A stretch of DNA of 32,811 nt from positions 1 through 32,811 of the forward strand of contig JBHLON010000036.1 in assembly GCA_048940445.1 (NCBI GenBank), in the 5' to 3' direction. This DNA is from Promethearchaeota archaeon (lineage in GTDB: Archaea > Asgardarchaeota > Lokiarchaeia > Sigyniarchaeales > SOKP01). How positions within the stretch are numbered: the stretch's first letter is position 1; each line of letters begins with the position of its first letter. Shown piece by piece: positions 1 to 32,811 of the stretch. Both the position numbers and the translations under genes were made by a program. Below the pieces are notes generated by a model. The model saw only the letters and a list, made by a program, of their open reading frames with translations, did not search any database and was not told where the DNA came from.

Positions 1-675
1 ATAGACCCCAATCACAATTTTTGGACTACTTCTCACATATTAAAAAATAAATGGTTAATTGAAGCTCATGCAGGTAACACTGGAACCGTCTATGATTGGT
101 TTAAGAATGCCTTTCTAAAAGAAAAAGCTGATAATGTTGATGTTTTATTTGAATCCTATTTAAAAAATACTGATCCGGGAGCATTTTCAACATTTTCATA
201 TCTAGGTCCTGAAAAAATGAATATCAAAAATCAAACCTCAATTAAGAGAGGTATTTTTATTTTTCCGCCTCCAACGATGATATCTGAAAAGTTGCCACAT
301 CTTGAAGATTTTGCAAGAAGTATAATCGAAAGTATAGCGTACGGAGTTTATGAAAACCATCATATTTTACAAAAATTTGTAGATTTTAAAAAAAAAACAT
401 TTTGTGCCGGAGGATTGACTAAATCATATGAATTCTGCAAAATTTTAGCCAGTATTCTAAATACAGAAATTATAACACCCAATGTTAAGGAATCTTCAAT
501 TATAGGAATAGCAGTAAACGTCCTTAAGACTCTAAATTCATCTCCTGATTTTAAAACGCTTATTAATAAATTTATAAAATTTGAAAAGTTTTCTCCAGTT
601 CCTCCAAACGCAGAAGATTATAAGAAGATTTATAATAAGTGGAAAGCATTTAAACAAAAAATTGATGATTTATAA
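1..675 (+). CDS. FGGY-family carbohydrate kinase, C-terminal part (gene starts upstream of the window)
   Basis: Frame 1 is open from base 1 (IDPNHNFWTTSHILKNKWLIEAHAGNTGTVYDWFK...), so the listed start at 217 is internal. FGGY_C motifs: ARSIIESIAY, AGGLTKS, ESSIIGIA, terminal YKKIYNKWK. Confidence 0.8.
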   Translation: MDPNHNFWTTSHILKNKWLIEAHAGNTGTVYDWFKNAFLKEKADNVDVLFESYLKNTDPGAFSTFSYLGPEKMNIKNQTSIKRGIFIFPPPTMISEKLPHLEDFARSIIESIAYGVYENHHILQKFVDFKKKTFCAGGLTKSYEFCKILASILNTEIITPNVKESSIIGIAVNVLKTLNSSPDFKTLINKFIKFEKFSPVPPNAEDYKKIYNKWKAFKQKIDDL

Positions 676-690
676 AAATATATCCTGTTT

Positions 691-970
691 CTAATTAAAT
701 AAGATGCTTTTTAAATTATTCCCTTGTTTCCAATACTTTCTAAAAAGTTCTTTTAACCACTCTATAAATCGTTTATCTGAGCCAAATTAACACAAGCTAT
801 AATCGATTTTTCCGCTTTTACTTAAAAATAGAATACCTCCTTTATCAGACACTAAAAAAGATAGTACAACTTGATCTAAAACACGAACATTTTTAAAAAC
901 ATCTATATTATTGCAAAAGGCATGCCGATCTTTGAGGTTTCTTCCGATCTTTACTGAATTTAGCAAAATT
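691..970 (-). pseudogene. Decayed remnant of a DUF1724/FilR1-middle-domain-like archaeal regulator C-terminus
   Basis: The minus frame reads ...VRVLDQVVLSFLVSDKGGILFLSKSGKIDYSLC*FGSDKRFIEWLKELFRKYWKQG...*, with an in-frame TAA at 787..789 and no intact N-terminus. The D-Y...D..F..W..ELF..YW pattern resembles that family. Confidence 0.5.
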
Positions 971-1105
971 TTTTTTCAATTAAAGTTTAAATTTCAAATA
1001 AATCATTATTGCTTTTTTTTTCAATAATTTGGAGGATTGATTCTTGAAATTATCTAAGATTTCTTTAAATGCAGTTAATCTTTATCTTATTATAAGGAAA
1101 AAAAA

Positions 1106-1474
1106 TTGTATAATGTGATTCTCTTGAAAGATTTTACAAATATAGAATCTTGTTTAAAAGAAATTGAAAATCGTTATATTAATACAGAAAAAGTAAGAAA
1201 AAAATTGGCCAATTTCAATGAACCGATTCAAATAAAATTTTTAGATACAAATCGGTGTGCATTAATTCTAATTAATAAGGATCAAGGGATTGAAATTAAA
1301 GATCAGTCTAAAGATGAAAATGCTATAGTAAAGATTGAATTTTCAGCAGAACAAGATATGCTTGATTTATTTAATAAAGAACTAGGTGCCGTAAAAGCAT
1401 ATTCTAGCGGGAAAATAAAAATTCTAGAAGGTAATATACGCAATTTAATGAAACTCAAAAGTCTAATGTTTTAA
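1106..1474 (+). CDS. SCP2 sterol/lipid-binding domain protein
   Basis: C-terminal SCP2 signature DMLDLFNKELGAVKAYSSGKIKILEGNIRNLMKL. The true start may be a few codons downstream. Confidence 0.7.
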   Translation: MYNVILLKDFTNIESCLKEIENRYINTEKVRKKLANFNEPIQIKFLDTNRCALILINKDQGIEIKDQSKDENAIVKIEFSAEQDMLDLFNKELGAVKAYSSGKIKILEGNIRNLMKLKSLMF

Positions 1475-1498
1475 ATAGCATAGAATGGAGGTTTTAAA

Positions 1499-3178
1499 AT
1501 GAAAGCCTTAATAACTGCAGAAATTTCGGATGATGTATTAAAAAAGCTCAGAAATCTTATCGAGATCACTTATGAAAGTTGGAGAGATACAGGAATTATT
1601 TATTTTGATTCTAAAGAATTAGTAAAAAAGCTAAATGGATATGACATTTTTATCACTGCAGCCGATGATTTAAAAAATTCAGAAATCTTTGACAAAACAA
1701 AACTCAAATTAATCATTTCTTGTAGAGGAGATCCTTTTAATATAAATTTAGATGCGGCGACAAGGAATAAAATTCCTGTGATTTTTACACCACTTAGAAA
1801 TGTTGATACTGTGGCTGAGCTTACAGTTGGATTAATGATCGCTTTGGCTCGAAAAGTAACATCAATAGACAGGTATCTTCATTCTAAAGACTTTGAAGTA
1901 GTGGATTTTGAAGATTGGATTCAGCTTTATAATAAATACATGGGAATTGAATTATTAGGTAAAACGATTGGTATTATTGGATTTGGTCAAATTGGTCGCA
2001 GGGTAGCTGAAAGATTGAAAGCTTTTGGAGTTACATTTCAAATTTATGATCCATATTTACCCAATGAAATGTTAGAGGATTATGGCAAAAAAGTTGATAT
2101 CGATAATCTAATGAAAGAGGCGGACTTTATTACAATTCATGCGGTTGCAACAGAAGAGAATGATAACTTAATAAATAAAGAACGCATTAACTTGATGAAA
2201 AAAACTGCTTATCTTCTTAACTTAGCTAAAGGTAGCCTTGTAGATTATGAAGCTTTACTTCCTGCACTGAAAAATAAAAAAATTGCAGGAGCTGCTCTAG
2301 ATGTATTCCCATTAGAACCTATTGATGAAGATAATGAATTTTTGGAGTTAAATAACGTGATTGTAACTCCTCATATGGGAGGTAATAGTAAAGAAGTCAT
2401 AATCCGCCAGTCATCTATGCTTTTTAATGATTTTAAAGCTTGGTTAAATCATGAAAAACCGAAGCATCTTTTAAATCCTGAAGTTAGTGAATCTGCAACA
2501 GAATTTGAATATGATACAGCAGATTTAATAATGATGAAAAGAAAGATTGTTGATACTTGTAAAAAGCTATTAAGTGATGGACATGTTATTGGTTCTGCTG
2601 GAAATGTTAGTGTAAGAGTTAAATCTAATGATAAGGAAATGGTTTTAATAACACCAAGTAACCTAGCTTATGAAGAAATGAAACCCGAAGATATTTTAAT
2701 CATAGATATGGAAGGAAAGGTAGTTGATGGACAGAGAAATCCCTCTGTTGAAAAAAGAATGCATTTAGGTATCTATAAAGAAAGAGATGATATCAATGCA
2801 ATAATTCATGCCCATAGTATCTATTCTACTATATTAAGTACTTTAAATCTCTCTTTACCACCTATAATGGAAGAATTAGTACCATATATTGGCGGAGAAG
2901 TTCTATGTGCTAAGTATGAAGAAGCTGGCACAGCTGAGTTAGCAGAAGAAGTTACTAAGGCTTTAGGAGAAAATAATGCTGTATTGCTTTCAAATCATGG
3001 GAATATTTGCTGTGGAAGCCATTTGGAAGGCGCATATACTGTATTACAATATTTAGAAAGAGGATCAAAAATATATTTTTATGCAAAGTTAATAAAGGAT
3101 CCAAATCTATTGCCGGATGATACTGTTGATTATGAGAAAGATATATTTGAAATATTTAAGGAATCAAAAAAAATTTAA
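1499..3178 (+). CDS. Fusion: D-2-hydroxyacid (SerA-like) dehydrogenase + class II aldolase/adducin-family domain
   Basis: N-terminal GIIGFGQIG Rossmann motif, DVFPLEP and TPHMGG. C-terminal GNVSVR, ITPS, PSVEKRMH, IHAHS and NHG Zn-binding motifs. Confidence 0.9.
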   Translation: MKALITAEISDDVLKKLRNLIEITYESWRDTGIIYFDSKELVKKLNGYDIFITAADDLKNSEIFDKTKLKLIISCRGDPFNINLDAATRNKIPVIFTPLRNVDTVAELTVGLMIALARKVTSIDRYLHSKDFEVVDFEDWIQLYNKYMGIELLGKTIGIIGFGQIGRRVAERLKAFGVTFQIYDPYLPNEMLEDYGKKVDIDNLMKEADFITIHAVATEENDNLINKERINLMKKTAYLLNLAKGSLVDYEALLPALKNKKIAGAALDVFPLEPIDEDNEFLELNNVIVTPHMGGNSKEVIIRQSSMLFNDFKAWLNHEKPKHLLNPEVSESATEFEYDTADLIMMKRKIVDTCKKLLSDGHVIGSAGNVSVRVKSNDKEMVLITPSNLAYEEMKPEDILIIDMEGKVVDGQRNPSVEKRMHLGIYKERDDINAIIHAHSIYSTILSTLNLSLPPIMEELVPYIGGEVLCAKYEEAGTAELAEEVTKALGENNAVLLSNHGNICCGSHLEGAYTVLQYLERGSKIYFYAKLIKDPNLLPDDTVDYEKDIFEIFKESKKI

Positions 3179-3382
3179 GTAAATTATACTCTCAATGTCT
3201 AAATATGACTCTAAAACTAATAAGAAAAAGCTATTAAATTTATTAAGTTTTGTCGTATAATTTAATCTCAATATTATGAATTTAAATCTATAAGAGATTT
3301 ATAGTGCCAATTCCTATTCTATTATGGAATCTAGATAATTTAAGTAAGATATTTATTAATAAAAATCATAATTGGTGATAAT

Positions 3383-5419
3383 TTGTCACAATTAAGGGGG
3401 GTCACTGTTCCATCCATCACATTCTATAATAAAGAATATGAAGTAGATACAGAACTACATGCCTTATTAAATCGCCATCTTCTTGTTAATGGAGCGGATT
3501 CACTCTATTTATTTGGAAGTACTGGTGAGGGGGTGCTTTTCTCATACAATAAAGTTGAAAAAGCCAAACTCATTAACTTAACAATAGAAAGTACCGGTAA
3601 AAAAATTCCATTAATGGTAGGAGTATTGGGAAATGAACGAGAAGAAATAGTTGAGGAAATTAATGACTTAAGTAAAAAATTCAATGAAGTTAACTTTGTT
3701 TTAGCTCCTCCTTATAAAGAAAAAATTGATGATTTACAATCGCATTTTACAGAAATTTTTGACTCAATAAGTATTAAAAATTCTATATTTTTATGCAATA
3801 ATCCAATAGAATTTGGAGGAAATGAAATTACTCCATCGATAGTTAACAATTTGATGGATTATATATCTGGTATAATAGATTCATCTGATAATATAAACTA
3901 TTGGAAATCATATATTCAAATGATAAATGAGGAATTCACTATCTATTGCGGAAAAGAGGAAAATTTTCAGAAATTTCTTCAATTAATACCTCTTAATTTA
4001 CGGAAATCCTGTGGAATAATCCCAAGTATTAGTAATTTAGTAAATATTTGTTCAAAGTTATATTATTGTGCACTTGAAGATAATATTTTAGCACTTCATC
4101 AGTTACAAGACCAAATAAACGATATTAGAAATAAAGTTTATGATATTAAAATTGAGAAAGGAAAAATTCAAAGAGGTTTGAAATATTCATTTTTATATCT
4201 TTATAGAGACATTATTCAAAATTATGACGAAATTTTTAAAAATATAACCCCAGAATTTCAAAGAGAATTAGATGAAATTACTAAAGTTAGGATACAGGCA
4301 ACCATTAATTCTTTATTAAACCAAAAAGCCATTTACCAATTATATTCTCTTGGAAAAGAAGAAATTTACCAATTAGACGATATTATTAAAAAATTTTCCA
4401 ATGTAGATATTTTAAACAAACAAGGCAAAATTAAAAAAATTGTAGGGCCATTTAATGCTCATATAAATACCATTTATCGTGTTAATTTTGAGAATAACCA
4501 GTTAATTTTCAGATTTCGAACTTCAAAATCTTTTAAAAATGAAAATCTAATTAAAGAAAAATTGCTCTTTCCTTTTTTAGATGGTTCGATAAACCCAAAC
4601 TTAATAGACTTTAGAGAGAAAGTAAAAGAAATAATCTCAACTACAAAGGGGGAATATATTTTTAAGGTTGATAGTCCTCCTTTAATCCCTGTAGCTAATT
4701 TAATCTATTATGATGAAACCAAAGAAGCAATTCCATTCTTATTTTCTATACATAATTATATTCATGGAAAAACCCTGAAAAGTTTGTACGAAAAATATAA
4801 AGGTGAAAATTTTAGCTTCAATAAATCAAAATTTCTTAATTTATTTACAGAGATAGGAGAGCTATTAGGGAGACTGCATAATATAAATTTTAAATCATTT
4901 TATAAAGATATTTACGAATTTGGAAAAGAAGGGAAAGAAGATTATATTGAATTTTTTAATTTAAATCTAAATAGACAAATTCAAGTAGTAAAGAAAAATA
5001 ATTTTATTTTAGAAAAACAAATCATGGACTACATAAGTGATAGAATAACATTATTAGAGGGAGATAGCCCTATTTTGATTCATAACGATTTTCAATGGAC
5101 CAATATAATTATTAAAGATGATCCAATAAAGTTTCAGATAAATGGAATAATTGATTTTGATAACTGGATGGTGGGGGTAAGAGCACAAGATTTTGTGGAA
5201 ATGGAACATCTGACTTTTAAGACAATAGATAATACTGAAATAAGAAACAAATTTTATGAAGGTTATCAAAAATATTATAAAGTTAATAGCGATTTTCATA
5301 AAAAAATTGATTTATTTTCTGTTTTGTATTATTTAAGAGAATACAATAATGCGATACAAGAACGGTTAAATCCAAATTTATCCTTAGAGAAACTTCAACA
5401 GATTTTAGATCATATTTAA
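3383..5419 (+). CDS. Fusion: DHDPS/NAL-family TIM barrel (probably inactive) + APH-family phosphotransferase
   Basis: N-terminal GADSLYLFGSTGEG and IPLMVGV. C-terminal kinase-like motifs LGRLH, HNDFQWTNII and IIDFD. Confidence 0.8.
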   Translation: MSQLRGVTVPSITFYNKEYEVDTELHALLNRHLLVNGADSLYLFGSTGEGVLFSYNKVEKAKLINLTIESTGKKIPLMVGVLGNEREEIVEEINDLSKKFNEVNFVLAPPYKEKIDDLQSHFTEIFDSISIKNSIFLCNNPIEFGGNEITPSIVNNLMDYISGIIDSSDNINYWKSYIQMINEEFTIYCGKEENFQKFLQLIPLNLRKSCGIIPSISNLVNICSKLYYCALEDNILALHQLQDQINDIRNKVYDIKIEKGKIQRGLKYSFLYLYRDIIQNYDEIFKNITPEFQRELDEITKVRIQATINSLLNQKAIYQLYSLGKEEIYQLDDIIKKFSNVDILNKQGKIKKIVGPFNAHINTIYRVNFENNQLIFRFRTSKSFKNENLIKEKLLFPFLDGSINPNLIDFREKVKEIISTTKGEYIFKVDSPPLIPVANLIYYDETKEAIPFLFSIHNYIHGKTLKSLYEKYKGENFSFNKSKFLNLFTEIGELLGRLHNINFKSFYKDIYEFGKEGKEDYIEFFNLNLNRQIQVVKKNNFILEKQIMDYISDRITLLEGDSPILIHNDFQWTNIIIKDDPIKFQINGIIDFDNWMVGVRAQDFVEMEHLTFKTIDNTEIRNKFYEGYQKYYKVNSDFHKKIDLFSVLYYLREYNNAIQERLNPNLSLEKLQQILDHI

Positions 5420-5425
5420 AAAAAT

Positions 5426-5839
5426 CTACCAAAAAGCATTCTGAAACTTTTTTATGGTTTTTTCTAGACTTTCCTCAATGTCTTTTTCAAAATTTGAAAA
5501 CCGTGAGCTTTCTCCATCCCAACTGTTAAGAATCTCATCAGAATAACTTTCAAGAAACTTATCAGCAATCTTATTCAACTCTTCAGTTACCTTTTTCTCG
5601 TTAATTTTTTTAGGTGATTTTGCTATAAATAACAAACCTTTTTTCTTGACTAATGTAAATCTTATGTTCTGTATTTCGAAATTTGATAATCCATCATTGA
5701 CTATTTCCTCAGCAAAAGAAGTTAATGCACTCATTAAAGCTCCTAAAAGTTGATCATCAATTTTTTCATCATAAATTCGATGGTATAAGACTATGCCTCC
5801 TTCAGACAAAATCCAGATATCTTGTAAAATTTTAGCCAT
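5426..5839 (-). CDS. Longin-like small domain protein (Asgard type)
   Basis: IWILSEGGIVLYHR...DDQLLGALMSALTSFAEE followed by beta strands and a helix, the longin/profilin-like pattern common in Lokiarchaeia. Confidence 0.65.
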   Translation of the reverse strand: MAKILQDIWILSEGGIVLYHRIYDEKIDDQLLGALMSALTSFAEEIVNDGLSNFEIQNIRFTLVKKKGLLFIAKSPKKINEKKVTEELNKIADKFLESYSDEILNSWDGESSRFSNFEKDIEESLEKTIKKFQNAFW

Positions 5840-5891
5840 TTTTTTTAAGAACTTTAATATTTAATTGGAAAAAAAAAATAATGTTTAATAT

Positions 5892-6650
5892 TTATTTGCT
5901 TTTTGGGCGTATATATCCATAATATGCACCAATAATTCCACAAATTACAAATATCCATCCTAAATAGTAAAAAACTGAGAATGAGAATTCATCTCCACCA
6001 ATTAAAATCATCAATCGATCAAATAAGAAATTTAAAGGTACTAATATGAAAAATATCGACATTAAAGCTAAGGCTAAGAACGCGTTTTTAAAAATTCTCT
6101 CTTTAGTTAATTTATAGGATTGATAAGATCTCCATAGGAATGGAAAATATACAACAGCCATAAAAAGAAACACAAGAAGAAACGCTATTGCATCTAATAG
6201 TGTATTCCCTTTCTGATATATTAGAAAAGAATATCCTGCTGTTATCCCTGCTAAGAGTATCACAAGATATTTTTGGATTTTATTATATCCTTTTCCAAAA
6301 ACATTCACTTTGAGGATATATGATATAAGGATTGCAATCGTGAGAAACACGAAACTAAACCTAAAATCAACAATTCTCAATATTATCCAAGATTGCCATG
6401 TTCCAGGATCAGGAGCTAATTGATTATAAATATACTCCTGGTCAGTAGTTAAAACTAAGACTTTTGAAAGCCATGAGAATATTATTGCAATTACGTAATT
6501 TAAAAATATCAAAAATAGATAAAGGGTTAAGCGATGTTTTTTTTGATAATATTTGATTAAAATTAGAATTAGTAGAAATGTAGCAATGCCAATGATAAAT
6601 GATTCGAAAACCATTCCTACAAATTGTTTAGGAATATCAATGAAAATCAT
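5892..6650 (-). CDS. Seven-transmembrane membrane protein of unknown function
   Basis: Seven hydrophobic segments counted by eye, no soluble domain. Co-oriented directly upstream of the longin-like gene. Confidence 0.7.
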   Translation of the reverse strand: MIFIDIPKQFVGMVFESFIIGIATFLLILILIKYYQKKHRLTLYLFLIFLNYVIAIIFSWLSKVLVLTTDQEYIYNQLAPDPGTWQSWIILRIVDFRFSFVFLTIAILISYILKVNVFGKGYNKIQKYLVILLAGITAGYSFLIYQKGNTLLDAIAFLLVFLFMAVVYFPFLWRSYQSYKLTKERIFKNAFLALALMSIFFILVPLNFLFDRLMILIGGDEFSFSVFYYLGWIFVICGIIGAYYGYIRPKSK

Positions 6651-6775
6651 AAAAATATGATTAAACTAAAGATATTTATATTTTGATTTTTGGAAAAGCG
6701 TTATTTGAAAGATTATTTAAAGTTGATACATTGATAAATTCATAAAATAAACATAATCAATATAATGTAAAAATC

Positions 6776-7699
6776 ATGAGGAACTTTAACAGTGAGTTGG
6801 ATCTTGCTCTTGATCTAGTAAAGGTTGCCACTCGAATCACTGAATGGTTCAGAATGGAGGGATTTGAATCTTTTCTAAAAGATGATGATTCTCCAGTAAC
6901 TTTAGCCGATTATGCTTCTCAACTTTATATCATAAATATGTTAAAAGAAAAATTTCCTAAAGATCAAATCATAGCTGAAGAAAAATTCCATGCTTATCTT
7001 AATAAAGCTACTCAAGATGTAATTAAAAGATGTTATAAATCATTAAGTTTAGATTTGATTGAAGATATAGAAATTGTTTTAAATTATAGAGGAGCATTAT
7101 CCCCACGACAATGGACAATCGATCCTATTGATGGTACTAAGGGTTTTCAAGAAAAACTCACTTATGCTGTAGGGATTGGATTTATGTTCGACTCAGAAAT
7201 AGTTGCAGCAGCAATTGGAATTCCAAATTACAATGAGAAAGGAAAAGCAATCTTTATAGCTGAGAAGGAGAAAGGGACCAAGGCTTCATATGGGGATGAA
7301 AAATTTTATTCTGTGCACGTAAGTACGCAAGAAAATATTGAATTAGCTCAAATGTGTCGTTCCTTACATTATGATAAACCATGGGTTATGGAGTTCGCAA
7401 ATCTGGCAAAAATAGAGAAATTCTTTCAAATTGATAGTATGGCTAAATTTTGCATGATTTCTGACGGGACTGCTGATTTATATATTAAACCTTTAGACAA
7501 AGAAAGGAGTTATTCATGGGACTTTTTGCCTGGAACTTTAATAGTGGAGGAGGCAGGAGGAATTGTCTCTGACTTAAGGGGTAAGGACGTAAAATTTAAA
7601 GACGAAAAATGTGTTACAACATCTCCGGGATTAATAGTTTCTAATGGAATATTACATGAAAAAATATTAAAATATATTAAAAAAATTTCTTATTATTAA
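6776..7699 (+). CDS. 3'(2'),5'-bisphosphate nucleotidase, inositol monophosphatase superfamily (HAL2/CysQ-like)
   Basis: KDDDSPVTLADYASQ, IIAEE, WTIDPIDGTKGF, DSMAKF, WD...EEAGG. Confidence 0.85.
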   Translation: MRNFNSELDLALDLVKVATRITEWFRMEGFESFLKDDDSPVTLADYASQLYIINMLKEKFPKDQIIAEEKFHAYLNKATQDVIKRCYKSLSLDLIEDIEIVLNYRGALSPRQWTIDPIDGTKGFQEKLTYAVGIGFMFDSEIVAAAIGIPNYNEKGKAIFIAEKEKGTKASYGDEKFYSVHVSTQENIELAQMCRSLHYDKPWVMEFANLAKIEKFFQIDSMAKFCMISDGTADLYIKPLDKERSYSWDFLPGTLIVEEAGGIVSDLRGKDVKFKDEKCVTTSPGLIVSNGILHEKILKYIKKISYY

Positions 7700-7703
7700 A
7701 AAT

Positions 7704-8786
7704 TTAAGTAAAATTAAATAAATCTACTTGTTTAGACTCAATATTTTTTGTTAAATTGGATAATTTAATTCCAACTAGTCTAATCTTTTTATTTTTATGT
7801 ATAAATTCATTAAGTAATTCTAAAATGACCTTTAAAACCCTTTTTTCATTTTTTAGGGGATAAGAAAATGATTTTGATCTTGTATAGGTTATAAACCCCT
7901 CTAATCGTATTTTTAATGTTACTGTTCTGTAGAAAATATCTTCTTGATCCAATTTTTTATGTATTTTTTGATTGATGTCCTCTAATTTAGAAATGATTAA
8001 ATCAAGATCCTTAGTATCTTCTGAAAAGGTTCTTTCTTTACTAATTGATTGACGGTCCTCATAAAACTCTTTTACTTCCCGATTATCAAGACCATTTACA
8101 ACTTTCCATATCCACTCACCATGCTTTCCAAAAGTTTCTTTCATTGCTAATGGAGGTGTTCTAATTATGTCTCCAATGGAATATATTCCCTTCTTATTAT
8201 AATAGATTCTTGATTTCTTGCCTATTCCAGGAATACGAGTAATATCTAAATTCTCTAAAAAATCTAAGATTCTAGATGGTTCGATAAGAGTAATACCATT
8301 TGGTTTTTGATAATCTGAAGCAATCTTTGCAATAGATTTAGTTGATGCAATACCTATAGATACAGTAATTCCAACTTTAATTAAGATTTCTTTTTTTAAC
8401 TCTTCTGCATAAAATTTAGCTTCAATAAAATCATTACAGATATCCGTCATATCAAGGTATGCTTCATCAATTCCAACCTGTTGAAATTTAGGAGAGTAAT
8501 GTTTAATAATAGTCATTACCGTCTCTGAAGCTTCAATATATTTTTTAAAATTTGGGTGCAAGTAAATTCCATGAGGACATAGTTTGTAAGCTCTTGAAAT
8601 TGGCATTGCTGAATGTAAACCATATATTCTCGCTTCATAGTTACATGTACTTACCACTCCTCTACCTTTTCCCTCTTTGGGATTTGCTCCTATAATAACT
8701 GGCTTTCCTTTCAAATTTGGATTCTCACGCTCCTCAACTGCAGCAAAAAAGCAATCGAGGTCACAATGGAATATAATTCGACTCAT
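7704..8786 (-). CDS. dinB: DNA polymerase IV (Y-family, DinB/Dbh)
   Basis: HCDLDCFFAAVE, STCNYEAR, IDEAYLD, KIASDYQKPNG, IPGIG and a little-finger C-terminus. Confidence 0.95.
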   Translation of the reverse strand: MSRIIFHCDLDCFFAAVEERENPNLKGKPVIIGANPKEGKGRGVVSTCNYEARIYGLHSAMPISRAYKLCPHGIYLHPNFKKYIEASETVMTIIKHYSPKFQQVGIDEAYLDMTDICNDFIEAKFYAEELKKEILIKVGITVSIGIASTKSIAKIASDYQKPNGITLIEPSRILDFLENLDITRIPGIGKKSRIYYNKKGIYSIGDIIRTPPLAMKETFGKHGEWIWKVVNGLDNREVKEFYEDRQSISKERTFSEDTKDLDLIISKLEDINQKIHKKLDQEDIFYRTVTLKIRLEGFITYTRSKSFSYPLKNEKRVLKVILELLNEFIHKNKKIRLVGIKLSNLTKNIESKQVDLFNFT

Positions 8787-8941
8787 ATTATAACGAAAAT
8801 CTATTTAAAATTTGTATTAAATAGTGCTTATTTTGGTAATATTTACAATAGATATAAAAAAAAGGACTTCTCAAATTTTTCAAAATGATTTTGTTTGGTT
8901 TTTTAACAATGCTTTATAATTAATTTTTAATTTATTACCTT

Positions 8942-9616
8942 ATGTTAAAAGAAAAAGAACCTTTTTACCGAAGTGAAGTGCTTTGGGGGGCTAAAGCAAT
9001 ATATGAAAGGGATTTAGTAGATTTTGGAGAAGGTAATGTTAGTGTGAGAAATGGTAAGGAGGAAGAACTATTTATTACACCCTCTTTTAATAATTATGAA
9101 ACGTTAGTAGAGAATCAAATTGTACATATGAATTTTGAAGGAATAGCTTTAAGTAAAGGAAAATTGCCATCAACTGAGGCAAAAATGCATATCCTCATAT
9201 ATCGTTCTCGACCCAAAGTCCATGCAATAATACATACTCACTCACCATATGCAACAATGCTTTCAATAAATCAAATGAGTGTTCCTATTATAATGGAAGA
9301 ACAAATTGTATTTCTAGGTGGTTCAATAGATGTTTCTGTGTTTGGAGAAGCTCATACAATAGAAATAGGTCAAACTGCCCTTAAAGCATTAAGTAATAAA
9401 AATGCTGCTCTATTGGCTAATCACGGAGTAATAGTATGTGGAAAATCAATTGAACACGCCGTAAAGTTCTCAGAATTAGTCGAAAAATTAGCTAAAATAT
9501 ATTGGGGGGCAATACAAGTTGGCAAACCTAACATTATTTCTAAAGACCAAAGTGATAAATTCATTAAGTTATTTGAAAGTTTATTTGCTAGTTACTCTCG
9601 AATTAAACATAAATAA
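8942..9616 (+). CDS. Class II aldolase/adducin family protein (FucA-like)
   Basis: GNVSVR, ITPS, PSTEAKMH, IHTHSPY, LANHG. Confidence 0.9.
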   Translation: MLKEKEPFYRSEVLWGAKAIYERDLVDFGEGNVSVRNGKEEELFITPSFNNYETLVENQIVHMNFEGIALSKGKLPSTEAKMHILIYRSRPKVHAIIHTHSPYATMLSINQMSVPIIMEEQIVFLGGSIDVSVFGEAHTIEIGQTALKALSNKNAALLANHGVIVCGKSIEHAVKFSELVEKLAKIYWGAIQVGKPNIISKDQSDKFIKLFESLFASYSRIKHK

Positions 9617-9635
9617 CAAAATCTATGATTTAAAT

Positions 9636-10466
9636 ATGAATCTAGGAATAAGTAGTTTAGGATTTATTATCGAATTAGGGATATTGAACCATTATCAAGA
9701 TGTTTATGATTTATTATATAACTCTACAAAAATGTGCTTAGATTTTGCTGATGAAAGGAATATAGATCTAGTAGAATTAGTGATAGATCCTCCAGAAATT
9801 CAGCAGACTGAAAAAAGGCTTCAACTTATCGATTTAATCAATTCTTATCCTATTAAAATACAAGTTCATGGTCCTTTTATAGATGTAAACCTTTGTTCTC
9901 ATAATAATACCATATCTAAAGCTTCACTCGAAATCTATATAGATACTGCAAAATTTTGTAATGCTATCAATGCGAAGATTATGACTATACACCCCGGTTT
10001 GGCTAATTCCTCGATAGAAACAATACAAGACTACAATAAAATCCAATTAAAACACACTATTGAACAATTACTAAATTTCACTTCAAACTATGATATGATA
10101 ATTTGCTTAGAAAATATGACTAAACGCTCAGGTATCATGTTGGATGAAAGTAATATAGAAGATATAATATCATTTATCAATCGTGATGATCTATACTTAA
10201 CATACGATACAAGTCATTTCTACACTGCTAATGGTAATATTGAGTTATTATGGGACAAATTTCATAATAAGATTAAAAATGTCCATTTAGTCGACAATTT
10301 TACCAAAGAATCAGACCCTCATCCTACATTAGGTGTAGGAAATATCAATTTTCAAGAAATATTTAATATTATTAAGGGATATAATTACGAAGGTCCATTC
10401 ATAATAGAATTATCATCAGCAAAAGATTTAGATGAAAGTTTAAATTTTATCAATAAATTCCTTTAA
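9636..10466 (+). CDS. Sugar phosphate isomerase/epimerase (xylose isomerase-like TIM barrel, AP endonuclease 2 family)
   Basis: VHGPFIDVNL, IHPG, LENM, DTSH, HLVDN, H...G.G.I, IIE. Start moved to the ATG at 9636 to avoid overlap with the upstream gene. Confidence 0.85.
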   Translation: MNLGISSLGFIIELGILNHYQDVYDLLYNSTKMCLDFADERNIDLVELVIDPPEIQQTEKRLQLIDLINSYPIKIQVHGPFIDVNLCSHNNTISKASLEIYIDTAKFCNAINAKIMTIHPGLANSSIETIQDYNKIQLKHTIEQLLNFTSNYDMIICLENMTKRSGIMLDESNIEDIISFINRDDLYLTYDTSHFYTANGNIELLWDKFHNKIKNVHLVDNFTKESDPHPTLGVGNINFQEIFNIIKGYNYEGPFIIELSSAKDLDESLNFINKFL

Positions 10467-10498
10467 ATCTTTGAATAAGATTCTGAGTTGAAACTTAA

Positions 10499-10891
10499 AT
10501 GAAAATTATATCATTACAAATAAATGATGATTTATTGCAACGTTTTGAAGAAGTCAGAATCCAAAGTGGGTTCAATTCAAAAAGTGAAGCACTTAGAGAT
10601 GCTATTGTAAAATTTATCGAAGTAAATGATGTTTTCGAAAACATGAAGGGATATAAAATTATGACTATTAATTTAGTATATCCCTTTAAAGATGTTATTG
10701 CTGATGAAATCTCCGATATTTATAATCGTTTTCATTCAATTATTAAAGCAATTACTGATTGGAGAATAGCAGAAAAGAAGATTGAGGTTATTCTAGCGGT
10801 TGGAGATATCTTTGTCATAAAAGATTTACATAATAGTATAGCTAAGATTAAAGATGTCATCTGCTCTATGCATGAAGTCATCATCGATTAA
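10499..10891 (+). CDS. NikR-like ribbon-helix-helix transcription regulator with ACT-like C-terminal domain
   Basis: IISLQINDDLL...GFNSKSEALRDAI (RHH). TINLVY...IEVILAVGD matches the NikR C-terminal layout. Confidence 0.75.
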   Translation: MKIISLQINDDLLQRFEEVRIQSGFNSKSEALRDAIVKFIEVNDVFENMKGYKIMTINLVYPFKDVIADEISDIYNRFHSIIKAITDWRIAEKKIEVILAVGDIFVIKDLHNSIAKIKDVICSMHEVIID

Positions 10892-10902
10892 GCTAAAAAA
10901 TT

Positions 10903-11757
10903 TTAATCCAAACGAAGAGATAAATCTACATGTTTAAATGGGGCATATGTTAAATTGCCTATACTAATGATGTCTGGCTCTGCTAAAATAAAATCAACGA
11001 TATTTTCATTGTTAATACCTCCTGATACTTCAACTATTACTTGATTACGCAAATTATTTTTATGCAGAATATTTATAGAGTCTTCAACTTGATCCGGTGA
11101 CATATTATCAAACATTATGATATCTGCTCCATTTTGAGCCGCAATTAATACATCTTCAACTCTTTCAATTTCAATTTCAATTTTTTTTGTAAAACTTGCT
11201 CTCTTCCTTACATCCGCTAGTAACTTCTTAACGTTATTATTATAATACTTTAAATGTGTGTCTTTTAACAATATCATATCATCTAAAGAGAAGCGATGGG
11301 GCTCACCTCCTCCTAAAATAACTGCTTTTTTTTCAAAAATACGAAGTCCAGGAATGGTTTTTCTTGTAGCAGCTATTTTTACATTTTTACCAGATCTTTT
11401 TACAATATTTACAAATTCTCTAGTTGTAGTGGTAATAGCAGACATATGAGAGACTAGATTTAATCCAACACGTTCTCCAGTTAATATATTTCTTGTATTA
11501 CCTCTTAATTCTACTAGAATTTCATCTTTATTAAATGGGTCTCCGTCTTTTTTCTTTAATTGACATTCTACTTTTAAAATCATAAAGAGAATAGTTAGTT
11601 CTTCTAATCCTGAGATGTACCCCTCACTTTTGGTAATTATTTTAGCAGATGATATTGCCTCTAATGGGATAAAATGTGACGAAATATCAGTAAAATTGCA
11701 ATCTTCTTCGAGAAATTCTCGAATCTTCTTTTCAATAATAATTTTATTGAAACTCAT
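10903..11757 (-). CDS. nadC: Nicotinate-nucleotide pyrophosphorylase (quinolinate phosphoribosyltransferase)
   Basis: ATRKTIPGLR, HRFSLDDMILLKDTH, IEIE, IMFDNM, EVSGGI. Confidence 0.95.
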   Translation of the reverse strand: MSFNKIIIEKKIREFLEEDCNFTDISSHFIPLEAISSAKIITKSEGYISGLEELTILFMILKVECQLKKKDGDPFNKDEILVELRGNTRNILTGERVGLNLVSHMSAITTTTREFVNIVKRSGKNVKIAATRKTIPGLRIFEKKAVILGGGEPHRFSLDDMILLKDTHLKYYNNNVKKLLADVRKRASFTKKIEIEIERVEDVLIAAQNGADIIMFDNMSPDQVEDSINILHKNNLRNQVIVEVSGGINNENIVDFILAEPDIISIGNLTYAPFKHVDLSLRLD

Positions 11758-11814
11758 TTTTCGTAAGAAATACTTTGTGGTATAATTATTATAGATTAAG
11801 ACTTAATTAAAATT

Positions 11815-12450
11815 ATGGTAAAAACGGAAGTAATATTTATCCCAAGTAATCAAGCTGAACTTGAAGCGGAGTATTTTCAATCAACTAAATCCCTTAAAAA
11901 CATTTGTATATTAATATTTCATCCACATCCTCAATTCGGGGGAGATATGTTTAATAATGTGGTAAGCCAAATTTTTAAAAAATTCATTCAAGAAGAAATT
12001 TCTTGTTTAAGATTCAACTTTAGAGGCGTTGGAAAGTCGACAGGAACTCACACAAATGGTGTAGGTGAATTAAATGATGTTAAAGTAACCATTGACTATC
12101 TATTAAATGAAAAAACTGAAAGGTTATTCTTATGTGGATATTCTTACGGAGCGGCAATGGGATGCTCTATGGTAAATTACTCCAATAAAATTATTGGTTA
12201 TGCTGCAATCTCCTTCCCTTGGGACTTTATGGGAGAAAAATATAAAAAATTGTCTCAATCAATTAAACCTAAATTGTTCATACAAGGTGATAAAGATGAT
12301 ATTGCTTCTTTTGATAGATTTAAGCTCCATTTTAATGATTATAGAGAACCTAAAATACAGAAAATAATACATGGAGCTGATCATTTTTATTGGGGGTATG
12401 AAGCTCAAGTAGCTAAGGAAGTTTTCGAGTTTTTTATTAGACTGCTTTAA
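11815..12450 (+). CDS. Alpha/beta-fold hydrolase (COG2945 type)
   Basis: HPHPQFGGDMFNNVV, RFNFRGVGKS, GYSYG nucleophile elbow, GDKDD, GADHF. Confidence 0.9.
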   Translation: MVKTEVIFIPSNQAELEAEYFQSTKSLKNICILIFHPHPQFGGDMFNNVVSQIFKKFIQEEISCLRFNFRGVGKSTGTHTNGVGELNDVKVTIDYLLNEKTERLFLCGYSYGAAMGCSMVNYSNKIIGYAAISFPWDFMGEKYKKLSQSIKPKLFIQGDKDDIASFDRFKLHFNDYREPKIQKIIHGADHFYWGYEAQVAKEVFEFFIRLL

Positions 12451-12845
12451 ATTGACGAGAGCTTTTCAAGATCATCCCGACTATTATCTTCTGCCCAATC
12501 TAAAAGTTGATCATAATATTTCTCAATATCTTCAGATTCTGGGACTTTTGAAAGTACCGCTAAAAGAAATTGAGTCTTTTGGTCCTTCATTATAATATTT
12601 CTACAAACAATAAAGTCATCTAGATATTTTATTTTCATACTAGCAAGTTGAGACAGATCTAATTCTTCTGATGCTTTATAAGCTGAATCGCTCAATAACG
12701 AACCCATAGCAGCAATTACTCGTTCATCAACATCATCAGCTTTTTGTGAAGCTAAGACTAGTCCAGTGGAAGTAGAAAATAAAGATGCTCGAAAATTACC
12801 ATTATCATTCAATTCTTTTAAGACCATTTCTAATCTACTGACCAT
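12447..12845 (-). CDS. Roadblock/LC7 domain protein
   Basis: LEMVLKEL...ASLFSTSTGLVLAS...DERVIAAMGSLL...ASEEL, the typical Roadblock pattern. Confidence 0.75.
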   Translation of the reverse strand: MVSRLEMVLKELNDNGNFRASLFSTSTGLVLASQKADDVDERVIAAMGSLLSDSAYKASEELDLSQLASMKIKYLDDFIVCRNIIMKDQKTQFLLAVLSKVPESEDIEKYYDQLLDWAEDNSRDDLEKLSSI

Positions 12846-12939
12846 AAAATCACGATCTTTTATTTTTAAATTGCTTTCGCGTTTTATATGTGTATATTAA
12901 ATATGAGGATTCATTTATTTAATATTTACTCATTTTACA

Positions 12940-13461
12940 TTATACATTTAGATTAATTAAAAAAGTGGTTAATATCCCCTCCTTATCTATATTTAAAGTA
13001 ATAACACTGGGTCTAGCTATCGGCTTATCGAACCCTCTTTTCTGAGGAGGCGCTACTGGTCGTGTAGGACTACCGGGATTAATTATTAGCGTATTATATG
13101 CAGTTCCTTTAATTAGAGGTTGATGACTATGACCAATTATTAAGATATTTAAATTCTTTTCTTTAAAAAAAACCTCTAAATTATCAGGTTCTTGATGAAT
13201 TACTCCAATATTATATTTTCCTACTGTGAATTTAATGAAATCAGGCAAATTTTCAATCCTATCTTCATTTCCGCGAACACATTTAGTTGGTGCTATTTTT
13301 TTGAGTTCTTTTAGAAAAAAATTCTCACAAACATCTCCAGCATGGATTATTTCATCTACATCTCTGAATGCTTTCTTCAACTGATCCAAAAAATTTTTAA
13401 CCGAAATTGGATCTGTATTTGAAATAAAATGAGTATCAGCAATAATCCCAAATTTTACCAT
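12940..13461 (-). CDS. YfcE/MJ0936/Vps29-family metallophosphoesterase
   Basis: ADTH, HAGD, RGNED, GHSH, NPGS. Confidence 0.9.
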   Translation of the reverse strand: MVKFGIIADTHFISNTDPISVKNFLDQLKKAFRDVDEIIHAGDVCENFFLKELKKIAPTKCVRGNEDRIENLPDFIKFTVGKYNIGVIHQEPDNLEVFFKEKNLNILIIGHSHQPLIKGTAYNTLIINPGSPTRPVAPPQKRGFDKPIARPSVITLNIDKEGILTTFLINLNV

Positions 13462-13476
13462 TGTAGTATCATGGTT

Positions 13477-14556
13477 TTATACTAATATAATTCCGATCAT
13501 AAAAATAATCAATCCAAAGAGAAAATCGGCAAAAATTCTAAGAATTTTATGAGAAGATTTTTCTTTAATTGTTATATCATTTTTAAAATATGCACCGAAT
13601 TCTCTAAGACCATTAATTAATCCTTCTTTTATTCGAGGAAACTGCCATATAAGCAAAGCTATACTTATTGATAATAGAGGGCAGTATAAGTAAAGTGAAA
13701 AGGGAAAGAAACTATTTCCTTGTAAAAAATTCCAAATTGCATGAGCACTGATAATATTATTAACAGCATGAGCGAATATTGCAGGAAATAACCACCTTTT
13801 TCTTATAACTACCATTGCCAAGATAATTCCAACAAAAAAGGTCTGTATAAACCAGATTAGTGGGAAAATTATAGGAAGATTTATGGTAAATGGAGTAAAA
13901 ATATAAGAAAAATGCCCCAAACCAAAGAAGAAGGAAGATATTACTACAGCAGACATATTATTTACATAATCACTTCCTCTATTGGCTAAAAATCCACGAC
14001 TTAATGATTCTTCATAGATCGCAACACTACTTTGAATTATTAACACTGATATAATGAAATATAGATAACTTTGTAAGAGATATGAGTTATAAGAAGCTGG
14101 AGTCACTTCAGGAAAAACACCAAGAGCAATAGAAAGGTATTCCAACATATTAGGAAAAATTAAATATGTGAAAAAGTCTAATGGTATAAAGACTAAAAAG
14201 AGTAAAAGAAAACCATACAATAATTGATACTTAAAATTTTTTTCTGAAATCTTAAATAAATTGATAAAATTCTTTGAAGGACTAACATCTTCTTTTAATA
14301 TTAATTTTCTTTTTTGTGATTGCAGCGCAAAATTAGATACAATAAGAAAAATAGGAATCGCAGCCAATATAATGAAAGCTCTAAATAAAAAATATAAAGG
14401 TTCATAAGCAGGTGAATTTTCATCTACTATTAATTGAGGAATATACGTAGGGATCAATAAAAATAAAAAAATCCCTAAAAAAATTATTAAAATTTCAACA
14501 AGGAAATAAAATCGTTGTTTAAAAATTAGATTAGCTGTGCTCCTTATTCTAGTCAT
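13477..14556 (-). CDS. CPBP/Abi (type II CAAX protease-like) intramembrane glutamic/metalloprotease
   Basis: Multi-TM protein with EESLSRG, FFGLGH and AHAVNN motifs. Confidence 0.85.
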   Translation of the reverse strand: MTRIRSTANLIFKQRFYFLVEILIIFLGIFLFLLIPTYIPQLIVDENSPAYEPLYFLFRAFIILAAIPIFLIVSNFALQSQKRKLILKEDVSPSKNFINLFKISEKNFKYQLLYGFLLLFLVFIPLDFFTYLIFPNMLEYLSIALGVFPEVTPASYNSYLLQSYLYFIISVLIIQSSVAIYEESLSRGFLANRGSDYVNNMSAVVISSFFFGLGHFSYIFTPFTINLPIIFPLIWFIQTFFVGIILAMVVIRKRWLFPAIFAHAVNNIISAHAIWNFLQGNSFFPFSLYLYCPLLSISIALLIWQFPRIKEGLINGLREFGAYFKNDITIKEKSSHKILRIFADFLFGLIIFMIGIILV

Positions 14557-14699
14557 AAATCATTTTGCATATGATAATTTGAATAACAAAGTATTGATTT
14601 AAAAAATTTTAAACTTTATTATTTTCCCCAATTTATAGGTTGAAATCCAATTCTGATTTGAGAAAAGATATTATCTAGAAAAACTTTAATTGTATTGCA

Positions 14700-15881
14700 T
14701 TAACTATACCTAAATGTTCCATATTCAGATTTAATTTCGGCGATATTTTTATCTGTTATTGAACTTTTTTCGCAATTACCAATGATTTTACAATCTATAT
14801 TAAAACATTTAATTACTTTAATAATTTCTTTAGAATAAGATTCATTACAATAAATTTCCATTCTATGTCCCATATTAAAAGTCTGAAACATCTCCCTCCA
14901 TTGAGTCTCAGAAGATTGTTGGATAATTTGAAAGATTTTTGGAACCTTAAACAAATTATTTTTGCAATATTTAATCCCATTGCCAAAATTTAAAACTTTT
15001 GTTTGACCACCACCAGTAATATGAATTATGCCATGAATTTCACTTCGAAACTTTTTTAAGATTTCTATAATAACGGGAGCATATGTTCTTGTTGGAGAAA
15101 GAAGAGCATCTCCTATTGTCATCTGAAGATCTTTAATTTCATCTGTTAAAAGATAATTTCCATAAAATGTTAATTCCTCAGCATTATTTGGATCAATACA
15201 TTCAGGATATTTTTTAAAATAATTATGGGAAAGTAGTCCATGTCTAGCTAGTGTGAGCCCATTACTCCCTATTCCACTATTATATTCATTTTCATAAATA
15301 GCTTTTCCATAACTGGCTAAACCTATTATAACATCATCGTTTTGTATATTACTTGCATCAATTACCTCATTTCTTTTCATGCTTGTGAATACAGAGGCGT
15401 CAACTAGTAGGGTTTTAACAATATCTCCTACATCAGCAGTCTCTCCTCCTGAAGTTATTATGTTTAACCCCAAATCAGAAACCGTCTTGGAATATGACTC
15501 ATATTCATTAATAATTATTTCAATTATTTCTCCAGAAATGAAGTTGCGATTCCTACTGATATTATTAGATAAAAATATATCCCCTGTGGCTCCAACACAT
15601 AAAATATCGTCGATATTCATTACCATGGCATCTCTTACTATTCCCCTAAATACAGATAGATCGTTTGTTTCTTTATAATACATATAGGCAATAATAGATT
15701 TTGTGCCTGCTCCATCAGAATGGAAAATAGAGCAAAAATCTTTACGATTGTTAACATCTCTTACTATTTTACAGAAAGCTCCTGGAAACAATCCTTTATC
15801 AATTGATTTTATTGCTCTATGCACATCCTCCTTTTTGGATGAGACCCCCAATTTAGGATAAATATCCTTATTATTAACCAT
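14700..15881 (-). CDS. purM: Phosphoribosylformylglycinamidine cyclo-ligase (AIR synthetase)
   Basis: GVSSKKEDVH, DGAGTK, MNIDD, GGETADV, GSNGLT, HITGGG, TFNMG. Coupled to purB. Confidence 0.88.
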   Translation of the reverse strand: MVNNKDIYPKLGVSSKKEDVHRAIKSIDKGLFPGAFCKIVRDVNNRKDFCSIFHSDGAGTKSIIAYMYYKETNDLSVFRGIVRDAMVMNIDDILCVGATGDIFLSNNISRNRNFISGEIIEIIINEYESYSKTVSDLGLNIITSGGETADVGDIVKTLLVDASVFTSMKRNEVIDASNIQNDDVIIGLASYGKAIYENEYNSGIGSNGLTLARHGLLSHNYFKKYPECIDPNNAEELTFYGNYLLTDEIKDLQMTIGDALLSPTRTYAPVIIEILKKFRSEIHGIIHITGGGQTKVLNFGNGIKYCKNNLFKVPKIFQIIQQSSETQWREMFQTFNMGHRMEIYCNESYSKEIIKVIKCFNIDCKIIGNCEKSSITDKNIAEIKSEYGTFRYS

Positions 15882-17250
15882 TTTTTAAATTGAATTTTTT
15901 CTTTAGATAATTTTTCAAATTTAGGACTTGCTCAATTGCCTTCCCAATATACTTATGGGGATCCAGCAATTCATTTAATTCTTCTTGAGAAAATTTGCTT
16001 TTAATAATGTCATTTTCGAGTAATATATCATTAATCATACGTTTCTGCTTTATAGATTTAAGAGCAGATTGTCTTAAAATCTCATGTCCTTCTTGCCTTC
16101 CAATACCCTTATCAACCAATCTTACCATGACTTTTTCAGCTAAACAAGCACCCTTAGTTAGGTTTAAATTTTCTTCAATTTTATTAGTATTAAATTCAAT
16201 ATGAGAAAGATTATCAATTAATTGTTTTATAATAAAATCTAATAATACAAAATTTTCAGCAAAGATTATTCTTTCATTTGCTGAATTCGTTAAGTCTCTC
16301 TCATCTTCAAGTATAATGTTATCCAAAGCAGGAATTATGTTAGATTTGATAAGTCTCGCTAAACTACAAATTCTCTCAGATTTATATGGATTTCGTTTAT
16401 GTGGCATGGTTGAACTTCCAACTTGCGCTTCTTTAAATGGTTCAAACATCTCTGATATTTCAGTTCGTTGTAATATACGAAATTGTGTAGCTATTTTTGC
16501 TAGAGTTTGTCCAATTAAGGCTGTCAGCAATATTACTTCAGCATGTCTATCTCTTTGAACTATTTGATTAGCAATAAGAACCGGATTCAAATCAAGCTCT
16601 TTCATAACTAATCTCTGTAACTCTATACCATAATCACCAAAGCTTGCCATAGTTCCTACTGCTCCTGACATTTTACCATAAGAAATGCGTTCTAATACTT
16701 CATTTATCCGATCAATATGTCGATTTATTTCATAAGCCCATACTCCAAATCTCATTCCATATGTCGTTGGTAATGCATGTTGTCCATGTGTTCTTCCAAT
16801 ACAGATTAAATCTTTATTTTTTTCCATTTGAGTTATTAAAACTTGCAATAAAATCAAAAGAGATTCTCGAGTATAAATTAAAGCTTCTTTTAATTGTAAC
16901 CCTGTTGATGTGTCTTCTATGTCATAACTTGTGGCACCTAGATGTATATATTTACCTGCATCGCCTTCACATTGCTCTGTTAGAGCCTTTACCATGGCCA
17001 TTAAATCATGATGAATTTTATTATCAATCTCTTTCACACGTTCTAATTTAACGTAATCTAAATTTGCTTTCTTTATAATCTCATCTGCAACTCTTTGAGG
17101 AATATTCCCAACTTTCGCATGAACTTTAGCTAAAACAGCCTCTACCTTTAGCCAAGTTTCCAGTTTCTTTTCCTCTGTGAAAAGGTAAGCCAATTCAGTA
17201 CGATAACGTGTTTCGATTGGATGAATATAATTATGATTCATAACGCTCAC
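15874..17250 (-). CDS. purB: Adenylosuccinate lyase
   Basis: HLGATSYD, GRTHGQHA, GKMSGAVG, GSSTMPHKRNP. Confidence 0.95.
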   Translation of the reverse strand: MSVMNHNYIHPIETRYRTELAYLFTEEKKLETWLKVEAVLAKVHAKVGNIPQRVADEIIKKANLDYVKLERVKEIDNKIHHDLMAMVKALTEQCEGDAGKYIHLGATSYDIEDTSTGLQLKEALIYTRESLLILLQVLITQMEKNKDLICIGRTHGQHALPTTYGMRFGVWAYEINRHIDRINEVLERISYGKMSGAVGTMASFGDYGIELQRLVMKELDLNPVLIANQIVQRDRHAEVILLTALIGQTLAKIATQFRILQRTEISEMFEPFKEAQVGSSTMPHKRNPYKSERICSLARLIKSNIIPALDNIILEDERDLTNSANERIIFAENFVLLDFIIKQLIDNLSHIEFNTNKIEENLNLTKGACLAEKVMVRLVDKGIGRQEGHEILRQSALKSIKQKRMINDILLENDIIKSKFSQEELNELLDPHKYIGKAIEQVLNLKNYLKKKFNLKNG

Positions 17251-17436
17251 TTTATTATTTTCTAATTTAATAAAAGTAAGAATTTTTTATTATATTTTTT
17301 ATTAAAAACACCTTCTTAACAATTAAAGAAGATTATGTCCTTCTTAATAATAAATTTCTATGTAATCTATATAGCAAATTACTAAATTAATAAACTTTCC
17401 AAGATTTTAAGTTGTTTCTAATGCTTCTATGTTGAG

Positions 17437-17673
17437 ATGCAAAATATCAGAAAATATTATTTTTATCGATGTTATCATTGTGGTGAGTGGTATTATTGTA
17501 ATAAAATAATTAAAACAAAAAAATGCTGGAGATGTAATCATTCATTTACCTTTAAGCCATCGACAAAATTTTCAAAATATGTAACTCTTTCTCAAGCAAT
17601 ACAAATTGTTAAATATTTAAAAGAAAAGGCTGAAAGTGAAATTAGCCCAACTTCTCAACCTCAGAAAAATTAA
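17437..17673 (+). CDS. Small Zn-ribbon protein (DUF1922-like)
   Basis: RCYHCG...TKKCWRC double CxxC followed by a helix. Confidence 0.65.
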   Translation: MQNIRKYYFYRCYHCGEWYYCNKIIKTKKCWRCNHSFTFKPSTKFSKYVTLSQAIQIVKYLKEKAESEISPTSQPQKN

Positions 17674-17768
17674 ATAAAAAAAAATTAATTTACAATTATT
17701 CAATCATCTTATTAGATGAACAGCTTTTTTATTTTTGAAAGAAATAAAATTAATTATTACTATCTATC

Positions 17769-19220
17769 ATGAAAATAGCTGATGAATTAAAAATATTTGA
17801 TGATAATTTAACCACACGACTATCTAATTTAGCAAGTAATGAGATTGAATATTGGGATATCAGAGCCATTTTACAGAATGGAACAACTTTAGACTTTACA
17901 AACAAAAGAAGCAAAGAAGTTAGTTCATACGAGACTTTTGAATGTGGAATAAGAACTTTTTTAGATGGAGGATGGGGGTTTTGCGTTCCAAGGACTTTAA
18001 CTAAAGAAGATCTAATTAATAGTTTTTCGAAAGCTATAAAATTAGCAAAGAAATCAAATCAACTTTCAAAACATAAGTTTAAAATAACTGAAAAAAACCC
18101 GATTGAAAAATTTTTTAAAGTCAGTAGTAAAATGAATTTAGAAGGCATCGATATAAAAGATAAAATTGAAACAGTAAGATATCATGAAGACGTTGCTTTA
18201 AATTATTCAAAGGAAGTAAAAAATAGTCACACAATTTATTTAGATGGATATTCAAAAAATTTGTTCTTAAACTCATTCGGTAGTAAAATATATCAAGAAC
18301 TGGAATTATTACGTATTTTTTCAGCTGTCTATGCTCAAAAAGAAGGCGTAATACAAAACGCTATGAATTCAGTTGGAGGTGTTGGAGGATTTGAGATTTT
18401 AGAAACAGAAGAAGCTCAAAATATAAGTTTAAAATCAGCAAGACAGGCAGTTTCTCTCCTAAATGCAAAATCTCCTGTAGGTGGCAAATTCGATGTGATA
18501 ATGGATCCAAAATTAACAGGAACTTTTATTCATGAAGCTTTTGGCCATGCATGTGAGGCAGATTTAATTTTAAATAAAGAAAGTGTATTAGAAGATAAGA
18601 TTGGAAATATAGTGGCAATTGAGGATGTAAATGTAATTGATGATCCAACAGTTGGTAAAGGAAAATTATTTAATTTACCATATGAATTATATGGTAGTTA
18701 TTTCATAGATGATGAGGGCACACCTTCACAAAAAACTGTGATAATAGAAAATGGTGTTCTTAGGAGCTTCTTACATAATATTGAAACTGCCTCTAGAATG
18801 TCTGTTAAGCCTAATGGTCATGGAAGAGCAAATTCTTGTACAGCAATTCCTCAAGTTAGAATGGGTTTTACATATCTAGAACCAAAAGATTGGGAATTAG
18901 ACGAGTTAATTGAAGATACAAAATTAGGAATTCTGTGTGAAGATTTCCAATATGGATATACTGATGCAAGTACTGGAAATTTTCAATTTAAATGTAAATT
19001 TTCTTATAAGATCGAAAATGGTCAAAAGATGGAACTAATGAGAGACGTAGCGCTTTCTGGATTGACGCTTGAAGTGTTAAAGAAAATTAATGCCATAGGT
19101 AATAAAAACACATTTGGTTACTCTGACGGTATGTGTGGGAAGGGTGGCCAAAGTGTGAGAGTTTGTGATGGAGGTCCGTACATTAGAATAGAAGACATAG
19201 TAGTTGGAGGTCTCAGTTAA
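17769..19220 (+). CDS. tldD: TldD metalloprotease subunit
   Basis: HEAFGHACEAD, DDEG, GHGR, RM, CGKGGQ. Confidence 0.92.
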   Translation: MKIADELKIFDDNLTTRLSNLASNEIEYWDIRAILQNGTTLDFTNKRSKEVSSYETFECGIRTFLDGGWGFCVPRTLTKEDLINSFSKAIKLAKKSNQLSKHKFKITEKNPIEKFFKVSSKMNLEGIDIKDKIETVRYHEDVALNYSKEVKNSHTIYLDGYSKNLFLNSFGSKIYQELELLRIFSAVYAQKEGVIQNAMNSVGGVGGFEILETEEAQNISLKSARQAVSLLNAKSPVGGKFDVIMDPKLTGTFIHEAFGHACEADLILNKESVLEDKIGNIVAIEDVNVIDDPTVGKGKLFNLPYELYGSYFIDDEGTPSQKTVIIENGVLRSFLHNIETASRMSVKPNGHGRANSCTAIPQVRMGFTYLEPKDWELDELIEDTKLGILCEDFQYGYTDASTGNFQFKCKFSYKIENGQKMELMRDVALSGLTLEVLKKINAIGNKNTFGYSDGMCGKGGQSVRVCDGGPYIRIEDIVVGGLS

Positions 19221-20591
19221 ATGGAAGAAACTTCAAGTATCTTTGATCTTGCTTTAGTTGGATTAAATACCGCTGAAAGAAGGGGTGGAAAGCTTGCTGA
19301 AATATTCTTCTCCCTAAACGATTATATTAATATAGATATTGAGGAAAACTCTATAAAAAACAATGAATATGGGAGTGACTATGGAGTTGGTATCCGCATA
19401 ATCAATCAAAAAGGGTCCTTAGGATTTTCATTTACGAATAGATTAGAAAAGAAGTATGTAGAGAAAATGGTAAAAGATGCTCTTAGTATGATGAGAGCCG
19501 GAACTGACGATCCTGACTTTAAGAATTTGCCTCCGAAATATGAAAATTATAGTCTTGTTAAGGGGTTATATGATAAAGATGTAAAAGAACTTACCATAGA
19601 AGAATCAGTCAAATATATAGAAGATTTAATTAAAATTTGTGATGAGGATGAATTTGCAATTTCCCAGTCTGGAAATTTTTCCTCTACTTATTCAAGAGCC
19701 TTCATTTTTAATACAAATGGTTTAGAAGTTGATTTAAAAACCACAATTTGCTCTTTATCTTCTCATGTCATTGTAAAAGATAAAATAACAAAAGATATTT
19801 CCTTCGGTTTTGAAAATCAGATTTCTAGGACACTTAAGGAAATTATTAGTGAGGAGGTTGTTAAAATAGCCTTAGACTGTGCTAAAAGGAATTTAAATAG
19901 GAAAAAAGTAACAAGTGGAAGATTTCCTATAATACTAACTCCCAGGAGTGTTATTAGCTTCATTTTAAGACCATTAGCTTCAGCTATAAATGCAGAAACT
20001 TTCCAATATAAACGTAGTTTCCTTGTTGATAAAAGAGGGGAAAACATTGGTTCAAAACTTTTAAACATTGAAGATAATGCATTAATTGATGGAGCTGTAG
20101 GATCAGCAAGTTTCGATGGAGAAGGAGTCCCTTGCAAGAATAAGAAAGTTATCGATCAAGGCATGTTTTTACACTCAGGATTACTTCATAATAGTTATAC
20201 AGCCGCAAAAGAAGGTGTTGAGAACTCTGGAAATGCAATACGTAATTCCTATAGTTCTCTTCCCAGCATAGGAGTCTCAAACTTTATTCTTCAACCAGGA
20301 AAATCATCGAAAGATGAACTAATTAGAGAGATCAAGGAAGGAATTTATTTAGATTATACCGGAGATAGACCTAATATCTCTACTGGTGACTTCTCTGGAT
20401 TAATTCTTCAAGGAAATCTAATAAAAAATGGTGAACTCTTAGATCCACTCAATGAAACGATGTTTGGGATTAATCTATTAGATTTATTTAATCATATTGA
20501 AGAGATTTCTAAGGAGATTAAAATTTATGGACCTTATCAGGCCCCATACGTAAAAATTGCAGACGTTCAAATTATTGGAAGTGCATCTTAA
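19221..20591 (+). CDS. pmbA: PmbA/TldE subunit
   Basis: Directly follows tldD. FDGEG, GNAIR, TGDFS; lacks HExxxH as expected. Confidence 0.9.
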   Translation: MEETSSIFDLALVGLNTAERRGGKLAEIFFSLNDYINIDIEENSIKNNEYGSDYGVGIRIINQKGSLGFSFTNRLEKKYVEKMVKDALSMMRAGTDDPDFKNLPPKYENYSLVKGLYDKDVKELTIEESVKYIEDLIKICDEDEFAISQSGNFSSTYSRAFIFNTNGLEVDLKTTICSLSSHVIVKDKITKDISFGFENQISRTLKEIISEEVVKIALDCAKRNLNRKKVTSGRFPIILTPRSVISFILRPLASAINAETFQYKRSFLVDKRGENIGSKLLNIEDNALIDGAVGSASFDGEGVPCKNKKVIDQGMFLHSGLLHNSYTAAKEGVENSGNAIRNSYSSLPSIGVSNFILQPGKSSKDELIREIKEGIYLDYTGDRPNISTGDFSGLILQGNLIKNGELLDPLNETMFGINLLDLFNHIEEISKEIKIYGPYQAPYVKIADVQIIGSAS

Positions 20592-21112
20592 GCAGTTATA
20601 TTTAACCACAAATATAAGATATTATAAAATCTATCAACTCCTGAAGAGAGAATTTCCCATAATTCTGCAATAATACTCTGATTTGCTCCCGGCTGAGAAA
20701 ATGATACATTTAACATTTCAGACATCCAGAATTGATTATTAGACAATGTTACTTTAGAAGTATTGTAATAGGACTCTGCACCAATCGATCCTGTTGATGT
20801 TAAAATCGTTTCATTATCCCCTCTTAAAATCTCTACTTTAAAATTGAAATCCCGATTTAAATGGTTTTCAACAGACACATAAAAAGAGACAGTTTCATTG
20901 ACTTTTGCATGTGTTGGATAATTTTCTGCTTTCTTCTCCTTATTTAATAATCCAAAAATTACAAAACCAGGTTCAGGAGTCAAAATGTAATATATTATAA
21001 ACCCGGATACAACTAGAATCCCTATAATTATACTTATTTTAACGATGGTCCCTAATTGCTTTCGGTTTCTTATATTTTCAAATTTTTCTTGTCTTTTTTC
21101 CTCTTTATACAT
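20588..21112 (-). CDS. DUF1616-like membrane-anchored protein (single TM + extracellular beta domain)
   Basis: One TM, then GLLNKEKKAENYPT...VENH...LYLWLNIT. The ATG at 21112 is preferred over 21130. Confidence 0.65.
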   Translation of the reverse strand: MYKEEKRQEKFENIRNRKQLGTIVKISIIIGILVVSGFIIYYILTPEPGFVIFGLLNKEKKAENYPTHAKVNETVSFYVSVENHLNRDFNFKVEILRGDNETILTSTGSIGAESYYNTSKVTLSNNQFWMSEMLNVSFSQPGANQSIIAELWEILSSGVDRFYNILYLWLNITA

Positions 21113-22166
21113 TTTCTCTGAACCATGCAATAGTCTTTTCTAAACCTTCTTTCAAAGGAGTTGTTGGTTCCCAATTTAATATCTTTTTTGCTTTAGATAT
21201 GTCTGGACACCTTCTGATAGGATCATCTATAGGTAATGCCTTAAATATAATATTCGATTTAGATTTAACCAATTCTTTTATAATTTTAGCTAATTCTAGA
21301 ATTGTATATTCTTTATTATTGCCTAGATTAATTACTTCTCCAACAGCTCTCTCATTATAGACCATTTTTAAAATTCCTTCGATTTCATCAACAACATAAG
21401 TAAAAGATCTTGTTTGAGAACCATCTCCAAAAATAGTGATATCTTCATCATTTAATGCTTGAAAAATAAAGTTGGGAATAACACGTCCAAATTCAGGACC
21501 ATGCCGTATTCTAGGACCAGATGTATTGAAAATTCTTACTATCTTTGTCTTTATTTTGTGTTGAAGTTCATAAGCTTTAACAAAAGCCTCCCCAGCCCTT
21601 TTAGATTCATCATAACAAGATCTAGGTCCAACTGGATTCACATGCCCAAAATAATTTTCTGAGGTTGGAACAGCTTCACTCGGGGGATTTCCATAGACTT
21701 CAGAGGTGCTAGTATAAAAGAACAGGGCATTATGAGCCTTAGCAATACCCAAAGCATTCATAGTTCCCAGGGTATTGCTCTTTAATATTGGAATGGGATA
21801 TCTCTTGAACTCAAATGGCGATGCTCTACTCGCCATATGCATTACTATATCTATTTTATTAATATCACCAATACAAACTCCTCTGGGATGATGAGTTAAG
21901 CCAAAATATATTGGTTCGGATATATCGTGATTTAAAAATCTAAAATTATCTTTATCCATCAGATGGGCAATATTAGCAAATCTCCCGGAAGATAAATTAT
22001 CTAAACAAATGCAATACGCCCCTTGTTTGATTAACACATCACAAACCCAAGAACCCAAAAAACCTGTACCACCCGTAACTAAAATTGTTCTATCTTCAAA
22101 ATTTATGCTTTCTTTTCTAAGACGATTTATTATTTCATCTACATCTTGATTTATGCTGTAACTCAT
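21105..22166 (-). CDS. UDP-glucuronate decarboxylase (UDP-xylose synthase)-like extended SDR
   Basis: TGGTGFLG, HMASRASP, STSEVYG, RSCYDESKR, RIFNTSGP, GSQTRSF, DDPIRRCPDI. Confidence 0.9.
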   Translation of the reverse strand: MSYSINQDVDEIINRLRKESINFEDRTILVTGGTGFLGSWVCDVLIKQGAYCICLDNLSSGRFANIAHLMDKDNFRFLNHDISEPIYFGLTHHPRGVCIGDINKIDIVMHMASRASPFEFKRYPIPILKSNTLGTMNALGIAKAHNALFFYTSTSEVYGNPPSEAVPTSENYFGHVNPVGPRSCYDESKRAGEAFVKAYELQHKIKTKIVRIFNTSGPRIRHGPEFGRVIPNFIFQALNDEDITIFGDGSQTRSFTYVVDEIEGILKMVYNERAVGEVINLGNNKEYTILELAKIIKELVKSKSNIIFKALPIDDPIRRCPDISKAKKILNWEPTTPLKEGLEKTIAWFRENV

Positions 22167-22311
22167 CTAGAATAACCTATAGAAGAATGCCTATCCTATC
22201 TTATTTTTGTATTAAAAATTATTATTTTCTTTAAGATTTTTGTTTTCCTTATGAGTCTGTAGCTTTATTAAAAAAACAAAAAATCAGAGGTTTTTCTTCC
22301 AGAGATGACTT

Positions 22312-22932
22312 TTATAAGGTTCGATTTCCACAATATTGACAAAACTTTAATTCTAACGGATAAAGTCTACCACAATTCGAACATTTTTTTAAAGAACTTT
22401 TTAGAATCTCTCTTCCAAGCATTTCAAACACAGCTTCAACATTCTGACCTGTTTTTGAGGATGTACCAATAATCTCACCTTTAAAATTATATTTGAAATG
22501 TATTTTTTCAGCATCTTCTTTAGTAACTTCCCTTTGATCCTCTAAATCAAGTTTAGCCTCTACTAATATCTTTGTTTTAGGAGAATTAGGAACAGAATTA
22601 ATCACTTTTATCCAATCATATAAATCTTTCAAAGATTCTCTATTTGTAATGTCATATAAAATTAACGCTCCCGACGCACCAGAGACATAAGAAGGTAATA
22701 GAAGTCTGAATTTCTTCTCTCCAGCGAAATCCCATTTTAACTGATTTATTGAATAAATAAATCATATATTAAGTAGGATTTCGGTATCATCAACTATTAC
22801 CTTTTTTGTTTCAAAATCCACGCCAATAGTAGACAACGTTGATTTATCAAACTTTCCAGTAGCATAGCGCCTAATGAGAGATGTCTTTCCAACATTTTTA
22901 GCTCCACAAATTACAATTTTGAACTTTATCAT
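22312..22932 (-). CDS. Rab/Ras-like small GTPase with C-terminal Zn ribbon. Two exons (22932..22766 and 22735..22312), 196 aa after removal of a 30-nt intron
   Basis: From the ATG at 22932: MIKFKIVICGAKNVGKTS (G1), STIGVDF (G2), LLNI-[insert with in-frame TGA]-WDFAGE (G3), LILYDITNRESL, EAKLD (G4-like), TSSKTG (G5), CSNC...CQYC. The ORF track shows only the 3' fragment 22312..22632. Confidence 0.88.
22736..22765 (-). other. Putative 30-nt BHB/BHL-type intron in a protein-coding gene
   Basis: RNA AUGAUUUAUUUAUUCAAUAAAUCAGUUAAA. Intron helix UGAUUUAUU/AAUAAAUCA (9 bp), 3-nt bulge AUA, central helix UAAU/GUUA (4 bp), AAA opposite CU, exon-exon helix CGAAAUCCUA/UGGGAUUUCG (10 bp). Cuts AU^A and AA^A restore AAU AUA UGG GAU (N-I-W-D). 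Confidence 0.78.
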
Positions 22933-23126
22933 TTCTCAATATTACCTTTAAATAAATTGTATCTGAGTTTATTTCAATATAATATTATTAATATGAATAA
23001 ATAATTTTATGTTTTCTTTTTTAATTGATTTTAAAAGCACTAATAAATCATTTATTAATTGTCAAAATAAATTTAAGTTATAATCTAATTAATTATATTG
23101 AGTAATCCTATATGAAATGAGTGAAT

Positions 23127-23576
23127 ATGACTCAAGAATCATGGAAATATCTAATAAATGGTAGTTATGTGATGTTAGCCTCTTTATTTTTACCGATTGG
23201 TTATACTTCGCTATGTTGTCCTACAACTCATACTTTCATATGGATGTTTTGTACAGTTTCGGTAGGCAATACCGTAGGAATTACTTGGTTTCTTGAAGGA
23301 CTCCCAAATTTTTGGTTCTTTTGGTTTTATTGGATGCTCTTGATTCCATTCCTAATTATTATAGTCAGTTCGCTTATTATAATAAAGTTAGCAAGAATGA
23401 TTAAACAAGGGAAAATAGTCAAAAAAGAGATATTTACATTGATAATTTTTTTTCAAATTGTGGCTCTATTAATAAATTTGGGTGCCATTTTTGGTCAGGT
23501 ATTTTTTGGATATTTGTCATTTTTATTTGCATTAATCTTACTAATTAAAGGTAACAGAAAGTTACATAAAGAATAA
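23127..23576 (+). CDS. Hypothetical multi-pass membrane protein (paralog 1 of a tandem pair)
   Basis: About 4 hydrophobic segments. N-terminus MTQESWKYLINGSYVM matches the next gene. Confidence 0.7.
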   Translation: MTQESWKYLINGSYVMLASLFLPIGYTSLCCPTTHTFIWMFCTVSVGNTVGITWFLEGLPNFWFFWFYWMLLIPFLIIIVSSLIIIKLARMIKQGKIVKKEIFTLIIFFQIVALLINLGAIFGQVFFGYLSFLFALILLIKGNRKLHKE

Positions 23577-23605
23577 TTAAATAATTCAAAAAACAATTTG
23601 GAATC

Positions 23606-24061
23606 ATGACTCAAGAGATTTGGAAAAATCTGACAAACTGTAGTTATGTAATGATAGTGTCTCTATTAATTCCATCTCACTTTTCTATTCTTGGATTTTC
23701 TTACGGAAGATCAGGCATAACTGTTGGGATACTTCTTTGGATACATGGTTTGTTCTACTCAGGCTATGGGATAGGTTGGATTTGGCAAACAACTTATACT
23801 CGTTATATAGGGGTTCAACTTATAGATTCTCTGTATCTAATAATTATAATTGCGATAAGCTCATATATTCTCGCTCGAGTAATCAAGAAAAAGGAAGCAA
23901 TTAGAAAAAATACAGTTTATGTAATGGTTGGTTTAATAATCTTTCTACAAAGTATGTTATTGTTACTTAATTTAATCATGCGTCCCTTTTTACCATTTTT
24001 TGGTTATTTATTGTGGGTATTTGCTCTTTTTTTATTGGTTAAAACTATAAAAACTTTATAA
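23606..24061 (+). CDS. Hypothetical multi-pass membrane protein (paralog 2 of a tandem pair)
   Basis: MTQEIWKNLTNCSYVM...FFGYLLWVFALFLL, same length and layout as paralog 1. Confidence 0.7.
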   Translation: MTQEIWKNLTNCSYVMIVSLLIPSHFSILGFSYGRSGITVGILLWIHGLFYSGYGIGWIWQTTYTRYIGVQLIDSLYLIIIIAISSYILARVIKKKEAIRKNTVYVMVGLIIFLQSMLLLLNLIMRPFLPFFGYLLWVFALFLLVKTIKTL

Positions 24062-24062
24062 T

Positions 24063-26411
24063 CTAAACTTTATCCTCATTTGTATATTTATAACGACTGA
24101 TTTTAAGAATCTCTTCGGCAATTTTTTTCCCAATATTCTCAACTCGCATCAATTCTCCATAATCTGCATTAAAAATGTTTTGGAGAGATTTTAATTCTTT
24201 CAGGAGATTCTTTGCTCGAAGTGCGTTTACACCAGGTATCCCAGCTACAATATATTCCAATAGATGGTCAATTTCGATAGGTTTCTTTTCAAATCTTAGT
24301 TTTGGTTCTCCCTTCGACTCCGCAAATTCTTTTTTCGCTAATTGGAATAGAAATTTAGCCGTTTCTAAAGAATCCTTAGTCTTATAAATCAATACTCCAA
24401 GATTAAGTATAATCGAAGTAATTGCACCGTAGAGGGCATTTTCATTTATCGCAGAACTCCCAAATGGGTCACCCTCTAAAATTAATATAGGTTTCTCAAA
24501 ATTGTTTTTCAAGTCAAATAATTCATTAAATAGCCTTCCATCTTTTAGAGAATCATTAAAATCTTGGCTGGATTTTCTTTCAATACCTACTCTGTCTGAA
24601 ATTACATAATCTGCTACTTCTAGCTGTTTTAGCTTTAATTTTGCTCCCATAAGTGATAGATTTCTAACAACTGAGGAGGAAGTTTCTCTATTGTCACAGA
24701 TTATAAAAAAACCTTCACTTTCATTTGACTGGATTCTTTCTGATTGAATAGTCTCATTATTTTCTCTATCATTCGTTTGTGAATTTTTTTTTTCAATAAA
24801 ATTTAAGAGATTAGGTTGATCATTTTTCAGAGACGATTCCGATTCTTTCATTTTTTTAAGACTCTGCCTCATATTTTTCTCTTTTGACTTTTCAGCCCAA
24901 TAATAGCCCTCGTCTCGAGTATTTTCTGCCATTAATACGTAAACCTTGCCCTCCTTTCTTCTTCCAGTTCGTCCTCTTCTTTGAATCGATCTTATTGCGC
25001 TTGGTACGACATCATAAAATATCACTAGATCACATTCAGCAATATCCAATCCTTCTTCAGCAACACTGGTTCCTACTAAAGTATTGAAAACCCCTAATTT
25101 AAAGTCTTCTAAAATACTGATTTGTTCTTTTTGAGACAAACCTTTATCATATGATCTCTTCTGTTGCCCTACAAATTTATGGGCCTTAATGATTGGGTGG
25201 TTATCTAAAAATTTTACAATATTATTAACAGAATCCCTAAAATGACAAAAAACTAAAACCCTAGAACTTGGATTTTGCATTAGTTCATGCTGTAATATTT
25301 CGACTAATTTTTCTAATTTAGGATGAATAATACCCTTTGATAAAACAGAATTTACTAAATTATTCATTCTTTTAAATTCATAGTCTCCATAAAGTTCTTT
25401 TAATGATTTATTTGCAGTGTTTTTCTTTATTTTTTCTTCAATTTTTTCTAAATAATCTTTTAATGCGTTGATACCTTGAGTTTCAATCAATTCCTGCATA
25501 TGAGAAAGTCTAATAGCGTTTGAGGTATACTTTTTAGCAGTAAATAATTGTATCTTTTCTTTATCGTCTCGAGAATTGGAAATCTTCTTGTTTATAATGA
25601 AGTTTAATTTTAATAGATCTTTTCTATTAATTTTATTAATATCTGATGAATTTAAAAGTTCTATTTGTTTTAACCATTTAAAAATAGTTCTTAATTTACC
25701 TGTAAAAATGTTACTAATTTCAAGAAATTCATTTGGAAGAACAATTTTGATCCATTCATTATCAACATTGTGGATATATGGTTTTACATCATAATCTGCA
25801 TCAGTTCTGATTTCAATATGATTTATGAACAAATTATTCTTAATTTCATTTATCTTTCCTTCCGTAGACCCAGGACTAGCTGTGAGGCCTAATATTTGCG
25901 TGTTTTTAGCAAGCTCCATGTATTTTTGAGCAATAAAACAATATGCATAGTCTCCAATTGCTCTGTGGCATTCATCGAAGATTATTAAAGATACATCCTT
26001 AATTGTGTAAAGATTGGAAATTATATCGTTTTGTAAGACTTGAGGAGTCATAAATGCGACTTTAGCTTCATTCCAGATGCTCAAACGCTTATTAGGACTA
26101 ATGTCTCCGGTTAATGCTACTAAGTTGGTTTCTGGAATATTAGTTAATTTTAAAAAAGATTGATAGTGTTGATTTACTAAAGGTTTTGTTGGAGCTAAAA
26201 AAATTGTTTTGCTATCTGGTAAATTTGAAAGTCTTTGTACAGCTAACATTAAACCTAGTATGGTTTTACCCAATCCAGTAGGAATAACTACTAAACAGTT
26301 TTTATTCAAACAATTAATAAAAATATTTTCTTGGTATGATCTTCTAATTACCGCATTTTCTTTAATTAAAGGATGGGAAATAAAGTCTTGTTTAGTAGAT
26401 ACGAAAATCAC
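24063..26411 (-). CDS. hef: Hef helicase-nuclease (FANCM/XPF-like: SF2 helicase + ERCC4 nuclease + HhH)
   Basis: PTGLGKT, DECH, TASPG, EEGLDI, QRRGRTGR; ERCC4 motifs DNRE, DY, ERKS; HhH motifs IPGV and VENIG. Confidence 0.93.
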   Translation of the reverse strand: MIFVSTKQDFISHPLIKENAVIRRSYQENIFINCLNKNCLVVIPTGLGKTILGLMLAVQRLSNLPDSKTIFLAPTKPLVNQHYQSFLKLTNIPETNLVALTGDISPNKRLSIWNEAKVAFMTPQVLQNDIISNLYTIKDVSLIIFDECHRAIGDYAYCFIAQKYMELAKNTQILGLTASPGSTEGKINEIKNNLFINHIEIRTDADYDVKPYIHNVDNEWIKIVLPNEFLEISNIFTGKLRTIFKWLKQIELLNSSDINKINRKDLLKLNFIINKKISNSRDDKEKIQLFTAKKYTSNAIRLSHMQELIETQGINALKDYLEKIEEKIKKNTANKSLKELYGDYEFKRMNNLVNSVLSKGIIHPKLEKLVEILQHELMQNPSSRVLVFCHFRDSVNNIVKFLDNHPIIKAHKFVGQQKRSYDKGLSQKEQISILEDFKLGVFNTLVGTSVAEEGLDIAECDLVIFYDVVPSAIRSIQRRGRTGRRKEGKVYVLMAENTRDEGYYWAEKSKEKNMRQSLKKMKESESSLKNDQPNLLNFIEKKNSQTNDRENNETIQSERIQSNESEGFFIICDNRETSSSVVRNLSLMGAKLKLKQLEVADYVISDRVGIERKSSQDFNDSLKDGRLFNELFDLKNNFEKPILILEGDPFGSSAINENALYGAITSIILNLGVLIYKTKDSLETAKFLFQLAKKEFAESKGEPKLRFEKKPIEIDHLLEYIVAGIPGVNALRAKNLLKELKSLQNIFNADYGELMRVENIGKKIAEEILKISRYKYTNEDKV

Positions 26412-26591
26412 CGAAATTGATGAATTTTATTATTATTCGAATATATCTTTTATTAATCTGTTATATAGTTATAGAGTCAATAGAATCTCTTAAATTATAT
26501 TGATAACTTTTTAATAATAAGTTAATAGAGGAATTTGAAATAATTGGAGTTTTAGCTAAATACGCGCGAGTGGTCTAGGCGTTATGACGAC

Positions 26592-26623
26592 ATTTTATAT
26601 ATGATAACTATGAAAAACGTTAT
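26592..26623 (+). other. tRNA intron 1 (32 nt, position 28/29)
   Basis: Central helix GACG/CGUU, bulges AC^A and AU^A, intron helix UUUU/AAAA, outer helix GGCG/CGCU. Removal yields a perfect anticodon stem. Confidence 0.78.
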
Positions 26624-26639
26624 ACGCTCACACCGTGTA

Positions 26640-26671
26640 AATCATCACTAACTAATAGTTTCGATCTCGAC
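26640..26671 (+). other. tRNA intron 2 (32 nt, position 44/45)
   Basis: Central helix CGUG/CUCG (one U-U), bulges UA^A and AC^G, intron helices AUC/GAU and ACUA/UAGU. Removal yields variable loop AGGUC. Confidence 0.72.
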
Positions 26672-26810
26672 GGTCGGGGGTTCAAATCCCCCCTTGCGCA
26701 TTCTTTTCTGATAATATTTATTATTAAATTAGGATACTATGTTTTAAACCAAAAAAGTTTTATTTTATAATGTATTCTAAATTTTAAACACTTTTTTTAT
26801 GGGATAAACC

Positions 26811-27113
26811 ATGTCTTCTTTTTTAGAGTCTCGAGAATTAAGAAAAAAATATAAAGAAGTCAGAAATTACGTTAAAGTAGGGCCTATTTTTCTGACACGA
26901 TATGAAAAAGCCAGAATAGTAGGTGCACGTGCGTTACAAATAAGTTTTGGAGCTCCCATCTTAGTAGCAAAACCAAAAAATTTGATAGATCCCATAAAAA
27001 TTGCACTTGTAGAGCTAAAATCTCAAATCTTGCCCTTAACAATCCGAAGGGAACTTCCTTCAGGTGAATATCAAGATATACCAATTATTAAACTAATTTT
27101 AAAAAAAGACTAA
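26811..27113 (+). CDS. rpo6: DNA-directed RNA polymerase subunit Rpo6 (K; Rpb6 homolog)
   Basis: [21 protein letters not shown]...ELK...[12 protein letters not shown]. Confidence 0.95.
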
Positions 27114-27125
27114 TAACTCATTAAA

Positions 27126-27575
27126 TTACTGAGTTTTGTATTTTCCTCTCTCTGTAAGAAAATAAACAATATTACTTCCTACCTGTTCAGCTTTAATATA
27201 TCCTTTCATCATTAAATTTTCAAGAATTTTTTCTAATTCTGCTTTTTTAAAAGGATCCAAACCTAATAAAACTCTACTTTGATTAGCTATGATCGCAATT
27301 CTAGACAGAAATAATCTCTTTCCTTGAAATGTTTCAAGAATCGTAAGTTCATCATTATTTAGCCGTTCAAATTGATCATGTTCAATATACTTATCCCTTA
27401 AAGCCTTTGCTAAATCTAATGTTTCTTGGGTCACTTCCTGCTTTTTGACTTCTACATGCTTTAATTGAACCAAATCTTTAGCAACAGGTTTCTTTTTCCT
27501 TTCAGACATCTGTTCAAAATAATTTAGGATTTTTTCTTTTGATTTATCATCATTATCTTCTTTTTTGTTTTCCAT
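27126..27575 (-). CDS. Hypothetical protein with C-terminal winged helix-turn-helix
   Basis: LEKILENLMMKGYI...YFLTERGK wing motif; charged N-terminus. Confidence 0.6.
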   Translation of the reverse strand: MENKKEDNDDKSKEKILNYFEQMSERKKKPVAKDLVQLKHVEVKKQEVTQETLDLAKALRDKYIEHDQFERLNNDELTILETFQGKRLFLSRIAIIANQSRVLLGLDPFKKAELEKILENLMMKGYIKAEQVGSNIVYFLTERGKYKTQ

Positions 27576-27618
27576 AATAATACCAAAGCACTTTAAAAAT
27601 AAAAACTTATATTAATTG

Positions 27619-28185
27619 ATGCAAAAGGTTATCACATTGAAGAATGGAGAGAGGACTATCATACGACATGTTAAAGAATCAGATGTTGATGGGATTTGGA
27701 ATAACTTTAATGAAGTTGTTGAAGAGGGAATTTACATCCCTGTTTTGTCTCCCGTTAGATCTGAATTTGAAAAACACTCTTGGTATAGCAATATAAAAAA
27801 ACAGAATGAGATTTGTATAGTTGCTATTAATAAAAAATTAAAATCTCCCTATAATGTCATCGGAATGTGTGAAGTGTCTAATATAGATTGGGATGCTGCT
27901 TCTCATGTAGGAAGCCTAGGGATTATCGTTCAAAAAGATTATCGAGATATGGGAATAGGATTTAATTTAATAGATATGGCAATTCGTGAATCTAAACGAT
28001 TATTTCATAAAGAAAAAATAATATTAAGCTGTTTTTCTAATAATGAACGAGCTCTATACCTTTATCAGAAATTTGGTTTTCAGATTATAGGAATAAGAAA
28101 AAATCAATTTTTCATGGATTCAAAATATTATGATGAAGTGCTTATGGATTTATGGATTGATGATTATATAATGAAGCATAAATAA
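27619..28185 (+). CDS. GNAT-family N-acetyltransferase
   Basis: LGIIVQKDYRDMGIG (motif A), NERALYLYQKFGF (motif B). Confidence 0.9.
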   Translation: MQKVITLKNGERTIIRHVKESDVDGIWNNFNEVVEEGIYIPVLSPVRSEFEKHSWYSNIKKQNEICIVAINKKLKSPYNVIGMCEVSNIDWDAASHVGSLGIIVQKDYRDMGIGFNLIDMAIRESKRLFHKEKIILSCFSNNERALYLYQKFGFQIIGIRKNQFFMDSKYYDEVLMDLWIDDYIMKHK

Positions 28186-28203
28186 TCATTTCATTCCGCT
28201 TAT

Positions 28204-29643
28204 TCATGGAAACCTTGTTTTTCTCTCATAATGCACTCTACTTTCTGAAGTTAATGGATTGTTATTCAAAAAGATAAAGTTCAAGTTCTCCAAATCATCA
28301 ATATCCTGAATTCTAAATTCTGAAATACGATTATTCTCTAAAAAAAGAATAATTAAACTTTTAAGGTTTTTTAGGCCCTCCAGTTTAACGATTAAATTTT
28401 TATCTAAAAATAATTCTTGAAGTTTAGTTAAGTCGTCGATTCCTTCAATTTTCCTTATTTTGTTATTAGAAAGTTCCAATTTTGTTAAATTCGTTAGATT
28501 CTGTAAACCATCGATACGTTCAATTAAATTATTTGATAAATTTAATGTTTTTAATTCTAATAAGTTATGTAAACAACAAATTTGCTTAATAAAGTTATCA
28601 TTTAAACGGAGCGAAACTAATTTTACAAGACAAGCTAATTGAGACATCTCCTCTATCCTATTATCAGACAAATTTAAGCTTTTTAAATTATTTAATTTTT
28701 TTAGGTTTTCCATTTTCTCAATCCTATTATGACTAAGATTTAATAATTCTAAGTCCTTTAACTCCTCTAAATTTTCTATTTTTATAATTAAATTATGATC
28801 TAATGATAACTTTTTTATTTTTTTAACATTAAGATTCTCAATTTTCTCAATTTTATTCATAGCAAGCTTTAATTCTTCTAATTTCTTTAACTTATCCAAA
28901 TTTTCAATTTTTTGAATGCGATTTTCTGATAAATCAAGAACTTTTAAATTCTTTAAATGATCTAAGCCTTGAATCTTATTAATTTGATTCCTCCGTAACA
29001 TAAGATGTTCTAATCTTGTTAATCTATCAAAAGCAGGAATCTGTGAAAGGTCCTTAAGATTAAAGCTCTCACATTCTAAAAGAATAATTATCCCATTTTT
29101 CAATATAACATTATAACCCTTTTCATACGTATAAAAAAGATATAGAATTATATTAAAACAAATTTCTAAATGAAGTCCTTGGATTGAAAAATCGTGATCA
29201 TTGGTAAAAATATCCTCGGGAAAAGCCTTAATATCTGCTAAAAAATATTTCTTTATCACTTTTTTCAAAAAGTTCTTAATTATCTTATGAGCCTTCCTTG
29301 ATTTCAGTGAGTTTAAAATCTCAATTGCCATAAATTTTAGTTCAATATTTTTTTCATTAAATAAAGTAAATTCTAAAAGTGCAATTAGCTTGGGATGATG
29401 AAAATAATTATGTTTTAAAAACTCTCCAGCTAATAGACGTATCTCAATATCTTCATCAGAAAGAAATAATTGTTCAAAAAATCTGAAACTTTTGCCATCA
29501 TCAAGCTCTTTATAAACTTCTAATGCACTCTTCCTTAATGAAATATCATTAGAATTATTTATCCAATCTTTAAGGATAGAAAATCCTTCTTTTAACCCAA
29601 TATCATCAATATTTTCCTTAATATAATAAGGATCTAAATCCAT
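28204..29643 (-). CDS. Leucine-rich repeat protein (SDS22-like) with HEAT-like N-terminus
   Basis: About 12 repeats of LxxLxLxxNxIxKIExL, ending LNNNPL. N-terminal helical repeats (SDEDIEIRLLA). Confidence 0.9.
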   Translation of the reverse strand: MDLDPYYIKENIDDIGLKEGFSILKDWINNSNDISLRKSALEVYKELDDGKSFRFFEQLFLSDEDIEIRLLAGEFLKHNYFHHPKLIALLEFTLFNEKNIELKFMAIEILNSLKSRKAHKIIKNFLKKVIKKYFLADIKAFPEDIFTNDHDFSIQGLHLEICFNIILYLFYTYEKGYNVILKNGIIILLECESFNLKDLSQIPAFDRLTRLEHLMLRRNQINKIQGLDHLKNLKVLDLSENRIQKIENLDKLKKLEELKLAMNKIEKIENLNVKKIKKLSLDHNLIIKIENLEELKDLELLNLSHNRIEKMENLKKLNNLKSLNLSDNRIEEMSQLACLVKLVSLRLNDNFIKQICCLHNLLELKTLNLSNNLIERIDGLQNLTNLTKLELSNNKIRKIEGIDDLTKLQELFLDKNLIVKLEGLKNLKSLIILFLENNRISEFRIQDIDDLENLNFIFLNNNPLTSESRVHYERKTRFP

Positions 29644-30168
29644 AACAACAAAAATCTATATGCTTAAAGTATGGAATATCTTAAAGAATTTGAATATATC
29701 TTATCATTCATGCTTGTTAAAAGGTAAATTCTTTTAATTTTTAACTGTAATTCCTATCGTTTTTCGATTGTTTACTTCTTGAGTGTAGAATTTTATTGTG
29801 AGCTCAGAAGATTATAATTTTGATCTCAAAAAGTTTTTATTTGTGATCGCGATATTAAACTCCAAAAAAAAGAAAAAGATTTATTTTTCACCAGAACGCA
29901 ACGACTTTATAAATCAGATTATCGTTCTTTTTAAATAGTTTAAAAGAAATTCTTTTTCATATCGCACGTTTAATTTTTGGTTTAAAAAAATTTATAAAGG
30001 CGAAATTTATTATATTTGTAATTTTAATTTGTTATAATTTATCGATATTATTATACATAAAAAAAAATATAATAGAGATAAAAATATAAAAACAAAAATT
30101 TCTATTTGGAATATAATCAAACATCAAAAATAAAATCTAAAAAAATAAAAATAATAAGGCTGAAAAAT

Positions 30169-31314
30169 ATGGCAGAAGAAGAAAGTTTTTTAAACGCAAA
30201 AGCCTTAGTTGTTGACAATGGTACTGGCATTTCCAAAAATGGTTTTGCCGGTGAAGATCAACCACGTTCCGTCTTTCCAACCTTAATTGGATATCCAAAA
30301 TATGAGTCCATAATGACTGATGTCGAACATTATACTCGTGAATATTATATCGGGGAAGAAGCCATGCAACTAAAGGGAGTATTGAAATTAATGTTCCCTG
30401 TTGAGCATGGTATTATAGAAGATTGGACTGCTATGGAAAAGATTTGGCATTATACTTTTTATACCGACTTAAGAATTGATCCTAGTGAACACCCTGTTCT
30501 TCTTACAGAAGCTCCATTAAACCCTCGACCAAACAGAGAGAAAATGGCTGAGATTATGTTTGAAACATTTAATGTGCCAGCTTTGTATGTAGCAATGCAA
30601 GCAGTACTCTCTTTATATGCTTCTGGTCGTACTACTGGATGTGTTATAGATATTGGGGATGGAGTTTCACACGTCGTTCCAATTTTCGAAGGATTCGCTT
30701 TAAGTCATGCCATCCAAAGAATTGACTTAGCGGGTAGAGACATTACTACATATTTGCAAAGATTACTAAGACAAAAGGGATATTCATTTACCACTTCAGC
30801 AGAGAAAGAAATTGTTCGTGATATTAAAGAAAAACTCTGCTATGTAGCAATCGATCCTGAAAAAGAAATGATGTTGAGTAAAAAGGTGGCCGGAATGGAG
30901 AAAAGCTACATGCTCCCTGATGGAGAGACTATAAATGTGGGAGTAGAGCGATTTCTGGCTCCTGAATGTTTTTTTAATCCTTCAGTGATCGGGAAAGAGC
31001 TGGAACCTCTTGATGATGTAATTGTTGGTTCCATTTCTGAATGTGATGTCGATTTACGCCGTGACCTTTATAGCAATATCGTCCTTTCGGGCGGCAGCAC
31101 CATGTTTCCGGGCATCAAGGAGCGGTTAACGAAAGAAATTAAGGAACAAATTCCTGAGAGTGTTGATGTAAAGATTATCGCTCCACCAGAGCGTATGTAT
31201 TCTGTATGGATTGGTGGATCAATTCTAAGTTCACTCAAGACATTTCACCGCATGTGGGTTACTAGACGTGAGTATAAGGAAATGGGTCCCCAAGTAATTC
31301 ACCGCTGCTTCTAA
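30169..31314 (+). CDS. Actin (Lokiactin), 381 aa
   Basis: [77 protein letters not shown]-terminal HRCF. Start moved to the ATG at 30169. Confidence 0.97.
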
Positions 31315-31331
31315 TGGGTTAATTTCTTAAA

Positions 31332-31364
31332 TTTTTTTTGCTATTTTTTTATTTTTCTTTTTTT
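31332..31364 (+). terminator. Oligo-T tracts after actin, probable archaeal intrinsic terminator
   Basis: Several consecutive T5-T8 runs starting about 18 nt after the actin stop. Confidence 0.5.
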
Positions 31365-31389
31365 AAAGTTAATATAGAATAAGTGTAAT

Positions 31390-32374
31390 GATTTAAGGTA
31401 AAGCCATAAAAGGTTACAAAAAGAAGGCTACAGAAAGGTCTTAGAGTGGTTCTTAATGGCTTTATCTTCGTGCGACTCAGACGTGGCTCTCTTTTGGTGC
31501 AATTTTTTAGCGTAAGCTATTTCCATCCCGTAGCATTCAGTACAGTACCAAGCATCGTAAGCTTTATTATAAACCATATTTCGGTGGCCTTTCCCACAGC
31601 TTACACATACAAGAATAGACTTATCGAATGAAAAACTTAGCTCAGTTTCTTGCTCTTGAAGCGCTCTAAATCTTTTTTTTTCATCAGAAATCATGTCTCT
31701 TACTGATTTGGGCTTTTCGTCGTTATATCGTGAAATATTAGTCCTTTCATTAAATAATCTTTTCCATTGAACATGAAACTCTTGTATTAATATATCACGT
31801 AGATTATCCCGAATTTTTTGAAGCTTTGGATTTTTGATAATAATTGCTCGTTTATCTTTCACAGGTATTGTAAACCTCTTTTTCTATTTAAATATGTGGG
31901 ATCTGATGTCATATTAATCCACAAGATGAGGGCGTAAAGAGAAACAATAGTCGAATATGAAAAGATTTGAAAATAATCTATTATATTAAGCGTATTTAGT
32001 TATTTATAAAAGAGATTGGTATTTTAATAACTAAAATTCCATGAATATAAATATATAGAACCCCAAGTCATTTATCTATGCCTTTAAGAAATCACGATTA
32101 ACCAAGATTAGACACTTTTTTTCTTATTGTAAATTTGATATAGAATAAGGATACCGATTTAAGATAAACCCATAAAAGGATACAAAAAGAAGGCTACAAA
32201 AAGGTCTTGGAGTGGTTCTTGATGGCTTTATCTTCGTGCGACTTAGACTTGGCTCTCTTTTGGCGCAATTTTTTAGCGTAAGCTCGTTCCATCCCGTAGC
32301 ATTCGGTGCAGTACCAAGCATTATAAGCTTTATTGTAAACCATGTCTCGATCTCCTTTTCCACAAGCTATACAT
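31390..32374. repeat. Direct repeat pair 31390..31608 / 32156..32374 (offset 766 nt)
   Basis: Ungapped manual alignment gives about 16 mismatches over the first 188 nt, covering the 3' end of both genes plus about 38 nt of downstream non-coding sequence. Confidence 0.85.
31428..31862 (-). CDS. Hypothetical Zn-finger protein (copy 1 of a tandem pair)
   Basis: CVSC...WYCTEC, 144 aa, GTG start, paralog of 32194..32628. Confidence 0.75.
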   Translation of the reverse strand: MKDKRAIIIKNPKLQKIRDNLRDILIQEFHVQWKRLFNERTNISRYNDEKPKSVRDMISDEKKRFRALQEQETELSFSFDKSILVCVSCGKGHRNMVYNKAYDAWYCTECYGMEIAYAKKLHQKRATSESHEDKAIKNHSKTFL

Positions 32375-32628
32375 TTGCAAATGGATTCATCTGATAGCTT
32401 CCTAAGATCATTTTGCTGTTCTTGATAAGCTCTAAATTCCTGAAGTTCATCCGAGGTAAAATCATCGACTGTTCTTCGAGTTCCTTTAGGTGTATATCTT
32501 AATCTATCCATGTCATCAAATAATTTATTCCATTTAGCACTCACAGCAGCAAGGAGAAGACGTCGTAAATTGTTTCTTATTTTCAGCAGTCGTGGGCTTT
32601 TAATAATAATTGCTCGTCTATCTTTCAT
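32194..32628 (-). CDS. Hypothetical Zn-finger protein (copy 2 of a tandem pair)
   Basis: CIAC...WYCTEC, 144 aa, identical C-terminus SHEDKAIKNHSKTFL. Confidence 0.78.
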   Translation of the reverse strand: MKDRRAIIIKSPRLLKIRNNLRRLLLAAVSAKWNKLFDDMDRLRYTPKGTRRTVDDFTSDELQEFRAYQEQQNDLRKLSDESICKCIACGKGDRDMVYNKAYNAWYCTECYGMERAYAKKLRQKRAKSKSHEDKAIKNHSKTFL

Positions 32629-32811
32629 AATATTATAGACTTGTTTTTGCTTTTTCTTAATTTTTATTTGTAAATCTTGACTAAATGCCTTGTTTTCTAG
32701 GTAAACGTTAATAATTTATTACAATTATTATAACTTTTTGACTCAAATTTAGAAAATAATAAAAAAAACTATTTTAATTTTTTATTTAAAGTATAAACGA
32801 GTAAACTAACC

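Follow-up and report, generated by a model that had tools for sequence, protein, structure and literature searches.

The 32,811-nt stretch of DNA analysed here (the window) carries on its minus strand a gene for a Rab-like small GTPase, whose reading frame is split by a 30-nt insert with an in-frame stop codon, as the original prediction had described. Its neighbours on the same strand include a Hef helicase-nuclease (24063-26411) and an NAD-dependent sugar epimerase/dehydratase (21105-22166); two 151-aa ORFs at 23121-24061 gave no NCBIfam match. The genome has a G+C content of 30% and about 60 small-GTPase matches. The closest named records for a second gene from the same genome are mostly Promethearchaeota, i.e., Lokiarchaeia, which bears out the assignment to an Asgard archaeon. 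The gene and the elements in and around the insert, with the helices located where they had been predicted, are as follows (all on the minus strand).

22932..22312: Rab-like small GTPase gene with in-frame TGA
22766..22932: exon 1, with ATG at 22932, P-loop, switch I and beta-3 strand, as far as base 2 of the Ile56 codon
22312..22735: exon 2, G3 to G5 and C-terminal tail
22330..22383: C-terminal four-cysteine, zinc-ribbon-like tail (from the translation)
22736..22765: candidate intron, 30 nt, layout 1+9+5+9+4+2 nt
22762..22764: in-frame TGA within the candidate intron; without splicing, the reading frame closes after codon 56
22774..22783: exon-exon helix, 5' strand (10 nt), pairing with 22725-22734
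22725..22734: exon-exon helix, 3' strand, formed by G3 motif codons
22772..22773: a further two bases left unpaired across from the 3' bulge, giving a bulge-helix-loop motif
22768..22771: central 4-bp helix, exon strand, pairing with 22738-22741
22738..22741: central 4-bp helix, intron strand
22765..22767: bulge of the 5' splice site, with the cut predicted at 22766/22765 (cut rule from PMC2738675)
22735..22737: 3' splice-site bulge within an internal loop, predicted cut 22736/22735
22742..22764: intron hairpin, 9-bp helix and 5-nt loop, with double-sided changes in seven of the nine pairs among five carriers

With 22765..22736 taken out according to the cut rule, the frame stays open for 196 aa and the translation runs N-I-W-D across the junction; this part of the prediction held exactly. 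Exon 1 matches positions 2-56 of the TIGR00231 profile and exon 2 positions 58-162; PF00071 was matched on both fragments, which places the G-domain profile on both exons and the protein among the small GTPases of the Ras superfamily. In G3, Glu replaces the catalytic Gln, in G4, Ala replaces the Asn of NKxD, and the four-Cys tail, which probably binds zinc, stands in place of a prenylation signal; the GTPase with these features is strongly conserved genus-wide. "Rab-like" is used here as a label only, the Rab family proper requiring the catalytic Gln, NKxD, C-terminal prenylation cysteines and grouping with eukaryotic Rabs. An intact second copy of this GTPase was not found in the genome (93% complete), in which the nearest paralogs are about 44% identical.

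The motif had been described as a bulge-helix-bulge (BHB). The 4-bp central helix and the exon and intron helices on its two sides stood; the strict canonical form did not, because only the 5' bulge is clean, the 3' site being part of a 3x2 internal loop. The motif is therefore a relaxed, AU-rich bulge-helix-loop (BHL), flanked by the 10-bp exon helix and the 9-bp intron helix. Computational folding supports a structured insert region (z = -3.0; none of 200 shuffles was as stable). In the minimum-energy fold (-18.9 kcal/mol), one bulge base is paired, the central helix is 5 bp long and the loop is 1x2; the BHL fold, at -17.7 kcal/mol, lies 1.2 kcal/mol above it and has an ensemble probability of 3% at 37 °C, and in the centroid fold the central helix is open. 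Chance rarely produces the combination of helices: when the insert was placed at random coding sites, the central helix together with an exon helix of at least 10 bp arose in 4 of 300,000 trials, and shuffled inserts at the true site formed the central helix plus a 9-bp intron helix in 5 of 300,000.

At the DNA level, cutting in any of four registers (starts 22765 to 22762) leads to an identical product, so that homology by itself leaves the ends of the insert unfixed. Of these registers, 22765..22736 is the sole one in which a 4-bp central helix bounded by 3-nt bulges can form.

Contigs of four sequencing runs (X1, X2, X5 and X12, of which X1 and X2 may represent the source sample) span the insert with zero differences, which rules out an assembly artefact. 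A MITE or transposon footprint was rejected because no further copy of the insert was found in the genome with up to 6 mismatches allowed, and a self-splicing group I or group II intron because the catalytic core needs hundreds of bases, compared with 30 nt and one hairpin here. In an Rfam search the insert came nowhere near threshold, yielding three chance-level matches only.

A DNA search gave matches in all 36 same-genus genomes drawn. Eighteen same-genus orthologs that cover the site (76-94% amino acid identity) lack exactly these 30 nt and read without interruption, and the spliced 196-aa protein is collinear with them. A pattern scan of JGI metagenomes gave four contigs with an insert at the exact site, of 29, 29, 30 and 31 nt. 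All four break the frame, the same cut rule restores each of them, and no other lesion is present. In the five carriers, i.e., these four and the window copy, the central helix is paired at 4/4 positions, with one position varying between U-A and U-G, and standard pairs make up 99.1% of the pair cells, against 36-50% or less in controls in which the structure was slid along the sequence. Seven of the nine intron-helix pairs show changes on both sides. The covariation score of 0.391 (0.178 in shuffles, none of 500 reaching it) also exceeded the slid controls, in a small sample of five known carriers whose rows are related.

The exon helix is paired at 10/10 positions in carriers and at 7-9 of 10 in intronless orthologs, where Watson-Crick pairs number 3-6, compared with 9 in the window copy (read from the sequence). 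Judged by these counts, the amino acid sequence already accounts for much of the exon helix; we infer that the site is predisposed by its codons and that in carriers the pairing has been tightened at synonymous sites. The dN/dS ratio is 0.04-0.14 for exon 2 and at most 0.07 for exon 1, and it stays low between carriers that differ at 60-73% of synonymous sites. By this measure, both exons are under purifying selection.

In a nucleotide tree (midpoint root, modest support), the carriers are scattered among intronless genes, a distribution that needs either repeated precise loss or repeated gain. A strict site pattern run on 161 genomes of the class matched only in the genome of the window; with a looser pattern, run on 400 genomes of the phylum, the other matches read as uninterrupted paralogs (judged by eye).

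In one of the metagenomic orthologs, L056, another insert of 30 nt that contains a stop follows about 19 nt downstream (about 1021-992, minus), and removal of both inserts gives a full 194-aa protein. The exon helices of the two introns use the same exon strand, so the folds are mutually exclusive, and the two introns would probably be spliced sequentially. By exon sequence, L056 and L057 are sisters; the intron hairpin of L056 resembles that of L055, and the hairpin of L057 resembles that of the window (26 of 30 positions identical). This mismatch between hairpins and exons, seen in a few sequences, may reflect exchange of intron sequence between lineages. In another ortholog, L009 (genome G023), the first 11 GTPase codons are out of frame in the alignment; a frameshift, a misassembly or a further insert may be the cause.

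Seven further inserts of this kind were found in six other genes of the same genome, and their removal restores conserved motifs.

G000:C61:8911-8940 (L024:2912-2941): AIR-synthase-like gene, 30 nt, strictly canonical BHB
G000:C61:46028-46065 and 46116-46144: uL11, two inserts of 38 and 29 nt
C78:74291-74261: mevalonate kinase (mvk), 31 nt
C47:64002-64031: fwdA, 30 nt
C21:44709-44679: rubredoxin, 31 nt
C10:about 14379-14410: metG, 32 nt, relaxed motif with uncertain exact ends

The GTPase intron thus appears to be one of at least eight in the genome rather than an isolated case. Eight is a lower bound: in a de novo genome scan based on the motif and frame rescue, only the GTPase and AIR-synthase-like introns stood above background, and the weaker inserts in mvk, fwdA, rubredoxin, uL11 and metG were missed. 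For uL11, metG and mevalonate kinase, a second copy is absent from the assembly, and the profile matches are split at the insert or begin right after it; a reading of these three genes as pseudogenes seems hard to hold.

The AIR-synthase-like intron has the same 1+9+5+9+4+2 layout as that of the GTPase and an unrelated sequence. Among 81 Lokiarchaeia loci, 18 carry it, in 12 of them as 30 nt with a stop and in six as 29 nt. The central helix in carriers is always 4/4, the spliced proteins are full-length, and compensatory changes occur; the intron is patchy on the tree (10 changes). One intronless copy (L082 / L035, from genome G032) has Ser at the junction and retains the flanking codons of the carriers, the pattern that a deletion between the 4-nt direct repeats would leave. 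The other nested intronless copies have Thr, matching precise loss.

The genome encodes two EndA paralogs, alpha (G000:C3, L021:1168-1773) and beta (G000:C62, L022:1423-2040), and one RtcB. The best PDB match of the catalytic EndA subunit is the Aeropyrum pernix enzyme (E = 3e-38), and the alignment covers the Crenarchaea-specific loop, with Lys-Pro-Arg (K-P-R) at positions 44-46, and the Tyr/His/Lys triad. Loops of the crenarchaeal type have been linked to the cleavage of relaxed motifs (PMC12397907), and the host EndA is probably of a type able to cut such motifs, with RtcB available. The tRNA-Val(CAC) gene of the window (26564-26700, plus) becomes clean only after the removal of two non-canonical 32-nt introns (26592-26623 and 26640-26671, plus), one of which has a central helix of 3 of 4 pairs. 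If this tRNA is used, the cell must process relaxed motifs.

On these data, the GTPase insert is most probably an mRNA intron of the tRNA type, in bulge-helix-loop form, spliced by EndA and RtcB and one of many in the lineage; we put the probability of this reading at about 0.9. The original proposal of a spliced mRNA intron gains support from the same-site inserts of 29-31 nt, the compensatory pairing, the purifying selection, and the presence of both enzymes. In the proposed mechanism, the transcript would fold into the 4-bp exon-intron helix with a 3-nt bulge at each end, and the two-subunit EndA would cut past the second base of each bulge, at 22766/22765 and 22736/22735. RtcB would then ligate the exons, making both the Ile56 codon and the beta-3/G3 strand of the 196-aa GTPase whole again, while the 30-nt piece would be set free and possibly circularised; RNA left unspliced would give a 56-aa stub. 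Many genes of the lineage would share in a set of such introns, 29-38 nt long and gained or lost precisely, of which this one would sit where exon codons already tend to pair.

The same observations bear on four other explanations. A regulatory role, in which EndA cuts the RNA mostly as an off-switch or a condition-dependent step and the intron controls GTPase output without being constitutively removed, would fit the relaxed motif with its competing fold and the early stop in unspliced RNA, and removal of the 5' UTR intron of Haloferax HVO_1309 appears to matter for expression (PMC7714728). However, most orthologs, including the nearest, have no intron, and similar introns occur in unrelated housekeeping genes, for which neutral gain and loss fits better; we regard such a switch as quite improbable, and the intron is most likely a tolerated passenger and not a regulator. 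Still less probable is translational bypass, in which the ribosome halts at the hairpin and hops over the insert in uncut RNA, as in phage T4 gene 60. The stop codon does directly follow the last exon codon, inside the hairpin, and take-off and landing codons are the same in the AIR-synthase-like and rubredoxin inserts. In the GTPase, however, take-off AUA and landing AAA do not match, nor do the codons in mvk, fwdA and both uL11 inserts. The AIR-synthase-like junction is also informative, since splicing would give Thr and a hop Ser: among 63 intronless orthologs, Thr is found in 58 and Ser in one. Hopping would also leave the conserved 4-bp helix with its 3-nt bulges unexplained.

The possibility that a hairpin-forming insertion simply inactivated one of the roughly 60 small-GTPase genes has in its favour that many paralogs could buffer the loss, that the insert is absent from the closest relatives, and that an insert-bearing match to the site pattern was seen in only 1 of 400 Asgard representative genomes. 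Relaxed dN/dS or further lesions would be expected to accompany such decay; instead, dN/dS does not exceed 0.14, four diverged orthologs carry same-site inserts with no further lesion, the intron helix has compensatory changes, and similar inserts interrupt the single-copy uL11, metG and mevalonate kinase genes. The pseudogene reading of the GTPase is already largely refuted by these comparisons, and we consider it extremely unlikely. Stop-codon readthrough would be compatible with the 30-nt length of the window copy, which keeps the frame, and removal of the insert at the DNA level with the 3-nt repeat that flanks it. Yet the 29- and 31-nt inserts of orthologs put the frame out of register, and 10 added residues would split the beta-3/G3 strand; for DNA excision, the insert has no second genomic copy, and no joint skipping it is listed in the four runs, from whose contigs rare forms can drop. 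These two routes have a close to negligible probability.

Extending the EndA/RtcB reading beyond this gene, we consider genome-wide, spliceosome-free mRNA splicing by these two enzymes in Lokiarchaeia to be highly probable. A broader scheme, in which such splicing is combined with introns mobile between lineages and genes, ordered splicing of multi-intron messages, and splicing efficiency that controls the output of signalling proteins such as this GTPase, seems unlikely as a whole.

A close known parallel is the intron in cbf5 pre-mRNA of Desulfurococcales and Sulfolobales (Watanabe 2002; Yokobori 2009, PMC2738675): like the GTPase intron it is short and lies within the coding sequence at a conserved motif, its BHB is often unconventional, with the cut falling between bases 2 and 3 of the bulge (PMC2738675), and it likewise comes with a hetero-oligomeric EndA and patchy gain and loss. 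The cbf5 case concerns one gene with cDNA-confirmed splicing, whereas the Rab-like GTPase has an Asgard host, with splicing deduced from sequence, and a genome with at least eight such inserts, two of them in some genes. Introns in other archaeal protein genes had been predicted and were unconfirmed as of 2009 (PMC2738675), and according to a 2020 paper, cbf5 was the only mRNA case besides a 5' UTR intron of Haloferax (PMC7714728). In the latter, HVO_1309 of Haloferax volcanii, an mRNA similarly loses a short BHB intron, of 46 nt, to EndA, and the intron was found as circular RNA and cut in vitro; unlike the GTPase intron, it lies outside the coding sequence and breaks no frame (PMC7714728). 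Non-canonical tRNA introns of Asgard archaea share with our case the BHB-type boundaries, repeated gains and two-subunit EndA; the 2026 preprint describing them deals with tRNA genes only, and the term "mRNA" is absent from its main text (bioRxiv 10.64898/2026.10.13.758758).

No report of mRNA introns in Asgard archaea was found in the literature searched, the coverage of which excludes most subscription journals. The mechanism is known; the papers that could be searched do not describe it for this host lineage, for so many genes or for messages with several introns. In eukaryotes, HAC1 and XBP1 mRNAs lose a short frame-changing intron independently of the spliceosome; IRE1 cuts at two stem-loops in a regulated stress switch, and a tRNA ligase (RtcB in animals) joins the exons. 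With IRE1 acting at stem-loops and EndA presumably acting at a BHB, the likeness to the GTPase intron is at most an analogy.

Archaeal protein-gene introns are regarded as almost absent, the papers found giving cbf5 as the single case in a coding sequence, besides a single case in a 5' UTR. If the inserts are spliced, many mRNAs, essential ones among them, are already processed by tRNA-splicing enzymes in the prokaryotes most closely related to eukaryotes. This would bear on how introns are tolerated in a cell that transcribes and translates in one compartment, and on the ancestry of mRNA splicing that depends on RtcB. There is also a practical side: Asgard gene catalogues would miss or fragment such genes, those for eukaryotic-signature proteins included. 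As had been anticipated for automated pipelines, gene callers give this GTPase as 56-aa and 106-aa pieces, and it is stored in this form in public gene calls. Annotation of the tRNA genes shows a similar effect, in that ARAGORN miscalls tRNA-Val(CAC) as a tRNA-Ile with one intron. Only 13 tRNAs were called in the genome, and this low count suggests more hidden introns.

What the first reader, a model, noticed from the sequence alone, without database searches (positions are those of the whole stretch)
22312..26700. Shared architecture of one mRNA intron and two tRNA introns suggests genome-wide EndA/RtcB splicing, possibly regulatory
Seen: three short AU-rich inserts (30, 32, 32 nt) within about 4 kb all fit relaxed BHB geometry, and all begin with A. 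The GTPase insert and tRNA intron 1 share a layout (clean 5' bulge, 3' site in an internal loop) and similar 3' ends (GUUAAA vs GUUAU). Inference: the endonuclease must be permissive enough to mature this tRNA, so it could also tolerate or spread introns into mRNAs. The unspliced GTPase mRNA would encode only a 56-aa G1/G2 fragment, so splicing could act as an on/off switch. That would be analogous to the non-spliceosomal, RtcB-ligated XBP1 intron of animals. Other 'split' genes in this genome may be intron-containing.
Basis: inference. Interest (0 to 1): 0.8.

Follow-up and report, generated by a model that had tools for sequence, protein, structure and literature searches.

The report
tRNA-type mini-introns in Asgard genes
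A Loki-type Asgard archaeon carries a 30-base tRNA-style intron inside a Rab-like GTPase gene next to a doubly interrupted tRNA, and comparison with relatives indicates that such mini-introns come and go in both tRNAs and protein genes and must be cut out of the RNA, but nothing supports the idea that this one is a regulatory switch.

Summary
Observation confirmed. The three inserts exist at the stated coordinates.

- **GTPase insert.** The 30-nt insert (22736-22765, minus strand) is absent from all 98 orthologues examined. They lack it at exactly the site where canonical bulge-helix-bulge (BHB) cuts fall. Removing it joins Pfam Ras positions 1-52 to 53-161.
- **tRNA-Val(CAC).** Intron 1 is missing from 5 of 17 species at exactly the predicted junction. 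Both tRNA introns show covariation.
- **Genome-wide mRNA splicing: supported.**
  - A motif-free comparison with a sister species found two more ORF-breaking 31-33-nt inserts, in a UvrA-like gene and in aEF-1alpha. Both have BHB geometry; 27 ordinary indels do not.
  - The only detected aEF-1alpha gene (one match per genome) is split in 6 of 38 species.
  - The genome encodes an (alpha-beta)2 EndA with the specificity-loop lysine, and RtcB.
- **Regulatory switch: unsupported.** The GTPase intron is specific to this species. The same intron type sits in essential housekeeping genes (aEF-1alpha, metG, uL11), which points to constitutive splicing.
- **Trivial claims.** The introns share no sequence. 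"All begin with A" and "similar 3' ends" carry no weight.

No RNA data were available, so splicing is inferred. This scan has already reported such mRNA mini-introns on other DNA, in this genome and in at least 15 others. In the searchable literature, coding-region BHB introns are reported only for cbf5.

The parts
22766..22932 (-). Exon 1 of the Rab/Ras-like small GTPase (ATG at 22932; G1 motif GAKNVGKT; ends ...LLN + AU of the Ile codon)
   Evidence: Pfam Ras profile positions 1-52, E 7e-13. The ORF is listed.
22736..22765 (-). 30-nt, 87% A+T BHB-type mini-intron. It holds an in-frame TGA. Placements shifted by up to 3 nt towards lower coordinates (to 22733-22762) give the same spliced product.
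   Evidence: Absent from 19 + 79 orthologues. BHB score at this register only: H 4/4, outer helix 10 bp, inner stem 9 bp.
22312..22735 (-). Exon 2 (A + WDFAGEKKF... G3 to G5, C-terminal zinc ribbon CxxC...CxxC, stop at 22312-22314)
   Evidence: Pfam Ras positions 53-161, E 6e-23, plus zinc-ribbon families.
22725..22783 (-). Whole splicing motif: outer helix 22783-22774/22734-22725; CU 22773-22772; central helix 22771-22768/22741-22738; 5' bulge 22767-22765; inner stem 22764-22756/22750-22742 with loop 22755-22751; 3' bulge 22737-22735
   Evidence: MFE and centroid folds contain the outer helix and inner stem, z = -2.66. Register scan.
26564..26700 (+). tRNA-Val(CAC) gene with two introns; 73 nt after removal
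   Evidence: Rfam RF00005, 33.7 bits against a gathering score of 29. Orthologues in 17 species.
26592..26623 (+). tRNA intron 1, 32 nt, position 28/29 (or 29/30; one-base ambiguity). Central helix GACG/CGUU uses D-arm bases.
   Evidence: Exactly absent in G017, G021, G045, G016 and G009. The central and inner helices covary: AU/GC/GU and CG/UA.
26640..26671 (+). tRNA intron 2, 32 nt, variable-loop position 44/45. Central helix CGUG/CUCG has a U-U mismatch in this genome.
   Evidence: Present in 17 of 17 species. Six species have a perfect CGUG/CACG helix. The inner helices covary: CG/UA and AU/GC. No intron-less orthologue was found, so the exact cut sites rest on BHB geometry and the resulting AGGUC variable loop.

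Best explanation
The 30-nt insert in the Rab-like GTPase gene is a recently gained bulge-helix-bulge (tRNA-type) mini-intron. It belongs to the same class as the two 32-nt introns of the neighbouring tRNA-Val(CAC).

Proposed mechanism:
1. In the transcript, exon bases on both sides pair with each other, and exon bases pair with the 3' end of the insert. This presents two 3-nt bulges separated by a 4-bp helix.
2. The heterotetrameric (alpha-beta)2 splicing endonuclease EndA cuts after the second base of each bulge. Its alpha subunit carries the specificity loop that tolerates relaxed motifs.
3. RtcB joins the exons. The result is an mRNA for a 196-aa GTPase with an intact ...LLNIWDFAGE... strand and G3 motif.

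The same machinery serves a floating population of roughly 30-nt introns in this Lokiarchaeia-type genus. They are gained and lost between species in tRNAs and in protein genes, including essential ones. Splicing is therefore most likely constitutive housekeeping and not a switch.

Shown here: the insert, its exact boundaries, the fold, the enzymes' genes, parallel cases, and covariation in the tRNA, aEF-1alpha and P-loop GTPase introns.
Inferred: that cleavage and ligation actually happen on this mRNA.
For: (1) Boundaries fixed without reference to structure. 98 orthologues lack exactly these 30 nt. The canonical BHB cut rule lands on that boundary and on no neighbouring register. 19 of 200,000 insert shuffles match it.

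(2) Removal joins Pfam Ras positions 1-52 to 53-161.

(3) The gene is otherwise intact and constrained.
- dN/dS against G017 is 0.049, the same as between two intron-less species (0.054).
- The branch leading to this genome has 25 synonymous and 7 conservative non-synonymous codon changes.
- Synonymous changes just upstream of the junction (ATT>ATC, CTT>CTA, TTA/TTG>CTT) all strengthen the motif.

(4) Motif-free census: 940 kb of sister species G017 against this genome, about 960 orthologous ORFs in each direction.
- The only ORF-breaking inserts with conserved flanks are this one, a 31-nt frameshifting insert in a UvrA-like gene (contig C63), and a 33-nt insert in the G017 aEF-1alpha P-loop.
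- All three have a 4/4 central helix at the boundary defined by the alignment.
- 0 of 27 stop-free indels reach a 4/4 central helix together with 5 or more flanking pairs.

(5) aEF-1alpha gives one match per genome and is split in 6 of 38 species, at two sites, by inserts of 31, 32 or 33 nt. Two of these lengths shift the reading frame. RNAalifold recovers an hBHBh' structure de novo, with 3 covarying pairs.

(6) Three other species carry a different insert in the P-loop codons of this same GTPase orthologue. Its central helix covaries: GCC/UGG against GCU/UAG.

(7) More cases in this genome: an amidohydrolase (Pfam 1-288 | 302-472), an AIR-synthase-like gene, metG and uL11.

(8) EndA alpha, beta and RtcB are present. 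Asgard (alpha-beta)2 EndA with the L1 loop is published (PMC5829648).

(9) The exact 56-aa exon-1 product was also called on 2 contigs of Logan assemblies of public sequencing runs.
Against: - No transcript data, so neither the spliced junction nor a circular intron has been seen.
- The intron occurs in one species only, so it has no covariation of its own.
- The 3' cut site lies in a 3x2 internal loop, not a clean bulge.
- A very recent inactivating insertion cannot be excluded. The gene is one of 74 Ras-family matches and so could be dispensable.
- My structure-only scans of the genome showed no excess of frame-restoring BHB candidates over out-of-phase controls (43 against 41-49). Structure alone does not identify introns in this 30% G+C genome.
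- An exact-match scan of JGI metagenome contigs found no second copy.
Confidence: 0.8

Rival explanations
1. Splicing of the GTPase mRNA is conditional and works as an on/off switch, with the unspliced form yielding only a 56-aa fragment.
For: The unspliced mRNA would stop after 56 aa. The relaxed 3' site could make cleavage slower than at a canonical motif. RtcB-dependent regulated splicing exists in eukaryotes (XBP1/HAC1; established knowledge).
Against: - The intron is absent from 98 orthologues, so any switch would be new to one species.
- The same class of intron splits aEF-1alpha (one match per genome), metG and uL11, which must always be expressed.
- No sensor nuclease or accessory element was seen. 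None of the other Ras-family matches carries such an insert.
Confidence: 0.08
2. The insert is a very recent disabling insertion and the gene is a young pseudogene. The hairpin shape is incidental.
For: It is found in one species only. The gene is one of 74 Ras-family matches, and one truncated GTPase copy exists elsewhere in the genome. Slightly more non-synonymous changes fall on this branch (7) than on the sister branches (3 and 4).
Against: - No second lesion in 591 coding bases despite dS of about 0.74 to the nearest species. My arithmetic on the counts allows only a few percent of the branch to be neutral.
- The BHB geometry sits at the alignment-defined boundary in exactly one register.
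- Upstream synonymous changes improve the motif.
- The other ORF-breaking inserts of the same size have the same geometry, including in an essential gene.
Confidence: 0.1
3. The ribosome handles the insert, either by TGA read-through or recoding (adding 10 residues) or by translational bypass of the hairpin as in phage T4 gene 60.
For: The insert is in frame (30 nt). It begins with a stop codon next to a stable hairpin.
Against: - Read-through would put 10 residues between strand beta-3 and the DxxG motif, and no orthologue has them.
- There is no matching take-off and landing codon: AUA before the stop, AAA before UGG (read directly).
- Sister cases of 31 and 32 nt shift the frame and cannot be read through.
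Confidence: 0.01
4. The insert is an assembly or binning artefact of the MAG.
For: The genome is a 139-contig MAG. An exact-match scan of JGI metagenome contigs found nothing.
Against: The exact 56-aa truncated product was also called on 2 Logan-assembled contigs. A structured 30-nt insert at a codon-precise site is not a typical assembly error. Analogous inserts occur in many independent MAGs.
Confidence: 0.01

Closest known systems
BHB intron in the cbf5 pre-mRNA of Crenarchaeota (Desulfurococcales, Sulfolobales; PMC2738675 and the references in it)
   Same: A short intron inside an archaeal coding sequence, flanked by a bulge-helix-bulge motif. It is removed by the tRNA splicing endonuclease of the hetero-oligomeric type and shows gain and loss among relatives.
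   Different: cbf5 is the only gene reported in that lineage, and its splicing is shown experimentally. Here many unrelated genes are affected: a Rab-like GTPase, a UvrA-like gene, an amidohydrolase, metG, uL11, and aEF-1alpha in sister species. The host is an Asgard archaeon, turnover between species is fast, and there is no RNA evidence yet.
Multiple and non-canonical tRNA introns of Asgard and TACK archaea (bioRxiv 10.64898/2026.10.13.758758; PMC5829648)
   Same: tRNA-Val has introns at 28/29 and 44/45, and at a T-loop site in relatives. The motifs are relaxed BHB, standard tRNA finders miss them, gains are repeated, and EndA is the (alpha-beta)2 type with the L1 loop.
   Different: Those papers treat tRNA genes only. 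The 2026 preprint does not contain the word mRNA.
Unconventional XBP1/HAC1 mRNA splicing (IRE1 cleavage, RtcB or Trl1 ligation)
   Same: Non-spliceosomal, protein-catalysed excision of a short intron from an mRNA, with RtcB-type ligation. The reading frame depends on the excision.
   Different: The nuclease and its recognition differ: IRE1 acts on twin stem-loops, EndA on a BHB. XBP1 splicing is stress-regulated, and no sign of regulation was found here.

Membership tests
Archaeal BHB (EndA-type) intron | Two 3-nt bulges on opposite strands, separated by a 4-bp helix and flanked by helices | tested here: met
   GTPase: central helix 4/4, 5' bulge clean, 3' bulge opposite 2 nt (a relaxed form), flanking helices 10 and 9 bp. 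tRNA intron 1: 4/4. tRNA intron 2: 3/4 in this genome and 4/4 in 6 relatives.
Archaeal BHB (EndA-type) intron | Cutting after the second base of each bulge restores a functional product | tested here: met
   The cut sites coincide with the gap in 98 intron-less orthologues and join Pfam Ras 52|53. tRNA intron 1 coincides with the gap in 5 species.
Archaeal BHB (EndA-type) intron | The structure is maintained by compensatory change | tested here: inconclusive
   The GTPase intron exists in a single species, so covariation cannot be measured for it. It is met for the tRNA introns (9 pairs, 0/500 shuffles), the aEF-1alpha intron (3 pairs) and the P-loop GTPase intron of relatives.
Archaeal BHB (EndA-type) intron | Cleaved by EndA and ligated by RtcB in vivo or in vitro | not testable with these tools
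   No RNA or enzyme data. The genes are present: EndA alpha (G000:C3), EndA beta (G000:C62) and RtcB (G000:C94).
(alpha-beta)2 EndA with broad substrate range | Two paralogues: one with the Tyr/His/Lys triad plus the specificity-loop Lys, one non-catalytic | tested here: met
   Alpha aligns end to end with the catalytic subunit of Aeropyrum EndA (3P1Z_B, E 3e-38). Its SKPR Lys lies on K44, and Y, H and K are kept. Beta has Ala where the catalytic His sits. Actual substrate range was not tested.
Ras/Rab-like small GTPase | G1 GxxxxGK[ST], G3 DxxG and an NKxD-like G4 in a Ras-family fold | tested here: met
   GAKNVGKT, WDFAGE and EAKLD are present. The Pfam Ras profile is covered 1-161 across the two exons. 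GTPase activity was not tested.
tRNA-Val(CAC) | Cloverleaf with anticodon CAC after intron removal | tested here: met
   Rfam 33.7 bits with the inserts in place. The G017 orthologue lacks intron 1 and reads ...GACGAC ACGCUCACACCGUGU.... ARAGORN misreads the gene as Ile with a 63-nt intron.
Programmed translational bypass (T4 gene 60 type) | Matching take-off and landing codons flanking a stop and a hairpin | tested here: not met
   The take-off codon is AUA and the codon before UGG is AAA. Sister inserts shift the frame.
IRE1-type unconventional splicing | An IRE1 kinase-RNase (KEN domain) encoded in the genome | tested here: inconclusive
   PF06479 gave no match, but the control genomes did not ring either.

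The most novel reading that the evidence does not exclude
Lokiarchaeia-type Asgard archaea hold a mobile population of roughly 30-nt EndA/RtcB-spliced introns. These colonise protein-coding genes as readily as tRNAs and settle preferentially in the most conserved, motif-coding stretches: P-loops of GTPases and aEF-1alpha, the HIGH motif of metG, and the G3 strand here. If so, there is a specific insertion route, for example reverse splicing or recombination with spliced or unspliced copies. Splicing efficiency at relaxed sites such as this GTPase would then be a usable regulatory knob in the closest prokaryotic relatives of eukaryotes.
Probability: 0.15. Interest if true: 0.9.

Novelty: new variant of a known kind. 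Interest (0 to 1): 0.72.

Why it matters
Protein-catalysed (EndA/RtcB) splicing of coding mRNAs is documented in archaea for a single gene, cbf5. If a lineage close to the eukaryotic ancestor routinely interrupts protein genes, some of them essential, with tRNA-type introns that turn over between species, several things follow:
- Interrupted protein genes that depend on RNA splicing are not confined to eukaryotes.
- Gene callers systematically truncate or split such genes in Asgard MAGs. Here they produce a 56-aa and a 106-aa fragment in place of a 196-aa GTPase.
- The system offers natural gain and loss events for studying how introns arrive and how exon sequence adapts to the splicing motif.

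Tried and rejected
1. **Structure-only genome scans.** I looked for BHB motifs that join two open frames and for strong BHBs whose excision rescues a frame. In-phase candidates showed no excess over out-of-phase or shifted controls. The scans still ranked the GTPase, AIR-synthase-like and amidohydrolase introns near the top. Structure alone is not evidence in a 30% G+C genome.
2. **GTPase paralogues with 'stops inside'.** Twelve paralogues in relatives were flagged this way. The stops lie beyond the C-terminus, so none is interrupted.
3. **The only other stop-containing Ras-family match in this genome** (C107:73610-74068). It is a truncated copy without a G1 motif and has no intron.
4. **Sequence kinship among the three introns, or a repeat family.** Nothing beyond the self-matches.
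5. **Short stop-containing gaps of 14-25 nt from the census.** Their flanks are poor or they lie at gene ends, and they have no BHB. I did not count them.
6. **My first placement of the metG intron.** It restored VNVIPH but gave no good BHB. The better BHB register predicts VNAVPH.
7. **Independent copies.** An exact-match scan of JGI metagenome contigs returned 0 hits.
8. **IRE1 KEN domain search.** The control was uninformative.
9. **ARAGORN and Rfam.** They find only about 20 tRNAs in this 93%-complete genome. I made no full tRNA intron census.
Full report
**Context**

The window is the whole of contig C72 of a 3.64-Mb, 139-contig, 30% G+C genome that is 93% complete. Orthologues of its genes come from MAGs labelled Promethearchaeota/Promethearchaeia, i.e. 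Lokiarchaeia-type Asgard archaea. The region holds:
- a Rab/Ras-like GTPase on the minus strand (22312-22932);
- two paralogous membrane proteins;
- a Hef-like helicase-nuclease;
- a tRNA gene (26564-26700);
- rpoK.

**The GTPase insert**

The minus strand reads ...ILLNI, then TGA, then nine further codons, then WDFAGEKKF....

- *Orthologue gap.* A DNA alignment with 19 orthologues of the same genus shows one clean 30-nt gap at AATAT|(A/T/C)TGGGA. A further 79 orthologues from public MAGs all read LLNI|WDFAGE without interruption.
- *Protein continuity.* Pfam Ras matches exon 1 over profile positions 1-52 and exon 2 over 53-161.
- *Fold.* I scored BHB geometry at every register around the gap. 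The geometry requires a 4-bp central helix, a cut after the second base of each 3-nt bulge, and flanking helices. Only the register that reproduces the orthologue sequence fits. It gives central helix UAAU/GUUA, a clean 5' bulge AU|A, a 9-bp inner stem, a 3' bulge AA|A opposite CU, and a 10-bp exon-exon helix. The thermodynamic fold contains the outer and inner helices. With the exons held fixed, 19 of 200,000 shuffles of the insert did as well.
- *Selection.* dN/dS against the nearest species is 0.049. Between two intron-less species it is 0.054. The branch to this genome has 25 synonymous and 7 conservative non-synonymous codon changes and no other lesion.
- *Flank adaptation.* The codons just upstream of the junction differ from the two nearest species by synonymous changes (ATT>ATC, CTT>CTA, TTA/TTG>CTT). 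Each adds a pair to the motif.
- *Independent assembly.* The exact 56-aa truncated product was also called on two Logan-assembled contigs.

**The tRNA**

Rfam finds a tRNA of 137 nt. ARAGORN misreads it. Removing 26592-26623 and 26640-26671 gives tRNA-Val(CAC).

Across 17 species of the genus:
- intron 1 is present in 12 and missing in 5, exactly at GACGAC|ACGCUC;
- intron 2 is present in all 17;
- a third, 30-nt intron in the T-loop is present in 13 but not in this genome.

On that alignment the two BHB structures are paired in 89.9% of cells, against 25-44% when the partners are slid. Nine pairs change on both sides, and 0 of 500 shuffles reach the covariation score. The central helix of intron 2 has a U-U mismatch here and in 10 other species; it is perfect in six.

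**Is mRNA splicing general?**

*Structure-only scans failed.* Frame-restoring candidates were no more frequent than out-of-phase controls.

*Motif-free census.* I fetched 940 kb of sister species G017 and compared about 960 orthologous ORFs in each direction. The only ORF-breaking inserts with conserved flanks were:
- the GTPase insert;
- a 31-nt frameshifting insert in a UvrA-like gene of this genome (contig C63);
- a 33-nt insert in the P-loop codons (GHIDHG|KST) of aEF-1alpha in G017.

All three have a 4/4 central helix at the alignment-defined boundary. None of 27 stop-free indels of 12 nt or more combines a 4/4 helix with five or more flanking pairs. By my own arithmetic, 3 of 3 against 0 of 27 corresponds to about 1 in 4,000.

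*aEF-1alpha.* It gives one match per genome in 38 genomes and is interrupted in six:
- five at one site, with inserts of 31, 32 or 33 nt;
- one at a site nine bases upstream.

RNAalifold, with no prior structure given, returns outer helix, 4-bp helix, 3-nt bulges and inner stem, with three covarying pairs. An essential gene with no second copy detected that carries frameshifting inserts can hardly work unless the insert is removed from the RNA.

*The same GTPase orthologue in other species.* Three other species carry a different insert in the P-loop codons (AGAK|N/D VGKT). Its central helix covaries: GCC/UGG against GCU/UAG.

*Other genes in this genome.*
- An amidohydrolase is split by a canonical 30-nt BHB (Pfam 1-288 | 302-472).
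- An AIR-synthase-like gene is split by a canonical 30-nt BHB.
- metG is split at its HIGH motif.
- uL11 is split twice.

The last two were leads from earlier notes of this scan. I confirmed the interruptions but only partly confirmed their exact cut sites.

**Enzymes**

- One EndA paralogue aligns end to end with the catalytic subunit of Aeropyrum EndA. It keeps Tyr/His/Lys and the Lys of the Crenarchaea-specific loop.
- The second paralogue has Ala in place of the catalytic His.
- RtcB is intact.

This fits the published statement that Asgard archaea have (alpha-beta)2 EndA with the L1 loop, the type that cuts relaxed motifs (PMC5829648).

**What is not supported**

- *Regulatory switch.* No evidence favours it. 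The intron is new to one species, and the same class of intron sits in genes that must always be expressed.
- *Shared sequence.* The three introns share none, and none has a second copy in the genome.
- *'All begin with A' and the similar 3' ends.* These are what AT-rich bulges and an ambiguous cut site give.
- *GTPase family trend.* None of the other 73 Ras-family matches carries such an insert (one is a truncated copy). Twelve apparent cases in relatives were stops beyond the C-terminus.

**Comparison with what is known**

In the searchable literature, BHB introns inside archaeal coding sequences are reported only for cbf5 of Crenarchaeota (PMC2738675; searches). Heavy, dynamic interruption of Asgard tRNA genes is described in a 2026 preprint (10.64898/2026.10.13.758758) that does not mention mRNA.

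This scan has already reported such mRNA mini-introns in this genome and in at least 15 others, including EF-2, EF-1alpha and Elf1. Within the scan this is therefore a repeat. What this report adds:
- a dated, species-specific gain, with 98 intron-less orthologues;
- a motif-free census with a negative control;
- the finding that the same orthologue and the same tRNA carry different introns in different species.

**Limits**

- No RNA data were available, so splicing of this mRNA is inferred.
- The census covers about a quarter of one sister genome. It cannot see introns shared by both species.

Noticed in passing
L036:12940-13040 (G017) and L037:14094-14260 (G019); alignment A6: The tRNA-Val(CAC) orthologues of 13 of 17 species carry a third, roughly 30-nt insert inside the T-loop (GGGGGUUCAA[...]AUUCCC). 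This genome lacks it. Five species lack intron 1. One tRNA gene therefore shows three independently varying intron sites within a genus.
   Followed up: partly
L176:2709-2793 (G017), L180, L181, L186, L187, L188: aEF-1alpha, which gives one match per genome, is split in its P-loop codons by 31-33-nt BHB inserts in 6 of 38 genus genomes, at two sites 9 nt apart. The copy in this genome (G000:C107:44778-46082) is intact.
   Followed up: yes
L109, L110, L113 (about 230-300 in each locus): Three other Promethearchaeota MAGs carry a 33-38-nt insert in the P-loop codons of the orthologue of the window's GTPase (AGAK|N/D VGKT). The central helix covaries between exon codon GCC/GCU and intron UGG/UAG.
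   Followed up: partly
G000:C63:31208-31238 (minus strand; L088): A 31-nt frameshifting canonical BHB insert splits a UvrA-like ABC ATPase at the FNEPSG|C... motif. The G017 orthologue (L062:12331-14862) is intact.
   Followed up: partly
G000:C47:64002-64031, G000:C61:8911-8940, G000:C10:14382-14413, G000:C61:46028-46141: Further roughly 30-nt inserts split an Amidohydro_3 gene, an AIR-synthase-like gene, metG (at the HIGH motif) and uL11 (two inserts). Many of the insert sites seen lie in the most conserved, motif-coding part of the gene. This could be detection bias or a real site preference. It is unexplained.
   Followed up: partly
G000:C107:73610-74068 (minus strand): A truncated Ras-family copy without a G1 motif and with stops upstream of its WDxAG. 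It sits next to an intact paralogue and looks like a decayed tandem duplicate.
   Followed up: partly
G000:C63:21668-22148 (minus strand): The orthologue of a 157-aa G017 ORF aligns in two overlapping pieces in different frames, with about 10 extra bases. This is a possible frameshift or a very short insert.
   Followed up: no
window 23121-24061 (+): Two tandem 151-aa paralogous multi-pass membrane proteins (MxQExWK... N-termini) lie between the GTPase and the Hef-like helicase.
   Followed up: no
whole genome G000: ARAGORN and Rfam each detect only about 20 tRNA genes in a 93%-complete genome. Most tRNA genes are probably hidden by multiple or non-canonical introns.
   Followed up: no
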